A stretch of DNA of 64,000 bases from a virus. This document shows positions 1 to 64,000 of the stretch, piece after piece. A program made the translations under genes and the position numbers. Location of the stretch: the IMG/VR virus record IMGVR_UViG_3300031344_000005, positions 1 through 64,000 of that record; one strand, written 5' to 3'. Within the stretch, counting starts at the first letter, position 1. Every line of letters begins with the position of its first letter. The notes beneath the pieces are model-generated. The model had not been told where the DNA came from and did no database searches. It saw only the letters and a list, made by a program, of their open reading frames with translations.

Positions 1-359
1 ACTTGGACGGGGCGAACTTGGCCAGGGCGAACTTGGCCGGGGCGAACTTGGCCGGGGCGAACTTGGCCGGGGCGAACTTGGACGGGGCGAACTTGGCCAG
101 GGCGAACTTGGCCGGGGCGAACTTGGCCGGGGCGAACTTGGCCGGGGCGAACTTGGACGGGGCGAACTTGGCCAGGGCGTACTTGGCCGGGGCGAACTTG
201 GCCAGGGCGTACTTGGACGGGGCGAACTTGGACGGGGCGTACTTGGCCGGGGCGTACTTGGCCGGGGCGTACTTGGCCGGGGCGAACTTGGACGGGGCGA
301 ACTTGGCCGGGGCGAACTTGGACAGGGCGTACTTGGCCGGGGCGAACTTGGCCAGGGCG
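1..359 (+). repeat. 15-bp tandem repeat GCG(A/T)ACTTGG(C/A)C(G/A)GG
   Basis: Directly visible; encodes the pentapeptide units. Confidence 0.97.
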
Positions 360-434
360 ACGATCCACGAGGGCGCTTCGCTGCCAGCCGGATGGGTTCG
401 CGGCGATTCAGGAATCATCACGAGAAAGCCATGA
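3..434 (+). CDS. Pentapeptide repeat protein (5' end probably truncated by window edge)
   Basis: About 24 tandem A(N/Y)L(A/D)(G/R) repeats, then a short unique C-terminus; frame open from the window start. Confidence 0.9.
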   Translation: MDGANLARANLAGANLAGANLAGANLDGANLARANLAGANLAGANLAGANLDGANLARAYLAGANLARAYLDGANLDGAYLAGAYLAGAYLAGANLDGANLAGANLDRAYLAGANLARATIHEGASLPAGWVRGDSGIITRKP

Positions 435-664
435 GCACCCAACGGACCTATCAACTCAAACACAAGGCGCTTGGTCTTTGCACTCTCTGCCCACGCAGGG
501 CTATCAACAAGTCCCACTGCGCGAAACATCGGGACGCTGCTCTTGCTCTCGCCAGAGCAGCGTTTCGCGCAAAGAACCCGAACGCGAAGACGCGGCAGTG
601 CCATGGGTGTCTTGGTTGGGGGCACAACATTCGGACGTGTACGAAGAAGGGGGCCGTGCGATGA
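431..664 (+). CDS. Small zinc-finger/zinc-knuckle protein
   Basis: ATG overlaps upstream stop (ATGA); CTLC...HC..H and CHGC....H....C motifs. Confidence 0.7.
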   Translation: MSTQRTYQLKHKALGLCTLCPRRAINKSHCAKHRDAALALARAAFRAKNPNAKTRQCHGCLGWGHNIRTCTKKGAVR

Positions 665-1476
665 CGTCTCACGCAAGACACTGCCAAGACCCAGAGTGCG
701 CTAAGCCTGCAACGGCGGAGCGATGGGTAAAAATCGGGGAGCAGGTCAAGGTCAAGGCTGGCCCCGGCGACTGGTCGCCCAAGAGAGGCGTAGTCGTAAG
801 CACCTACGACGTTGGGTTTGTGCCTAAATGCTTCTATGCCTCGGTAAAGGACCTAGGGACCTGGGGGCCATATTACCTCAATGAGCAATTCGGCCTGTGG
901 GACTTCGCCGACGAGCCGACGACGAAATCCACACGTGACGCAACCATTCGGCGTAACACCATCCCAGCCCCGGCGCCCGAACATGCCGATCAGTGCGATG
1001 GTACGGATTGCGACTACGATTACTGTCAGGCGCAAGGGGCGCCCAAGGTGACTGACGGGACGAAGCAGCCGTCCGTGACGTACACCGTGGCAAGCGACGG
1101 CGCCGGCAAGTGCGAGACGAGGATCGACGGCATGACCGAGCGAGAGCGGGGCGCGTGGGAGATGTATTTGGCGGACACCTCGACGAGGAGTGCCGACGAA
1201 CGATGCAGAGAGACGCTGGACGAACTGGCGCGTGTATGGGATAACCATCATGCTGATCTGGTGGGGTGGGCAGAGGCGCAGCGACAGCGCGACGAAGCCA
1301 GCGCCGTGGTCGAGCGTCTGACCAAGGAGCGCGACGAGCTGGCCCGCAAGCTCGAATCAGCTAAGGACGAGGGACGAATGGAGGCGTTTACGGCTGCGTT
1401 GGACAAGTGGAATAACCAAAATTTCAATGGGCGATTCACTGCGGCGTGGCTCCGCGAGAAAGCGGCAGGCAAATGA
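661..1476 (+). CDS. Hypothetical phage protein with C-terminal coiled coil
   Basis: ATGA coupling at 661; long ORF in operon chain. Confidence 0.65.
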   Translation: MTSHARHCQDPECAKPATAERWVKIGEQVKVKAGPGDWSPKRGVVVSTYDVGFVPKCFYASVKDLGTWGPYYLNEQFGLWDFADEPTTKSTRDATIRRNTIPAPAPEHADQCDGTDCDYDYCQAQGAPKVTDGTKQPSVTYTVASDGAGKCETRIDGMTERERGAWEMYLADTSTRSADERCRETLDELARVWDNHHADLVGWAEAQRQRDEASAVVERLTKERDELARKLESAKDEGRMEAFTAALDKWNNQNFNGRFTAAWLREKAAGK

Positions 1477-1967
1477 CCCTTTCAGAAGAACTCCGCGACG
1501 TGCGCGAGAACATCGACCGGGTGTGCAGGGTCGAGGGTGCTTTACGAGTAGCTAATCACGGCAGTGAACGCCGGGAGCTGATGTTCTACGAGCACGAGCG
1601 AGCAACAAATGAACTTCTCGTTCTCCGCGCCCGCGAGCGTGAGTTGATGGCCGGGATGACCGAGCAAGTATCAGTCGAGGCGGCAGCAGACGCGATAGAG
1701 GAAGCCAGCGCCGAAGGCATAGCGCAGGGGCGGCGGGAGCTGGCCGTCAAACTAAGGGGCAGGATCGAAAAGGGAGAATTCAGCGTGGCGAGCTATCTGT
1801 CGGATGCATGTGAAATTTTCGTTCGCGCCGCGAAGGATGTGTGCAGAGATGCTAGGGCCGTGGGCCGGCGAGAACTGGCACGGGAGGCTTTAGCCCGCGG
1901 TGGCGGATCTTCCACCGTTGCGCATGTCTCCATCGTTGAGTTTCTTGCAGCGGAGGCTAACAAGTGA
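1473..1967 (+). CDS. Hypothetical phage protein
   Basis: ATGA coupling; helical E/R/A-rich sequence. Confidence 0.6.
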   Translation: MTLSEELRDVRENIDRVCRVEGALRVANHGSERRELMFYEHERATNELLVLRARERELMAGMTEQVSVEAAADAIEEASAEGIAQGRRELAVKLRGRIEKGEFSVASYLSDACEIFVRAAKDVCRDARAVGRRELAREALARGGGSSTVAHVSIVEFLAAEANK

Positions 1968-2067
1968 GCCGTTCTCTTCTCCGCGAATTCATCCACGACC
2001 ACGCGGCCGCGCTGCTGTTGTTCGCGCTGGTTATGGTGGCGGCGTGCCCGGTGAGGTGCGCGCCGTG

Positions 2068-2505
2068 ATGGACGTCGCCCTTATGCTCCTCAGCTTGTGC
2101 GGTCCCGGCCATGCCGCTCTGGCGCCACTGGTGGCGCGCGAGGCTGCCAGGTACGAGCCCCACCGGCCCGCCGTCTTGGTGGCAATGGCGAGGGTAGAGT
2201 CGACTTGTGACCCCAGCGCAGAGGACGGTCGCGGTGACTACGGCCTGTTACAGATTCGTGTGGGTACACGGGCGGCTCGCGGCCACACAGCCGAAGAACT
2301 CAAACGGCCACGGCTGAACCTACATCTCGGAGCGGCACACCTTGCGGACAGGCTGCGGCTCTGCAACGGTAATCTGCTGTTTGCGCTGTACGTGTACGCG
2401 GGGCGGAAGAAGTGCAGGGATTACGGCGCGGACAAGTACGGGAGGGACTACGCACGACGTGTGCTGAGGTGGACCGAACAGGCAGAACGGGAGGACGAAT
2501 CGTGA
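2068..2505 (+). CDS. Lytic transglycosylase (SLT domain)
   Basis: Catalytic VES motif, GLLQI, NLHLGAAHL, AL..Y motifs; GAGG upstream. Confidence 0.8.
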   Translation: MDVALMLLSLCGPGHAALAPLVAREAARYEPHRPAVLVAMARVESTCDPSAEDGRGDYGLLQIRVGTRAARGHTAEELKRPRLNLHLGAAHLADRLRLCNGNLLFALYVYAGRKKCRDYGADKYGRDYARRVLRWTEQAEREDES

Positions 2506-2687
2506 GCAAAGACGTTCCCATCATGCAGTTGCCTATGGATGAGATGAAAGTGGTCGCAGGGAAGGCTTTTCGTGAGGGGCGCCGTGTTGGCCGCCTAGAA
2601 TTCGCCGAGGAAATCGCGAAGTCTCTCGATGCGCACGACTTGTATGAGGCGGCCAAGTGGGTGCGCGAGAAAGCGGTGGCACCATGA
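2502..2687 (+). CDS. Hypothetical protein
   Basis: GGAGG RBS, GTGA coupling. Confidence 0.55.
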   Translation: MSKDVPIMQLPMDEMKVVAGKAFREGRRVGRLEFAEEIAKSLDAHDLYEAAKWVREKAVAP

Positions 2688-2971
2688 TCGAGTGGGTAAA
2701 ACAGCCAGACACCACGTGCCCGGCCGGGTGGATAGTGAAGGAAGAGCGCGCAATCCTCGGGAGGTTTGCACTGCGCGTGCTCACGGTGGGGCGCGAAGGG
2801 AAGGTGTGGGCTGGAAATTGTCCAGGCGTTTGCATGACAGGCGATTACGACGCCATCGCGAAGGCTAAGGCTGCTTTGCTGAAGTTGGTCCGCAAGGAGC
2901 TGCAAAAAGCGCTGGCCGAGTTGGATGAAACCCCAACGAAAGCGGCGGTGTCCGCGGAAGGGAATCCATGA
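2684..2971 (+). CDS. Hypothetical protein
   Basis: ATGA coupling on both ends. Confidence 0.55.
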   Translation: MIEWVKQPDTTCPAGWIVKEERAILGRFALRVLTVGREGKVWAGNCPGVCMTGDYDAIAKAKAALLKLVRKELQKALAELDETPTKAAVSAEGNP

Positions 2972-3165
2972 CCGACTACGAACGAAAACGTCGCGATGAG
3001 TGCATCAAGCTTCGCGCGTCTGAACAGAGGCTCAAGGAGATGGTGCGCGGGCTGATCCATCAGCGCGACTGTGCCTTGCGGGAACGAGATGCCGCCGTGA
3101 TTCGCGAGGTCACGTGGGCGCTTGCTCACGCGCAGCTTTGCGAGGGGCTGGGAAAGAAGTCGTGA
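2968..3165 (+). CDS. Hypothetical coiled-coil protein
   Basis: ATGA coupling. Confidence 0.55.
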   Translation: MTDYERKRRDECIKLRASEQRLKEMVRGLIHQRDCALRERDAAVIREVTWALAHAQLCEGLGKKS

Positions 3166-3356
3166 GCCTTGCCATGAACCCAGCCATCATCGCCCAACGT
3201 CTGGGTTCACACCACGGGGATGACCCGACCGGATCTCTACGGGCGCGCGTGAAGACCGGATCGCACGTTTTCAAAAGCCTGTCAATACGCTGTGCGAACC
3301 GTGTGAGACCACACCGGAAACGTCGCGCGTTAGAAGTCCATTACGTGAGCGGGCTC

Positions 3357-3384
3357 TTGACAGTTGTGATGGGTTGTGTAATTT
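3357..3384 (+). promoter_or_regulatory. Sigma70-like promoter
   Basis: TTGACA (3357-3362), 16 nt, TAATTT in an AT-rich patch just upstream of the HTH gene. Confidence 0.5.
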
Positions 3385-3399
3385 ATAAACAGACCCGTC

Positions 3400-3615
3400 T
3401 TGAAATGCTTTCGACTTCTGCGGCTCATTCTCGGCATTAGCCAGGAGACCGTGGCCAAGGAGCTGGGCATCACCACTATGGCGCTGAACAACTACGAAGC
3501 GGGCCGGCGGTTCCCGAGCCGCTACTTGTGCAAGAAAATGGACGATGGGTTGATCGAGTTGATTGACCGGCGGGCTCTCGCTGCACTCGCGGAGCGGCGC
3601 AGTGGGAAGGCGTGA
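3400..3615 (+). CDS. XRE/Cro-type helix-turn-helix regulator
   Basis: LR..LGISQETVAKELGITTMALNNYEAGRRFP matches the HTH_XRE pattern. Confidence 0.85.
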   Translation: MKCFRLLRLILGISQETVAKELGITTMALNNYEAGRRFPSRYLCKKMDDGLIELIDRRALAALAERRSGKA

Positions 3616-3619
3616 GGCC

Positions 3620-4378
3620 GTGGCTACATTGGTCACGCGAGCCCAGCGGTCGAGAAGGAAGGGTGCGCCGGACTGCCTGCGCGACTCCAAGACACAGGCT
3701 ATCGCGGATGAGGCGGCCGAGCGGGCGGTAGCGGCCCCGCCGCCGTTGCCCCCCGAAGACGAGCCGGAGGGCGCGACCCTCACACTGGAGCAGGAGCGCG
3801 CGAAGGCGAAGCGCGAGGAAATCGAGAAAGACCCTGGGGTCATGGGCCGGCCATCCGTGCGGCTGTTCCGCATGGTGATGGCGACCGAGTCGCTCAAGGA
3901 CATCTTTGGCAATCCGCTAAAGGACAAGAATGGCCAAGTCTCGACGATGGTGATGGAGGACCAGGTCACCTACGCGGCAGTCGCGGCGGCCGTGAACCCG
4001 GCGCACCCGAAGCAGTTCGAGTTCGCGCAGATGATTTTTCAGTACCTACGCGACAAGCCACGCGAGTCCATCGCGTTGACGGGCGAGAACGGCGGGCCCA
4101 TTCGGTCGGTGGTCGAAGCCGAGTCGCTGACCCCCGAAGAGATGGCGGCGCGATTCGTACGGGCGGCCCGCATCGCCCAGGAGATCATGGCGGCCGAGGC
4201 GGCGCCGCCGAAGGCCATCGAGGCGGTGGAAGTCGGCGCGCAGCCCGCGGTGGCCGTTGTGCCGCAGCCCGGGCAAGTCGCGATCGAGGCCATGCCGGCG
4301 CCCGTGCTGTCCAGTGTTCCGATGCCAGCGGTGCAGCACCCGGCGTTCGTCCAGACGGGCGCGATTCCGAGGAAGTAG
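3620..4378 (+). CDS. Putative terminase small subunit
   Basis: IALTGENGGPI tail motif typical of TerS-like proteins; upstream of TerL; start codon uncertain. Confidence 0.5.
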   Translation: MATLVTRAQRSRRKGAPDCLRDSKTQAIADEAAERAVAAPPPLPPEDEPEGATLTLEQERAKAKREEIEKDPGVMGRPSVRLFRMVMATESLKDIFGNPLKDKNGQVSTMVMEDQVTYAAVAAAVNPAHPKQFEFAQMIFQYLRDKPRESIALTGENGGPIRSVVEAESLTPEEMAARFVRAARIAQEIMAAEAAPPKAIEAVEVGAQPAVAVVPQPGQVAIEAMPAPVLSSVPMPAVQHPAFVQTGAIPRK

Positions 4379-4563
4379 CGTCGGCGCTTGTCCTCACGCT
4401 GGCTGCGTCTTTGGCGGTTCGGGCGGCTCGTGTGGCGTGAAGTGAAACACGGCCATCCCGCGCGGTCCCACGTGGACGACGTACAGCAGCAGGCCCGGCC
4501 ACGTGACTTCGGCCCAGGGGCCGGCCGACCAGGCGGTCATGGCGGCGAGGTCGTGCGGTGGTT

Positions 4564-4803
4564 TTAGTTTGCCTCGCATGTCGGCACTGCCTCCCGCGCG
4601 ACATACCAGCAGCGGTCACGCGCTCGCTTGAACACGCGCCAGCCTGGCCCCATGGATGCGGCTTTGCGTTCGGCCTGAGTTGCGTTGGCGTAGCTAAGAG
4701 GCCAATCGTCGCCGTCTTTGGCGAGCACCATTTGCCCACAGCGCAGGCGGTACATGGAAACGACGGTCACGCGCGCACCTCCTCGAACGTGGCGTCTTCG
4801 CAT
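4564..4803 (-). CDS. Hypothetical protein (start uncertain)
   Basis: ORF chained to the upstream minus-strand gene; GAGG before an internal GTG. Confidence 0.45.
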   Translation of the reverse strand: MRRRHVRGGARVTVVSMYRLRCGQMVLAKDGDDWPLSYANATQAERKAASMGPGWRVFKRARDRCWYVAREAVPTCEAN

Positions 4804-5012
4804 TCCGCCTGCGCCAGTAGGATTCTGGCTCCTGCCATGGCGAGGTATCGCATGGATTCATGGAGCGGATTCGCGATTTCATCGACGCGGCGATCCTGGT
4901 AGACCGCTCCGACGCGCTTCAGTAGCTTTTCGAGTACGCGAAAAATGGCCTTCAATTCGGCCGCCTGCTCCCTGGTCTGCTTTTCTGCTGCGCTTGCGTT
5001 ATTCATGGTCAT
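4767..5012 (-). CDS. Hypothetical protein
   Basis: AAAGGAA RBS before ATG; helical sequence. Confidence 0.6.
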   Translation of the reverse strand: MTMNNASAAEKQTREQAAELKAIFRVLEKLLKRVGAVYQDRRVDEIANPLHESMRYLAMAGARILLAQAECEDATFEEVRA

Positions 5013-5156
5013 TTCCTTTGCAGGTTCGGTGCCAGCTACCCGACAACTTCGGCCATCGTCAGGCCCGGACAGGACCGCGTCTCATGCGTAAGCTTGTATC
5101 CCTGCTGAGTCAGCAGTGCAGCGGCTAGGCTGGCAGTCTCAGCGACAACTGCGTGC

Positions 5157-5357
5157 CTACTTCGTCGGCCGGAATCCCTTGCATTCGCGCTGCACTCCCT
5201 CGATCATGTCGTCCACAATGTGCGGCGCCTCTGCGGTGTGCTGCCCGAGCGTGAGCCCGCAGCGCGCGCAAACGCGGTCCCACTGCCCGTCATAGCTATA
5301 GCGGCCCGAGCTGCGTTCCCTGGTTTGCGTCTGCCGTCCCGTCGTCGAAGTTGCCAT
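5157..5357 (-). CDS. Small Cys/His protein
   Basis: ATG at 5357 lies 13 nt downstream of a sigma54 -12 GC; CARC....H motif. Confidence 0.6.
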   Translation of the reverse strand: MATSTTGRQTQTRERSSGRYSYDGQWDRVCARCGLTLGQHTAEAPHIVDDMIEGVQRECKGFRPTK

Positions 5358-5369
5358 GACTATAGCTAA

Positions 5370-5386
5370 AGCAACGCGCGTGCCAG
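5370..5386 (-). promoter_or_regulatory. Sigma54 (-24/-12) promoter
   Basis: Minus strand CTGGCACGCGCGTTGCT matches TGGCACG-N4-TTGCW; GG-N10-GC. Confidence 0.8.
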
Positions 5387-5426
5387 GCGGACGACCACGC
5401 GGCCAAAGGTCATGACGCAGGCCAGT

Positions 5427-5550
5427 CTCAGGAATCTGAGGCGGTTTCTGGCTACACCGCGCAATGAAATCGAGAAAGGCTAACACTTGCGCGCAGTTAG
5501 CAGTCTCAGAAATCTGAGGATGAGCAACGCGCTAACCTCAGAAATCTGAG
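5427..5550. repeat. Three copies of palindrome CTCAG(G/A)AATCTGAG, putative activator/operator sites
   Basis: Copies at 5427-5440, 5505-5518 and 5537-5550 between divergent sigma54 promoters. Confidence 0.8.
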
Positions 5551-5602
5551 AGTGGACGGTGCGGCAATTGGCGCCAGTCCACGGCCAAGCGGCGCGCATG
5601 GC

Positions 5603-5619
5603 CTGGCATGGCGCCTGCA
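5603..5619 (+). promoter_or_regulatory. Sigma54 promoter
   Basis: CTGGCATGGCGCCTGCA, GG-N10-GC, ATG 13 nt after GC. Confidence 0.75.
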
Positions 5620-5631
5620 ATAGGTCCAGGT

Positions 5632-5949
5632 ATGTCAAATCAAATCGCCCAGACCATTGCAGACCAGATCGGACGCCGCGCCATGGTGATGATCGGCGCC
5701 AAGGACCTGCTTGCCGGTGACAACTACCTCAGCATGCACGTCGGACGCGGCCCGCGCGGCGCTACGCACGTGCGCGTGGTTCTGGAGCCCGACGACACGT
5801 ACACGGTTGAAAGCATCGCCTGCCGGCACGTGCGGCACAACGGTATCCCCGAGCTAACCCGCAAGGTCATCGCCAGCACCTCGGACATCTACGCCGAGCA
5901 ACTGTGCCAGGCGATTGAAACCGTGACCGGACTCTACACCAGCCTGTAG
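5632..5949 (+). CDS. Hypothetical phage protein
   Basis: Follows a sigma54 motif; IAQTIADQIG...DDTYTV...IETVTGLYTSL resembles small phage early proteins. Confidence 0.7.
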   Translation: MSNQIAQTIADQIGRRAMVMIGAKDLLAGDNYLSMHVGRGPRGATHVRVVLEPDDTYTVESIACRHVRHNGIPELTRKVIASTSDIYAEQLCQAIETVTGLYTSL

Positions 5950-5963
5950 GCACGCAACCTGCA
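5947..5963 (+). promoter_or_regulatory. Sigma54 promoter
   Basis: TAGGCACGCAACCTGCA, GG-N10-GC, ATG 14 nt after GC. Confidence 0.65.
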
Positions 5964-5976
5964 AGGACTTAGGATC

Positions 5977-6489
5977 ATGACCACCACATTCAACCCCGGA
6001 CAGACCTACAGCGCCAGCATGATCTGTGACCACAATTGCATTGTGTCAATTACGGTTGCGAAACGCACTGCGAAATTTCTGACCACGACCGACGGCAAGC
6101 GCCTCGGCATTTCGGTCTATGACGACGCTGAGCAGATCTACCCTGACGGACACTACAGCATGTGTACGGTCATCAGCGCTACCGCGCCGGCGGTTATCCT
6201 GACTGACTGGCAGCGTGCCGCTCAGCGCAAGACCGAAGTCGAGGCAGCCAAGGCAAGCGCGCCAGTGGTCACGCCGTCAATCACGCCAGCGCTTCGCCTT
6301 GCGGTTGAGGCTGGCTTTGTGAGCCGGTGCTCAATCGTCCCTGTCAAGTGCTCGTGTGGTCACACCATGCTGCGCCTTATGCGCGATACCACGCGGACCA
6401 CGTCAAGCTGTCCCTGCGAAGTGTGCCGCGGCGACCTGACCCAAGCCGACGCCGACGCGCATAACCTGGAGGTGCTGAGGCACGGCTGA
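5977..6489 (+). CDS. Hypothetical protein with C-terminal zinc ribbon
   Basis: CSCG...CPCEVC; follows a sigma54 motif. Confidence 0.65.
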   Translation: MTTTFNPGQTYSASMICDHNCIVSITVAKRTAKFLTTTDGKRLGISVYDDAEQIYPDGHYSMCTVISATAPAVILTDWQRAAQRKTEVEAAKASAPVVTPSITPALRLAVEAGFVSRCSIVPVKCSCGHTMLRLMRDTTRTTSSCPCEVCRGDLTQADADAHNLEVLRHG

Positions 6490-6519
6490 CCCCTGCCACG
6501 CCGGCAGAGTGAGACGGAT

Positions 6520-6536
6520 TAGGCACAAGACGTGCG
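6520..6536 (+). promoter_or_regulatory. Sigma54-like promoter
   Basis: TAGGCACAAGACGTGCG, GG-N10-GC, upstream of the ASCH gene. Confidence 0.55.
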
Positions 6537-6552
6537 ATGGAATAGGAAGCAA

Positions 6553-7029
6553 ATGGAAACAACAATCCGACAGTTTGGCCGACCGTGGATGGCTGTAACC
6601 ATGAAGTGCCTAAGCGTGCGGCAGCCGTGGGCCTGGGCCATCATCCACGCGGGCAAGGATGTGGAAAATCGCACATGGGCGACTAGCTATCGCGGGTTGC
6701 TGGCGATTCACGCCGGCAAGGGCTGCACGCGCGCCGAATATGACGCCGCCGCCGTCGAGATAGAGCGGATCACTGGCAGGCGTCCGCCGCCGCTGTCCGA
6801 GTTGCCGCGCGGTTGTGTGGTCGGCATGGTGGAGATGAACGACTGCGTAACCAGCGGAGAGACCGAAAACGACTGGGCACAGGACGGCTACTGCTGGTGG
6901 ATGCTCACCAATGCGCGGGCGTGCAACCCCGCAGTCACGCGTGGTCATCTAGGGCTGTTTGAGGTAACCACGGAGCTTCTCTTCCCCAACGTAGCGGTCA
7001 TCGCGGGCGCAGCCGAGACTTTCGGCTAG
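6553..7029 (+). CDS. ASCH domain protein (start 6553 or 6601)
   Basis: LSVRQPWAWAI..GKDVENRTW...YRG.LAIHA ASCH signature. Confidence 0.88.
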   Translation: METTIRQFGRPWMAVTMKCLSVRQPWAWAIIHAGKDVENRTWATSYRGLLAIHAGKGCTRAEYDAAAVEIERITGRRPPPLSELPRGCVVGMVEMNDCVTSGETENDWAQDGYCWWMLTNARACNPAVTRGHLGLFEVTTELLFPNVAVIAGAAETFG

Positions 7030-7686
7030 CCGCTCGCGCGCCTCGCGACTTTCGCAGATTACAACCAAGTAGCGTTCCGTATCTTCGGCGGTCGCGTCGG
7101 CATGGCCCTTGGCGCGCATCTGTTGGCGAGCCTCTTTCGCCTTCGCTTCCGCGACGGCTCGTTCTTCAGGCGTTGGCTCTGGCTTCTTTCGAGTGGCGGC
7201 GATGTCTTGCAACTCCCCGATGGCGTTTTGCATTTCGGGAGCCTGCGATTCCAGGGAAAAGAGTCCTGTCCCGTCGAACATGATCTCCAGTTCCGTCACG
7301 TCGAAGCCTGTCTGATCTAGGTTAAGTTCTGGCAGCATGGGGGCCAACAAGGCGAGATCCCACTCTCCCATGGCTGCGGCGTTGTTCAGAAAGAGCCCCT
7401 GCTCTTTCTCTTGCTTCTCGGTTAGGTTGACCACCGAAACATCTAGCATGTAGTCCGTCGATCCCTCCAGTGCGTCGAGGCACGCAAGGCGTTGGTGGCC
7501 ACCGACAAGGTGGCCCGTCTTCTGGTTGAAGATGACCGGCTCAAGCATCCCAACGCGCTTGAGGTTGGCCTGGAGCTTTTTCTTTGCGTGAGGGGAAATC
7601 TTGCGCGGGTTGACCGGAAGGCCCACGATGGAATCGCGCGAGACTCTCTCAACCTTGAACTTCTGAAACTTGGTCAGGTCGCTCAT
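6949..7686 (-). CDS. ParB N-terminal (ParB/Sulfiredoxin-like) domain protein
   Basis: NPRKI...L..NLKRVG.LEPVIFN..TGHLVGGHQRL motif; GGAGG RBS. Confidence 0.85.
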   Translation of the reverse strand: MSDLTKFQKFKVERVSRDSIVGLPVNPRKISPHAKKKLQANLKRVGMLEPVIFNQKTGHLVGGHQRLACLDALEGSTDYMLDVSVVNLTEKQEKEQGLFLNNAAAMGEWDLALLAPMLPELNLDQTGFDVTELEIMFDGTGLFSLESQAPEMQNAIGELQDIAATRKKPEPTPEERAVAEAKAKEARQQMRAKGHADATAEDTERYLVVICESREARERLAESLGCARDDRYVGEEKLRGYLKQP

Positions 7687-8359
7687 GGATCATGGCCTCC
7701 GCAAAGGGGAACGAGCGAAGAAGGGTTTGCCAGTCCTCGGAGTGGTTGCATTTCAGCCAACGCAGACACGGGGTGATGAGGGCGAATCCTCCCATGCGTG
7801 AGTTCTCGTCGCCAAAGCGGATTGGCGTAGGAATCTTGCGTGCCCGCATGTAGCCGAACACATCGGCATCGACCCAGTCCCAGATGGGCGCCACTTTTCC
7901 CCCCTCGGCTCCGCGGTCATGGATGCCGTCGACCTTGCGATGATGCAGCCGCCTCGTCATGGAGTCGGTTGCACGTTCGCCGTAGGCGAACCAGGAGATG
8001 CCCGTCTTCTTGGTCAGGTAGTGCTCCACGTCCCGCAGCTTCAGCTCGGGTAACTTCTCGGCCGCATCTACATGTGGCCGGAGCACGGCATACTTGGCGA
8101 TGCGAGCGAGATCCCAGTGCGGGACGAAGTGCAGCGGAACATTCGCGCGTTTGGCCGCTTGCTCGACTTGGTCCTCTACGCAGCGGAGACCCCGACACAA
8201 ATACATGAAGTAGGCTTCGACATGAGAGAAGGCACGGCAGCAAATATCCAACGTGACCAGGCTGTCCTTGCCGCCCGATAGCCCAACAAGAAGCGAGCCG
8301 CCCGACATCTGAGATGCACGGGCGGCTCGCTCTGAAGCTGTCGCCAGCTTCGATGGCAT
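7649..8359 (-). CDS. PAPS-reductase-like PP-loop (adenine nucleotide alpha hydrolase) enzyme
   Basis: SGGKDS PP-loop, YGERATDS..RR, PIWDW motifs. Confidence 0.85.
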   Translation of the reverse strand: MPSKLATASERAARASQMSGGSLLVGLSGGKDSLVTLDICCRAFSHVEAYFMYLCRGLRCVEDQVEQAAKRANVPLHFVPHWDLARIAKYAVLRPHVDAAEKLPELKLRDVEHYLTKKTGISWFAYGERATDSMTRRLHHRKVDGIHDRGAEGGKVAPIWDWVDADVFGYMRARKIPTPIRFGDENSRMGGFALITPCLRWLKCNHSEDWQTLLRSFPFAEAMIHERPDQVSEVQG

Positions 8360-8361
8360 TG

Positions 8362-8424
8362 CTAGACGCGGCCCGAACCGCCGCCGCCTTTGCCCTTCTT
8401 GCCCTTCGCTGCTTTCTTTGCCAT
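8362..8424 (-). CDS. 20-aa Lys/Gly-rich peptide MAKKAAKGKKGKGGGGSGRV
   Basis: AGGAG RBS 6 nt before ATG; TAG stop 2 nt before the PP-loop ATG; below ORF-track cutoff. Confidence 0.7.
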   Translation of the reverse strand: MAKKAAKGKKGKGGGGSGRV

Positions 8425-8502
8425 GGTGTTCTCCTACTTACTGCCCCTGTAGACCGGGGCCGTCACGTGACGCGAAGTATGTTACCATAGTCGTGGCACG
8501 AG

Positions 8503-9978
8503 ATGCTAGCTTCCGCCGAACTCCACGACCTCGAAGGCGCCTACCGCACCGCTGATGAGACGCTGGTGCGGCTGGCCCGCCGGTCGATGAAGGCGTTTTT
8601 CAGCTACGTGATGCGGGACGAGGAGACCGGCGCACCCGTCGAGTTCGCGCCGATACATGAAGACTGGCACCGGCTGGCCGACCAGTACGACCGGCTGATG
8701 CTGTGGAGCTTCATGGAGTCAGGCAAAACCTTCAGCCTTAGCGTCGCCCGCACGCTCTGGGAGTTGGGGCGCGACCCGACGTTGCGCTTCGCCATCGTCA
8801 GCAACACCAGCGGCATGGCGGTCAAGATCGCGAATCAGATCGGAAAGTACATCACGCAGTCGGCGGAACTGCACCGGGTGTTTCCACACCTGGAGCCTGA
8901 CCCCAGCATGCCGTGGAACAGCGAGCAGCTCACGGTCAAGCGGCCGACGTTGTCCAAGGACCCGTCGGTCAACACTCTCGGAATCGGCAGTAACACACAG
9001 GGCGCCCGCATCGATCGGGCCATCCTGGACGACGTGCTGAACCGCGAAAACACGCGCACCCAGTACATGCGGGACGAGTCGCAGGACTGGTACCTGAAGA
9101 CCATCCCGGGCCGCATGACGGAACGTGGCCGCATCCTCGGAGTCGGCAACGCTTGGAACCCGGACGACCTCTACCACCGGCTGGTGAAAAACCCGCGCTG
9201 GAAGGGCTACAAGTTCCCCATCCTGAAGCCCGACGGCAGCAGCGCGTGGCCCGAAGTCTGGCCGCTCGACCGCATCGAACGGCGCCGCCAGGAGTTGGGC
9301 CCGCTCGAATCCATGAGCCAATTGATGTGCCAGCCCATCGACGACGCCATGGCGCGGTTCAAGCGGGAGTGGATCGAGGCTTGCCTGCGGCGTGGCGAGG
9401 GCAAGTCGCCCGTCTACGCCCTGCGAGGCATGCCGACGGGCCTGCGGGTCTTCTGCGGCGTCGACTTGGCGGTGGGGCTGAAGAAGAGCCACGATCTGAC
9501 GGCGTTCTTCGTCCTGGCTGTTCACCCGAATGGCGACCGCGAGGTACTGTGGGTCGAAGGTGCGCGCCTCCTCGCGACCGACATCATGGGCAAGGTGCGG
9601 GAGTTGCGGGATCGCTTTCACCCCATCTTCGTGATCGAGAACGTGGCGGCGCAGGACTACCTAGTGCAGCTCCTCCAGGGAAGCACGTCGATTCCGATCA
9701 TTCCCTTCGCTACGGGCAAGAACAAAGCTGACCCGACATTCGGGCTCGAAGCGATGAGCGCCGAGTTCGCAGCCGGCAAGTGGATAATCCCGAACCATGG
9801 CGGCGTCTGTGAGCCCGAGATCCAGGCATGGGTCGACGAAATGCTCAGCTACAGCCCGTCGGCACACTCGGGCGACAGGTTGATGAGTTCGTGGTTCGCC
9901 AAGGAAGGCGAGCGCCTCGGGGCCGTCGCGCCCGCTCCGCCCACCGGGATCATGCCGCTCCGTTTGAATCGCTGGTGA
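8503..9978 (+). CDS. terL: Terminase large subunit
   Basis: Walker A-like ESGKT, Walker B AILDD, GNAW coupling motif, RNase H-like GVDLA and C-terminal D; followed by portal. Confidence 0.93.
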   Translation: MLASAELHDLEGAYRTADETLVRLARRSMKAFFSYVMRDEETGAPVEFAPIHEDWHRLADQYDRLMLWSFMESGKTFSLSVARTLWELGRDPTLRFAIVSNTSGMAVKIANQIGKYITQSAELHRVFPHLEPDPSMPWNSEQLTVKRPTLSKDPSVNTLGIGSNTQGARIDRAILDDVLNRENTRTQYMRDESQDWYLKTIPGRMTERGRILGVGNAWNPDDLYHRLVKNPRWKGYKFPILKPDGSSAWPEVWPLDRIERRRQELGPLESMSQLMCQPIDDAMARFKREWIEACLRRGEGKSPVYALRGMPTGLRVFCGVDLAVGLKKSHDLTAFFVLAVHPNGDREVLWVEGARLLATDIMGKVRELRDRFHPIFVIENVAAQDYLVQLLQGSTSIPIIPFATGKNKADPTFGLEAMSAEFAAGKWIIPNHGGVCEPEIQAWVDEMLSYSPSAHSGDRLMSSWFAKEGERLGAVAPAPPTGIMPLRLNRW

Positions 9979-10004
9979 CCTGAGAAAGTGTTAAGGTGTA
10001 GCCC

Positions 10005-11651
10005 ATGGCAAGTGCAATCCACAGGGATCCGGCAGCAGGAGAACGACTCGTGAACGCAGTGGCCCAGCAAGACCTTGTCGCCGAGCAGATGCGGCGGGTG
10101 GGCCTGTCGCAGCGGCAAGTCGAGCTGAACCAGTTGTATTCCTATGCCCGCGCGCAGCAGCACGACACGTGCGCGCTTGACTGGGACGGCAGCCCGCATC
10201 CCACGGCCATCGACCGGCAGGCCATCGTCTCGTCGAACTTCCTGCCGCAGGGATGGAAGGACCCAGGCGGGAATCTGGACCCCCTGCCCCTGCGGTATCG
10301 CCGGCCGTCGGTGCCCTGCCACCTTGGCAAGGTGATCCCGGCGCGCTTCACGGCGCTCCTCTTCGGGGAAGGCACGCACCCGCAATGGAAAGTGCCTGGC
10401 CTCCCCAACACCGAGGCATGGATCGAGGCCGTGAGCCACTCCTATGACCTCTGGTCGAAGATGACGCTGGTGCGAGACATGGGCGGCGGCATGGGAACGG
10501 CCATCATCGGTTTCAAGATCATCGACGGCGAAGTGGTGTTTGAGGAGTTCGATGCCCGCTGGGCGTTCCCGACGTTCGACCCGCGGCGGCCCGGCCTGCT
10601 CTCGATGCTGGAGATTCGGTACATGTTCCCGCAGGAAACCATGGACCCGCAGACCGGGAAGTGGCGCGAGGACAAGTTCTGGTATCGCAGGATCATCGAC
10701 ACGAAGAGCGACTGTCTTTGGAAGCCGCAGCTCGTCGGCGACGGCACGCAGGAGCCGAATTGGAAGGACCCCGCGACGGCCGCCTCAATAGTCGACCACG
10801 AGTTTGGCTTCGTGCCGGTCTGGTGGATCCAGAATATCGAAGTCACCGGGGACATTGACGGCGATCCGGACTGCCACGGCTGCTACGACTATTTCGACCG
10901 CATTGGTGAGCTGGACTCGCAGTCCCACAAGGGCGCGGTCAGGAACGCAGACCCAACCGCCACGATTGCCAGCGACGGGAACTACTCGACGGTCCAGATG
11001 GGCAGCGACCAGGTGCTCAAGATGGAGAAAGGTGCGACCGCCGGCTACCTCGAAAGCCAGGGGACCGCCGTGAAGGCCGCGTCCGACGAATCCGACCGCT
11101 TGCGCTCGAAGGCGCTGGAAATCGCGGAGTGCGTGATGCCCGACCAGGAAGACCGCGAGGGCGGACCCGTCACCGCGACCGAGATGCACAAGAAGACCGC
11201 CGCCATGTACGCGAAGGCGGCCCGCATGCGCCAGCAGTACGGCAGCAAGGGACTCGTCCCGATGATGACCGCGCTGGTGAAGGTGGCGCAGAAACTCAGT
11301 ACCGCCACCGTTGTCGGCGATGCCATCGTTAGGCGCCCCATCAAGCTGCCGCCCAAGATGGACGAGCAGCAAATGGGCGCGTACCAGCTCGACCCCAGCG
11401 ACAACGCGCAGCTCAAGTTGGAATGGCCGCCGTTCGCCGAGCCCACGCCAGGCGACACGCTGTCGACCGCGCAGGCGACTGTCTTGCTTGTGGGGAGTGG
11501 CATCGTCACGAAGAAGACCGCTACGCGAAAGGTGGCCTCGCACTACAACATTGAGGACATTGACGCTGAAGTCGCGCAGGCCGCGAAGGAAAAGCCCGTG
11601 ATGCCGGACTTGGGTGCGCAGTCGCTGAGCGAGTTGAACCAAGGGAGGTAA
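10005..11651 (+). CDS. Portal protein
   Basis: 548 aa right after TerL; HEFGFVPVWWIQN, LKLEWPPF motifs like SPP1-gp6-type portals. Confidence 0.85.
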   Translation: MASAIHRDPAAGERLVNAVAQQDLVAEQMRRVGLSQRQVELNQLYSYARAQQHDTCALDWDGSPHPTAIDRQAIVSSNFLPQGWKDPGGNLDPLPLRYRRPSVPCHLGKVIPARFTALLFGEGTHPQWKVPGLPNTEAWIEAVSHSYDLWSKMTLVRDMGGGMGTAIIGFKIIDGEVVFEEFDARWAFPTFDPRRPGLLSMLEIRYMFPQETMDPQTGKWREDKFWYRRIIDTKSDCLWKPQLVGDGTQEPNWKDPATAASIVDHEFGFVPVWWIQNIEVTGDIDGDPDCHGCYDYFDRIGELDSQSHKGAVRNADPTATIASDGNYSTVQMGSDQVLKMEKGATAGYLESQGTAVKAASDESDRLRSKALEIAECVMPDQEDREGGPVTATEMHKKTAAMYAKAARMRQQYGSKGLVPMMTALVKVAQKLSTATVVGDAIVRRPIKLPPKMDEQQMGAYQLDPSDNAQLKLEWPPFAEPTPGDTLSTAQATVLLVGSGIVTKKTATRKVASHYNIEDIDAEVAQAAKEKPVMPDLGAQSLSELNQGR

Positions 11652-11656
11652 GCAGG

Positions 11657-11920
11657 ATGAAACGGAAGCCAATTATCCGACCGACGAGATACGCACGCCC
11701 ATGCGATGACTCCGTACCAGGTTGGTGCGTGGCTGAAGTGGAGATCGGACCGAAGGGCGTCAAGTGGGTCGGCACGCTCTTTGAGCCGGTGCTGACGGTT
11801 CGTGGGATGAAGTTGATTGGACGTCCCCGGTGGATCAAGCACGGGATGACGAGAAACCAGGCGACCAAAGAGGCGAGACTCTGGAACGAATTGGAGAGAG
11901 CCAAGCCTAAGAGGAAGTAG
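11657..11920 (+). CDS. Hypothetical protein
   Basis: GGAGG RBS, basic small ORF. Confidence 0.55.
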   Translation: MKRKPIIRPTRYARPCDDSVPGWCVAEVEIGPKGVKWVGTLFEPVLTVRGMKLIGRPRWIKHGMTRNQATKEARLWNELERAKPKRK

Positions 11921-12084
11921 CGAGTGGACCGGCCCGACATCATCCCATGCTGGCAGCATCGGTTAGCTGATCTTCGCCGAACCGTGCGCGATTGCCAGCA
12001 TGGTGGGCAGAAGCTACGCAACGATGAGGGGCAACTCTTCTGTGCGGATTGCGGACGCCACTTGAACGACGATGGGGGCGAGGT

Positions 12085-13227
12085 TTGAAGATCGCGATCG
12101 ACTGGGATGGCACGGTGGTCAGCCGAGACCGATCGTATGCCGATGTCACGACGCCCATGGAGTTCGTGCCTGGGGCCAAGGAAGGGCTGCTGGCGCTGAA
12201 AGCCGCTGGCCATTTGCTTCTGCTTTGGAGCGGCCGCGCGAGCCGCGCTTTGCTGGTAGACCCCGAGCTTGACCCCTTCGTGCGCGCCGGCGTCGTCGAG
12301 GTGGACCGCCGACATTGGCAAGAGTCGCGCTGGCTTCATCAGGCGCGTTATGACCAGATGATCGAGTTCGTCGAGCGTGAATTGCCCGGCGTGTTCGATG
12401 CCATCGACGACGGCCTGGCGGGTAAACCCAGCGTGGATCTCTTCATTGACGACAAGTGCATGGCGATGCGCGGCCCTGCCACGTGGGCGCGGATTGCTCG
12501 CCAGTACGGCGAAGAGCAGCCCCTGTTCGACGAGCCCGCGGCGACTGGCCTGCTGGCCCGCCCGGTCGCGAGCCTGAACTTAGTGCCTGCCGGGCCCCTG
12601 AAGGACATTCTCGACAGCGTGCGGGGCGAACTGAAGGCCGCCGGCATCGTGCACTTCGAGCCGCACTTCGCCTTGGGGGATTCGGGCTTCTGGTGTGCCG
12701 ACCGCGCCCTGACGGTCAATATCCCATGGTTTCTCGCCACCGAGGAGCTGCACCAGCTCGCCCAGGCCCGCTACCCGATGCAGTGGAGCGACGTGCTCCG
12801 GGGCGTCCGGCACGAAGTCGGGCACGCCTTGAACTACGCCTTTGAGCTGTGGAAGCGCGAGGATTGGCGGCGTACCTTCGGCGACTTCACGGCGCCCTAC
12901 CCGGATCGGCCCTGGCCTGTGGCGCCCGACAGCCCGGACTTCGTTGAGTACGTGCGGGACAGCGGGCCAGGGTACAGCCAGCGGCACCCCGATGAAGACT
13001 GGGCCGAGTCTTTCGCCTGCTGGCTGGACCAGGCGTCAGATTGGCGGCGACGCTACATGGCGGGTGCTCGTCGTAAGCTGGAATACGTGGTCATCATCGC
13101 CCGGGACGTGCTCTGCGGCTGGCCTAGCAACTACAACCTGGGGACGCCGCGGGCTTGGCGGGAAGCTTTCAGGGGGCAGACCGTCGCGCAGGCCCTGGCG
13201 ATACCAACCGCAGAAAACGGGCCTTGA
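12085..13227 (+). CDS. HAD-family phosphatase fused to putative zinc metallopeptidase
   Basis: TTG start after GAGG; IDWDGT, WSGR, GKP, FIDD HAD motifs; C-terminal HEVGH and HPDEDWAESFA. Confidence 0.75.
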   Translation: MKIAIDWDGTVVSRDRSYADVTTPMEFVPGAKEGLLALKAAGHLLLLWSGRASRALLVDPELDPFVRAGVVEVDRRHWQESRWLHQARYDQMIEFVERELPGVFDAIDDGLAGKPSVDLFIDDKCMAMRGPATWARIARQYGEEQPLFDEPAATGLLARPVASLNLVPAGPLKDILDSVRGELKAAGIVHFEPHFALGDSGFWCADRALTVNIPWFLATEELHQLAQARYPMQWSDVLRGVRHEVGHALNYAFELWKREDWRRTFGDFTAPYPDRPWPVAPDSPDFVEYVRDSGPGYSQRHPDEDWAESFACWLDQASDWRRRYMAGARRKLEYVVIIARDVLCGWPSNYNLGTPRAWREAFRGQTVAQALAIPTAENGP

Positions 13228-13252
13228 CACCGCCGTAACAGTCCGCTACTGT
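13224..13252 (+). promoter_or_regulatory. Sigma70 promoter, leaderless type
   Basis: TTGACA-17 nt-TACTGT, ATG 6 nt later. Confidence 0.7.
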
Positions 13253-13258
13253 CACGAT

Positions 13259-13480
13259 ATGGCACCAGAAGCGCGTAACCCAGGCCACGTCGTTCGGCTG
13301 AGTGACGCAGCATACGAACAACTCCTCGCACTGCAGGAAGTTGTCGCGTCGCGGGGCTGGCAGGTGGTCGGCGTGAAGAGTGCCGAGCCGGCGACCCTGG
13401 CCGCCGTGCTTGGCATGGCTATCGCACAGGTGAGCGACATGGTGGCCGAGCTGACGGCAGAGAAGAAGGGAGAGGGCTGA
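13259..13480 (+). CDS. Small putative DNA-binding (ribbon-helix-helix-like) protein
   Basis: HVVRLSDAAYEQL strand-helix pattern; own promoter. Confidence 0.55.
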   Translation: MAPEARNPGHVVRLSDAAYEQLLALQEVVASRGWQVVGVKSAEPATLAAVLGMAIAQVSDMVAELTAEKKGEG

Positions 13481-13483
13481 ACG

Positions 13484-13966
13484 ATGCCGATCATGCACAC
13501 CAATATCTCGGGGGACTTCTGGAACTGCGACTGCAAGAATTACCCGAACCCCATCGAGTTTTCCTTCTGCCCACTCTGCGGCAAGAAGCGGCCCGAACCA
13601 CTGCCCGCAATCGGCGATAAGGTCTGGGTCAAGGCGCAGGTCAAGGAAGTTGTCGAGCCGATTCCTGGTGGTGTGCTCACTCAGCCAGGTTTCCGTCTCT
13701 TCGATCACGCGGGCCTGTTCGTGCCAGCGGACTACGGCGAGACGTGGATGCGGGTGGATTCCGGTGGAGAAGCGCCGGCGGGGCACATACCGCTGCTCAA
13801 GGGGGCCCGCGCGGGCCCCCTTGAGCAGCTGCCACTCATCGAGCAGTATCCCGGACTCCGGGAAATCTTAGAGGCCAACGTCGCTGGGTTGCTGGGCGAC
13901 GACGATGGGCCGACGATGCGAGACAGGCTGGCTAAGAACATCATCGACCTCATCTTCGGGGGCTAA
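13484..13966 (+). CDS. Hypothetical protein with N-terminal zinc ribbon
   Basis: WNCDC...FCPLCG. Confidence 0.6.
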   Translation: MPIMHTNISGDFWNCDCKNYPNPIEFSFCPLCGKKRPEPLPAIGDKVWVKAQVKEVVEPIPGGVLTQPGFRLFDHAGLFVPADYGETWMRVDSGGEAPAGHIPLLKGARAGPLEQLPLIEQYPGLREILEANVAGLLGDDDGPTMRDRLAKNIIDLIFGG

Positions 13967-13968
13967 CC

Positions 13969-14382
13969 ATGGGACGTGAAGCGAAAGCAAAGGCTGAACG
14001 CGGCTACCTGAAGAAGCTCTTCGACGGCCAGACCACCGCCCAGGACGTGTGGCGCCAGGCTGTGATCAGGCGGCACACTTGCAACAAGTGCCAGGCTCAG
14101 GCGACGATGGAGGCCCACGTGTTCTGGCCGGTGGAGGACTTCGAGCGCGACCAGCCGTTCCTGGCGGTCAAGATCGCGAGCGATCACCACGGCGGGATCC
14201 CGTTCGTATCGTTCAAATCGTCCGGTGGTGGACGGCGCGACTTCGTCCACATGCCGACCCTGTACGCCTGCGACGGGTGCTCGGCCGAGCTCGAGAAGAT
14301 GCTGGCGCACGCCCCAAGTTACGTGGTGGTGGAATTCCGCCGCGGGCCCGGGCCGGAGAAACCGCAGGTGCAGGTGTCGTGA
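13969..14382 (+). CDS. Hypothetical Cys-pair protein
   Basis: CNKC and CDGC pairs. Confidence 0.65.
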   Translation: MGREAKAKAERGYLKKLFDGQTTAQDVWRQAVIRRHTCNKCQAQATMEAHVFWPVEDFERDQPFLAVKIASDHHGGIPFVSFKSSGGGRRDFVHMPTLYACDGCSAELEKMLAHAPSYVVVEFRRGPGPEKPQVQVS

Positions 14383-14855
14383 AAAATCTCGCTTGTCTTG
14401 CTGCCCTGCTGGCATCTTGCGCGACCGGCATCGAGCCACCGCCCGACGCGGGGGCAACTGGCGGGGCATCTATCGGGGCGACGTTCCCAGCCGCCACAGG
14501 CGGGGCGCGCGCATCTTCCACCGCTGAGGGGGCAGGGGGAACGGCGGCGGCCGGCGGTGTGATGACTACGGGAGGCGCGGCCGCAACGGGCGGGACAACG
14601 ACGAGCCCACCACGCGATGCCGGTGTGGCACGGGACTCCCTGGCGAAGATCGACTTGCCCCCCGACGCCTGCACGGTCGACATGTACGGCAAGGTCACGG
14701 CGTGCGCAGTGTTTCTCGGCCAGACGCCACCGCTGGTGTTTTGCCCGTGGAATATGAATTGCCAAGTGGCGTCGTGCGCGGAAAACTCATCGGGGCTAAC
14801 GACGCCCGGAGTTCTGTGCTCGGCGGGTGGGCCGAGCTGCGCATGCACGAGGTGA
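14379..14855 (+). CDS. Putative lipoprotein
   Basis: Lipobox LASC after a hydrophobic leader; G/T/A linker; Cys-rich C-terminus. Confidence 0.65.
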   Translation: MKNLACLAALLASCATGIEPPPDAGATGGASIGATFPAATGGARASSTAEGAGGTAAAGGVMTTGGAAATGGTTTSPPRDAGVARDSLAKIDLPPDACTVDMYGKVTACAVFLGQTPPLVFCPWNMNCQVASCAENSSGLTTPGVLCSAGGPSCACTR

Positions 14856-15067
14856 AGCGATGATCATCGAAGCCATTATTCTCGGGTACGCCATCTATCG
14901 AAGCCGCAATCCAGTCTGTTGGCGGATTGTTTGGAGTGGTGACTGTGTCTCATGTTCGGACACGTTCCGCCCGGTGGATCCTGACCGACTACTGAGACTT
15001 GCGGGGCTGGGTCTGCCATGCCGACTACCTTGGCCGATTTGACCCCACTTGGTGTACAATAGCCACC

Positions 15068-15529
15068 ATGTCTCTCGCCTCCGTCCAGTTCGCCAAGACC
15101 CAGCAGAAGCCACAGCAGCCCCAGCCCGACAAGCCCAAGCTGAACGCACAGGAACGCCTGGCCCTCAAGAAGATGCGCCGAGAAGCCAAGGCGGCGGGGG
15201 CCACGCTGCAGAACAACGGTGAGGGAGGACTCGCACCGTCACTTGTGCTTGGGATCATGCGCCGGGACCATTTTCGTTGCGTGAACGAGGACTGTCCCAC
15301 TCCCAAGAAGAATTTGTCCCTTGACCACATCAGTGGCCACCCGCAGGAGATTGCGGCGGATCCGGAAGCCCGTCACAGGAAAGACCTGAAGCGTGGAATC
15401 AAACTCGGGCACGTGGCCAAGATGGAAGCCCTGAGAACTATTTGCGCACAATGCCATGATCGTTGCCACGACCGCGAGCGTGAGATAGACGCCGGCGAGA
15501 AACCGCAACCCATGCGAGGCAAAGAGTAA
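15068..15529 (+). CDS. HNH endonuclease-like protein
   Basis: RRDHFRC....C....LSLDHI...LRTICAQCH; TACAAT 7 nt before ATG. Confidence 0.7.
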   Translation: MSLASVQFAKTQQKPQQPQPDKPKLNAQERLALKKMRREAKAAGATLQNNGEGGLAPSLVLGIMRRDHFRCVNEDCPTPKKNLSLDHISGHPQEIAADPEARHRKDLKRGIKLGHVAKMEALRTICAQCHDRCHDREREIDAGEKPQPMRGKE

Positions 15530-15538
15530 AATCCCGCC

Positions 15539-16486
15539 ATGACGATCACCGTCGGTCCTCACGACACCACATTCATGCCGAGGATTTGCGCGAAGTGCGG
15601 ATCCTCCTACGAGGGAACGAGGATGCTTTGCGATGGCTGTCGCGTCGGCAAGTGCCCGACGTGTGGTGGCCCACTGGTGCAGACGAGGGGCGTGGGGCAC
15701 GTCTACAAGTACTGCTCCTATGAGTGTCGGGACAAGGGGCGCAAGGGCATCTCACTCAAGGGCAAGGTGACGGTCGCTTGCGAGGTATGCCAGAAGGCAT
15801 TCGAGGTGTTCCCCTCACGAGTCGGAGTCGTGAAGTATTGCTCGAAGGAATGCGGAAATGTTGGAGCGGCGAGACACCTATCTGCAGTGGGATCGAAACT
15901 GCGAGCCGATCCGGCCTATCGAGCGGCGCAGTCGGCGCGCACGCGGGAGTCTTGGAAAGATCCGTCCAAGCGCGCGACGCACGAGGCAGCGGTGCGCACC
16001 GTGGAGTACCGCAAGGTCAGATCTGAGATCGCATCACGACCGGCTTCGATGGAACGGATGCGCGTGTTGGGCAAGACATGCAACACGCACGAAGCCATGC
16101 TGCGTAGAAAGGCCCCCGATTGGCCCAAGTGGACCGCTTACGTCGATACGAAGGGCGTCGAGCACAGATTTCGTTCTTCGTGGGAAGCCGACTGGGCCAA
16201 GTGGTTTGATTGCCTGGGGCTCGAATGGAAGTACGAACCCAAGCGGTTCGATCTCGGCCCACAACACCTAGGCGTCTACACGCCAGACTTTCACGTACAG
16301 ACCATGTTCGGCGCTTGCTATGTCGAGGCGCACCGAATAGAGAAAGTGCGACCGGGTGATGAGAAGAAGGTAGCCAAGCTCAGACGGATCGCTGCTGAGG
16401 GCATTCTCGATCTGCCGCTCGTACTCATGGGCGAATCCCAGATCAAGAGTATGCGCAAGGCAATGCGAGAAAGGCTGGCCGCGTGA
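15539..16486 (+). CDS. Zinc-finger PD-(D/E)xK endonuclease (homing-endonuclease-like)
   Basis: Several CxxC/YCS..C fingers; FRSSWE...KYEP...YTPDF...VE nuclease core. Confidence 0.75.
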   Translation: MTITVGPHDTTFMPRICAKCGSSYEGTRMLCDGCRVGKCPTCGGPLVQTRGVGHVYKYCSYECRDKGRKGISLKGKVTVACEVCQKAFEVFPSRVGVVKYCSKECGNVGAARHLSAVGSKLRADPAYRAAQSARTRESWKDPSKRATHEAAVRTVEYRKVRSEIASRPASMERMRVLGKTCNTHEAMLRRKAPDWPKWTAYVDTKGVEHRFRSSWEADWAKWFDCLGLEWKYEPKRFDLGPQHLGVYTPDFHVQTMFGACYVEAHRIEKVRPGDEKKVAKLRRIAAEGILDLPLVLMGESQIKSMRKAMRERLAA

Positions 16487-16752
16487 AGGTCAAGATTTTC
16501 GTCACCTTCGACAAGCTCGGGGGCAGCGCCGAGGTAGAGTTTTGGACAAAGGACGGTACACTTCGCCGGGCTAACGGGGCGTGGTTCTTGAATGTCCCGG
16601 TGGCTGACCTTCCGATCGGCATTCGGGCCATCAAGAGTGCGCGCGTAGTAGTAGACGGCGAGAAGATGGGCACCTGCGACGACATCGAGGTGCTGTTCGA
16701 CGACGGCGGATCGCCCTATATGGTGGAGTGCCGTGGCCGAGTCGCTATATGA
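16483..16752 (+). CDS. Hypothetical protein
   Basis: GTGA coupling. Confidence 0.5.
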   Translation: MKVKIFVTFDKLGGSAEVEFWTKDGTLRRANGAWFLNVPVADLPIGIRAIKSARVVVDGEKMGTCDDIEVLFDDGGSPYMVECRGRVAI

Positions 16753-17671
16753 GCAGGTGGTGAGCGCCCATCGGCGCACACTAGACAGACTGATCGAAAA
16801 AGGCTCAGTCGAGCGCTTGCGCAACGTCTACGAGAAAGCGTCCGCCGAGGTCCTGGCGAAGCTCGAACGGTTGGGCCGCGGGTCTACCAGCTTCACGGCG
16901 CATCACCTCCGCATGGCGCTCGCGCAGTTGAAGGCCGGCCAGCTCTACATTGACGATGCGATGATCGGCGAGCTGAATGCTGCCACACGCGAGGCCCAGG
17001 TCGAAAGCCTGCACATGTTGGTACGCGACTACAAGCGCCTTGGAAAGCACTTCACCGGCCACGCGCCAGTCTTGCCCATCGAGGAGGCGGCGCGGTTCGC
17101 CGGGGTCATCGACAAGAGCCGCAGCTCGCTCCTGCGCCAGCACGCGACGAGCATCAAGCGCTACGGCGCGGCCGTCATCGACCAGACCCAGGAGGCGATG
17201 GGCGTGTCGCTGGCAAGCGGAGAAACGCTTGACGGCACTATCGGGCGTGTCCACAAGGTCATCGGCGGGCAGTTCTTCGCGGCGGAACGGATCGCGCGAA
17301 CGGAAACCTGCTATGGCGCGAACGTCGCCCATTCCGACGGCATCAAGGAAATCGCCAAGGAAGACCCCGCGATCCTGCAGCAGTGGTGCGAATTTTGCGC
17401 GCCAGACGGGCATCCGCTCGACGATCGCGTGGCAGTGGACAGCATCGCAATGCACGGCCAGGTGACGGACCCTGGCGGCGAATTCACGATGCCAGCGACC
17501 GCGCCCTTTCCGGACGCCAAAGGCCGCACGAAGGTTGACGAGTCCCTGGTGGGCAAGTCGTGGGCCGTGCCGCCGTGCCGGCCGAATGGGCGCGAGACAG
17601 TACTGCCCTGGCGCAAGGACTGGGGCTCGCCCGGCTGGCGCTACAAGGGCGGCCGACGTGTTCCCGCCTAG
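16733..17671 (+). CDS. Head morphogenesis/minor capsid protein (SPP1 gp7/Mu F-like)
   Basis: AERIARTET, DDRV...HGQ, PPCRPNGRE motifs. Confidence 0.8.
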   Translation: MAESLYEQVVSAHRRTLDRLIEKGSVERLRNVYEKASAEVLAKLERLGRGSTSFTAHHLRMALAQLKAGQLYIDDAMIGELNAATREAQVESLHMLVRDYKRLGKHFTGHAPVLPIEEAARFAGVIDKSRSSLLRQHATSIKRYGAAVIDQTQEAMGVSLASGETLDGTIGRVHKVIGGQFFAAERIARTETCYGANVAHSDGIKEIAKEDPAILQQWCEFCAPDGHPLDDRVAVDSIAMHGQVTDPGGEFTMPATAPFPDAKGRTKVDESLVGKSWAVPPCRPNGRETVLPWRKDWGSPGWRYKGGRRVPA

Positions 17672-18963
17672 CCCCGCAGGTGGTAATAGATCCCGTTCTC
17701 AGGCGTCTCGCCGGGCGGGAAGTCTTGCCGAATCGTCACTGCTCCCGCCTTCGTCGCCGAGAACATCGAGTAGTCCCGGAACGCCCGCCCCAGCATCTTG
17801 CGGGTGAGCGCCGGCTCCGCGTCCAGGAAGCCCTTGCCCGAATTGAGGTGTAGCAGGGATGTGAAGTAATCCTCGTAGGCAGCGCCGACGCGCTCGAAGC
17901 TGTTGTTCTTCTCGACCCACTGGCGGCAGACAAACGGATCGATCGGTGGCACGCCGTCCGTCTGTCCCAACAGGTTTCGCGCCGCCCAAACCGACTCCTC
18001 AAACGTACTGACCCGCCAGCCGGTGTAGCCGTGAGCCACGGTGTCGGTGTAGCCACCAAAGTCTGTCGAGATGACGGGGCAGCCAGACGCCGCGGCCTCA
18101 AGCGCGACCGCGCCAAGCGGTTCGACGTAGCGGCTTAGGCTGAACAGGCCCTTCGCTTTCTGCATGAGTTCGCGGCGGACCTTCGCCGACGTCATGCCGA
18201 TGTACCTCGCGCCCGCTGGCCACTCAGCGACGAAGCTGCTGGCGTCACCGCGTCCTGTGAGGAAGATGGGGGTCTTGAGTTCGCGAGCAACTTGGATCGC
18301 CCAGCGGACGCCCTTGGGCTCCAGCATGCGGGTCTGAACCAGAAAGTAGTTCAGCTTCTCGGCCGTCGGCAGCGCTGGGCCGAACAGGTCGAAGTTGAGC
18401 GGTAGCGGTATCACTTGGTGCCACCACTTGTCTCCTCCGAAGTTCTTGTCAAACCCTTCGTGGAAATGCCGCCAAGCGTGCGATAGGTACACCCGGAAAG
18501 GCGCATACGCGTACGGCGAACCGATGCCGCATTCGACGACGATTTGAGGCACGTCCTTGGTACAGCCCTGGTGGCCCCACAGGCAAGACACGATGGACGA
18601 GTATGGCGCGCCACCGCGTTCGAGCAGAATTTTGCGGACGTTTGCTTCGTACAGGTCCCACTGCTGGGAGTAGGCGTGCTCGCGGCACAGGATGAAGGGC
18701 GCTTCGGGTTTCTTCCAGCCATAGAGGATCCGCCACCAGTCCTCCGTCATGGCGTCGACGTGTTCGACGCCTTCGGGCGGCCGGCTGCCGGGCATACCGA
18801 TGTGGATAACCTCATGGGACGGCTTGCCGTCGGCGTCGCGGCGGTCGGCCATCATCTTGGCGAAGTACCAAACCTGCTCAGTGAATGGACACAGGTTGAC
18901 CAGGTCCTCGTCGCGTGGGTCCGTGGTCTGAGTATGTGGGAAACCCACACAGATGATCCTCAA
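17668..18963 (-). CDS. Glycosyltransferase family 4 (GT-B)
   Basis: R..PKG, EPLGAVALEAAASGCPVISTDFGG..DTV.HG.TG; TTG start after GGAGG. Confidence 0.88.
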   Translation of the reverse strand: MRIICVGFPHTQTTDPRDEDLVNLCPFTEQVWYFAKMMADRRDADGKPSHEVIHIGMPGSRPPEGVEHVDAMTEDWWRILYGWKKPEAPFILCREHAYSQQWDLYEANVRKILLERGGAPYSSIVSCLWGHQGCTKDVPQIVVECGIGSPYAYAPFRVYLSHAWRHFHEGFDKNFGGDKWWHQVIPLPLNFDLFGPALPTAEKLNYFLVQTRMLEPKGVRWAIQVARELKTPIFLTGRGDASSFVAEWPAGARYIGMTSAKVRRELMQKAKGLFSLSRYVEPLGAVALEAAASGCPVISTDFGGYTDTVAHGYTGWRVSTFEESVWAARNLLGQTDGVPPIDPFVCRQWVEKNNSFERVGAAYEDYFTSLLHLNSGKGFLDAEPALTRKMLGRAFRDYSMFSATKAGAVTIRQDFPPGETPENGIYYHLRG

Positions 18964-19637
18964 GATTGCACCTCCAATTCCACGTGTTTCCACGTCTTGC
19001 GAGCGAGGATGTCGTAGATATTTCTAACACACACGCCGAAGTCGGCGGCAAGTTGAGGCACGGTCCATCCTTGGGCGCGAAGCTGAAAGACGGAGCGCAC
19101 CTTCTCATCAGTCAGTTTGGATCTACTGTGCCCTTCTCCACGTGGGCGAGATTCCGGATGCAAGCGTGAGCCGCTGTGTTCACCACGCGCCATTCGCTCT
19201 GGGTGCAAGTGGGACCAATGCGCATCGCCGCGCGCTACACGTTCCGGGTGCCTATGTGACCAGTGCTCGTCGCCATAAGAATGTGGCGGATCACTTTGTC
19301 TGCCCTTCGCCATCATGTCCCTGGTATTGTCCTTCATCGTTCCGAGAAACAAGTGCTCATCGGCAACACAGGGCGGATTGTCGCACTTATGGGGGACGTG
19401 CAGGCCATCGGGGATTGGGCCGTGAGCCAACTCCCATGCTACGCGGTGGGCACTTTCCCCACTGCCAGCGCGTCCCAGACGGCTGCTGAGCCTACCGTAC
19501 CCATGATAATCCAGCGCGGCCTGCCATTCTAGGCAAGGCGTTGTCATGCCCGGTCTGATGAAATCGGCAAGCTTGGCCTTCGCGAGGAATCGCTGCTTAA
19601 GTCGGTCGAGTACGAAGATGCGCATGGTTAGCTCCAT
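18960..19637 (-). CDS. HNH homing endonuclease
   Basis: AHRVAWELAHGPIPDGLHV.HKCDNPPCV...HLFLGT..DN; C-terminal HTH. Confidence 0.88.
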   Translation of the reverse strand: MELTMRIFVLDRLKQRFLAKAKLADFIRPGMTTPCLEWQAALDYHGYGRLSSRLGRAGSGESAHRVAWELAHGPIPDGLHVPHKCDNPPCVADEHLFLGTMKDNTRDMMAKGRQSDPPHSYGDEHWSHRHPERVARGDAHWSHLHPERMARGEHSGSRLHPESRPRGEGHSRSKLTDEKVRSVFQLRAQGWTVPQLAADFGVCVRNIYDILARKTWKHVELEVQS

Positions 19638-19844
19638 TCAATGGCTGCCGTCGTAGCCCGGCGGACGCCCCTGCCATGGCGGTGCGGGCGGGAACATTGG
19701 CTCTGGTAGCTTCTCGCCCGGCTCCATCATCCGCACCTCGACCACGTTGTAGTCCAGTTCGACCGCTCGCTGCTGCGCGCGCGCCGGGTCCTCCCATGCC
19801 GAGTCGAGGTGCAGAACGTTGCGGACGATGAAGATGGTTTTCAT
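19638..19844 (-). CDS. Hypothetical protein
   Basis: ATGA-coupled between FkbM and HNH genes. Confidence 0.5.
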   Translation of the reverse strand: MKTIFIVRNVLHLDSAWEDPARAQQRAVELDYNVVEVRMMEPGEKLPEPMFPPAPPWQGRPPGYDGSH

Positions 19845-20557
19845 GGTCTGCACACAATGTCGTAGCCGTCTCTCCCGTCGCTCGGGTTGAACGGCTGTCC
19901 CGTGCGGATGTCCTTGCATTCCGCCGAGTAGCCAAGCCAGCGCAGCTCCGTCTCCAAGTCGCGGATCGTGAAGCCTGAGAGACCTAGTCCCCAGGAATTG
20001 ACTTCGACGACCATGATGGGCCGGCAGCGCAGAATTGTCCCACGCGCGCCTCGCAGGGCCAACACCTCGTGGCCTTCGATGTCCCACTTGATGAGCGCTG
20101 GCGACAGACCGAAGCTGTCGAGTGTCACCACCTCGACCGGCACGTCACCGTCTGCGTCGATGTGGCTGGCCCCGGCGTTTTCCTCACGCTTGATCTTGAG
20201 CGAAGCCACGCGATCTGACAGGCCGCAGTTGTGGAGCACGACGTTCGGCAGGTCCGCACAGTTCTGCCGGAGGCACTCGAAGGGCTCAACTTGCGGCTCG
20301 AAGGCATGCACGGTGCCGGCCTTCGTCGCATAGGACGAGGCGTGGTCTCCAAGGCTGGCGCCTGCGTCGATGACGGTCGATCCTTCCGGTATCAGGTCGA
20401 GCACCAGCGGAATCAGTTTGATCGGTGGGCACGACAGATCTGCGCCGAGACAGTGGTGCTGTTCGATCCATCGCGACAGGTGCGTGTCGTCCTTCAGAAC
20501 TGCGATCGAGCGTTCGCCCGGAAGACCGGGGATGATGCCGGGCGTGTGGATAATCAT
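19841..20557 (-). CDS. FkbM-family SAM methyltransferase
   Basis: VIDAGASLG, VHAFEP, LIKWDIEGHE..ALRGA motifs. Confidence 0.88.
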   Translation of the reverse strand: MIIHTPGIIPGLPGERSIAVLKDDTHLSRWIEQHHCLGADLSCPPIKLIPLVLDLIPEGSTVIDAGASLGDHASSYATKAGTVHAFEPQVEPFECLRQNCADLPNVVLHNCGLSDRVASLKIKREENAGASHIDADGDVPVEVVTLDSFGLSPALIKWDIEGHEVLALRGARGTILRCRPIMVVEVNSWGLGLSGFTIRDLETELRWLGYSAECKDIRTGQPFNPSDGRDGYDIVCRP

Positions 20558-20585
20558 ACTCTGCCCCTCGGATTGGCCAAAGAGA

Positions 20586-20801
20586 TCAAGGTGTCTTCCC
20601 CTGTTGGTCTCTCGCCGCGATCTGATGGGCAAGTAGCAGCGCGGTCCCTCGGTGGATTCGCAATCCGCCCGCTGCGCGTTCGAGGGCCGGCCTGCTCAGA
20701 CCCAAGTGCCGCGCGGCTTGGCATGTGCCCTGTGCTTCGATGAGGGCCTTCAGGCGGGTCTGATGCTCTGGGCTCATCTCGGTGTCGTTCTTTTGCTTCA
20801 T
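20586..20801 (-). CDS. Small HTH protein
   Basis: QAARHLGLSRPALERAAGG; TGCTATGAT upstream. Confidence 0.55.
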   Translation of the reverse strand: MKQKNDTEMSPEHQTRLKALIEAQGTCQAARHLGLSRPALERAAGGLRIHRGTALLLAHQIAARDQQGKTP

Positions 20802-20894
20802 GGTGCTTGCACCATCATAGCAACGAAGTTGGGCCAAAAGTCAAGCTTACATTTTCGTGAGGCACGAATTGTGTTACCTCGGAAGTACACGACC

Positions 20895-21434
20895 ATGACC
20901 AGCCAAGTTGACCCGAAGAAGCTCAAGTCGCTGCTGAACAAGTCACAGACCGAACTCGATCCGCCAGAGGACGAGGGTGGAGGTGGGGATCCCGCCGACA
21001 CTGGAGCGGCCTCGGACGACGGCTCCGACGACGACGAGGAAGAGGGCGGCGAAGAGGAAGAGCAGACGGTCGAGTCGCTGACGGCGTCGCTGAAGGAAGC
21101 CGTTCCAACGATCAACGAGATCATCGACGAGTTCCGCACGGGCAGCGACGCGCAGCCGAAGGCCGGCGTCGAACAACTCGAAGAAGAACTCGATGCCGAG
21201 GCGGTGCACGGGTTCTGTGGCTGGACCGAGGAAGCGGGCAAGAAGGACTTTCGCAAGCTGGGCGAAGCGCTCGACGTGGAAGACGTCGATGGCTTCGTCG
21301 GCTGGTGCCGGGCCGTCCGCAAGATGGAGGAGGAAGACGGCGAGGGCGGGGAGAGCGGCGGCGAGGAAGGGGCGACCGAAGAAGAGCCCGAAGGTGGCGA
21401 GCCCGAAGGCGAAGAGGAACCCGAGGCCGAGTGA
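20895..21434 (+). CDS. Highly acidic hypothetical protein (head region)
   Basis: E/D-rich ORF starting the rightward head operon. Confidence 0.7.
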   Translation: MTSQVDPKKLKSLLNKSQTELDPPEDEGGGGDPADTGAASDDGSDDDEEEGGEEEEQTVESLTASLKEAVPTINEIIDEFRTGSDAQPKAGVEQLEEELDAEAVHGFCGWTEEAGKKDFRKLGEALDVEDVDGFVGWCRAVRKMEEEDGEGGESGGEEGATEEEPEGGEPEGEEEPEAE

Positions 21435-21706
21435 TGCCGGGCAACCTCAAAAACGCCTTGCGCGCAGAGCCCGCTGGCGGGACCGTCAATGTGGATCTGA
21501 CGAGAACGACGCCCAAGGCTGACCCGCGGTTTATGCCCGAGCAGGCGCCCCCGGAATCTGATTCCGCGATGGACGCTCCGGGCCTGACCGTCACTGGGAA
21601 GTCACCCAATGCTCGCATCGCACTACCGGCAAGCCAGAAGCTGCCCAATTTGCCACCGGCCAGGAACCCGAATTTGTTCGAGGCAACCCCGAGGAAGCGA
21701 ACATGA
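21431..21706 (+). CDS. Small Pro-rich protein
   Basis: GTGA coupling. Confidence 0.55.
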   Translation: MMPGNLKNALRAEPAGGTVNVDLTRTTPKADPRFMPEQAPPESDSAMDAPGLTVTGKSPNARIALPASQKLPNLPPARNPNLFEATPRKRT

Positions 21707-21912
21707 GCGAAGCTCTTTCACCAGGTCGACGGCGCGCGCTTGAGCTTGGCCGCAAGTTCGGGACGATTCGCGAAGACAAGCCTCGCACCGCCCCTGACGG
21801 TCTGACCGGCGGGCGGGGAGCCTCCGAGATGGCGAAGGCTGAGAAACCACTACTCGAAGGCGCGAGCGTGAAGCCCGCCGTCGAAAAACCGCTCCCGTTT
21901 CGACGGGGGTAA
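21703..21912 (+). CDS. Small protein with KPLPF motif
   Basis: GAGGA RBS, ATGA coupling. Confidence 0.6.
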   Translation: MSEALSPGRRRALELGRKFGTIREDKPRTAPDGLTGGRGASEMAKAEKPLLEGASVKPAVEKPLPFRRG

Positions 21913-21922
21913 GGAGAACCAG

Positions 21923-22081
21923 ATGAGCGACGAGAGCACCCCTGTCAAAGAGTACGACGCAAAGCACGGTTCCTACAAGCCCAGCGGACTGGAAGTCAAC
22001 ACGGCTTCTTCGGTGCTTCCGGCGAAAGATAAGCCGCTGCCGTTCAAGTCGACGGTTGGCAACACGAACGCCGACAAGTGA
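21923..22081 (+). CDS. 52-aa protein with KPLPF motif
   Basis: TAAGGAG RBS; MSDESTPVKEY...KDKPLPFKSTVGNTNADK. Confidence 0.65.
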   Translation: MSDESTPVKEYDAKHGSYKPSGLEVNTASSVLPAKDKPLPFKSTVGNTNADK

Positions 22082-22119
22082 TCGGCGGCATCAGTCACTG
22101 ATTTGAGGAGAGACATTCC

Positions 22120-22992
22120 ATGGCCATCAACGACACCACGACCCACTCCAGCACAGTTCGCGACGCCTACAACACCGGCATTCTGGGCAAAGAGTCCGAC
22201 GCCAGCCAGAAGGCGCCTCTGGGCGACATCCTCTCGGTGTTGCTCGACGTCGCCAACACGGCCGTCTCGGTTTCGGCCGTCACCGTCGGAACCGCCGTCA
22301 CCCCTACGCTCACGCCGACGGCAACGTCCGGGGCGACTGGGATCATCCCCACGGCAACTGCCGTAGTTACGGTCTCCGCTTCGTCGGTTTCAGTTGCGAC
22401 GGCGGTTTCGACGGCCGCCGTTGCCTACGCATCGCCCGATCAGACGATTCTGGCGAACCTGGCAAACGCCAACTACGTCTCGGTGAACCAGTGCGTGACC
22501 GACATCAAGGCTCTGATCACCAAGGTCAACGCCGCAGTGGTGGACATCAGCGCGACCGATGCCAAGCTGAGTGCGGTTCTGGTGGACCTCAGCGCCGCCA
22601 AGGTCGACAACACCGCACTGGCTGCGCAGGTCAATGCCGCGCTCGTCGACATCAAGTCGCTGCGAGCCTGTATGGCGGCCACCGCCGCCAACGGCACAAT
22701 GGGCGGCTGCACCGAGCCGAGCCTCACCGTGACGAGCTACCTCACCGGGACGCTGACCTACACGCCGTCATCGATCATCAGCATCCACGGCTACGGCACG
22801 ACCCCGGGCGTCCTGAAGCTCATCCGCGATCCGAACCACACGCTCTCGACTGGTGAAGTTTTTTGGGATGGCTATCGCGGTCTGAAGTTCTGCGCCGCCG
22901 ACCTCCTGACCACCTACGACGCCATCTACGCCAAGGCCGACAGCTCGCAGAAGGTGAGTTGCCTCATGGCCTCGATTGCGGACATCGTCTAA
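22120..22992 (+). CDS. Putative head decoration/structural protein
   Basis: GAGGAG RBS; T/A/V-rich with coiled coil; upstream of scaffold. Confidence 0.55.
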   Translation: MAINDTTTHSSTVRDAYNTGILGKESDASQKAPLGDILSVLLDVANTAVSVSAVTVGTAVTPTLTPTATSGATGIIPTATAVVTVSASSVSVATAVSTAAVAYASPDQTILANLANANYVSVNQCVTDIKALITKVNAAVVDISATDAKLSAVLVDLSAAKVDNTALAAQVNAALVDIKSLRACMAATAANGTMGGCTEPSLTVTSYLTGTLTYTPSSIISIHGYGTTPGVLKLIRDPNHTLSTGEVFWDGYRGLKFCAADLLTTYDAIYAKADSSQKVSCLMASIADIV

Positions 22993-23009
22993 CCGACGGA
23001 GTCAGTAGC

Positions 23010-23186
23010 GCCACATGAAACCTTTCAGCGGGACACACGCCAACCTGAGATTCACTCAGGGCGCCTCTGTCCCGCGCAACGTGGCTCGATACCTTGCGTG
23101 CCCGCCCGTTGAAGTCGTCACTCGTGACGACGGCGACGATACAGCCGGTGACCGCGACGTAAACGAGTAGCTCCGAGGAGCGAGTC
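23010..23186 (+). promoter_or_regulatory. Structured leader upstream of scaffold gene
   Basis: Nested stems GCCAC/GTGGC, GCGGGACA/TGTCCCGC, CCTGAG/CTCAGG; GTCGTCAC/GTGACGAC; GCTCC/GGAGC over the RBS. Confidence 0.55.
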
Positions 23187-24041
23187 ATGCCGAACGAAAA
23201 CCAACCCGATCCGAATCAACCGCCAGCCCCAGGAACACCGCCAGTAAGCACTCCGCCCGTCGGAGCCGCACCTCCCGCCCCCCAGGGCAAGAACGTCATG
23301 ATCCCCCAAGCCGCATTTGACAAGCGAGTCGAGCAGGCGAAGAGAAGCGGTCGAACCGCCTACCAAGCCGAACTCGACGCGGCTGCCGTGGCCAAGGGAT
23401 ACGCGAACCACACCGCACTGATGGCCCACGTCGATGGGTTGCTCACTCGACGAGCCGCCGCGCCGAAGTCACCGCAGGCCCAGCCGCAGGGCCAGGCCAG
23501 CGGATCACCTCCTCCCCCGGTCCCGCCCAAGAACCGCAATGACCGCCAGGCCATGCAGCAATTCGAGCGAGACAAGGCGAGGGCGCAGCGCGAGCGAGAA
23601 CAGTCCGAACGACGATTGGCAGACGAGCAGAAGCGACGCCGCAGGGCCGAGCGAGAACGCGATGCCATCGAAGCCCGGTCCAACCTCGAACGCATTGCCG
23701 GCCGGTGTGGCGTCAAGGACGTCGACTACGCGATCCATCTGTACACCCAGCACTGCCAAGGGAAATCCGAGGACGAGCTGAGCAAGATGGACGAAGATAA
23801 ATTCTTCAAGGAGTTGCGGCAAGGACACCCCTACATCTTTGGGGAAACGGTCGTGCCCGCGACGACCGGGACCGTGGGAGCGCCCCCCGGCTCTCATGTA
23901 CCGCCATCGGCCGCGGGAACCGCAGCCGCTGCCGGGCAGGCCGGAACCATCGACGTTACGAAGATGAACAAGGAACAGTACCGCGAGTATAGGCGGAATC
24001 GCGGCTACGACCGACCGCTCCTGACAGGCAGAGCAAGCTGA
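23187..24041 (+). CDS. Capsid scaffolding protein
   Basis: Pro-rich N-terminus, central coiled coil, HPYIF motif, immediately before capsid. Confidence 0.78.
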   Translation: MPNENQPDPNQPPAPGTPPVSTPPVGAAPPAPQGKNVMIPQAAFDKRVEQAKRSGRTAYQAELDAAAVAKGYANHTALMAHVDGLLTRRAAAPKSPQAQPQGQASGSPPPPVPPKNRNDRQAMQQFERDKARAQREREQSERRLADEQKRRRRAERERDAIEARSNLERIAGRCGVKDVDYAIHLYTQHCQGKSEDELSKMDEDKFFKELRQGHPYIFGETVVPATTGTVGAPPGSHVPPSAAGTAAAAGQAGTIDVTKMNKEQYREYRRNRGYDRPLLTGRAS

Positions 24042-24086
24042 AACTGACGGCCAACAGCCGACGAACACCAACGAAAGAGGAAATCC

Positions 24087-25502
24087 ATGGACTTCTCAGT
24101 CATCCAACAGTCGCCCCAGGTCCGAGAACTGGTGCAGCAGAACGTGCTGCAGCGGGAGTTCAAGGACGCCCTGTACCCCCGCAATCTGTTCCGCGGCGAA
24201 GCCGAGCCGGTGGAATGGCCCGCCAACATCGGCGACAGCATGGTGTTCACCGGCCGCGGCCTGATGAAGCCGTCGACCAAGCCCTTGAAGCCCGGTGACG
24301 AGCCGCGGGCGAAGAGCGTCGAGTATGAACAGTGGTCCGCCCAGCTCCATCAGTGGGTCGGCCGCGCCCCGGACATCTCGACTGTGACCGACCTCGTGTC
24401 GATCGCGCGACTGTTCGTGAGCAACGTCCAGGCCCTCGGGTTGGATGCTGGCATGTCGCTCAACCGCATCGTACGCGATCGGTTGTACAACGCCGCGCTG
24501 AGCGGCCAGACGGTCGCGACAGTGACCGCGACTTCGGGCCACACCATCACGGTGGCGCGCTTGAACGGTTTCACGACCGCGCGGCGCCCCGACCTGTCGA
24601 CTGGATCGACGGTCAAGTTCGACACCGTGTCGAGCAACAACCCGCTGATCGCCTACACCAAGCACGCCTCCGGCGCCACGCTGACCCTCACCATCACGGG
24701 CTTCACCCCGACCTACACGGGCGACGAAACCGGGCCAGGCACCCTGACGGTTGCCGAAACCTTGAGCGGGAGCAACGTCACGGCGCGGGATCCGATCTGG
24801 ACCGCTGACGCCAGCTTCATCAACCGCGCGGGCGCTGGCCTGAGCGTCGATGCCGTCACGAGCACGGGCCACGGCTTCACGTTCGACCTGTACCGCAGTT
24901 CGGTGGGCCACATGGCGGACAACAACGTGCCGAAGATGTCTGACGGCTTCTACCACGCGCACTTCAACAACTACTCCAAGGGCCAACTGTTCAGCAGCGA
25001 CGAGAGCCAGCGGCTCTTGACCAGCTTGCCGGACTACTACTGGTACAAGGAGTTCACGATCGGCGAGGTGCTGGGTGGCCTGGTGTTCGAGGACACCGAG
25101 ACCCCGCAGGCGTCGAACGTCCAAGGTGGCACCTCCAACGTGTACGACGGCTCCGACACCGGCGAAGCGTTCGGCGGCGAGATGTACAACTACACCAGCG
25201 ACCTCATCCAACGCCCGATCTTCATCGGCGCCGAAGCGGTCTACGAATACTACCGGCCCCTCGGCGGTCTCGTGACTGAGGCCGGCGTCAACGGGCAGGT
25301 GGGTGAGTTCACCGGCCTGACCAACAACGGCATCGAGGTGAATGTGGATCGCGTGCAGGTCTACCTGCGAGCGCCCGTGAACGTGACGGGCGACATCGTG
25401 ACGTCGGTGTGGAAGAGCGTGATGGATTGGCCCTGCCGAACCGACGTGCTCACCGGCGACAGCGCCAGGTTTAAGCGGTGCGTCGTGGTGGAACATATCT
25501 AG
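24087..25502 (+). CDS. Major capsid protein
   Basis: 471 aa, strong codon bias and RBS, YHAHF/IGEVLGGLVFE pattern, position after scaffold. Confidence 0.85.
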   Translation: MDFSVIQQSPQVRELVQQNVLQREFKDALYPRNLFRGEAEPVEWPANIGDSMVFTGRGLMKPSTKPLKPGDEPRAKSVEYEQWSAQLHQWVGRAPDISTVTDLVSIARLFVSNVQALGLDAGMSLNRIVRDRLYNAALSGQTVATVTATSGHTITVARLNGFTTARRPDLSTGSTVKFDTVSSNNPLIAYTKHASGATLTLTITGFTPTYTGDETGPGTLTVAETLSGSNVTARDPIWTADASFINRAGAGLSVDAVTSTGHGFTFDLYRSSVGHMADNNVPKMSDGFYHAHFNNYSKGQLFSSDESQRLLTSLPDYYWYKEFTIGEVLGGLVFEDTETPQASNVQGGTSNVYDGSDTGEAFGGEMYNYTSDLIQRPIFIGAEAVYEYYRPLGGLVTEAGVNGQVGEFTGLTNNGIEVNVDRVQVYLRAPVNVTGDIVTSVWKSVMDWPCRTDVLTGDSARFKRCVVVEHI

Positions 25503-25510
25503 CGAAACGC

Positions 25511-26030
25511 GCGTCACAGCCTGAGAAGGAAATGTGCTTTTCCCGCGACTATCCCGACACGACGAGCGCACCGGCGCCACGGGATAGTCGCGCCTCAGTT
25601 TTGCCCTTCGGGGCAATTAAAGGGCCTGGAGCTTCGGCTCGTAAACACACGCGGTCGTGTCGCTGTGTTCTGGCCCGCCGGCATGGTGGCGGCGCTTCGG
25701 TGCTTGCCCATACGAACGTGCCGGTTCATGTCCGCGCTGGTCGCCCGATTGTGACGGGATTGCGCTTGCCCGCTTTGGTCAGTGGACATTCGCGCCCATC
25801 TATGACGGCGAACTCAACCGAGCTTTGTGCTCTGGATGAGTTGTTGCGCGGCTATCGGGAGACGCCAACCCTGGCCCTTGGCCATGGAACCGCGTCGCCC
25901 TCTGGCGGCCCCACTTCTAGAGAGTGGTCGGTGGCTTCGGCCATGACTCTGGACTCGCGCTCAAGCAGATCCCATCAGCGTGGGTTAAACGCTGTCACTG
26001 CTAGTGCCTGAGTCCGGTGCCCCGCCTCTT
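25511..26030 (+). ncRNA. Candidate large structured non-coding RNA (~520 nt)
   Basis: Four C(UUCG)G-capped hairpins, 13-bp perfect stem 25544-25556/25580-25592 and many further helices; no credible ORF. Confidence 0.7.
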
Positions 26031-26051
26031 TTTGACCAACAGGAGAATCCG

Positions 26052-26441
26052 ATGAGCCTGATGAGCGACAGAGCAGCAGCGAAGCAAAAGGATGCCAAGC
26101 CGGCGTCAGTGAAAGCTCAGGAACCGCCGGCCGCTCCGGTAGTCTCTCCTCCGCCACCCGTAGATCCGGTGGCAGCCTTCGCCGTGACGGCCGAGGAGTT
26201 CTCTGCCAAGGATGCGCCCATCGAAGCGCTCGACATCGTGGTGCCTCCGCCGGAGGCGCTAGCCCCGAAGGTCGCGCTTGCTCCTACCCGTCGCGTGCGC
26301 GTGCTGGCGGACGGCAAGGTGTTGCTGGGTGCTTGCATGCACAGATTCCGCGCAGGCAACGTTCTGGACGCCAATCAGTACGATAACCACGTGTTCGGCC
26401 AACTCCTGAAGGCCCTCAAGACGGAGCCGATCGAGAACTGA
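26052..26441 (+). CDS. Hypothetical virion-associated protein
   Basis: AGGAG RBS; precedes head-tail genes. Confidence 0.65.
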   Translation: MSLMSDRAAAKQKDAKPASVKAQEPPAAPVVSPPPPVDPVAAFAVTAEEFSAKDAPIEALDIVVPPPEALAPKVALAPTRRVRVLADGKVLLGACMHRFRAGNVLDANQYDNHVFGQLLKALKTEPIEN

Positions 26442-26443
26442 CG

Positions 26444-26860
26444 ATGGCCCTCACGCTTTCAGAGAAGGCCCGTGTCCGCTACCACTTCGGCTATCCGAAT
26501 ACGTCGATGAATGCTTCTCTGTCGATTGGGATCCCGCTGGACACGCAGTTCATGTTTTTGCTGGACCGGGCGATGAACCTGATTCTGCCGGAAGCGGAAG
26601 AGACCGTGCGGATGCTGATCGGACGGCTCGACCAGACTGACGATGCGATCTTCCAATGCCAGCTCCGAATGCAGGTCAGCAAGGTCGACGGAATCGAACT
26701 GCGGGCCGACGAAATGGATGCGCTTGAAAACGCCTACTACGGGCAGGCCACGCGCCTGGCTGACATGCTGCACACGCCGCTGTACCCGTTCTCGGCTCGA
26801 TTCCAGGGCAGGGGCGGGGTGACGAGCGCGCCCCAAACCGGAATGGTCGCGAGGCACTGA
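26444..26860 (+). CDS. Head-tail adaptor/connector
   Basis: MALTLSEKARVRYHFGYP start, size and synteny. Confidence 0.65.
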   Translation: MALTLSEKARVRYHFGYPNTSMNASLSIGIPLDTQFMFLLDRAMNLILPEAEETVRMLIGRLDQTDDAIFQCQLRMQVSKVDGIELRADEMDALENAYYGQATRLADMLHTPLYPFSARFQGRGGVTSAPQTGMVARH

Positions 26861-27252
26861 TGTCAACGCCCATCATCGTCAACCACGCAGGAGTCGCGGT
26901 CGGGACCAGCTCGGGCGGCTCGTTCGGCTGCGGCCCGTTCGACACCAGCTTCAACGCGACCTATGCGGCGCAGAAGAGTGGCCAGGACGATGTGGTGAGC
27001 GCGACCTTGGGGGCCCCCCTCGTGCTGCCCCTGGAGAACGTGGCGGGTGTTCGGGTGCTCATCATCAGCGTGAGCGGGAACAGCGTGACGTTGCTACTCA
27101 CCAGCGCGTCGGGCACCTTGCAGAAGATTCCGCTCAGCAGCGGGGGGATCATGATTTTCCACCAGCCGACCCTGGGCGACGAGTTCACGGCGATTGAAAT
27201 CGTCGGCAACGGCGCCACCGTCAGCTACTTCGTCGCGGGAGACCTCGCCTGA
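26860..27252 (+). CDS. Virion structural protein (beta-rich)
   Basis: TGATG coupling; synteny. Confidence 0.55.
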   Translation: MSTPIIVNHAGVAVGTSSGGSFGCGPFDTSFNATYAAQKSGQDDVVSATLGAPLVLPLENVAGVRVLIISVSGNSVTLLLTSASGTLQKIPLSSGGIMIFHQPTLGDEFTAIEIVGNGATVSYFVAGDLA

Positions 27253-27845
27253 TGCTGCAGGATCGTACCAGCCCGAGCGACGTGAAGGCCGAAGTGCCGT
27301 CCCTGTCGGGGCAGGTGCATCCCGAGCCCACCGTCAGGCGCAGCCTGGCCGATTCCCTGGTGCCCGCCATTGACCGGATCCGTCAGATCAAAACGGACCT
27401 CGGCTTTTCGCCATATCGCGTCTTCTTGGTCCACTGGCGCTGGCCCGGCAAGCGCGGCATCGGGCGCCCGGTCGAAACCGCCCGGATCGAAATTCAGCCG
27501 ACCCCTCGTGTCCAGGACATGCTCAGCACGTCCTTCGGCGTCTCGGCGTTCGGCCTGACGGAGGGCGGTGGGCTGTTTGTCGACCGCATCAGCGCACGAT
27601 TCAGCGAGGCGGACCTGACGGGCCGCACGCCTGACCTGATGGACCCAGCGCGCCCGCAGACCAGCGCCAGCAACGCAGAGTTCTTCTGGGAGGTGCGGGA
27701 GACGCGCCGAACGACGCCGCCGACGAAGCCCCGCCGCTACGCCGTGAGCGGCGTTCCAATGCTCAACAAGACGGGCCTCCACTGGCGCGTCAACCTGACC
27801 AAGCAGGACACATCCTGCGAAGTCGAGCCCGAGGTGGCGTCGTGA
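27252..27845 (+). CDS. Head closure/head-tail joining protein
   Basis: Synteny; beta-rich with terminal WRVNLTK. Confidence 0.55.
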   Translation: MLQDRTSPSDVKAEVPSLSGQVHPEPTVRRSLADSLVPAIDRIRQIKTDLGFSPYRVFLVHWRWPGKRGIGRPVETARIEIQPTPRVQDMLSTSFGVSAFGLTEGGGLFVDRISARFSEADLTGRTPDLMDPARPQTSASNAEFFWEVRETRRTTPPTKPRRYAVSGVPMLNKTGLHWRVNLTKQDTSCEVEPEVAS

Positions 27846-28450
27846 TTCGCACGGTCCACATCCGCGACCTGGGCGGGTACGTGTCGAAGATGCCCAAGGA
27901 GCGCCACGCGGCGGCCGTGCGGGCCGTCCGCAGGTGCATGCGCAGCCGCGGGCGAGTCATCGTCAACGAGGAGATCAATGCGACGAAGCCACGGCCGCCC
28001 GTCGACCGCCGCACCTACGCGAACTCCTGGGAGACGCTAGCGATCGACGATGGCTGCCGCATCTATTCGACAGATCCCAAGGCGTCCGTCATCGACCGCG
28101 GCCGACGTCCTGGCTTCGGAATCGGCCGGGCCGGCATCGAGGCCCTGATGGGCTGGGTCCACCGGCACGGCATGGATACCGTGAGCCACCCGGCAGCCCA
28201 GCGAGTTTCTCAGCGGCAGATGTTGCAGCGGGCACTCGGTCAGCGCGTGATGACCCTCAGAGCCGCCAAGAGCGAACAGGTGGGAGCGGCTGCCCGTTCC
28301 ATCGCGTACGCCATCGCGGCCGCCATCAAGAAGCGCGGTCTGTGGATGCCCAAGGGTCTGCAGGTATTCGCTCGCGCCAGCAAGCGCATCGTCGAGGAGT
28401 GCCGAACGGCCGTTCGGCGGGCTATCGCGGGCGCTGAGGGGGGCAACTGA
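27842..28450 (+). CDS. Neck/tail completion protein (HK97 gp10-like)
   Basis: PVDRRTYANSW...ASVIDRGRRPG...IA.AIKKRG pattern. Confidence 0.65.
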   Translation: MIRTVHIRDLGGYVSKMPKERHAAAVRAVRRCMRSRGRVIVNEEINATKPRPPVDRRTYANSWETLAIDDGCRIYSTDPKASVIDRGRRPGFGIGRAGIEALMGWVHRHGMDTVSHPAAQRVSQRQMLQRALGQRVMTLRAAKSEQVGAAARSIAYAIAAAIKKRGLWMPKGLQVFARASKRIVEECRTAVRRAIAGAEGGN

Positions 28451-29151
28451 TGTACGCCTCCCAATTCTTTCCCTTGGCCATCTGCGACGTGCGGGACGCC
28501 TGCGCGTTGGCTCTCAGTCGGGTCATCGAGGCCATTGACACTACGATTGGCGGCCAGCGCATCAAGTTCAACCACGTGTTCGATGAGTGGCCGACTCAGG
28601 ACGACAAGTACGACCCACCGGCCGCCTGCGTGATCGCACCTCCCGAGTGGGAATACTCGGACAGCGGCGAGCCGAAGCTGTTGGAGGACACGGTTCAAAG
28701 CTTCACTACGGGCGCGGATGACCCGCCGTCCTACGGACTCTACAAGACGGCCGAAATGCTGGACCAGTTCGGGCTGCAGATTCGGGCAGGAAGCGCCGCC
28801 ATGCGGTCCATGCTGAAGCTGGCCGTCGAGGACGCCTTTCAGCTTCGCGAAGCCGCCATGTACCCCCTGAGACAGCGGTACGGCCTGCAGTTGGATCTAC
28901 CTGAGTATTGGGGACTGACCGCACGCGCATCGCTGCTCAAGGGCAGCAACACCGATTCCGAGGACGCGGCCATGCGAAATCAGCGCGAGGCTTCGTTCGT
29001 GATTTCCATGCAGGCCCCCAAGGTGCAGCTCATGGCCATCTGGCCGATGAGCATCACCGTTACCGAGAAGACCTTCACGGGCGATGGGCGGCTCATCAAT
29101 AGCGCCACCATCAAGCCCAGCGACGATCCGCCAACCATGACCAGGAGCTAA
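28450..29151 (+). CDS. Tail terminator-like protein
   Basis: Immediately precedes sheath; size and synteny. Confidence 0.5.
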   Translation: MYASQFFPLAICDVRDACALALSRVIEAIDTTIGGQRIKFNHVFDEWPTQDDKYDPPAACVIAPPEWEYSDSGEPKLLEDTVQSFTTGADDPPSYGLYKTAEMLDQFGLQIRAGSAAMRSMLKLAVEDAFQLREAAMYPLRQRYGLQLDLPEYWGLTARASLLKGSNTDSEDAAMRNQREASFVISMQAPKVQLMAIWPMSITVTEKTFTGDGRLINSATIKPSDDPPTMTRS

Positions 29152-29154
29152 CCC

Positions 29155-30993
29155 ATGTTCATTTACCGCACAACCACGATGCCGACCCTGGCGAAGCTCA
29201 CGGAACTGGAGCGCATCGTCGCCGTCGACGGCGCAGGTCCCAACCAACCAGTGAGCGGCGGAACCGTCCGCGCTTGCGCGGTGGGCGAGTGCCTGCAGGG
29301 GCCGTTCGTTCCTACGGTGGTCAACGCCCCCAGCGACATCGAGAACTACTTCGTTGGCGACCGCACCCGGTTCGCTCTGCTCAGCCAGAGCGGGTTCGAC
29401 CCCGCGACGGCCGTGCAAGACGGATCCGGCGTGACGTTCGACGGCAACGTCTGGGCCGAACTGAAGGGCAAGACGTTCAGCGGGCTTGTGATTCAGCGGG
29501 TCGACTGCGACATGGTGACGGCGACGGCGTCGGTCACGACCAAGGCGTTCGTCGCCTTCACGCTCACGGTGAACTCCGCCGACTACACGACGGTCAGCAA
29601 CGTCCAGTATACCAACAAGGACATCGTGATTCCGTCGGGAACTCGGTTCTCCGATGCGGCCAACGTCGTGATCGCAACCTCTCAGCAGATCACGATCCCA
29701 ACTGGAACCATCATCACGACTGGCGCGCTGGCGCTTGCCATCAGCTTCACGCAGAACGCAGCGTCGGGCGCTCTGACGTACGTTGCCTCGGGTGCAACGA
29801 CTGGCGCCACCTGTTTTTTCGTCAAGGGCACCACGAAGGCCATCGCCGGCATCAATACGGCAGTCGACGTCGTGTTGCCAGGCGTGAACGCCGGCACGGT
29901 GATTGCGGCTTCTGGTGTGTCGACCATCAACATCACACCCGCCGCCACCGCCATCTTCGCCCCGACGGGCGGCGGGGCGGCTCCGAGCGGCGACACCCTG
30001 TCCAACCGCATCATCCTGAACTACCCCGCAGCCATCACGAAGACGCTGCCGGGTGTGGCGGCCACGAACGACATCGTGGCCATCTGGTCGGCTCGCAACT
30101 ACCAGTCCAGCACGGCAGACACCGGCAAGACCATGCGGGCGAACCTTTGGGCCAACGCCATCGCAGCGAGTACCACAGGCCGTGGGCGCGCCGCCTGTGT
30201 GACGGGTGCTCCAGTGGTGGGAATCACCGCGAGCGACCAGACGACCGCCAAGGGCCTCTACGAGGCAATCATCGGCACCACCGACACCATCACGGGCGCC
30301 GACGCAGACCGCTACTGGCTCAGCGGTCCCTACATCCAGGTCTTCAGCAGCGAGCTGAACGCCGACATCGTCATCAGCGTCTGTGGCACCCGGGCCTGCA
30401 TGAAGGTCAATCTGGCGAACGCCGGCAAGTCCGAATACCAGACGAGCGTGGGGAGCCCGGAGAACGACAGCATCCAGGCCGTCGACGCCCAGGAGCCCTG
30501 CTTCGCCGCCAACCCGATGGTCGAGGCGGACTTCACCGCCATGAAGGCCGCGGGGGTCGCGTGGTTCGTGAAGGATCGTACGGCCGGCTGGTGGTTCTAC
30601 AGCGGCGTGACGGGCGCGAATCGCATCACCTACCAGAACCGCGTGTCCGACAACCGCCGCAGCTTTGCGGACGAGATCCAGGACATGATCTTCGGGCTCG
30701 GGACGCCGTACTCGAAGAAGCCCGGTACGCCACAGCGAGCCGACTCCTACATGCAGGACATCACGGCATATGTGGACATGCTGGTGAAGCCTCCGATCGG
30801 TGACAGCCGTGCCATGGCGGCCACTGTGCTCGACGGCGCGGCGGCGGGCAACAGTCAATATCTCAACGCCCACGGCGTCTATCTGTTCGAGACCGACGTG
30901 GCGATGTACGGCGACATGAACGCCATCGTCATCAAGACCATGATCGGTCCCAACGTCATCATCAGCCAGGCCACCTCTCAGGCCGGCACGTAA
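29155..30993 (+). CDS. Contractile tail sheath protein
   Basis: 612 aa; VGE..QGPF.PT N-terminus, NRRSFADEIQ C-terminal motif; followed by tube. Confidence 0.85.
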   Translation: MFIYRTTTMPTLAKLTELERIVAVDGAGPNQPVSGGTVRACAVGECLQGPFVPTVVNAPSDIENYFVGDRTRFALLSQSGFDPATAVQDGSGVTFDGNVWAELKGKTFSGLVIQRVDCDMVTATASVTTKAFVAFTLTVNSADYTTVSNVQYTNKDIVIPSGTRFSDAANVVIATSQQITIPTGTIITTGALALAISFTQNAASGALTYVASGATTGATCFFVKGTTKAIAGINTAVDVVLPGVNAGTVIAASGVSTINITPAATAIFAPTGGGAAPSGDTLSNRIILNYPAAITKTLPGVAATNDIVAIWSARNYQSSTADTGKTMRANLWANAIAASTTGRGRAACVTGAPVVGITASDQTTAKGLYEAIIGTTDTITGADADRYWLSGPYIQVFSSELNADIVISVCGTRACMKVNLANAGKSEYQTSVGSPENDSIQAVDAQEPCFAANPMVEADFTAMKAAGVAWFVKDRTAGWWFYSGVTGANRITYQNRVSDNRRSFADEIQDMIFGLGTPYSKKPGTPQRADSYMQDITAYVDMLVKPPIGDSRAMAATVLDGAAAGNSQYLNAHGVYLFETDVAMYGDMNAIVIKTMIGPNVIISQATSQAGT

Positions 30994-31002
30994 GGAGCTA
31001 CC

Positions 31003-31449
31003 ATGGCGACTGACTATCGAGTTCTCGGCCGAGACACGAACATCCGGATCACCCAGAGCGGTATCCTGCTGACCGAGATCACGGCCATCAAGAATCTGGA
31101 CTTCGGGCCCGAGTTGACTTTGCTGTCCGAGGGCTTCCTGGGCGAGTCTGCCGAGCGCCACCGGGAAGTCTTCAAGTCGGTGGACGTCAACTTTGTCGTC
31201 GAACCCGAAGGCGAGTCAATCTTCCAACTGCAGTATGCGATCTACCAGCGGGCGCGAAGCGGCCAGGCGAACGATCTGCAGATCAACCTGGGGTACAGGA
31301 TTCAATTCCCGTCCGGGACCATCTTCCGCATGACCCTGCCGGACCTGCGGTTCAGCGACCCCGGCAAGCTCGCGAACGCGGGCCGCGAGTCGTTCCTCTC
31401 GCAGTCCTTCGCGGCCAAGACCGACCGCTACATTCCCAACTTCACCTGA
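31003..31449 (+). CDS. Tail tube protein
   Basis: 148 aa directly after sheath; TAAGGAG RBS. Confidence 0.75.
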   Translation: MATDYRVLGRDTNIRITQSGILLTEITAIKNLDFGPELTLLSEGFLGESAERHREVFKSVDVNFVVEPEGESIFQLQYAIYQRARSGQANDLQINLGYRIQFPSGTIFRMTLPDLRFSDPGKLANAGRESFLSQSFAAKTDRYIPNFT

Positions 31450-31476
31450 TCCCCCAACCCGACATAGGAGGCCACC

Positions 31477-31875
31477 ATGTCCGATCCACTGAACCTAGGG
31501 ATGCAAGCTGCGGCAGCGATCGCAGCCTTGCCCCGCACGACCTTCACGGTCCCCGAAACCGCTCGCACCGCCACGGACCCCAAGACCGTCACGATTCGCC
31601 AACTGACGTTCGCCGAAGAGAAGGCGGCTCTGGAGGCCAAGGGGCACGGCGGCCACTCGTTCGAGTACGAGGGCGCCAAGCGGGCGCTCTGTGCCATTGA
31701 CGGCCAGCCCATCACGTGGACCGACAACCAGATCGAGAACGTCTTCATGGGCCTGTCGAACAAGGTGCGCGACATGGTGATCCGTGGCTTCTCCCTCGTC
31801 TGCCTGCCGAGCCAGAAAGAGGCGGACGATTTTTTAGCCAGCGCGAGCGCCACGGACTCAGCGAACAACTCCTAG
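31477..31875 (+). CDS. Tail assembly chaperone (G)
   Basis: Between tube and tape measure; slippery T TTT TTA near 3' end. Confidence 0.78.
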   Translation: MSDPLNLGMQAAAAIAALPRTTFTVPETARTATDPKTVTIRQLTFAEEKAALEAKGHGGHSFEYEGAKRALCAIDGQPITWTDNQIENVFMGLSNKVRDMVIRGFSLVCLPSQKEADDFLASASATDSANNS

Positions 31876-32024
31876 ACGCCCTATGGGACGACGTCGTCTA
31901 TATAGCTCGATACGCACACCAGGACTTCGACAAGATACTCAGCCGACCGCGTTCTGAAATCATCAAGATCAAAGAAGCCCTCGGGCGGCTGGTGGACCAA
32001 GAGAACAACAAGAAACCCACCTAA
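31830..32024 (+). other. -1 programmed frameshift site and GT extension
   Basis: T TTT TTA at 31830-31836 in correct phase; -1 frame open to TAA 32024. Confidence 0.78.
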
Positions 32025-32030
32025 GCCGCC

Positions 32031-33863
32031 ATGAGCGAGAATACGACACAGGTTGAGGGCCTAGACTTTACGGTCAAGGACCACGCGACGCCGGCCGCCG
32101 AGCACATGGCGAAGGCGTTCGAGCACGTCCACCACGCGGCCTCGGCTACGACCCAGAAGTTCAGTCAGATGACCCACAGCGCCGCCATGTCGGGCCTCGC
32201 CATGGTGGGACTTGGGTTCGGGTTCCGCGAGGTGGCGAAGTTCGCGGGCGACGCCAACCTGGAGCTTGAGAACGCGGTCAAGAGGATCGCGGGCGTTCAG
32301 TTCACGTTCGGCCACTGGAAGGCCGGCACGACGGCACAGGAGAAGTGGAACGAGTCGCTGACGGAGGGGAATGAGATCGTCGGCAAGTTGGAGGCGTCCG
32401 AGGGCAAGCTGAAGATGAAACGGGCCGAGTTGGCCGAGGTTTACTCGTCTCAGGCGATGATGTCGGAGCGCTACCACCAGACGCAGGCGCAGCAGATCGA
32501 TCTGACCGAGAAGCTTGGCGCTACGCAGAAGGTGCTGGGCATCAGCGCGGAGGCGGCGGGCGACATGATCGGCCGCGCCGCCATGACGGGCGCCATTCCA
32601 CTGCGCAGCCATCTTGGACGCCAACTCGCCAGCAGCATCGGGGATCTGAAGAAGTTCAAGCACGCCTCCGAGGCGGTGCGGTTCGAGAAGCTCAAGAAGG
32701 CGCTGGGCGACATGATGCCGGCGGCCGAAGGGATGGGGAAGGGACTGGCGGGTTCCATGTTCGACGTGCGCAAAGCCGTAGAGGATCTCACGCGGGATCT
32801 GACGGGAGGCGTCTTCAAGCAAGTCACGAAGGACTTCGCCGACTGGGCGCACAAGCTGACAGACGTGCGGGAGAGCGGCCAGAGCGTCGCGAAGGTTTGG
32901 GGCGAGAAGCTCGTGACGGATTTCGGCTACCTGAAGGACGCGACGGCATTCATCGCCGATCATTGGAAGGCCATTGCCGGCATCTTCGTGGCCACCAAGT
33001 TTGCGGGTACCATGCAGGGGCTGGCGGGGCGCTTCGGGGCTGGGGGCGTAGCGGGGGCGGCCGGGGGAGCGGCGGCGGGTGCCGGGCTGGCCGGCGTGAT
33101 GAACGTGAAGGCCGGTACCGTGAACGTCCAGGGAGGCGCAGCGGCGGCACTGGGGGCCACCACGGCTTCCGAGATTGGGGCGAAACTCAAACCCAGCTTG
33201 TCGGAGACCGTCACCAAATTCAGTAACATGGCGGCCAGGGTCGGAATAGTCACAGAGGCCCTTGGGGGGCTCTACATTGGTCTGGACGCTCTCGCCAAGT
33301 GGGCACTGTCGAAGCAAGACGAGGGCATGGCCAGGAGCGCGGCGGCTCCGCGGGCTATGTCATCGCTCACCGCTGGTGCTAAGGCCATGTCGTCCGCACT
33401 GCATGAGGAATCGGTCGAGAAGACATTCGGCCACCTAAAGTCGGCCTTTGAAGCCTACGGCCTGAAGCCTGGGCAGATGCTCGACCGGGCGACGCTGTCC
33501 GCCGAATTGCGAGCGATGGAGCCTGGTCTCGCGGCCAAGCAGATCGCCATGTACGGCATCAAGGGCGCTTCCGCCAAGAGCGTCCAGGCCCCTGGCATGT
33601 TGGACGAGGCCGCCGGCAGGATCACGACGCTCCTGAACAACTATGCCGCGCAGTTGTTGGCGGCGAATCCCGATCTGGCCAAGGGAGTCTCACAGCGGAA
33701 GACCACGGCCGCACCCGTGACGAACATCAACGTCCAGCACCTCGAAATCACCCAGGACTTCAAGCAAGCCGATCCTGACCGCGTCTTCCACAACGTCCCG
33801 CGAGACATCGCCGACATGGTCCGCAACCCGCGCGGCAGCAACATCGGGGCGGTGTCAGGATGA
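32031..33863 (+). CDS. Tape measure protein
   Basis: 610 aa, Ala/Gly-rich helical, after chaperone. Confidence 0.8.
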   Translation: MSENTTQVEGLDFTVKDHATPAAEHMAKAFEHVHHAASATTQKFSQMTHSAAMSGLAMVGLGFGFREVAKFAGDANLELENAVKRIAGVQFTFGHWKAGTTAQEKWNESLTEGNEIVGKLEASEGKLKMKRAELAEVYSSQAMMSERYHQTQAQQIDLTEKLGATQKVLGISAEAAGDMIGRAAMTGAIPLRSHLGRQLASSIGDLKKFKHASEAVRFEKLKKALGDMMPAAEGMGKGLAGSMFDVRKAVEDLTRDLTGGVFKQVTKDFADWAHKLTDVRESGQSVAKVWGEKLVTDFGYLKDATAFIADHWKAIAGIFVATKFAGTMQGLAGRFGAGGVAGAAGGAAAGAGLAGVMNVKAGTVNVQGGAAAALGATTASEIGAKLKPSLSETVTKFSNMAARVGIVTEALGGLYIGLDALAKWALSKQDEGMARSAAAPRAMSSLTAGAKAMSSALHEESVEKTFGHLKSAFEAYGLKPGQMLDRATLSAELRAMEPGLAAKQIAMYGIKGASAKSVQAPGMLDEAAGRITTLLNNYAAQLLAANPDLAKGVSQRKTTAAPVTNINVQHLEITQDFKQADPDRVFHNVPRDIADMVRNPRGSNIGAVSG

Positions 33864-35164
33864 CGACCTTCGCCGAACTGAATGCGCAGGGCGACGCCGC
33901 CGACAAGGACTCGACGGCGCAGGGCCATATCCAGATCATCCCGCTCGAAGGCACCCTGCCGACCATCGACCTATGGGCCGACGCCATGCCGTTCAAAGGC
34001 ATGGAGTTCGCGGGCGAGCAGCGGATCTCGACGAAATACTACGTTGGCAACCCGGTGGCGACACAGCAGATCGGCGGTCCCATCAAGACCCCCAGTACAT
34101 GGATGGGGCATTGGATGGACGTCGACCTGGGCGAAGGCGGGGCCCGTGCGTTGGTGCTGCAGTTCGAGAACCTGCGCGACCTCGGGATCCCGGTGGAGGT
34201 GCGGTGGGGCGGCCGAAATCTCGCGGCCGGCGAAGACCCCGCGGTGGTTCGTCGCGGGCTCATCAAAAAATTCACGCCGAAGTACAACCGCCTCCAAGAC
34301 ATCGAATGGTCCTGTGAGTGGGAATGGCGGGGCGAAACCCTGCAGACCAAGCCGCCGACGTTCGCGTCAGATGCCTTCGCGACCAGCCAAGACTTCTCGG
34401 CGCTGCGGGAGCAACTGGCCGAAACACAGGACGAAACGACGTCCTGGAGAGACGTTGCGTGGGACATCCTGGGCACTGGCGCCAACGCCATGTTGACCGT
34501 CTCGGATGCGCTGGACGATGTACAGAGTTCCATCGCCGCGGCCATCGACGTGGTGGACGGGGCGAGCGACATGTTGTCGCAGGTCGCCAGTCTGCCAAGT
34601 GACATTGCCGACCGCATGCGCGGTGTCTGCGCTCGCGTGGTGATTGCGTGTGCCAATGGTCGCGCGGCCGTAGGGGATTTCTGCGGGCTCTGGCCCGGCG
34701 TCGAGGGCATCGCGATTGGGGTGGACATCACGGAGGCCGGCATGTTCATCCGCCGGCAGGCCGGTATGGCGAAGCTCGCGATGTTCCCGCATGACAACCC
34801 CATGGAGCACCTCGACGGCCAAACGGCTCAATACGACCTGATCCGGTCTTGGGACCTGCTGGCCCAGCAGGCGGCGGTGGCCTCCGCGACGCTTGCGAGT
34901 CAGCAGGTCCCAGACATTATCGCGACCGTGCGACCGCCAGCCGGCACTGACCTGCGGGACCTCGCCGTCAAATACTACGGCAATGCAGATCTGTGGATCT
35001 TGATTGCCGACTACAACGACCTTGACAGCTCGGAGGTACCGGCGACGCCAGCCGGCGTGAGCGACAACGGCGCGCCGCCGATCTATATCCCGCGACAGAC
35101 AGCATTTGTCGCGATGCTAAATGAACTATGGGGCAGCGGCGGCGCTACGGGGGCCTCGCCATGA
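33860..35164 (+). CDS. Tail tube initiator/baseplate protein with LysM-like C-terminus
   Basis: DLRDLAVKYYGNADLWILIADYN; follows tape measure. Confidence 0.7.
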   Translation: MTTFAELNAQGDAADKDSTAQGHIQIIPLEGTLPTIDLWADAMPFKGMEFAGEQRISTKYYVGNPVATQQIGGPIKTPSTWMGHWMDVDLGEGGARALVLQFENLRDLGIPVEVRWGGRNLAAGEDPAVVRRGLIKKFTPKYNRLQDIEWSCEWEWRGETLQTKPPTFASDAFATSQDFSALREQLAETQDETTSWRDVAWDILGTGANAMLTVSDALDDVQSSIAAAIDVVDGASDMLSQVASLPSDIADRMRGVCARVVIACANGRAAVGDFCGLWPGVEGIAIGVDITEAGMFIRRQAGMAKLAMFPHDNPMEHLDGQTAQYDLIRSWDLLAQQAAVASATLASQQVPDIIATVRPPAGTDLRDLAVKYYGNADLWILIADYNDLDSSEVPATPAGVSDNGAPPIYIPRQTAFVAMLNELWGSGGATGASP

Positions 35165-37311
35165 GCCAGTCACAGCCCCGCCTTTACCGGCCAGCGTGGT
35201 TTCTGCGTTTCCATGTGCGTCTAGAGGACTTCGGCCAGACCGACGAGTCCGACGCCCAGGACGGCTCGAAGCCCTACACGGACGCCAAAGCGACGCAACT
35301 CCAGCTATCGAGCGACACCGAGACTCTGCTGGCCCAGCAGGCGGCGGCTGGCGGGTACAGAAAGTCAAGTCAGATCGGCCTGCTGAAACTATCGAGCGGG
35401 CTGCGTCGGGACGCCGCCAGGGTCGGCGCCAAGTCATCGGCGGGCGATGGTGGCAAGGCCGATCCGTTCTCGGTGGAGTTCGTCACGGCCCCCATGGAGC
35501 TGTCGATCGAAGACAAGGGCTTCCGCGAGGCGGACGTTCTGGAGGCCAGCTTCCCCTTCATCGACATGCCGCTCAACCCGCTAATCGTTCGCGAGATTCG
35601 CGTCGAGGGCTGGGTCGGGACCGTGAAGGCCGCCGACTTTGCGACCCCGCAGAACTGGCACCTGGAGCCGCGGATGTCGAAGACCAGCGTGCTGCGGTTC
35701 AACGGGTACGTGGACTTGCCCGAGATGGAAGCCGACGAGAACGCCAACACGGTGCACATCAAGGCCCGCAGCTACATCTCGGTGCTCATCGACGGCAAGA
35801 TCAATCCGCACGCCAAGGCGTACCGGATCCAAGGGAAAGAAGAACTGCTGACCGCCTACATCAACCGCATCCTGTCGCTGTACCCGCCGACATCGGGCGA
35901 CACTGGCGGCGACCCTTTCCGCGCCTACTGGTACGCGAGCCCGTCCGAGAAAGAGCCGACGCTGAGCCGCAAGACCCTGTTGCGGTCGCTTCAGAGCGCG
36001 AAGAGCCGCAACCAAGCGGCCGGGCAATCACCCGGCAGCGACAGCAGTGCGCAGCCGGACCCCGCGGGCGAAGCCCCCGATCCAGCCGGGCTGGGTGACG
36101 CTGCCAGCGGTGGCGCACCGGCGATGCCTCCCAAGGCCGTGAGCGAAGAAGGAATTTCGATCTGGGATCTCATCACGCAGGCGTGCGAGCTGTGCGGTGT
36201 GCTCCCGATGTACAAGCCGAGCCTGCCGCCGTTCAAGGGGCCAGATGGGAAAGACATCGATCCCGTCAACTGCCTGCTCGTCACCCCGCCGGAAGCGTTC
36301 TTCGATGATATTTCGAGCGCCGTGCAGATCGCTGGCGGTGCGCGGGACGGCTTCACACGCGACTTCAGCCTTGAGACAGGCGGCGCGTTTACCTCGGACG
36401 TCCGCTTCATGGTGTGGGGACAGAACCTCAGCAAGATGAAGCTAGCCCGTCAGATGGGGAAGGTACGTCCAACCGCCGTCGAGGTGCGCGGCTACAACAT
36501 CGACGCCAGCGACAAAGGCGGCGAGATGGTGGCGCGCTTCCCAGCCCACAATCCCAGGAAGCCCAAGGGCAAGGGACGCTCGGCGCACAAGATGACCGAG
36601 AAGGGCGGCGGGAAAATCGATGCGATCCGCACGTTCGTCTTGAAGGGCATTCGCAGTCCGCAGATGCTCATGGACGCCGCCAAGTCCATCTATCACCAAC
36701 TCTGCCGGCCCGAGCTGACCATGAGCTTGGAGACCGACGAACTGGCCAGCTACATCGACCCCGCAGCGTCCATGCAGGCGGGTACGCTGGTCGAGAACCA
36801 CAACGACAACCCCGACATCCTGCGACTTTGTGCCGGCACGCCCGTACATGTCGTGGTGGCGAAGAAGTCGAAAGATCCCAACAACCTCACGATCTGCAGC
36901 CTCTCAGAATTCTACGACCTGAAGGGCGACCAGATCGTAGAGCTGCTGACCAAACAAAACGACCGCTGGGGTGCCTTCCACACCGACGGGACACTCGACC
37001 AGCAAGGCATCGAAGCCACGGCGCAGAAGATTCAGGCGGCGTACCGGGCGGCCAAGCTCCCGAGCGTCTACTACTGCAAGGCCGTTCGCTTGCAGTTCAA
37101 GGCGGACGATGAGTTCTTTCACTGTTCGATGGAGCTGGCGAACTACATGCCGACGAATGACCCGGCCAACATGGATGCCGACACGCATGCCCTAAACGAC
37201 GAGCGCAGGATGAAGCCAACGTCGTCGGCCGCCAGGCGGGCGGCAGCACAAGCCAAACAGTCAGACGACATCACGAACCGAGCTGCGCGCCAGTCTTCGG
37301 GGGGTGTCTGA
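35161..37311 (+). CDS. Baseplate hub protein
   Basis: Synteny; WDLITQACELCG pattern; precedes spike. Confidence 0.65.
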   Translation: MSQSQPRLYRPAWFLRFHVRLEDFGQTDESDAQDGSKPYTDAKATQLQLSSDTETLLAQQAAAGGYRKSSQIGLLKLSSGLRRDAARVGAKSSAGDGGKADPFSVEFVTAPMELSIEDKGFREADVLEASFPFIDMPLNPLIVREIRVEGWVGTVKAADFATPQNWHLEPRMSKTSVLRFNGYVDLPEMEADENANTVHIKARSYISVLIDGKINPHAKAYRIQGKEELLTAYINRILSLYPPTSGDTGGDPFRAYWYASPSEKEPTLSRKTLLRSLQSAKSRNQAAGQSPGSDSSAQPDPAGEAPDPAGLGDAASGGAPAMPPKAVSEEGISIWDLITQACELCGVLPMYKPSLPPFKGPDGKDIDPVNCLLVTPPEAFFDDISSAVQIAGGARDGFTRDFSLETGGAFTSDVRFMVWGQNLSKMKLARQMGKVRPTAVEVRGYNIDASDKGGEMVARFPAHNPRKPKGKGRSAHKMTEKGGGKIDAIRTFVLKGIRSPQMLMDAAKSIYHQLCRPELTMSLETDELASYIDPAASMQAGTLVENHNDNPDILRLCAGTPVHVVVAKKSKDPNNLTICSLSEFYDLKGDQIVELLTKQNDRWGAFHTDGTLDQQGIEATAQKIQAAYRAAKLPSVYYCKAVRLQFKADDEFFHCSMELANYMPTNDPANMDADTHALNDERRMKPTSSAARRAAAQAKQSDDITNRAARQSSGGV

Positions 37312-38087
37312 TGGGCCACGCATTCGGCACCGAGATCCGGCGCAACATCGACGCCAAGGCGCTCGGCAAGGCCATCTCGGCGCCGGGCCTCGACCTGCGG
37401 TACTGGTGCAGTCTTGCCGTGGTCTGCACCCACGATCCCGAGACGGGCGAAAAGGACCTGACCGACAAGCTCGCCATCTACAACGACAGCGCAGGCGTGG
37501 ACGTCGACGTGGAGTTGCAGCCGCTTGGCCAGCCCTGTACGTGCAAGTACGCCGGCATCCAGGCCGGCGACGTGACGATTTGCGCGCCCATTCGGCCCGG
37601 TGACATCGTATTGGTGGAGTGCCCGGACGGCGACCTGTACACGCCCGTCATCACGCACATCGTGCACAGCCGAGCGAAGCGCCAGCCGACAGAGGACGGG
37701 AAACCCATCTTCGACAACAACCGCCTGCTCATCTATGCCAAGAACGTTCCGATTGACATTCGCACGGCCGGCGGTGTGCGGATGCTGCTTGATCAAGATG
37801 GCAATGTGAACGTCACGGCATCCACCGTCACCACCACCGCCACGACGTTCACCACCAAGGCCGAGACCAAGCTGGGCGATGAGAATGCTTCACAGCACGT
37901 GATGCACGGCGAATTGTTCACGACCGACTTGTCTGCCGCTCTCACCGCGATTCTGGCGGACCTAGTTCTGGCGTTTACGATGCTGGGGCTAACTCCGCCG
38001 GGGCCAACGTCCACGGATCCCGTCACACAGGTGCTCACCGGTATCGCGTCCGGCACCTATCTCGCGACGAAAGTGACCGCCACATGA
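37311..38087 (+). CDS. Baseplate spike (gpV/gp5-like)
   Basis: OB-fold-like [14 protein letters not shown], beta-repeat, C-terminal YLATKV. Confidence 0.72.
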
Positions 38088-38349
38088 GCGCCGCGGGGAA
38101 TGCCATCGGGACGGCCATCGTAGCCTACGAGAAAACGGCGTTAGCTGCGTTCGTGGCTGCGCGCAAGCCAGGGCCCTATTCGGCGGCCGAGTTGGTTCAA
38201 CTGCAATTGATCCGGAATCAAGCCGACGGCAACGCCATTGTGGACAATCTGCCGTCTTCGCAGGGCGGCAGCGGGGCGTCCAACTGGGACGGTGGGCAGG
38301 CAAACACCAATTACGGCGGCATGCCTTCGATCAATGGGGGCAACGTCTA

Positions 38350-38350
<1 letters not shown>
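38084..38350 (+). CDS. Small baseplate-associated protein
   Basis: ATGA coupling; ends in WDGG...INGG. Confidence 0.5.
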
Positions 38351-39845
<1,495 letters not shown>

Positions 39846-39849
<4 letters not shown>

Positions 39850-40820
39850 CCGAAAAGATCAGTGCAGTCATCTGCACCTACAACGAAGAGGACAACATCG
39901 CGGCCTGCATCGAGTCGGTTGCAGGCGTCGACGAGGTCGTGGTGAGTGACGACTATTCGGAGGACTCGACAAGGGAGATTGCCGAACGCCTCGGCGCCAA
40001 GGTATTGTTGCGCAGCAAGGAAGGCGGTGGTTCACGGCTCGGCGGTGACATCATCACGGAGACGCATGTCAACGACTTCCACGAGCGCTTCGGCTGGGCG
40101 CCATCATTCCACGCTGGCGACCGCATTTGCAACGGCGCCGACAAGGCCCGTGAGGCCGTGGGGTTCGCCCAGGGGGACTGGATCATTAGTCCAGATGCGG
40201 ACGAGCGTGTCACCTGGAACTTACCAGCGTTGCGGGAATTGCTTCCGGTCTGTGATCAGATCGTGCACGAGTTCGTCCACTCACACGACGCTGAAGGGAA
40301 GCCTCACCGAGTAAGCACTATCTCAAAACTATTTCGCAAATCCATGACCGGGTTTGGAGGGCGCACGCACACTTGCATGCTGCCGGCGGGGAGGATCCTC
40401 CAGACGAACCTGCTTCGCATTGACCACTACCAAAAACCCCACGACCAGCCGCACGTGCTGCCAACGATGGAGTACAGCGTGCTGACGGACGACGATCAAC
40501 GAAGTCGGTTTTATCTCGGGCGCGAATATTACTTCTATCGTCACTACGACAGGGCGCTCGTTCTCTTGGATCTGTACCTCAAGAACGCCACCGGACACAT
40601 CCCAGAGATTGCACAGGCACGGTTGTACGCGGCTCATTGCTACTGGGAGGATGGCTCGGGACGTGGCGATGAAGCGCGGCGGAGCTGCATGGAAGCGTTG
40701 ATCCTCAACCCCGAGCACCGGGACGCACTGGCATTCATGGCCGAGCTGTATCACGAGCCGTGGAAACACAAATGGCTGCACCTCGCTAGCGTGGCCACAG
40801 ACGAGGATATTCTATTTTGA
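39846..40820 (+). CDS. GT2 glycosyltransferase with TPR-like C-terminus
   Basis: [28 protein letters not shown]; [13 protein letters not shown]-like helices. Confidence 0.88.
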
Positions 40821-41653
40821 ACCCATTCGCCCGCGCAGGATTTGAACAAGCCGGACAGATGCTCGGCGAGGGCAGCTCGTTCTACGTCGCGCGGGCCATC
40901 AGCGTGGGCGGACAGATCGTCCGAATAGTGTTCAGCGGCGAGCCCAAGCACAAAAGTTCGGGTGCGCCAGATGATGCCCTGAACGCGGCGAACTACCAGG
41001 TTTCAGTCACGACCGGGACCGGCAATGATCCGGAGTCCATCGCGACCCTGCTAACCGTTGGGTTCTGGCCAGCCTTCGGGCTGCACGCTGACGGCGAGGC
41101 GTACGTCGATTTGCAAGTGGACCGCCCCCTCATCGTCGGCATGAGCTACACGGTCGCGGTGTCGCATGCACTGGTGGCGGCTGACGGCACTCCGATCGGC
41201 TCCCCCTACTCGTGGACCTTCAACGGCTCGGCGCGGCCGATTCGTCGACGCCAGCAACGCCGGCAAATCGGGCTAGTAGACTTCGCGAGCGATCCCTTCA
41301 CGGGCGGCATTAAAGTCGACCAATCGGGCGACTGGGCGAGCGAGGAAGGTTTGTCCGGCACTCGCAAGCGCGTTTGGCGGACTGCCCTCACGCCATTCGG
41401 CGCATTTTCGTTTCTGCAGAATTTCGGTCTGAAGTACGACATCAAGAAGCCCGGCACGCTCAGCATCCTGGGCAACTTGCGCACCGAACTGAAACAGCAG
41501 CTTCTGCAGCAGCCCGACATCAAGAACGCCAGCTCGTCGGTGGCGATGGACTCGCGTGGCTTTTTGGCTATCACGATCAACACCCAGACCAGCACGGGTG
41601 AGAATCTTTCCGATACCATGCAGGCAACCCCCAGCGGAATGGTGACAACGTAA
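40817..41653 (+). CDS. Baseplate wedge/sheath-initiator protein (gp25-like C-terminus)
   Basis: GDW....G....R...T..G....NFG pattern; precedes baseplate J. Confidence 0.6.
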   Translation: MNPFARAGFEQAGQMLGEGSSFYVARAISVGGQIVRIVFSGEPKHKSSGAPDDALNAANYQVSVTTGTGNDPESIATLLTVGFWPAFGLHADGEAYVDLQVDRPLIVGMSYTVAVSHALVAADGTPIGSPYSWTFNGSARPIRRRQQRRQIGLVDFASDPFTGGIKVDQSGDWASEEGLSGTRKRVWRTALTPFGAFSFLQNFGLKYDIKKPGTLSILGNLRTELKQQLLQQPDIKNASSSVAMDSRGFLAITINTQTSTGENLSDTMQATPSGMVTT

Positions 41654-42762
41654 TGCCCTCTTCCTTCGTTTCGCGCCAAGACCTCTTCGCGGTTGGCCGC
41701 GCCGCCATTGTCGCCACGCCTGGAATCCGCATCAACCCAACGATGATCGATGTTCCGGGCAGCGATCTAAACCTCACGGTCGGGGTAGACGCCGTGTTGG
41801 GCGAAGAAATATCGATGCGTTCTGCCTATGCGATGCGGGGGGCGTTCGCGGAGTTAGCGCGCGGCTCGCAGCTCGACCGAGTGATCTATGACCGATCGGG
41901 CCTCCTGCGGTTCGGCGCCACGCCGGCCAGCGTAGATCTCGTGCTGAGCAGGCCAACCGCAACCGGGGGCGCCGGGACCCTTGACGCTGGCTCAGTGGTC
42001 CAAACGGCCGCTGGCACGCAGTTCGGGCTGGATTACGCGGTGGTTTTTGGCGATGCGCTTCTCACGACCACGGCGTCCGCGACATCTACAACGTCGGGCG
42101 CCGATACCAACGTGGCAGCCGGGACCGTGACAGGGTTCTCAACTCAGCCGTTCGACACGACTTTGACGGTGACCAACCCCACGAGCGCGGCCGGCGGAAC
42201 CGATGCCGAGGATGCCATTGCGTTCCTGGGGCGCTATCGCGGCTACTTCCCGACGCTCAGCAGGGGCACGCTGGGGGCCATCGAATATGGGGCCACGCAG
42301 GTGCCTGGCGTTGCCGTCGCGACCGCCACCGAGGTGGTGAACCCAGGGACGGGCTACCCTGCGGCTATCGTCCAGTTGGTGATCGGTGATGTCTCGGGAA
42401 ACGCGACCTTCGACATGGTGAAGGCCGTGGCCAATATGATGCTGACCTACCGGGCACTCGGTATCTACGTGCAGGTACTGAGCGGCGTCGTATTCCAGCA
42501 GGCCGTCGCGTGGTCGCTCGCGTTCCAAACCGGAGTCAACGAAGCGCTGGCGGTGTCGCGCGTGCGGGCCGTTACGGTGGCGTGCGCGCAATTCCTGGCG
42601 CCGGGCGCCACGCTCTACAGGTCGACTCTTATCAGCGCGGCCCGAAAAGTGCCTGGCGTCATTATCTCGGATTCGTCACTCGTCTACCCGCTCGGAGACG
42701 TCGAGCCTACGTCGGTTCAGCAAATGATCCGTGTCGCAAGCCAGGCGGTCACCTTCCAATGA
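41653..42762 (+). CDS. Baseplate J-like protein
   Basis: ARGSQLD, GGTDAE....R, RGTLGAIE...VPGV motifs. Confidence 0.88.
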   Translation: MPSSFVSRQDLFAVGRAAIVATPGIRINPTMIDVPGSDLNLTVGVDAVLGEEISMRSAYAMRGAFAELARGSQLDRVIYDRSGLLRFGATPASVDLVLSRPTATGGAGTLDAGSVVQTAAGTQFGLDYAVVFGDALLTTTASATSTTSGADTNVAAGTVTGFSTQPFDTTLTVTNPTSAAGGTDAEDAIAFLGRYRGYFPTLSRGTLGAIEYGATQVPGVAVATATEVVNPGTGYPAAIVQLVIGDVSGNATFDMVKAVANMMLTYRALGIYVQVLSGVVFQQAVAWSLAFQTGVNEALAVSRVRAVTVACAQFLAPGATLYRSTLISAARKVPGVIISDSSLVYPLGDVEPTSVQQMIRVASQAVTFQ

Positions 42763-44252
42763 GTCAGGGCGGTCCTCTCTCGCAGGCTGACCTACTGGCG
42801 TTTCTGCGCCGGACGACGGATAGCGCTTGGCTGCAGGCCATGCTCGACCAGCCCGATGGCGCTGCCATCATCGCCAGCAAGCTCGCGGTTTTCGAGGCGA
42901 CCAGCGAAGCCGTCATGGCCCAAGCCGATGCCACCATGATTTCAACAGCGCCGACTGGGCGCTCGGGAGTGTGCACGCTGACGCTCAGCCGTAGCAATAC
43001 CAGCGTGGCCGACACAATCCCGAAGGGGTACTCGTTCGTGACCAACCTTGGCGTCGCCCTAACGGTCGCGACCGACACCATCGTGGCGACGTCGCAGAGC
43101 ACCGTGGCGGTCCCGCTTGAAACCGTCAGGATGATCGATTTGGTCAACACTCCTGGGCCCGCATTCGACGACCTTCTCACGCCCGGCGGATACGTCGACG
43201 CCGCCCTGGGCACCAACGGGGCATGTGTGTTCTTCGATGCCCCACACACGTCCGGGACGCTCACCTATGTTTCGTCGACTGCTATCACCGGCGCCGCCGA
43301 AGACTGGCTGAGTGCTCTTGGCGCCGAGCGCGGCTGCTACCGTCAGGACGGCGAGGACGGCGAAGCCTACAGGGCACGAGTCCGCATGATTCCCGATGCC
43401 GTGAGCCCCAGAGCTATTGCGGCCGCCGTCGATGCCCCGTCGACGGCCTTGCCGCCGCGCTGGCTCGCCGAACCGTTCAACGACGGCGCCGATGTAGACG
43501 TCCGGCTGGCCATGAGCCTGGGATTCTTCGACGCTCCGTTCTGCGACATTGGGACTAACGGCTGGCCGCTCAGCTACTGCGACGATTGGCTTGGCGCGAC
43601 ACTTGCGGCAAAAAACCCCGTCGCGACTGTCGAAACCCCCGGCATGCGGGAGAGCCGCGCCTATTTCCGCATCGACCTGGTCGGCCCGTTGTGCGACCCC
43701 GATGGCCTGCTCCTCTATGCGGACGTCGGATATACCGACGACACCGAATGGGGGTTCCCCGACATCGGCTGCCTGCCGGGCTCTTCGATTGGAGTGCATC
43801 CCGTCATAGGCGCCGCCAGCCAGGCCCTTCTGCATGAGGCGCAGACCAAGAAGGCCGGGGGAGTGCAGTTTGACATCTACCTCGAAGACGCAACAATTCT
43901 GCAGGCGCAGAACTACCACAACGGCACCACCGACCCGACCGGGGCCGTCGTCTGGACGCTCACGCCGGAGTCTGACACCGCATGGTATCTACGCGAAGGG
44001 CTCGCGACCGGAGACGCTGGCGAAATGATGAATCCCGCAACACAAGGGATCAAGGTGCGGCTCACCCTGGCGGACAGCACCGTCATCGATACCGGGTGGC
44101 GCGTCGGCTGCCTCCCGTTGCGGATGTTCGAGCTGAAAGCCCTTGGGTATCACAGCCAGCGCGTCGCTAAAATCGAGGGCCTGGTGAGGGCCGATGTGCC
44201 CGCGTTCTTGAACCTAGTTGGAAATTTTCTAGTGAGTACGTGCACAATCTGA
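42759..44252 (+). CDS. Baseplate wedge/tail protein
   Basis: WLSALGAERG..R..GE..EAYRAR, KKAGGVQF motifs; after J. Confidence 0.65.
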   Translation: MSQGGPLSQADLLAFLRRTTDSAWLQAMLDQPDGAAIIASKLAVFEATSEAVMAQADATMISTAPTGRSGVCTLTLSRSNTSVADTIPKGYSFVTNLGVALTVATDTIVATSQSTVAVPLETVRMIDLVNTPGPAFDDLLTPGGYVDAALGTNGACVFFDAPHTSGTLTYVSSTAITGAAEDWLSALGAERGCYRQDGEDGEAYRARVRMIPDAVSPRAIAAAVDAPSTALPPRWLAEPFNDGADVDVRLAMSLGFFDAPFCDIGTNGWPLSYCDDWLGATLAAKNPVATVETPGMRESRAYFRIDLVGPLCDPDGLLLYADVGYTDDTEWGFPDIGCLPGSSIGVHPVIGAASQALLHEAQTKKAGGVQFDIYLEDATILQAQNYHNGTTDPTGAVVWTLTPESDTAWYLREGLATGDAGEMMNPATQGIKVRLTLADSTVIDTGWRVGCLPLRMFELKALGYHSQRVAKIEGLVRADVPAFLNLVGNFLVSTCTI

Positions 44253-44269
44253 CGACATAGGAGATCCCC

Positions 44270-45841
44270 ATGGCAGCCGGTTCTAAGTCACATTTCATTC
44301 AGAATCCCCGCGAGATGATCGTGTCGACCGACCTCACTCGCATTGGCAAACTGGCAGTCCGCGAACAGCAGGACGCCGACCAGGCCAAGAGCGTTCGCGC
44401 GGACTTTTACACGTCTGCATCGGGCACCATTGACGACTTTGGCCCCGCCAATCGGGCCACTGCGGCGACGCCGATCTCTGGCGCGCTGGTGGCGCCGTCG
44501 CTCACCGGGAGCCCGGGCACGCTCAACATGCTCATAGGAGCAGGCGAAGTCGAGTTCGCGTCGAGCGATACATCTGTACCCGACGTGTCGGCATACCAGA
44601 CGACGCGGTGGACGGGTCAAATCGTCACGTGGCCGACGGCCGCCAACCCCGACGCGAACTATCCCAAGATCGCAACTATCTGCGTGACCCCGGGTGATGA
44701 CGGCTTCGACGTCGCCAGTCGAAACATTCTACTCAATCCCACGACGCGCCAGTTCGAGCCGCAGAACGTGCCGAAAACCAGCGATCCAACGGGCACCATC
44801 TCGGTCGTCGCCGGCACCGCCGCCACTACGCCGTTCCCGCCTGCGGTGCCATCTGGCGCCGTCGCGCTGTTCGATGTGCTGATGCATGCCGGTGACACGC
44901 AATCATTGTCATTTTGCATTACTCGCCGCTGCTGGCGGCGCATTGAATTTCCGGGCAGTTCGCAGCATGGAATCCTGAAGGACTGCGTGCCCACGTGGGC
45001 CTACGGAGCGGAGTCCGCAGGGTCAACCACCAAGCTCGTTACCGCCAGTCGGGTACACCGGGCCATCATCGACGGCGAGCTGCTGACGTTCTCGGGAACC
45101 GGCTACATCACGCCCGTCACCGATACGGTCAACGGTCCCACGAGCGCGCCGGCGGGGAACGACATGGCGACGTACCTCTACCTGTGTGGAGGCCGGAATT
45201 GGCCGTATGCCCTACTGACCAACGGCGGCCTGTCGGCCGTCCCGGTCGTGCTGGTTGAAAGCCTCACGGCACCGGACGCCATGGGTCACCCCAGCGCGGC
45301 TCTGGCTTGGGCCGGATCCGCAATCCCGCGAGCGGCGGCGCTGTTCATCGGCTGCGCGTTCAGAATTGCCAACACCAGTTTGACGAAGTCCGTGTTCTAC
45401 GACGGCGACTGGGTGCGACCGCAGGACAGCACAAGTGGCCCCGCTTTTTTGGGGTTCTATCTGGCTACCATCACGACGATCGCTGATGGATACCCTGTGA
45501 CAACCCTGGATCTGAGCGGTGGAGGCGGAGGCATTCCGGCCGTATCGACAGCCCTGGAGTTACAGGCCGACTACAATCCCGGCGCAGCCGGCGCCTACCA
45601 GGTAGGCGTTCGCATCACCTACCCGTCATCGGGCCCGGTAATACTCCGCCCGACCATGCAGGGACTCAACGGCGGGATCGATAGTATAGGTGAGGTCGTC
45701 AGTCCCCCGGCGCGCATCCCCTGTTCCGCCGGTGCGGCAACGGTCGGCTATCAAGGGTTTGGAAACAGCCCGACGACGGGTATCGCACTACACATCCGTC
45801 CCACCGCCTACAACATGAACATCCCGCGCGTCGGCAAGTAG
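44270..45841 (+). CDS. Tail fibre-associated protein
   Basis: AGGAG RBS; VVAGTAA..P.PPAVPSG motif; synteny. Confidence 0.65.
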   Translation: MAAGSKSHFIQNPREMIVSTDLTRIGKLAVREQQDADQAKSVRADFYTSASGTIDDFGPANRATAATPISGALVAPSLTGSPGTLNMLIGAGEVEFASSDTSVPDVSAYQTTRWTGQIVTWPTAANPDANYPKIATICVTPGDDGFDVASRNILLNPTTRQFEPQNVPKTSDPTGTISVVAGTAATTPFPPAVPSGAVALFDVLMHAGDTQSLSFCITRRCWRRIEFPGSSQHGILKDCVPTWAYGAESAGSTTKLVTASRVHRAIIDGELLTFSGTGYITPVTDTVNGPTSAPAGNDMATYLYLCGGRNWPYALLTNGGLSAVPVVLVESLTAPDAMGHPSAALAWAGSAIPRAAALFIGCAFRIANTSLTKSVFYDGDWVRPQDSTSGPAFLGFYLATITTIADGYPVTTLDLSGGGGGIPAVSTALELQADYNPGAAGAYQVGVRITYPSSGPVILRPTMQGLNGGIDSIGEVVSPPARIPCSAGAATVGYQGFGNSPTTGIALHIRPTAYNMNIPRVGK

Positions 45842-45845
45842 TTCG

Positions 45846-48800
45846 ATGGGGTTCGCCTCCGCCAGCATTCTGATTTCCGTCAATGGCGACACCCCCGTCG
45901 CCCAGTGGCGGCAGGACTGCGTGGCGGGTTCGGTCGTCACGGTCGCGCTGTCCGACAACATCGGCGCCAACACGTACCGCTGGCGCCTCATCGGCAGACC
46001 CGAGGGCTCCACGACCGCCGGCACCGGGCCAGAGCCGTTGTCACTCGGGACCGCCGCCGTTGCGGCTTTCACGATCGATATTCAGGGCACCTACGTGGTC
46101 GAGTGTCTGGTGAACGGTGGGGCGCCAGACGCGATCATCATCGTCGGCGGCGTGGCGTATCTCGAAACATTCACCAACCCGCTTGGGCTGCTATTGCGCC
46201 TCCTGGGTCCAGGCGAAACCAGCGAGGACAATGCGGACCCGCAGATAGCTCAGGGCTGGATCAAGATGCTGAACCGCTGGCTGAAGGTTCTGCGAGCCTT
46301 CGTGAGCCAAGCAGCTTTGTTCCTGAGCGATCGCATTCCGCTGCCCAATGGAGTTGGCGCTTCCGGCACTGGCAACGAGGCGACGCGATGGGATCACGTC
46401 CACCCACTCAAGCCGGTGCCGGTCCTGACCACGCGGTACTATTTGACCGGCAACCCCTCCGATACTTCGGGCGACTATCTGTTTTCGACGATTCAGCCAG
46501 CGCCTGCAGATCTGCAGCCGCCTAGCGGGTCGACCTACCCGATCATTCAAGATTCCCCCGTCGGCGATCCGGGGATCGCGACGTGGCCAGCGGGCGTCGT
46601 GATGGCCCACATTGTGGCGCGGGTGCTAAATGCCCATGGCGGGGGAATGTCCTATCCCATGAGTTTCGGCACGTCAGGGGAAGGCGCCGCAATTCTGGGG
46701 CGCGTTTCAGGCGGCCGCGGCGGCTTGGCATACCAGACGGCGCCCTGGCCAGATCAGCCGCTGCTGACATCGGATTACCAGACGTTCGTGGTTCCGCTCT
46801 ACGTGCAAAGCTTGGATGGTAGCGCGGGCGACCGGCTAAGGGCTTGGTTCCGCTGCAACCCCACCGGCGGTACCATCACAGACGAGCAATTTGAGATCCA
46901 TCTCAGTGACAGCTACCTCGATACGCTTTTCCCTCCCTCAGATGGTGGCACCGGCGGCGACACCTACAAGGTCAAGCGCGACGTCGATGCCACGCCCGTA
47001 TATGGGGATCAGTTACTCGTCAGTCCGAATGGAAGCCTCTCGCTTGTCAACGATCCCGAGTCCGACTCAATTGACATTCAGGTGGTGTGCAGTTCCGACT
47101 TGCCGCTGCCAGACGACCCTGTGGCGTCGGCGGGCGACCCCAACGATCGACCCGCCAGCATAAAGCATGTCCACTCCCTCGTCCCCGCCTCCACCAACGG
47201 CAGCAAGCTCTGGACAGGCCTCATCCCAGCCCTCGGGGAGCTTGCAGCAGTTGACTGCGTGTTCTCGGGCGGCTTGGGCGGTAACAGCGGCTGGAGCCAG
47301 AGAGGGACGGGCGTCTGGCAGTCGAATGGTTACGGCGGGATACCCCCCATCGCGCTCGACTCGGCAATCCCCTTTGTCGGTATGCGGGTATTGGACGCCG
47401 TCGATGGTGTCGAAGCTGGTATCTACGTCCTGACCGATACTGGGCAAGATGTCGTCACGGCCAATACGCCATACTATATCCAGGCCGACGGCTCGCTCGC
47501 ACTCACACCGCCCACGACATCGGGAAATCTGACGGCCACTGTCTCGGGTCAAGCGGCGACCATCGAGATGCAGTCGTCTGCGATTGGTCTCACGACTTGG
47601 CCTGGCGGCACAGTTCCCGTAACCGTAACCGCATGGATAACCGGCGGTTCCGGCGACTACACGTTTGGTTTCATCGTAGGAGAATCCATTGCTTTAGATC
47701 GAGGCTACGCTGGCGGAGGAGGCAGCGCCTACTCCTACTCCGACCACGCGCACCTGCCCTCGACTCAGGCCATTACGAGCACACCCCAGCAATTCACGTT
47801 CAACGTGCCGGTCACCGGAACGTCGAGTGCTAACCTAACGGACTGGCTCATGTTGGCGCTTACCGCTCATGGCAATGATGGCGCCGTTCTGCACATCGGC
47901 TACGACCCTTCACAGTCCGGTGCTATCACCACGCTGTTCACGACGACGTTCTATCACTTTGCAGTCCTGCAACGCTCTTCCGATGCCAACGCTACCGCCG
48001 ACTTCAGCAATGGGATGTACGTGCTGGTCAACGGCGGCTCTACCCATGCGGGCCAGACGTGGGGAGCGACACTGCCTAGCCCCTTCGAGCTGGACGTCTC
48101 ATCCCAGTCCTGGACGCAGATCAGCCCGCCAACTTCCACGCCTCTCTACCAGCTTCTTACGGCTGCACAGCTTGGCTTCACCAGCCCCAACACCGGGCAA
48201 GCATCGGCGGCGGTTTCGTCGACCACGGGCGAGGTCGTGATTGGGTCGCTGACTTTCGATGAGCGCACCGCCGACCTGGCCGGTACTACGATCCCCGCGA
48301 CCGGAGTGTGGCGCTCCCACCTACCACTGAGTTTGGGTGGCGACCTCGCGGCCAACACGGTCGTGAAAGCCTACGCAAAGGGCGCACTCGATGGGACTTG
48401 GCACCTTGTCGGTACAACGTCGGCACTCCACAGCGCAGGCCCCGGAGTCTTCATCGCGGTAGGCGCCTTTGGCGGCGCCGGCTACTCAATGGGCGGCGCC
48501 GAGCCACTGCAGATGCAATTCACGGCGTCGACGGACTCGACGGACGGCGTGACTGTGGCGTGGACCTACAACGATCCGACGCATCAGTGCTACATCGAAG
48601 TCCCGATGGTGCTGGGGTTCTCGGGAACTGACAACCACCAAGACCTCATCAAGCGCGGCGTGTTCCTCGTCGCTGGCAATGAAACCAAGTATGGGCATCC
48701 CCAGAGCTACATCGAGCCGGGCCGTGTGCATTCGCCATACGGCGACCTGGTGACGACGGTGGGCGGGGTTTTCACGGCGCCCAGAAGCAATTCTGTTCAG

Positions 48801-49091
48801 ATTGATGGCAACGAGGATTTCATTGGCATTGACCTAGAAGCCACGGGAAGTGATCCATGGTTACCCGGCGACCGTCTCTGGGTTCACTACGCTAGTGCTC
48901 GCAACGTGGTGGCGATGCGAACTGTGCCGAGCGGTTGCGGAGCGCTCTGGTTCAATGTTCCCCCCGACCCCTCCGACCCATCAGGTAGCTCGCCTACTGT
49001 GAGAGTGGGGACTGGCTCCGTGATGTGCTTTGTCTGCAACGGCACCCTATGGGTAGCCGCCACACCACCTGCGTTTGGAAATATCGAATGA
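45846..49091 (+). CDS. Large tail fibre protein
   Basis: 1081 aa, beta-rich, RWDHVHP and HVHS motifs. Confidence 0.68.
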   Translation: MGFASASILISVNGDTPVAQWRQDCVAGSVVTVALSDNIGANTYRWRLIGRPEGSTTAGTGPEPLSLGTAAVAAFTIDIQGTYVVECLVNGGAPDAIIIVGGVAYLETFTNPLGLLLRLLGPGETSEDNADPQIAQGWIKMLNRWLKVLRAFVSQAALFLSDRIPLPNGVGASGTGNEATRWDHVHPLKPVPVLTTRYYLTGNPSDTSGDYLFSTIQPAPADLQPPSGSTYPIIQDSPVGDPGIATWPAGVVMAHIVARVLNAHGGGMSYPMSFGTSGEGAAILGRVSGGRGGLAYQTAPWPDQPLLTSDYQTFVVPLYVQSLDGSAGDRLRAWFRCNPTGGTITDEQFEIHLSDSYLDTLFPPSDGGTGGDTYKVKRDVDATPVYGDQLLVSPNGSLSLVNDPESDSIDIQVVCSSDLPLPDDPVASAGDPNDRPASIKHVHSLVPASTNGSKLWTGLIPALGELAAVDCVFSGGLGGNSGWSQRGTGVWQSNGYGGIPPIALDSAIPFVGMRVLDAVDGVEAGIYVLTDTGQDVVTANTPYYIQADGSLALTPPTTSGNLTATVSGQAATIEMQSSAIGLTTWPGGTVPVTVTAWITGGSGDYTFGFIVGESIALDRGYAGGGGSAYSYSDHAHLPSTQAITSTPQQFTFNVPVTGTSSANLTDWLMLALTAHGNDGAVLHIGYDPSQSGAITTLFTTTFYHFAVLQRSSDANATADFSNGMYVLVNGGSTHAGQTWGATLPSPFELDVSSQSWTQISPPTSTPLYQLLTAAQLGFTSPNTGQASAAVSSTTGEVVIGSLTFDERTADLAGTTIPATGVWRSHLPLSLGGDLAANTVVKAYAKGALDGTWHLVGTTSALHSAGPGVFIAVGAFGGAGYSMGGAEPLQMQFTASTDSTDGVTVAWTYNDPTHQCYIEVPMVLGFSGTDNHQDLIKRGVFLVAGNETKYGHPQSYIEPGRVHSPYGDLVTTVGGVFTAPRSNSVQIDGNEDFIGIDLEATGSDPWLPGDRLWVHYASARNVVAMRTVPSGCGALWFNVPPDPSDPSGSSPTVRVGTGSVMCFVCNGTLWVAATPPAFGNIE

Positions 49092-52000
49092 AAAACCCAT
49101 TTGCAGTGCTCCTCGCGACTCTTGGCATCGCCATCGGCGGGAGTACACTCGTCTATGGCGCCTCGGTTGGCTACAGCTACCTCTACGGTAACAACTGCTC
49201 AGGCTATGGGTGTACCAACCCGCTCACAACCGTCACCGGCACCCTCGCCGCCGCACATGGCGACGCTGGAGTCAACGTCATGAACAGCCCCGCGCCCACG
49301 GCAGTTGGGCAGGCGCTGCTCGCAAAATCTATTGGCCCTTCCGCGAGTGCCAATTGGGCAACCATCCCCGGCGCAAATGCAGATATGATCTGGACGATTC
49401 GCAGTAGCGCTGCGGACAACAGTTGGTACAGCGTCACCTACGGCAACGGTACGTTTGTCGCCGTGGCGCCTACGGGGACGGGCAATCGAGTGATGACGTC
49501 GCCCGATGGAATCGCATGGACGATCCGCAGCAGCGCTGCGGACAACAGTTGGTCCAGCGTCACCTACGGCAACGGCACGTTTGTCGCCGTGGCGACTACA
49601 GGGACGGGCAATCGAGTGATGACATCACCCGATGGGATCACATGGACGATCCGCAGCAGCGCTGCGGACAACAGTTGGTTCAGCGTCACCTACGGCAACG
49701 GTACGTTTGTCGCCGTGGCGCCTACGGGGACGGGCAATCGAGTGATGACGTCGCCCGATGGAATCGCATGGACGATCCGCAGTAGCGCTGCGGACAACAA
49801 CTGGTACAGCGTCACCTACGGCAACGGTACGTTTGTCGCCGTGGCATACTCGGGGACGGGCAATCGAGTGATGACGTCGCCCGATGGAATCGCATGGACG
49901 ATTCGCAGTAGCGCCGCGGACAACGGCTGGATCAGCGTCACCTACGGCAACGGTACGTTTGTCGCCGTGGCATACACGGGGACGGGCAATCGAGTGATGA
50001 CGTCGCCCGATGGAATCGCATGGACGATCCGCAGCAGCGCTGCGGACAACAGTTGGCACAGCGTCACCTACGGCAACGGCACGTTTGTCGCCGTGGCGAA
50101 TACAGGGACGGGCAATCGAGTGATGACGTCGCCACCTTGGACCAACACGCCGCTATCCTCGTCGGTGCCTCCACTCGTCGCCGCAGGCCCCGGTGTGGCC
50201 GGCACGGGAACAAGCGCCCAGCGGTCTGATAGCCAGCAAGGGCTCTCCGCGACCAACCCCAACAAGGGCGACTTCTTCCGCTCGCCCGTAGGAACCGATA
50301 GCGCCACGAATACCAGCATCGGATGGGATCACGCCTTGGATCTCGTGCGCTACGCGGGCAGTGGTACGGCAGATCCAACGGCTGGGGCAGGCGTGCCTTG
50401 CCTACTGGCCTCTGGGTCTCCGCTTAGCATGTGCCTGTACTACCAGACGGTCCATTGCAACGACGGTGGATGTAGCTACGCGATTTGGTGGAAATCGGGC
50501 AGTGGTGATACCCAATGGACGCAGTTTGGCACGGGTGGGGGAGGTGGAGGAGGTACCATCGCGCTCACGTCACCGCTTGGAACCATCAACATCGGCGCAG
50601 GTGGTGGCCTGACGACCGAGGACGTGGTCTACGGCCATGCGATTCATACAGCGCTGCAGGGTTCCGAATGGAACGTGGCCAGCGGTGTCTGTCCTCTCGA
50701 CCCGAATACCATGGTTCCGCTGGCGAATCTGTACCCCAGCACCGAATCGCACGCCGGCACCATGAGCGCGGCTGACAAGACCAAGCTCGACGGCATCTCA
50801 GCCGGCGCAACCGTTGATGCCTTCACCGTCAAGGCTGCTTCGGGCTCAACGCCAGGCTATCTCGGTGCCGTCTGCGAATCCACCGACAGCAGTATCACCA
50901 TTGGCCAGACCGGCGACTACGTGACGTTCGCCGCGAACTTCGGCACCGGCGCGGCTCAGGTCTGCAGCGGTGCTACCTGCGCGGGCCTGCAGAGTCAGCT
51001 TCCCGCGTGCGCGCCTGGACAGATCGAAATCTTTGGCACAGTTACACAGACCGGGACGGCCACAGGGACGGTTACGAGCCGCACTTGCCAGAATTCGCCC
51101 TATCAGCCGGTGGGCAGCTATCAACCGGCGCTACCACCTGGGACAAACAACCAGGTGCTGGCCTACTCTGTGACGGGCACGGGGACCGGAACCAATATCG
51201 TAGCCAAAACTCCCAGCGTGAATGCTGGCAATGGCATCTCGGTGAGTGGCACCAACCCGGTCACGGGCCTCACAATTTCGGCCAACATCGCCAGCAGCCG
51301 CAACATCTCCACCGCGACTGCTAGCACGACTGCCGTGTCAACGGCTACCACGATGTACGGGTCTGACTCACAGGTGGTGCTGCCTGTGGCCAACGCGACC
51401 ACGCAGGGCATCTCCAAGGTTGCCAGCAATGCCGCTATCGCCAGCTCGACCAATACAGGCACGGCGTCGTCGACGGCGGGTGCCACCTGCATGCCGGCAG
51501 ATGCGACGGCCAACGGTGATCACCGGGTCAGCGTGGCGTCTGGGTCGACCCCGTACTACCTGGGGGACGCCGTCATAGCGGCGGCGAGTCCCGCGGTCGG
51601 TGGGGCTCCGATCGCCTTGAGTATAGACGACGAAGGCGGTGGTGTGAAGTATCTGATGCTCGGTGCGCGCGCGGGCTCCTCCTCGGTGAGCGGCATGGTG
51701 CGGCTCGACCCCAACGCACCCCCTGCCCTCGACGGCGGCCCGGCCACCACGGGCTCGCGTGGGCTTGCGGCTGATTCAGGCAACAAACCCAAGCTGGGCG
51801 GCAACTCGCCCACGCCGCGGCAAGCGCTCATCGGCGGGACCTGCAGCAACACCGCCACGGGGACCAACACCACAACCGCGATCAATTTCTGCCCATTGCA
51901 AGTCACGGACGTCAACGGCGCGGTGGGCGGCAGTGGGTCGACCAGCCATTACTCCAAGTGGACTGCTGGCAGTCAGCTTGGCAACGCCTTCATCACCGAA

Positions 52001-52816
52001 GACGCCGCCCAGCCTCAAATGAATGGCAGCTTCTCGGCGGGCACGACCTCGATTGACTATGTGGGACCCGCGCAATACAGCGCGATGGAATTGCCACGAG
52101 GCGAGCTGCTATTCAGCAACACCAATGCATCCAATCAGGCGTACCTGGTCAGCAACGCTTACGAGAAGTCAGACGGGACGCAGGCTTACCGCTACACGGG
52201 ACCAGCGGCAGGGCTGGGGATGCAAGACGGGATTATCTACGCTTTGACGGCGCCGAGCGGGACGCAGAATGCGGCGATTTCGTGGGTGACACAGGCGACG
52301 ATTTCGTCAACAGGGATTGCGGGCAGCAACATCACGGCCACACCAACGGCGAATGCGATTCCCAAGGCCGATGGTAGCGGGACACTCAATGCGTGGGTGA
52401 CAAATCACGCCAGCATCTTTCACGACACTTCGCTGGCCACCACCGTAGCGATCGGAGACTATCCTACCTGGCACACCATTCTGACATTTAACACAGGCGG
52501 AACTGCTGGAGCCATTGTTGTTCACGCCACGGTGACGGTCAAGTGTAATGGCGGGGGTAGTAGCGCAATCGCTTATGTGAGGCTTGCGATGGGTGCCGCC
52601 CAACTCGATGGGCAGTATTTGGCGACCGTGCCAGCCGCTGCATACGGGTACTACGGATACGCGACGTTAAGCGCCAACAGCTACGCGCCATTTTCGGCGG
52701 GAGCACACACGGTAGGTCTGCAAGCGTACACCGACACCACTAGCTGCGTCGTCCAGGGAAACGATCAGATCACGGGCGGCTCTGCTGTCCTCGTAGCCAC
52801 CGAATACACGAACTAG
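49088..52816 (+). CDS. Fibre/adhesin-like protein with signal-peptide-like N-terminus and six-repeat beta-propeller
   Basis: ATGA coupling; MKNPFAVLLATLGIAIGG leader; six 42-aa repeats; GTMSAADKTKLDGI fibre motif. Confidence 0.7.
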   Translation: MKNPFAVLLATLGIAIGGSTLVYGASVGYSYLYGNNCSGYGCTNPLTTVTGTLAAAHGDAGVNVMNSPAPTAVGQALLAKSIGPSASANWATIPGANADMIWTIRSSAADNSWYSVTYGNGTFVAVAPTGTGNRVMTSPDGIAWTIRSSAADNSWSSVTYGNGTFVAVATTGTGNRVMTSPDGITWTIRSSAADNSWFSVTYGNGTFVAVAPTGTGNRVMTSPDGIAWTIRSSAADNNWYSVTYGNGTFVAVAYSGTGNRVMTSPDGIAWTIRSSAADNGWISVTYGNGTFVAVAYTGTGNRVMTSPDGIAWTIRSSAADNSWHSVTYGNGTFVAVANTGTGNRVMTSPPWTNTPLSSSVPPLVAAGPGVAGTGTSAQRSDSQQGLSATNPNKGDFFRSPVGTDSATNTSIGWDHALDLVRYAGSGTADPTAGAGVPCLLASGSPLSMCLYYQTVHCNDGGCSYAIWWKSGSGDTQWTQFGTGGGGGGGTIALTSPLGTINIGAGGGLTTEDVVYGHAIHTALQGSEWNVASGVCPLDPNTMVPLANLYPSTESHAGTMSAADKTKLDGISAGATVDAFTVKAASGSTPGYLGAVCESTDSSITIGQTGDYVTFAANFGTGAAQVCSGATCAGLQSQLPACAPGQIEIFGTVTQTGTATGTVTSRTCQNSPYQPVGSYQPALPPGTNNQVLAYSVTGTGTGTNIVAKTPSVNAGNGISVSGTNPVTGLTISANIASSRNISTATASTTAVSTATTMYGSDSQVVLPVANATTQGISKVASNAAIASSTNTGTASSTAGATCMPADATANGDHRVSVASGSTPYYLGDAVIAAASPAVGGAPIALSIDDEGGGVKYLMLGARAGSSSVSGMVRLDPNAPPALDGGPATTGSRGLAADSGNKPKLGGNSPTPRQALIGGTCSNTATGTNTTTAINFCPLQVTDVNGAVGGSGSTSHYSKWTAGSQLGNAFITEDAAQPQMNGSFSAGTTSIDYVGPAQYSAMELPRGELLFSNTNASNQAYLVSNAYEKSDGTQAYRYTGPAAGLGMQDGIIYALTAPSGTQNAAISWVTQATISSTGIAGSNITATPTANAIPKADGSGTLNAWVTNHASIFHDTSLATTVAIGDYPTWHTILTFNTGGTAGAIVVHATVTVKCNGGGSSAIAYVRLAMGAAQLDGQYLATVPAAAYGYYGYATLSANSYAPFSAGAHTVGLQAYTDTTSCVVQGNDQITGGSAVLVATEYTN
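49391..50134 (+). repeat. Six tandem 126-bp repeats (last truncated)
   Basis: Units start at 49391, 49517, 49643, 49769, 49895, 50021. Confidence 0.97.
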
Positions 52817-52823
52817 GACCACC

Positions 52824-53027
52824 ATGCCCAAACGCAACCCTCGAACCATCTACGCGACCGGCTGGGGCGCCACCACGTCGCAACTCGCGCGCGACCGCAA
52901 GAGCATCTTGCTGCGCACGCCGGCCAACCCGGTCCTCAACCTGGCCGACGCGCGGCTACTGGCGGAGGGGATACTGCGGCTAATCGAAGAAGCGAAGAAC
53001 CCACCCACGAAGAATGTGATAGACTGA
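52824..53027 (+). CDS. Hypothetical protein
   Basis: AGGA RBS. Confidence 0.5.
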   Translation: MPKRNPRTIYATGWGATTSQLARDRKSILLRTPANPVLNLADARLLAEGILRLIEEAKNPPTKNVID

Positions 53028-53043
53028 ACGAAAGGATCCCACC

Positions 53044-53460
53044 ATGCCGATTACCCCCGCAACAAAGTACGACGTCAGCACCTCGCTGAATTTTTCGTTA
53101 GCTTTCTACCTGTCGGGCACCGCGACCCCGGCGACCGACATGAGCGCCGCCATGCGCACCAGCTGGATCTGCAAGTCGTCCCATGAGCTGTCGCTGTGGC
53201 TGAAATGGCCAGGCACCAGCGCAGGCGTGACCGCTCCTACCGGGACATGGTCCATCGAAGTGACGAACGACAGTTCCGAGGCGACGGGGATTGCTATCCC
53301 GCCAGCCGACATCCCCGGCCTGACGGCGGGACAGCCTGCGGGCACGTCCGGCCGGCTGGTCATCGACCCGCTTTCGATCGCCTCGACCTATTTCGCGGTC
53401 GTCTACACGCCGTCGAGTGGCGGCAGTGGCGCGGTCGCGACCGGCGCCGTGGGAGCGTGA
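53044..53460 (+). CDS. Small beta-sandwich virion protein
   Basis: AAAGGA RBS; PTGTWSIEVTND...YFAVVYT pattern. Confidence 0.6.
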   Translation: MPITPATKYDVSTSLNFSLAFYLSGTATPATDMSAAMRTSWICKSSHELSLWLKWPGTSAGVTAPTGTWSIEVTNDSSEATGIAIPPADIPGLTAGQPAGTSGRLVIDPLSIASTYFAVVYTPSSGGSGAVATGAVGA

Positions 53461-53464
53461 CGCC

Positions 53465-55111
53465 ATGGCCGATACTCACGCTCGCAGCAAGCAGTCACTC
53501 GGTGGACTCACCCAGGACGACATCCCCGACGGCACGACGGCCAAGCAGTTCGTCCCCACCGCCGTCGCCATGACAGGCGGCACCTCAACCGACGTTGTCT
53601 CCTCCGACACGGTGACGTCTGGCGCTCTCGTCGTGGCAGGTGCAGCAGTAGGCCCGGCTCCCACTACGCAGAAGTGGAGCGCGGCCAGTGCAGCGTCAGC
53701 CAGCTCCCCTGGTATCTGCGGCGGCGTAGCGGTGGCGGCCGTGGGTGCAACTGACCTGGCGCTCAAGGTTCAAAGTGTTGGCATCACCGGCGTGATTGCC
53801 GATGCCCTCTGGGACTCCCTACCCGCTACGTCCGACGCGGGCAAGCCGGTCTACCTGAGCAAGACCGTCGGTCACTACACACTGGATGTCTCGGCCTACG
53901 TGACGACCGACCGCGTGCAGTCTCTCGGCATTCTCCATGCGGGCGGCACCGGGGCGTGTCGGATCAAGCTGGCGATTGGGCAGTCCCTCACGGCTTTGCA
54001 GTGGGTCGCCTTGCTCGCGGGCAACGCATCTATCAAGGACATCCCCGTCACGGCGCTGACGTTCACGCCGGCATACTTGACCGGGGCGACCGATGCAACA
54101 TCAGTGGTGGCGACCTGGCAGGCTGTGACTGCTGGAAGTTTCGCGGTCACGATTGACGGCACGGCCCGCACCATTTCAGGGCTCAACTTCTCAACCGATA
54201 CCACAATGGCGCTCGTAGCGAGTCGTATTCAAGCAGCGATTCGCGTGGCTACGAGTGCGCTGGAAACCTTCACTTGGTCGACTGACCACTTCGTCCTGAC
54301 TTCGGCGAGCACGGCCAATACCAGCGCCGTCACGGTTACGAGCGCCACCGGGTCGGGGACGGACATCAGCGGCGCGGCCGGTGGTTCGCGCTTCTTGTCC
54401 TGCAACTCCAGCAAGGGAGTCGTTACGGCCCGCGCACACGGTGTCTACACGCTCCTCACGACCGACCGCCGCTTGCGTCTATCCTGCACCGCTACTGACC
54501 CCGTCTGGCTGCTTCTCCCGACGTGCACTGCCGCCGGTGACGGCAAGCAATACATATTCGTCGATACCGGGTACCTCTCGGCGACGAACGTGATCACCCT
54601 CGTCCACAACGGGGCAGAGACGATCGCGAATGTCGCAGCAGACATCACGCTAGCGGCAAACGGCGGGGAGATCATTGTCACCTGCGACCTAGTCCACACC
54701 AACTGGACCAAGAACGTGGGCAGCATGGCGCAACTGGCGGCCACTCCTACGGCACTACTCGGTAGCGCTCAGGCCAATGCAGTCGCTGGGACCGTTGCGC
54801 CTCCCTCCACTGTGAACACGAACACATACACCCCGGTGTTGACCGACGCCTTTCTACCCAAATGGATGACCTATGCTGGCGCAAGCGCCGTCACGCTTCC
54901 GCAGGATTCTGACCTGGCGTTCCCCATTGGCAGCTCAATTTCTTTCAAGTGCGCGAACGCCGCAGGCAAGATCACGTTTGCGGCCGGCTCAGGAGCGACG
55001 CTAGTGGTGGCTCGCACCGGATGTGCATCGCTAATTCCGCAAAACCCATGGGGCGAGGTCTACAAGTCCGCGGCGAATACGTGGGAACTCATCGGGCCGT
55101 TCGTAGGGTGA
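53465..55111 (+). CDS. Mosaic fibre/decoration protein
   Basis: GKPVYLS cement-like N-domain; GSFAVTIDGT..TISGLNFS...VASRIQAAIR segment; VTLP...FPIGS C-domain. Confidence 0.6.
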   Translation: MADTHARSKQSLGGLTQDDIPDGTTAKQFVPTAVAMTGGTSTDVVSSDTVTSGALVVAGAAVGPAPTTQKWSAASAASASSPGICGGVAVAAVGATDLALKVQSVGITGVIADALWDSLPATSDAGKPVYLSKTVGHYTLDVSAYVTTDRVQSLGILHAGGTGACRIKLAIGQSLTALQWVALLAGNASIKDIPVTALTFTPAYLTGATDATSVVATWQAVTAGSFAVTIDGTARTISGLNFSTDTTMALVASRIQAAIRVATSALETFTWSTDHFVLTSASTANTSAVTVTSATGSGTDISGAAGGSRFLSCNSSKGVVTARAHGVYTLLTTDRRLRLSCTATDPVWLLLPTCTAAGDGKQYIFVDTGYLSATNVITLVHNGAETIANVAADITLAANGGEIIVTCDLVHTNWTKNVGSMAQLAATPTALLGSAQANAVAGTVAPPSTVNTNTYTPVLTDAFLPKWMTYAGASAVTLPQDSDLAFPIGSSISFKCANAAGKITFAAGSGATLVVARTGCASLIPQNPWGEVYKSAANTWELIGPFVG

Positions 55112-55114
55112 TGC

Positions 55115-56056
55115 ATGTTGTCCATCGGCATACATGCAAGCACGTGGAAGGTAGGACGATTCGGCTATATCCTTGGAGGGTTTGCTGCATCCCCTGTCGC
55201 TACTGCGGACTGTACAACATTCTCCACACAGATCACCGCTGCCCTGGCAAGCGCGAATCTGTCGCAGAATAACTATAACGCGTGCTCTTTGAGTGACGCC
55301 GTGAGATACGGCTACGCGCTTGGAGGATACAACGCGATTTACCTCATTTCAACTGATCAAATCACTCTCTCCACACAGGTCACCGCCTTGCTCGCTACCT
55401 GCAATCTATCGCAATCCAGGTATCGCGCTGGGTCGCTAAGCGACGGATTTCAATTTGGTTATGTCTTAGGGGGGACGAATGGCGCCCCTGTCGCTACTGC
55501 CGACTGTACAACATTCTCCACGCAGGTCACCGCTGCCTTGGCAAGCGCGAATCTGTCAGAGGCTCGTTATGGTCTAAGCGGTCTGAGTGACGCCGTGAGA
55601 TACGGCTACGCGCTTGGAGGATACACCTCCACCTACGTGGCCACGGGTGGGTGTTTGACGTTCAGTACCCAATCACTAGCCGCCCTAGCAAGCGCCAACT
55701 TATCACAGGCTCGTAGGTACGCTTGCTCAATGGGCGACCCTGTAAGGTACGTTGGCTATACGATAGGCGGTTCCAATGGGAACGATCTAGCTACTGCGGA
55801 CTGTACAACATTCTCCACACAGGTCACCGCTGCCTTGACAAGCGCGAATCTGTCGCAGGCTCGTTATGGCGTTTCCGGCATGATCGACGGACTTCAATTT
55901 GGTTATGTCTTAGGTGGAGCCAATTCTGGAGGGAATCTAGCTACTGCGGACTGTACAACATTCTCCACACAGATCACCGCTGCCCTGGCAAGCGCGAATC
56001 TGTCGGCAGGGAACGCGCGAAGGTATGTGTCATCCGTGAGTGACTACAATGTTTAA
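55115..56056 (+). CDS. Kelch-like repeat beta-propeller protein
   Basis: Six ~49-aa repeats GY.LGG...ATADCTTFSTQ.TAALASANLSQAR; appears lower in GC. Confidence 0.75.
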   Translation: MLSIGIHASTWKVGRFGYILGGFAASPVATADCTTFSTQITAALASANLSQNNYNACSLSDAVRYGYALGGYNAIYLISTDQITLSTQVTALLATCNLSQSRYRAGSLSDGFQFGYVLGGTNGAPVATADCTTFSTQVTAALASANLSEARYGLSGLSDAVRYGYALGGYTSTYVATGGCLTFSTQSLAALASANLSQARRYACSMGDPVRYVGYTIGGSNGNDLATADCTTFSTQVTAALTSANLSQARYGVSGMIDGLQFGYVLGGANSGGNLATADCTTFSTQITAALASANLSAGNARRYVSSVSDYNV

Positions 56057-56615
56057 CCCGCCCCCTGAACTGCTGGCGGCATTTGCGGAAATCCAGCAAC
56101 CGCGCAGTCGGTATGCACTAGACAAACTGGTGGTTGGGCAGAAGTTTACGCCAGAGGCGCAGTATGCTCAATGCGTGCTGGAAGCACAGATCAAGTGGGT
56201 CAACATCCGTCTAGGTCGATTGGAAATGGAGCGTATTGATCTTGAAATTGCAGCCATCACAACGCCGGGCCGGCTCGGCGAAATTGAACGCGAAAAGAAG
56301 CAGATAGAAAAAGAACAGACCATGCACGCCATGCTGGGAGCCGAGCGAGAGTTAGCGTGTCTATGCGACATCTTCGGGCAATTCCCTTCAAAGTTCACCT
56401 ACGAGGAGTTGCAAGCTGCACAACCTGAGGAACACCGTCAACGTCTGTGCATGCACGCCATCCAAGACATTGCGGCGTTCGGCTACGTGACGCCCGGCAA
56501 CCAGGATGCCCTGCGGATGATCAAGGCCGCACTGGTCATCAACGAAGTCAACGGCAAGAAACAAATCACAATTGAATTGGCGACCGAAACAAATCAACTG
56601 AGGGCTCTTCCATGA
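56049..56615 (+). CDS. Coiled-coil fibre-associated protein
   Basis: RSRYAL.KLVVGQ..TPEAQY.QCVLE; overlaps kelch gene stop. Confidence 0.6.
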   Translation: MFNPPPELLAAFAEIQQPRSRYALDKLVVGQKFTPEAQYAQCVLEAQIKWVNIRLGRLEMERIDLEIAAITTPGRLGEIEREKKQIEKEQTMHAMLGAERELACLCDIFGQFPSKFTYEELQAAQPEEHRQRLCMHAIQDIAAFGYVTPGNQDALRMIKAALVINEVNGKKQITIELATETNQLRALP

Positions 56616-57010
56616 TCAACTTGACTACGAACATCACCATCACGAACGACATTCCCCGCATTGTCAAATGGCAGGTAGCGGACGCGCACGATTGCGCGAA
56701 CCAGACGCCGCCGTGCCTGACTCTTGCTCTCAACCTGATCGGCCCTGGCGCTGTCATCTTCGGGTCGTACAATCTGGCAATCTTCGATACCTTGGCCAGC
56801 ACGACCCTCACCGTGAATCCTACGCCACAGGGAATCAGCGACCAGTTTCTCTACGGGTCGGCGGTGCTTACCGGCAACCAATACACGGCTCTTTCGGCAA
56901 TCTGGAACGGCAATTGCTCGGGTACAGGAACTAGAGCTAAGCGGCTGGCGGCCCTTGAGGCGGCTATTGTATCTGCGGGAGTTCTGTCCGCAGCGTTCTC
57001 GGGCACCTAA
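56612..57010 (+). CDS. Hypothetical (possible fibre chaperone)
   Basis: ATGA coupling; synteny. Confidence 0.5.
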   Translation: MINLTTNITITNDIPRIVKWQVADAHDCANQTPPCLTLALNLIGPGAVIFGSYNLAIFDTLASTTLTVNPTPQGISDQFLYGSAVLTGNQYTALSAIWNGNCSGTGTRAKRLAALEAAIVSAGVLSAAFSGT

Positions 57011-57012
57011 CC

Positions 57013-57303
57013 ATGCGGACAATACTCACGGCTTGCATTCTTCTATCCCTGTCCTGCGCAACCGTCCCGCCGACTCCTGCGCCTGCCTACACCTGTGCCA
57101 CGGCCTGCGCTCGCGGCACTGTACTCGACTGCGACTGGGCACGGTGGAATCCCGACGTCGGCAACTGCGCTTCTCAGTGCGTGGACTGGCGCGACACTTG
57201 GGGGTATGACGTGGCATGTATGAGTAAGGTCGCGACCTGTGAGGCGGCAGAGCATTGCCAGGGCCACACGTACGGAGTGCACAGGCTGAGTAAGAAGAAG
57301 TAG
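57013..57303 (+). CDS. Cys-rich lipoprotein
   Basis: MRTILTACILLSLSC lipobox; eight further Cys. Confidence 0.65.
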   Translation: MRTILTACILLSLSCATVPPTPAPAYTCATACARGTVLDCDWARWNPDVGNCASQCVDWRDTWGYDVACMSKVATCEAAEHCQGHTYGVHRLSKKK

Positions 57304-57308
57304 CACCC

Positions 57309-57764
57309 ATGGAGTACCGCCGTCCCACACGAGAGGTTGCCACGCCGAGGGCGGTGGACGACTCGGAACACGTTGTGTGGTGCTGGGAAGGCGCAGGGCC
57401 GGGTGCACGATTGCGATTGCACGTTGACCAGGTGAAGAACAACATGAGCCAGCAGATTGACGGTGTAGCCAAGGAATCGCGCAAGGACATCACGGCTATC
57501 AACAAGCGCCTGTGGTACATCAGCGGTGGGGCGGCGGTGGTTGGGCTGCTCGCCCCTGTCGTCCTGGGAGTCTGGCTCAGCTATAGGCTCAAGGACAGCG
57601 ATGACCGCGCCGTGAAGCGTGCCGATGTGGAGCAGGCCGTCCAGAAAAGCGCTGCGATGGCAACGGCAAAGAGCCTCGACGATATGGGGCTGTTCAAACA
57701 GATGCTCGACAAGCAAGCCGCCGACATCGCACTGCCGACGGTGACGCCAAGGAACCGAAAATGA
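57309..57764 (+). CDS. Single-TM membrane protein
   Basis: Hydrophobic GGAAVVGLLAPVVLGVWL. Confidence 0.6.
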   Translation: MEYRRPTREVATPRAVDDSEHVVWCWEGAGPGARLRLHVDQVKNNMSQQIDGVAKESRKDITAINKRLWYISGGAAVVGLLAPVVLGVWLSYRLKDSDDRAVKRADVEQAVQKSAAMATAKSLDDMGLFKQMLDKQAADIALPTVTPRNRK

Positions 57765-57847
57765 TCTGGACGTTCCTGCGAATCTTCGGCGTGCTCGTGG
57801 CCTTCGGCGTGCTGTGCATCGTGTGTTGGTGGTGGAGCAACAAGTAA
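57761..57847 (+). CDS. 28-aa single-TM peptide
   Basis: AAGGA RBS, ATGA coupling; MIWTFLRIFGVLVAFGVLCIVCWWWSNK. Confidence 0.5.
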   Translation: MIWTFLRIFGVLVAFGVLCIVCWWWSNK

Positions 57848-57863
57848 ACCAAGGAACATCACA

Positions 57864-58346
57864 ATGACCCCGTCCATCATCCAAGTCGCATCAGGCCCCG
57901 GCTGGGCCATGGTGATCGTGTTACTCGTCGGGCTCGCGGCTATCGTGGGCATCTTCGGTGCGCTGCTCAAAGGGATGTTGGAAAAATTCCACTTGCGCGC
58001 TTCTGAGGATGGCCAGATTACACGCGCCTCCATGTTGGCCGCAACCGACACCATGAGAGATATTCGTGAGTCCTGCACCACGTGCCAACAAAGCGTCCTC
58101 GTCGTGATCAAGACTGTGATGGGGGAGCAGGTAGAGCGGGTCCTCATGGACATCCGTGTCGAGCACGACGACACTCGAGCCTGTCTGTACGAGTTGCATA
58201 AGGACGGCGGGCGCGAGACAGATAGACTCATTGAGAAGCTTGATCAAATCAACAACACGATGCTGACATTGTCTACGCAGGGCGACTCGCCCCCGGTGCT
58301 CGGAGTGGGTTCCCAGGTTCGTGAAAGCGTGGCGTCGACGAAATGA
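57864..58346 (+). CDS. Membrane protein, holin/spanin-like
   Basis: N-terminal TM then coiled coil; lysis region. Confidence 0.55.
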   Translation: MTPSIIQVASGPGWAMVIVLLVGLAAIVGIFGALLKGMLEKFHLRASEDGQITRASMLAATDTMRDIRESCTTCQQSVLVVIKTVMGEQVERVLMDIRVEHDDTRACLYELHKDGGRETDRLIEKLDQINNTMLTLSTQGDSPPVLGVGSQVRESVASTK

Positions 58347-58660
58347 TATGGCTCGCCCTCGCCCTCGTCGTCCTGGCAATCGTCGTCGGCGCGTTCGCGC
58401 TGGGCTGGCGGGCCTCGGCATGGTACTGCCAGCAAGCGACTCCGAGCTGTCCGCGGTGGCGCCCCCAGTGGCTTGCCATGTGGATCGCTGGCCTGAAGAA
58501 GCAATACCCCAACGGCTCGCATGAGCGGCGCCCTACGCCCGCGCCCACGCCGGGAGCGGTCCCGATGGCTAGGCTTGACAACGAATGGCGCGCGGGGATA
58601 CCATCTCAACGAATGGACACGCCGGTAACGGGCTGCGAAAATCCAAAGCGAAAAACATGA
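58343..58660 (+). CDS. Membrane protein
   Basis: N-terminal TM; ATGA coupling. Confidence 0.5.
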   Translation: MIWLALALVVLAIVVGAFALGWRASAWYCQQATPSCPRWRPQWLAMWIAGLKKQYPNGSHERRPTPAPTPGAVPMARLDNEWRAGIPSQRMDTPVTGCENPKRKT

Positions 58661-59175
58661 AAGAAATCCCCCTCACGCAGGGCAAGGTCGCGCTCGTCGA
58701 TGACGAGGACTTCGAGGTGCTGAACGCGTTCAAGTGGTGCGCGGGACGAGATAAACGAACCTTCTACGTCATGCGGCGTGTACGTAGGCCGAGCGGAGGG
58801 TGGACAACGGAGAAAATGCACCGAGTGATTCTCATGCGTAAGCTAGGCCATTCGCTTGCCAAGGACGAACAGAGTGACCACGTCAATGGCGATGGCCTCG
58901 ACAACCGACGCGAGAACCTGCAGATGGCTACAACAGCGCAGAATCAACGAAACTGTCATCGGTTCATGCACACGGTAACTAGCCGATATCTAGGAGTGTG
59001 CTGGCACAAGCATTTTGCAAAGTGGACGCCGCGAGTTGGAGTTGCCAGAAAGCGCGTCAGCCTAGGCTATTATCGCACCGAATCCGAAGCCGCCCTTGCT
59101 CGCGAGTTCTACATCGCCGCACACCCCGAGCTACAGGCACGTAGCAACTTTGCAGGGCATGAACTGACACTGTGA
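58657..59175 (+). CDS. HNH-AP2 homing endonuclease
   Basis: MKEIPLTQGKVALVDDEDF, MHRVI, DHVNGDGLDNRRENL, SRYLGV.W...LGYY.TE.EAA. Confidence 0.9.
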   Translation: MKEIPLTQGKVALVDDEDFEVLNAFKWCAGRDKRTFYVMRRVRRPSGGWTTEKMHRVILMRKLGHSLAKDEQSDHVNGDGLDNRRENLQMATTAQNQRNCHRFMHTVTSRYLGVCWHKHFAKWTPRVGVARKRVSLGYYRTESEAALAREFYIAAHPELQARSNFAGHELTL

Positions 59176-60074
59176 AAGGGACCACACACATGCGCATAAA
59201 TCTGAACACAATCCTGATCGTGCTCGCTGGGTTGGGCGTATTTTCCCCCGACATTGCCTCGGTGGCCGCGTGGCTCGCGTCCATGAACGTCGCGTGGCTG
59301 GGGACCGTCGTGAAAGGGCTAGGCCTGCTCGCGGCGTTCTGTAGCGCCGCGCCCCTGGTGGTTCCTCGGTTGCGCTCGTTCCTGGCGCTGCTTGGCCTGG
59401 CGACTCCTCCCGGGGCGGTGGCCCCATGGGACCCGACACGAGACGCGGGACCGGGCGCTGCCCCTCGCGCGACCACCACGACGAACGTCGTGGCTCTCCC
59501 TGGCAACCCAACTCCTCCTGCCGGTACTCCGCGACGTGGCCCCTACGGGCCCGGCCCGCTGGCACTGCTGGTCCTGGCTGGCTCGCTGCTGTGGGGCTCT
59601 ACCGCGAGGGCGCAGACACAACCGACTAGCCCCCAGCTTGGTGGATGCATCGCTAACGGCGAGATGTGTTTTGGAACCGCTGCCGACGTGGTGCTGACCA
59701 AGATAGGATTGTCGGGCGACAACAAGGGAATCTCGGGCGGCTTCTCGACAGGCGTGGGTTACGGTGCGACCTTCGCCCCTGACAAGTTCTACGCGACCGG
59801 GCTGGACCTGTTTTTGAATGTCAACCTGAGCGGAACTTCTGGTGTTGCAAGCCGTGTCTCACCCGCAATCATGCTCCATGCGATGAACTACCTGTTCCTG
59901 GGCTTGGGCCTGGACATCATCGCTCCAACCGATACCGTGAGCAGCTACGGGACAGGGTGGTCGCTGTTGCTCGGATTCGGTTCGACCATCACCAGTATCA
60001 CGCCGGGGTACGCAAAGAAGGAAGCCATTCGACAACTGGCAGCAGAGCGGGCCAGCGCGGAGGCAGGCAAGTGA
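59172..60074 (+). CDS. Membrane protein: holin-like TMs plus beta-rich C-terminal domain
   Basis: Two or three N-terminal TMs, internal signal-like segment ending ARA, amphipathic beta strands. Confidence 0.55.
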   Translation: MKGTTHMRINLNTILIVLAGLGVFSPDIASVAAWLASMNVAWLGTVVKGLGLLAAFCSAAPLVVPRLRSFLALLGLATPPGAVAPWDPTRDAGPGAAPRATTTTNVVALPGNPTPPAGTPRRGPYGPGPLALLVLAGSLLWGSTARAQTQPTSPQLGGCIANGEMCFGTAADVVLTKIGLSGDNKGISGGFSTGVGYGATFAPDKFYATGLDLFLNVNLSGTSGVASRVSPAIMLHAMNYLFLGLGLDIIAPTDTVSSYGTGWSLLLGFGSTITSITPGYAKKEAIRQLAAERASAEAGK

Positions 60075-60271
60075 ACGAGGAGGAGATCCAAACTCGCATC
60101 CGGCAGGGCATCGCCGACGGCATTCGCAAGCTCGAAGAGGGCCGGAGACTGGACGTGCTGTTCGCCGCAATTCGCGCGATCGAAGATCGCGACGAGCGCG
60201 TACGTGCCGTGCGAAAAATCTTCGAGGTCTTCGGGCCAGCGGCGGGACCGAACACAGGAGGAACGACATGA
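60071..60271 (+). CDS. Hypothetical protein
   Basis: GGAGG RBS, GTGA coupling. Confidence 0.55.
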   Translation: MNEEEIQTRIRQGIADGIRKLEEGRRLDVLFAAIRAIEDRDERVRAVRKIFEVFGPAAGPNTGGTT

Positions 60272-60735
60272 TTGGTGATCTTGCTTCTGGCTTCGCTCGT
60301 GGCTGTCTTGGCGTGGTGATGCTGCTCGGGCTTGCGGGCGCTCAGTGTGCGCAGCCGCAGCCCATCCCTACGCCGCCGCAGGTGGTTGATGCCGCGCCAC
60401 CTCCTCCGTTTACTGGCCTCATTGTCAACTGCGGTGAAGTGCGAGCCCAGGTCGTAGCCGCTCGCCCAGCGGTACAGACCTGTCTGGCGACACAACCACC
60501 TGTCGCAACCATCCCACCTGTTCCCGCAGCGGTGGACAATGCGCTACCGGCCGACGGCTGCATGGTAGACCTACTGTCCACGTGGGGCCCTGGCCCACTG
60601 GCGTGCGCCGTGCGGGCCGAGGGCATGCAGGCGTTTGCCCGCGGGCACACCGACGCTGGGACCAACACTGACCAGGCCGTGGCGCATGCGTCGCGACTTT
60701 GGATCACGAGCCACGGCATCGGGTACAAGGATTGA
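60268..60735 (+). CDS. Putative lipoprotein/exported protein
   Basis: Hydrophobic leader ending GAQC, Pro linker, paired Cys. Confidence 0.55.
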   Translation: MIGDLASGFARGCLGVVMLLGLAGAQCAQPQPIPTPPQVVDAAPPPPFTGLIVNCGEVRAQVVAARPAVQTCLATQPPVATIPPVPAAVDNALPADGCMVDLLSTWGPGPLACAVRAEGMQAFARGHTDAGTNTDQAVAHASRLWITSHGIGYKD

Positions 60736-60737
60736 CC

Positions 60738-61523
60738 ATGAACAAGATGCGCTTTCTCGGCAAGCTACCGTTTCAGCCTGACCACCGCGACCTGAAGCTG
60801 GCCAAGTACATCGACAAGGCCAAGTTGATCGAGGCTGCGCAGGTTCCCGGCGCCGTGGACTGGGGCGTCTTCCCGACGCCGGACGGTTCGGATCCAGCGC
60901 CCGACACTGACCCGCTTGGCAACGACAAGGCCGGTGATTGCGTGTACGCGGCCCCTGGACACATGGTCAATCTTGTGGCCCAGCTCACCGGGGCACCCGT
61001 GAGGGTCACGACCGCTATGGCGATTGGAGCCTACTCGGAAGACACCGGATACGACCCGGTCACCGGCGCCAACGACAACGGCGCCAACATCCGCGACATG
61101 CTAAACCGCTGGCGGAAGCGGGGCCTGTACGGCACGACCCTCGCGGTCTACTGCGCGGTAGACCGGAACGACGCCGACGAGGTCACGATCGCAACCTGGC
61201 TCTGCGGTGGGCTCATCGGCGGATACAACTTGCCCAAGTCGGTTTGGGCACAAAATCCAGATTGGTACGTGCCCGACCCACTCACGCCAGACGATGAGAC
61301 AATCATCGGGGGCCATTGCGTGTTCTGGCATGGGACATCGCCAGGGCTCGACAACGGCACATCTTGGGGTGAGGACACAAGCGCGACGCCACCGTGGCGG
61401 AGACGGCACTGCGAGGAGCTTTGGGCGCCGCTACTCAGCATGTGGGTGCTGCGCTCGGGCCGGGCGCCAAACGGGTTTGCATGGGGGGATCTGCTTGCGG
61501 ATGTGAGCGCGAGGGGCGAATGA
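60738..61523 (+). CDS. Papain-like (C1-type) cysteine peptidase
   Basis: PD.RD propeptide-like motif, VDW, GND..GDC, GGHCV, TSWG. Confidence 0.7.
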   Translation: MNKMRFLGKLPFQPDHRDLKLAKYIDKAKLIEAAQVPGAVDWGVFPTPDGSDPAPDTDPLGNDKAGDCVYAAPGHMVNLVAQLTGAPVRVTTAMAIGAYSEDTGYDPVTGANDNGANIRDMLNRWRKRGLYGTTLAVYCAVDRNDADEVTIATWLCGGLIGGYNLPKSVWAQNPDWYVPDPLTPDDETIIGGHCVFWHGTSPGLDNGTSWGEDTSATPPWRRRHCEELWAPLLSMWVLRSGRAPNGFAWGDLLADVSARGE

Positions 61524-61693
61524 TCCGCTCCCTCCTACTCGAAAACGCGCTCCGGACCCACCGGCTGCGGATCTTCGCACGACTACCCGGCGCGCCGCTA
61601 CCGTGTCCGCTAGAAGAACTCGACGAGGTCACGCGGGCTTGCTGGGAGCTGCTGTTCGACTTCGAGCGACGAAACCAGGAGGTGCGGCCGTGA
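61520..61693 (+). CDS. Hypothetical protein
   Basis: ATGA coupling. Confidence 0.45.
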   Translation: MIRSLLLENALRTHRLRIFARLPGAPLPCPLEELDEVTRACWELLFDFERRNQEVRP

Positions 61694-62139
61694 CTCGCAC
61701 CGGCCAGGCCCACCAGCTCTATGCCGAGGGCAAGACCGCGCGGGAAGTTGCGGGCATCATGCACCTTGGACTCGACAGCGCGCGCAACCTCAAGTACAAG
61801 CCCGCCAGCACACGTGAGGCCCGTGCGCCCATCCCGGCCGCTACCGAGGCGGCCTGCGTGGCGCTGCTCAATGACAGGCGCACGACAAGAGCCATCGCCG
61901 ATGAGCTGCACATCTCGCCTGCGTCGGTATACGCGATTCGCGATCGGAACGGACTGACGACCAACCGGCGCAAGAAGCGGCACCTGATGTCCGACCAGGA
62001 CACGCGCGCGGGCCTGCCGACCTGCCAGTGGTGCCCAATGCTAGCGCCTTGTACCTGTACCGGGCCGATGCGTGCGGCGGACTTCGTCGGGCGCGCCGGC
62101 GAGTCGCGTGGCTCGCTCGTACTGCCGAGGCCGTTCTGA
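61690..62139 (+). CDS. Double HTH protein
   Basis: GKTAREVAGIMHL and TTRAIADELHISPASVY; C-terminal Cys cluster. Confidence 0.65.
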   Translation: MTRTGQAHQLYAEGKTAREVAGIMHLGLDSARNLKYKPASTREARAPIPAATEAACVALLNDRRTTRAIADELHISPASVYAIRDRNGLTTNRRKKRHLMSDQDTRAGLPTCQWCPMLAPCTCTGPMRAADFVGRAGESRGSLVLPRPF

Positions 62140-62152
62140 GTGGAGGTGAGAC

Positions 62153-62725
62153 TTGCTGATTCCTCAGTTTGTCCAGGCCCTGCACTACCAGGCGGCGAGC
62201 CGTAGCGCAATCAGTTGGGTTGTTCTCCACACCATGGAGGCCCCCTGCGTGACCGGCATGGCCCAGCGGTGCGCGCACAGCATGACGGGTGGCGGACGCA
62301 TCGATAGCGCCCACTATGCCTGCGACCCTGCCAACGTGATCCAGATGGTGCGCGAGCAGGACATTGCATGGCACTGCCGCAGCGATGCGACAGGCACGGT
62401 CAACCGTCTGAGTATCGGCGTCGAGCACGCGGGATACACGCTCGGCACTCCAACCGACTGGCCGCACGACCCACACGCGCAGGGCATGATGGACCTGAGC
62501 GCTCAGCTCGTGGCGGACATCTGCAGCCGCTACAACGTGCCGGTGGTGCGCTTGACGGTCGAGCAGATTCAGGCGGGCCAGCGGGGCATCATTGCCCATA
62601 TCGACGCGACCCACGCCTTCAACGTGCCGGGCGGGCACGTCGACGGCTCCACGTGGCCGTGGGATCAATACCTGCCCGTAGTGCAAGCGCTGGTCAAAAC
62701 GCCAGACGTCGAGATGATGTCATAG
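62153..62725 (+). CDS. N-acetylmuramoyl-L-alanine amidase (Amidase_2) endolysin
   Basis: VVLHT.E, SAHY, IAWHC, NRLSIGVE, IIAH...HVD motifs. Confidence 0.9.
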   Translation: MLIPQFVQALHYQAASRSAISWVVLHTMEAPCVTGMAQRCAHSMTGGGRIDSAHYACDPANVIQMVREQDIAWHCRSDATGTVNRLSIGVEHAGYTLGTPTDWPHDPHAQGMMDLSAQLVADICSRYNVPVVRLTVEQIQAGQRGIIAHIDATHAFNVPGGHVDGSTWPWDQYLPVVQALVKTPDVEMMS

Positions 62726-62758
62726 AGGCGAGCATCCAAACAGAGGAGGGCCTTCGTC

Positions 62759-62923
62759 ATGTGGTTGTTCTTTTCGATTCCTGTCATTTTCATCATCATG
62801 GGTCTTGTCATCTGGGTGGCAGCGGCCAAGCCCAAGGTCAGCGAGTTCGGCAAGATGGCGGTATTCGTCGGGCTGTTCTGGTTGTGCTCGTCGTTGACGA
62901 CACACTACTTCCCCCACCGCTGA
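62759..62923 (+). CDS. 54-aa two-TM protein, holin candidate
   Basis: AGGAGG RBS; two hydrophobic helices; directly after amidase. Confidence 0.55.
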   Translation: MWLFFSIPVIFIIMGLVIWVAAAKPKVSEFGKMAVFVGLFWLCSSLTTHYFPHR

Positions 62924-62987
62924 CCGCTTGACAGCCACCGCGCGACGGGCGACACTGCCGCAATGGACGCCGACAAGCTCCGCGAAC

Positions 62988-63353
62988 ATGCCTAAGTTCT
63001 TCATCCCCGGCCCGCTTCCCGGCCTCAACGAAATGATCGACCAGGCCAAGGGCTGCGGTGGCCGCGGTGCCCGGTACGCGCGAATCAAGGACCAGTGGAC
63101 GCAGACCTGCGCGCTCCATGCCCTGGCTGCCGAGCTCAAGCCCATGGCCCGTGTGCAGCTAGAATTCCACTGGATAGAGCGCACCCGCCAGCGCAACCCC
63201 GACAACATCGCAGCAGCGCACAAGTACATCCTGGACGGTCTGGTTACCGCCAAGGTGCTGGCGAACGACGGCTGGAAGCAGGTGGCAGGCTGGTCAGATT
63301 CGTTCGAGGTTGGTGACCGGCTCGGCGTGTGGGTCACGGTCGAGCCGGTCTGA
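62988..63353 (+). CDS. RusA-like Holliday junction resolvase
   Basis: LPGLNE, R.PDNI.AAHKYILDGLV..VL.ND motifs. Confidence 0.82.
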   Translation: MPKFFIPGPLPGLNEMIDQAKGCGGRGARYARIKDQWTQTCALHALAAELKPMARVQLEFHWIERTRQRNPDNIAAAHKYILDGLVTAKVLANDGWKQVAGWSDSFEVGDRLGVWVTVEPV

Positions 63354-63359
63354 CCTCGG

Positions 63360-63900
63360 CGCGCGCGGTGGCGATTGGGATAGGCCCACGCTCCAAGGGG
63401 CAGACAGCCGAACGGCCCGAGGTACAAGTTCTTGACTTGCGCCGCCGGGCCGTTCAAACTGTCGCTTGATGAGAACTACAAGGGTAAAGTCCCACGTAGT
63501 TATCCCGCTGTCAAGCGGGTTGAAAGGCGCCTCGAAGGGCGCTGTTGTTGCGCAAGCATCGTCCGGTCTCGTCAGGTCAACGGCGGCAGCCGAAATACTC
63601 CGCGCCCAATCGGGCGAGCACTCGAAACGCCGGCTCAGGATCCTCGGGCCACAGGGACGCTACCGCTGTCCTTGGCGCCGGCGCGAACCACCGCAACGGC
63701 TCACACGTGGATGCGTACCAAGCCAGCCCGCACGAAGAGTGACGGCTCGCCGGCGTACGGGACACGTGACAGCGCGTGTATGGGGCGAGCGCGCGACATA
63801 GAGCTGACCCGACGCAAAAAGACCCGCCGGCGTCAGTAGCAGCAGAGGACACGGAGCAAGAGGCAGAGCAGACCCAGACTCTCTTGGGTCAGGAAGAGCG
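63360..63900 (+). ncRNA. Candidate large structured non-coding RNA
   Basis: Enclosing stem GCGGTGG/CCACCGC (63365/63688), 10-bp stem 63410-63419/63446-63455, GCAA tetraloop, G-U-rich helices; no credible ORF. Confidence 0.5.
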
Positions 63901-63915
63901 GTCTGTCAATTGTGC

Positions 63916-63943
63916 TTGACGGCTAGCGTGAGTATGGTAACAT
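63916..63943 (+). promoter_or_regulatory. Sigma70 promoter for gene starting at 63950 (truncated by window)
   Basis: TTGACG-16 nt-TAACAT with TGn extension; ATG 6 nt later. Confidence 0.6.
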
Positions 63944-64000
63944 ATGGCCATGGGCCAGGTATCAAAGCGCTTCCGCCTGAGCTTCGTCGTGCTGGACGAG

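Follow-up and report, generated by a model that had tools for sequence, protein, structure and literature searches.

Results

The window analysed here is the whole stretch of 64,000 nucleotides at positions 1 to 64,000 of the 82.8-kb IMG/VR virus record IMGVR_UViG_3300031344_000005, and all coordinates refer to it. Near its right end, a long row of + strand genes closes with a lysis module whose terminal gene (62988-63353) is RusA-like. According to the list of open reading frames (ORFs), the stop codon of this gene at 63353 is followed by a gap of 590 bases (63354-63943) and then by an ATG at 63944, the start of a 68-codon + strand gene that is convergent with the minus-strand genes behind it. 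The flanking features are:

62153-62725, + strand: amidase gene of the lysis module
62759-62923, + strand: small membrane protein gene of the lysis module
62988-63353, + strand: RusA-like Holliday-junction resolvase gene (PHROG family phrog_1682, E 9e-18; GC by codon position 0.66/0.45/0.82)
63916-63943, + strand: sigma-70-like promoter (TTGACG, 16 nt, TAACAT, with TG before the second hexamer) that abuts the ATG of the 68-codon gene
63944-64150, + strand: 68-codon gene, extending beyond the window end at 64000 (GC by codon position 0.77/0.45/0.90)

A Pfam search with the RusA-like protein gave no match, and 123 of 132 candidates were homologues at E <= 0.001, the nearest sharing 86% and 79% identity and six others 64-77%. 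The product of the 68-codon gene found no match in Pfam and PHROG searches; this gene is probably leaderless. Its promoter was the sole site in 62700-64000 to pass our consensus scan (sigma-70-type, hexamers 16-18 nt apart, 9 or more of 12 positions matching; 0.2 sites expected in shuffles), and an inverted repeat, TGTCAA-N6-TTGAC, spans its first hexamer. We also surveyed 21 RusA loci hand-picked from the best matches (mononucleotide shuffles, 40 each; L104 and L174 being one phage). In 6 of the 20 other RusA-linked loci the end of the RusA gene is overlapped by an ORF on its own strand, so RusA as the last gene is specific to this lineage and not a property of the RusA gene family.

The gap itself is truly non-coding. 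In its six candidate ORFs GC by codon position is flat (third position 0.56-0.74 versus 0.82 and 0.90 in the flanking genes), and Pfam and PHROG searches with them yielded nothing above cut-off. The sole family match was DUF5553, at 23 bits versus a cut-off of 25 and within an Arg-rich stretch. The longest ORF (135 aa) has no homologue among the 5.8 billion proteins searched. Gaps of one and two bases in the alignment with the related metagenome contig L093 leave no shared reading frame. A protein-coding gene was therefore rejected on codon-position GC, on these frame-breaking gaps and on the lack of homologues of the 135-aa ORF. The first-pass annotation, which had seen about 590 bp without a credible gene, was right on this point, and the conserved short ORF that it had allowed for did not emerge.

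The same annotation had read about 63360-63900 as a single structured RNA. The whole 546 nt do fold better than their dinucleotide shuffles (z -2.22 on the + strand and -2.75 on the - strand), but after GC regression on 196 same-size genome windows the values are -0.97 and -1.10, and 30 and 23 of these windows fold better than the region. With 150-nt windows, the signal was limited to approximately 63375-63549, where z reached -4.0 to -4.3 on the + strand, lower than in any of the 552 genome windows; from 63500 to 63875 as start positions, z lay between -1.4 and +1.9. Taken alone, 63400-63547 has z -5.76 (+) and -6.57 (-), values that none of 200 shuffles equalled. Folding of 63550-63900 is ordinary, with the right 350 nt no better than the genome average. 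Structure is confined to the left part of the gap, its first 150-200 bases: the comparison with shuffles that had been proposed supports 63400-63547, and among GC-regressed genome windows the region as a whole does not stand out.

Perfect 7-nt inverted repeats are in excess (33 observed versus 15.8 +/- 5.3 in shuffles, 0 of 200 reaching 33), and the repeat listing includes CGATTGGG/CCCAATCG, GAACGGCCCG/CGGGCCGTTC and CGCCGGC-type palindromes. Since about 16 such pairs are expected by chance, single 7-nt long-range pairings are indistinguishable from chance. The complementary segments named earlier do lie where they were placed (GCGGTGG exactly at 63365-63371, CCACCGC exactly at 63688-63694, GACAG at 63403-63407). 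The structured part comprises the following elements, H1 to H4 from the MFE structure of 63400-63547:

63401-63598, + strand: block similar to L093/L094 (nhmmer E 2.3e-08 versus L093 683-875)
63400-63465, + strand: H1, a long interrupted hairpin with 26 predicted pairs
63474-63501, + strand: H2, hairpin AACTAC..GGG..CCC..GTAGTT
63504-63519, + strand: H3, hairpin CCCGCT-GTCA-AGCGGG with the invariant loop string CTGTCAAG
63526-63543, + strand: H4, hairpin GGCGCCT-CGAA-GGGCGCT, its core GCGCC/GGCGC identical in L093
63546-63561, + strand: H5, a small GNRA-loop hairpin (GCAA in the window, GCGA in L093), three of its six pairs changed on both sides and still paired

Several of the local stems listed in the first pass, though only several, are thus real predicted hairpins: GACAG (63403-63407) with CTGTC around GAACGGCCCG/CGGGCCGTTC, AACTAC/GTAGTT, and TGC-GCAA-GCA.

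The hairpin structure of this left part is conserved in a second lineage. L093 and L094, both metagenome contigs, represent one diverged lineage whose RusA is 81% identical at the protein level. L093 has the same four-hairpin layout plus the GNRA-loop hairpin. The 10-bp core of H1, GAACGGCCCG/CGGGCCGTTC, is kept there with one C-G to U-A exchange. At the position of H2 stands a hairpin GGATT-CAC-AATCC, with the 3' string TCCCACGT invariant, and H3 is an 11-bp stem of different sequence with the same loop, containing three G-U pairs workable on the + strand only. The H5 loops of the window and L093 are likewise GNRA on the + strand only. The fold of L093 has z -3.32 on the + strand (0 of 200 shuffles equal) and -2.16 on the - strand (5 of 200), and its + strand folds 5.5 kcal/mol better than the - strand. 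In the H1 region (63401-63470) identity to L093 is 76%, versus 57% at four-fold sites of the adjoining RusA gene. A local alignment of 63511-63600 with L093 scored 53 (shuffle maximum 37; 0 of 300 reached 53), and 63526-63597 resembles L093 806-873.

Across the window and L093, 48 of 50 cells are paired, and five of the 25 in-register pairs differ on both sides yet remain paired, compared with 0-2 in slid controls; as the comparison covered a single diverged lineage, this covariation comes from two sequences, from which the structure was also drawn. On a MAFFT alignment the structure conservation index was 0.41-0.49, and the consensus energy showed a moderate gain over column shuffles (2-9 of 200 shuffles equal). 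Beyond 63598 we found no similarity to L093/L094, and the right 300 nt resemble nothing in either contig. The covariation check suggested in the first pass gives, for these two sequences, five of 25 double-changed pairs in the left block and finds nothing to compare past 63598.

Two strings are invariant between the window and L093, TTGAC at the tip of H1 and CTGTCAAG in the loop of H3. As RNA, UUGAC (H1) is complementary to GUCAA (H3), and both are exactly apical loops in the MFE structure of L093. In the window, exposing them costs 8 kcal/mol, versus -3.1 for the 5-bp duplex. Kissing of the H1 and H3 loops fits L093 and is unfavourable in the window, and we keep it as a lead only. Both strings also fall within promoter-like sites, and palindromes are found further right:

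63432-63460, + strand: promoter-like site inside H1 (TTGACT, 17 nt, CAAACT), below the threshold of the consensus scan
63486-63514, - strand: promoter-like site (TTGACA, 17 nt, GACTTT), missed by the consensus scan, with the H3 loop as its TTGACA
63676-63832: three copies of the 8-bp palindrome CGCCGGCG, at 63676, 63748 and 63825 (spacing 72 and 77 bp)

The two sites have a good first and a weak second hexamer, and both are kept in L093 (TTGACT, 16 nt, TAGACT for H1; TTGACA, 17 nt, GATTGT for H3). CTTGAC occurs at four sites in 62927-63915 among 57 genome-wide on both strands; all four local sites have xAxxxT at 16-17 nt, compared with 13 of 57 genome-wide, a statistic that is post hoc. Three of the nine genome copies of CGCCGGCG fall within 63676-63832 (Poisson 8.6e-07 per given 160 nt, about 4e-04 genome-scanned, uncorrected for the 16 palindromes examined). 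CGCCGGC stands at 63628, and one relative carries C63831T inside the third CGCCGGCG palindrome.

Structural variants occur at the RusA-adjoining junction. Two lack defined segments:

63366-63443: 78 bases missing from a bog-metagenome contig (run X11) that joins 63365 to 63444
63511-63897: 387 bases missing from a natural variant (run X4) whose contig joins 63510 to 63898

The short form in run X4 is one contig of 205 nt (depth 3.33) with 30 and 175 exact letters flanking the joint, and the full form is present in the same run; H1 and H2 are still predicted in the short form. From run X11 there is also one contig (309 nt, depth 4.17), whose shorter side of 29 letters makes it weak support. A third form among public contigs diverges after 63420. 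In total, near-identical relatives show three variant junctions and the diverged lineage a further two, of which one lies beside a TnpB element; L093 and L094 part ways at L093 position 807/808, adjoining H4. The runs listed number 18, none of them an RNA run. Stretches of the gap without contig cover were excluded from the variant evidence, and the habitat reading excluded bog, lake and freshwater runs of small share, except X11.

The variants lose either the 5' half of H1 or everything from the H3 loop on, and they remove one strand of the proposed long-range helices. Loss of 63366-63443 takes away GCGGTGG and GATTGGG together with the 5' half of the first hairpin's stem but leaves their partner strands. 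The switch once proposed between GATTGGG and CCCAATC thus has one half missing in a natural contig that retains the other. The proposed G-U-rich helix fares no better: it is not kept in L093, and the single variant T63548A breaks one of its pairs. The remainder of the gap, 63599-63915 (about 350 bases), is a weakly constrained, variable spacer that is missing in some natural variants.

Searches for known families returned no assignment. Among 4227 Rfam models, including ROOL and GOLLD, none matched anywhere in the window at gathering scores, which was the outcome of a check that the first pass had called for. At E up to 10, 63000-64000 gave two noise matches (19.9 and 11.6 bits, where the cut-offs are 84 and 80); the two lie before the gap, on its left side. 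A tRNA/tmRNA search found none. The gap had no blastn match among GenBank phages or PLSDB plasmids, and a 610-aa structural protein had no tblastn match among phages. Four exact or degenerate pattern scans of IMG/VR gave zero matches each (the phage's own and near-identical records were possibly excluded), and a single-protein search of IMG/VR with RusA gave no confirmed relative.

Relatives were also sought through flanking genes. RusA alignments supplied 80, 80 and 45 loci from metagenomes, IMG/VR and GTDB genomes, respectively, and 80 and 11 more came from the ASCH-like neighbour and the amidase, none of these last being similar to the gap. Among 251 loci, assembled before the 45 GTDB loci, partial similarity was seen in L093 and L094 only. 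The covariance model R1, run over the 200 loci L093-L292 (L002-L092 and L293-L297 lay outside this search), likewise found only L093 and L094, the best other match having 12.7 bits and E 0.89. Within the 82.8-kb record, blastn detected no second copy of the module, and the covariance model, run over the window and L001, gave a best other match of 8.8 bits (E 1.1).

Discussion

A structured, conserved non-coding element lies behind the RusA-like gene. Our preferred explanation, held tentatively and at somewhat less than an even chance, is that this single-copy hairpin module belongs to the 3' untranslated end of the lysis/RusA operon, where it would stop or block transcription and protect the 3' end within a recombination-prone junction. 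The gap would then be the joint at which the rightward lysis/RusA transcription unit ends and a small gene, also rightward, follows. Its functional core would be the four to five GC-rich hairpins at 63400-63561, acting in + strand RNA. Lacking a U-tract, the module may nevertheless delay or halt RNA polymerase, perhaps assisted by Rho, and the stable 3' hairpins left behind would shield the upstream message from exonucleases; H1, with its 26 predicted interrupted pairs, could also serve as an RNase III site. Next would come a spacer carrying the three CGCCGGCG palindromes and, after it, the promoter that serves the 68-codon gene.

What we infer, from the arrangement and the sequences, is that the + strand is transcribed through the module and that the module serves as terminator or stabiliser. 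It immediately follows the gene that ends a long + strand row, which favours a 3' end role, and tandem hairpins would tolerate partial loss of the kind seen in the natural variants. Action on the + strand is favoured by the energy advantage of that strand in L093, by the G-U pairs of H3 and by the GNRA loops of H5.

GC-rich hairpins at the end of a transcription unit, a feature of intrinsic terminators, are present (H1-H4). The missing T-run argues against a terminator: none follows any hairpin, and a terminator scan of both strands of 62700-64000 returned zero sites. Our own crude screen gave 71 genome hits, most of them unconvincing and none at the hairpin module; it did report hairpin-plus-T-run sites elsewhere, for instance on both strands near 67.9 kb, so that the genome apparently uses canonical terminators. 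Bidirectional intrinsic terminators exist, and H1 with its 26 predicted pairs goes far beyond the usual length of a terminator stem. Like the module, intrinsic terminators are stable hairpins ending a transcription unit, which selection maintains through compensatory exchanges and G-U intermediates (PMC5381666). Their T/U-tract has no counterpart behind the module's hairpins on either strand.

Another model is provided by the REP elements of E. coli, exemplified by REP325, which are likewise GC-rich imperfect palindromic hairpins without a U-tract, placed behind a gene or between convergent genes. Hairpins of the REP325 type are reported to be partly Rho-dependent terminators as well as mRNA stabilisers, and their presence varies among strains (bioRxiv 10.64898/2026.03.23.713779). 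The imperfect palindromes and their setting, a 3' UTR or a junction of convergent genes, recur here, but the many genome copies do not: REPs form a single family repeated hundreds of times, whereas the module has four or five differing hairpins, in a single copy, in an uncultured phage. RNase III processing hairpins are also familiar from phage messages, as at the intergenic sites of T7 and lambda sib. H1 resembles these as an interrupted hairpin of at least 20 pairs just behind a gene, and might determine where the upstream message ends and how stable it is. A terminator-only role would leave the invariant TTGAC and CTGTCAAG unexplained; promoters, contact between the loops or protein binding would suit them instead.

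One unlikely alternative is that the promoter-like site in H1 starts an independent small RNA near 63465, about 130-200 nt long (H2-H5 and beyond) and folded with loop-loop or GNRA contacts, which would make it a new phage sRNA family. The hexamers in H1 stand at the same place in the window and L093, the + strand hairpins are conserved with compensatory exchanges and GNRA loops, and constraint on 63401-63470 is above neutral; the second hexamer of the window is poor, though, the site stays under the scan threshold, and the contig without 63366-63443 loses the first hexamer. The complementary UUGAC and GUCAA, invariant and apical in L093, suit such an RNA as well, but in the window the cost of exposing them exceeds the gain from pairing. 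A promoter inside H1 would moreover put UUGAC outside the transcript, so that the promoter idea and the loop-loop idea are mutually exclusive. A related version carries the same small chance: here all of 63401-63598 would be a new small structured phage RNA family and no passive transcript end, with four to five hairpins, GNRA loops and kissing H1/H3 loops. Such an RNA would be processed from the 3' end of the late message or start at a promoter of its own, and would act in trans or as a sense/antisense pair where the late operon ends. The absence of an Rfam match and of any further member in 200 loci counts against the independently started small RNA.

Control at the DNA level is doubtful. 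Here, face-to-face promoters, rightward in H1 and leftward in H3, would hinder one another, antisense RNA to the end of the late operon would be made from the H3 promoter, and the CTTGAC half-sites and CGCCGGCG would bind a protein. Phages of the P2/186 type have face-to-face promoter switches, and the two promoter-like sites here also face each other, about 80 bp apart; unlike in those phages, the pair has no flanking repressor genes and its second hexamers are weak, the site at 63916 alone passing the scan. That all four local CTTGAC sites have a spaced xAxxxT, that both left-block sites are kept in L093 with a correctly spaced hexamer, that an inverted repeat covers the first hexamer of the 63916 promoter, and that a third of the genome's CGCCGGCG copies (3 of 9) gather at 63676-63832 would all fit. 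Against this, the motif statistics are post hoc, no regulator gene adjoins (the 68-codon gene has no family match), the palindrome region is missing in a natural variant and its third palindrome is altered by C63831T, and promoters leave the compensatory changes in the surrounding stems unexplained.

It is improbable that 63511-63897 is a non-autonomous mobile insertion, for example an IS200/IS605-type remnant like the TnpB element of L093, with the short form as the empty site. Presence and absence are cleanly polymorphic with exact ends in one population (run X4), a TnpB gene lies 380 nt behind the L093 RusA gene, and both the resemblance of 63526-63597 to L093 806-873 and the L093/L094 divergence next to H4 point the same way. 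Yet the genome has no TnpB or TnpA (tblastn with L093 TnpB, best E 1.6), the ends carry different hairpins and no terminal repeats, and there is no second copy in the genome or in 91 or 251 loci, nor an exact one in IMG/VR. The breakpoints of the two lineages are about 17 nt apart, and the L093-like left 70 nt lie about 150 nt upstream of the TnpB gene and not at its 3' end. We dropped the mobile element because the right part (300 nt) is unlike L093 and L094 and because L094 sequence behind the breakpoint does not match the right flank of the window (251 of 300 shuffles score as high).

The large multi-domain RNA or ribozyme of the first-pass annotation, spanning some 540-590 nt (about 63360-63900) and closed by GCGGTGG/CCACCGC and other long-range helices, is largely refuted and very improbable. 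The gene-free gap, the z of -2.2 and -2.75 for the whole region and the surplus of inverted repeats (33 versus 15.8) had spoken for it, but the region is no outlier among genome windows, its right 350 nt are ordinary, unlike L093 and missing in a variant, the MFE structure does not use GCGGTGG/CCACCGC, the closing helices lose one strand in natural variants, and Rfam gave nothing beyond the two noise matches. ROOL and GOLLD are large ornate RNAs often found in phages and prophages (bioRxiv 10.1101/2024.12.08.627333; PMC12286853). A gene-free, stem-rich phage stretch of several hundred bases resembles them in outline; here, in contrast, structure and conservation are limited to 150-200 nt, the proposed long-range helices do not persist and no Rfam family matches. 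That one phage should hold two such large RNAs, as had been suggested, is unsupported on present evidence, at least at the RusA-adjoining gap.

An origin of replication, packaging site or attachment site, the first two also raised in the first pass, is just as improbable: palindromes and hairpins in a gene-free stretch would suit one, but most of the stretch is missing from a natural variant, there is no iteron-like direct-repeat array (direct repeats are two-copy, 8-21 nt, mostly imperfect) and no AT-rich stretch (GC 0.56-0.69), and, with no integrase or resolvase family match and no tyrosine or serine recombinase gene in the record, attP was rejected.

The analysis narrows the candidate region to about 150-200 directly testable bases. 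In natural populations the RusA-adjoining junction is a hot spot for structural variants, and it offers a small, concrete case of phage mosaic boundaries at hairpin-rich, gene-free joints. Should the module prove to be a terminator and stabiliser free of a U-tract, high-GC hosts would gain a useful part; should it instead yield a small RNA, it would found a new phage sRNA family.

Genomic setting and coding potential of the gap

The window covers bases 1-64000 of an IMG/VR virus record (82,815 bases, ~63% GC), which is classified as linear and scores 100 for CheckV completeness. Near-identical, window-like DNA is present in rhizosphere metagenomes, and parts of it also in one bog metagenome. 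A row of plus-strand genes leads into the lysis module (endolysin, membrane protein, RusA-like) and ends at the gap.

Genes and sites around the gap
62153-62725, + strand, Amidase_2 endolysin gene of the lysis module (Pfam E 1.5e-17)
62759-62923, + strand, membrane protein gene of the lysis module, 54 codons
62988-63353, + strand, RusA-like resolvase gene (phrog_1682, E 9e-18)
63354-63943, gap of 590 bases directly after the RusA-like gene
63916-63943, sigma-70-like site (TTGACG, 16 nt, TAACAT), the only such site found in 62700-64000

The sigma-70-like site directly adjoins the ATG of a gene of 68 codons, whose coding signature is strong (codon-position GC 0.77/0.45/0.90) and whose stop overlaps the end of a minus-strand phrog_874 gene. 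From this layout, the gap lies at the end of a long rightward transcription unit, near converging leftward genes. Within 63903-63943, an inverted repeat, TGTCAA-N6-TTGAC, has the first hexamer of the sigma-70-like site as one of its halves. Since the second hexamer stops one base short of the first ATG, with another ATG six bases on, the message of the 68-codon gene may be leaderless. Just upstream of the RusA-like gene (62927-62956) stands CTTGACA, 17 nt, GACACT, so this gene may be served by a separate promoter within the lysis module.

The first-pass annotation had described a gene-free gap containing complementary strings. Both gap and strings were located where it placed them, and no gene-like feature was found. 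GC was flat across codon positions in all six candidate open reading frames, none of which gave a family match above cut-off, and a search among 5.8 billion proteins returned no homologue of the 135-aa frame. The alignment with the one diverged relative contains one- and two-base gaps, which would break any reading frame.

Strong folding is limited to the left part

We compared the 546-nt stretch that had been proposed as one large structured region with its own shuffles (z -2.22 on the plus and -2.75 on the minus strand) and with 196 equal-sized genome windows after GC regression (z -0.97 and -1.10), of which 30 and 23, respectively, folded better. By contrast, the 150-nt windows starting at 63375 and 63400 reached z -4.0 and -4.3 (plus strand), beyond all 552 genome windows, while those starting at 63500-63875 lay between -1.4 and +1.9. 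Thus, the fold is exceptional at the left, and the stretch as a whole is ordinary because its strong fold is limited to these left windows. Perfect 7-nt inverted repeats were in excess (33 versus 15.8 +/- 5.3 in shuffles; 0 of 200 shuffles reached 33), much of the excess in the right part being due to one repeated palindrome. As ~16 are expected by chance, the single 7-nt long-range helices that had been proposed cannot be told from chance pairings.

Elsewhere in the record, 150-nt windows at both ends (1-300; 82651-82800) were among the ten most stable plus-strand folds, with residuals of -18 to -20 kcal/mol, and may mark terminal or packaging-related structure. Windows starting at 25201 (546 nt) and 25801 (150 nt), within 25201-25950, were also among the genome's best plus-strand folds.

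The predicted fold of 63400-63547 comprises four hairpins, H1-H4, followed by a small fifth. Its energy was -72.1 kcal/mol (z -5.76 on the plus and -6.57 on the minus strand), and none of 200 shuffles was as good on either strand.

Predicted hairpins of the core
63400-63465, H1, 26 interrupted pairs
63474-63501, H2, AACTAC..GGG..CCC..GTAGTT
63504-63519, H3, CCCGCT-GTCA-AGCGGG
63526-63543, H4, GGCGCCT-CGAA-GGGCGCT
63546-63561, H5, small hairpin with GCAA loop, following H4

Conservation of the hairpin core

RusA homologues numbered 123 at E <= 0.001, and RusA-alignment scans covered 80 metagenome, 80 IMG/VR and 45 genome loci. Only 2 of the 251 loci compared (from the metagenome, IMG/VR and neighbouring-gene searches) showed similarity to the gap: L093 and L094, bog or peat contigs of a diverged lineage (RusA protein identity 81%). 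L093, from a bog metagenome, carries the closest RusA relative among the loci compared. Window positions 63401-63598 match L093 683-875 (nhmmer E 2.3e-08); the two contigs share identical sequence as far as L093 position 807, after which they are unrelated. No similarity to the gap was found in 91 loci reached via two other neighbouring genes, and with a covariance model made from the window and L093, 200 RusA-linked loci yielded no additional member and the window no second copy. Close relatives appear scarce.

H1 is under constraint, since 63401-63470 is 76% identical to L093 (53/70), against 57% (29/51) at four-fold degenerate sites of the two RusA genes; the remainder of the block shows 50-55% identity with conserved islands. 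Folded alone, L093 gives these four hairpins again, in unchanged order (z -3.32 on the plus strand, 0/200 shuffles as good; -2.16 on the minus strand, 5/200). MAFFT kept the H1 core, H4, H5 and a 3-bp hairpin in register. Here 48 of 50 cells were paired, and 5 of 25 pairs (three in H5 and one each in H1 and the 3-bp hairpin) had changed on both sides and still paired, versus 0-2 in controls with the partner slid by 1-3 columns; this comparison involves two sequences, from which the tested structure was itself derived. H2 and H3 are hairpins in both, but their stems differ around the invariant strings TCCCACGT and CTGTCAAG; being out of register, they were left out of the pair count. The structure conservation index on the sequence alignment was only 0.41-0.49, and the consensus energy was moderately better than that of column shuffles (2, 3, 4 and 9 of 200 as good, by alignment and strand). 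The plus strand is mildly favoured: L093 folds 5.5 kcal/mol better on it, three G-U pairs occur in the L093 H3, and the loops of H5 (GCAA, GCGA) fit GNRA on this strand only.

Four of the 57 CTTGAC copies in the record (both strands) lie in 62927-63915, and all four have xAxxxT at 16-17 nt, compared with 13/57 overall. One lies within the H1 tip on the plus strand, another is the H3 loop on the minus strand; L093 keeps both, each with a correctly spaced hexamer. As RNA, UUGAC (H1) and GUCAA (H3) are mutually complementary. In the minimum-energy structure of L093 these strings coincide exactly with the two apical loops; exposing both in the window costs 8 kcal/mol. Their invariance can reflect face-to-face promoters, an RNA loop-loop contact or a protein site.

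The right part (63599-63915) folds ordinarily and resembles neither L093 nor L094; local alignments scored within the shuffle range. The only feature that stands out is a cluster of three of the nine record copies of the palindrome CGCCGGCG (63676, 63748 and 63825; 72 and 77 bp apart), with a probability of ~4e-04 after genome scan but before correction for the 16 palindromes inspected. These copies are the source of the CGCCGGC/GCCGGCG helices proposed earlier, and may form a protein-binding array. A fourth CGCCGGC lies at 63628, beside the cluster (63676-63832), and one relative carries C63831T within the third copy.

Natural variants of the joint

Logan contigs from four runs were compared with 62899-64299. 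We found three junctions, in DNA otherwise identical or nearly so to the window, each in a single contig of depth 3.3 to 5.1. One 205-nt contig of run X4 (depth 3.33) connects 63510, within the H3 loop, directly to 63898, with 30 and 175 exact letters either side; X4 also has the full form (contigs over 63391-63767). A 339-nt contig of the same run is exact over 63147-63420 and continues, from a break within H1, with 65 unlike letters. In X11, a bog metagenome, one contig of 309 nt (depth 4.17) spans 63444-63717, differing at 9 letters and with 6 gaps, and links 63444 to 63365; its shorter side measures 29 letters and was flagged weak. Because the 30-letter sides are as long as the overlap that a branching k = 31 assembly graph would give, the junctions are evidence of reads crossing the joints, not of viable variants.

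The long-range architecture of the first-pass annotation is not maintained among these variants. The 78 bases skipped in the X11 contig include GCGGTGG, GATTGGG and the 5' arm of H1; the same contig alters CCCAATC, the proposed switch partner of GATTGGG (63608 A>T and 63609 A>G, with insertions as well); T63548A disrupts one pair of the G-U-rich helix. Counting the three junctions, the L093/L094 break by H4 and the point (63598) where window and L093 cease to be similar, there are five different breakpoints within ~230 bases. The joint behind the RusA-like gene is a rearrangement hot spot.

Possible function

We tentatively favour the core as a 3' end module of a late message, acting as terminator and stabiliser. 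Polymerase leaving the RusA-like gene would transcribe H1-H5, which would retard or halt it without any U-tract, perhaps aided by Rho; the stable hairpins remaining at the 3' end would block exonucleases, and H1 is long enough to serve as an RNase III substrate. Such a module fits the position, constraint, compensatory changes and tolerance of partial loss, and also what has been published on such elements: terminator stems evolve via compensatory exchange (PMC5381666), and a REP hairpin element is reported both to stabilise messages and to terminate transcription in partial dependence on Rho, between convergent genes too (bioRxiv 10.64898/2026.03.23.713779). Against it, none of the hairpins is followed by a T-run, hairpin-plus-T-run sites occur elsewhere in the record, and the invariant loop strings are not accounted for. 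One hairpin with flanking T-runs on both strands (67881-67889) resembles a canonical bidirectional terminator, so phage or host seems to use ordinary terminators elsewhere.

A small independent RNA is a distinctly less probable reading of the core, and a DNA-level control region somewhat less probable still. That the 387-base indel is the remnant of a non-autonomous mobile element is improbable. The idea came from L093, where a 377-aa TnpB gene (1028-2161, plus strand; Cas12f1-like TNB domain E 2.9e-19; OrfB_IS605 30.2 bits versus a cut-off of 30.5) lies ~380 nt behind RusA, at a place where the window has only spacer. L094, identical to position 807, has a different sequence at this place; the same joint has apparently taken up an IS605-type element. 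However, TnpB was not found in the record, the right part resembles nothing in L093, L094 beyond the break is unlike the window's right flank, and no other copy was found in the record, in the 251 loci or, by an exact 25-mer, in IMG/VR. One large RNA across the gap, as first proposed, is very unlikely, with fold and conservation confined to the left part. An origin, packaging or attachment site is just as unlikely: the record gave no match to integrase or resolvase families, no tRNA or tmRNA and no direct-repeat array.

What remains at this variable mosaic joint is a familiar type of hairpin module, lineage-restricted and with some details unexplained.
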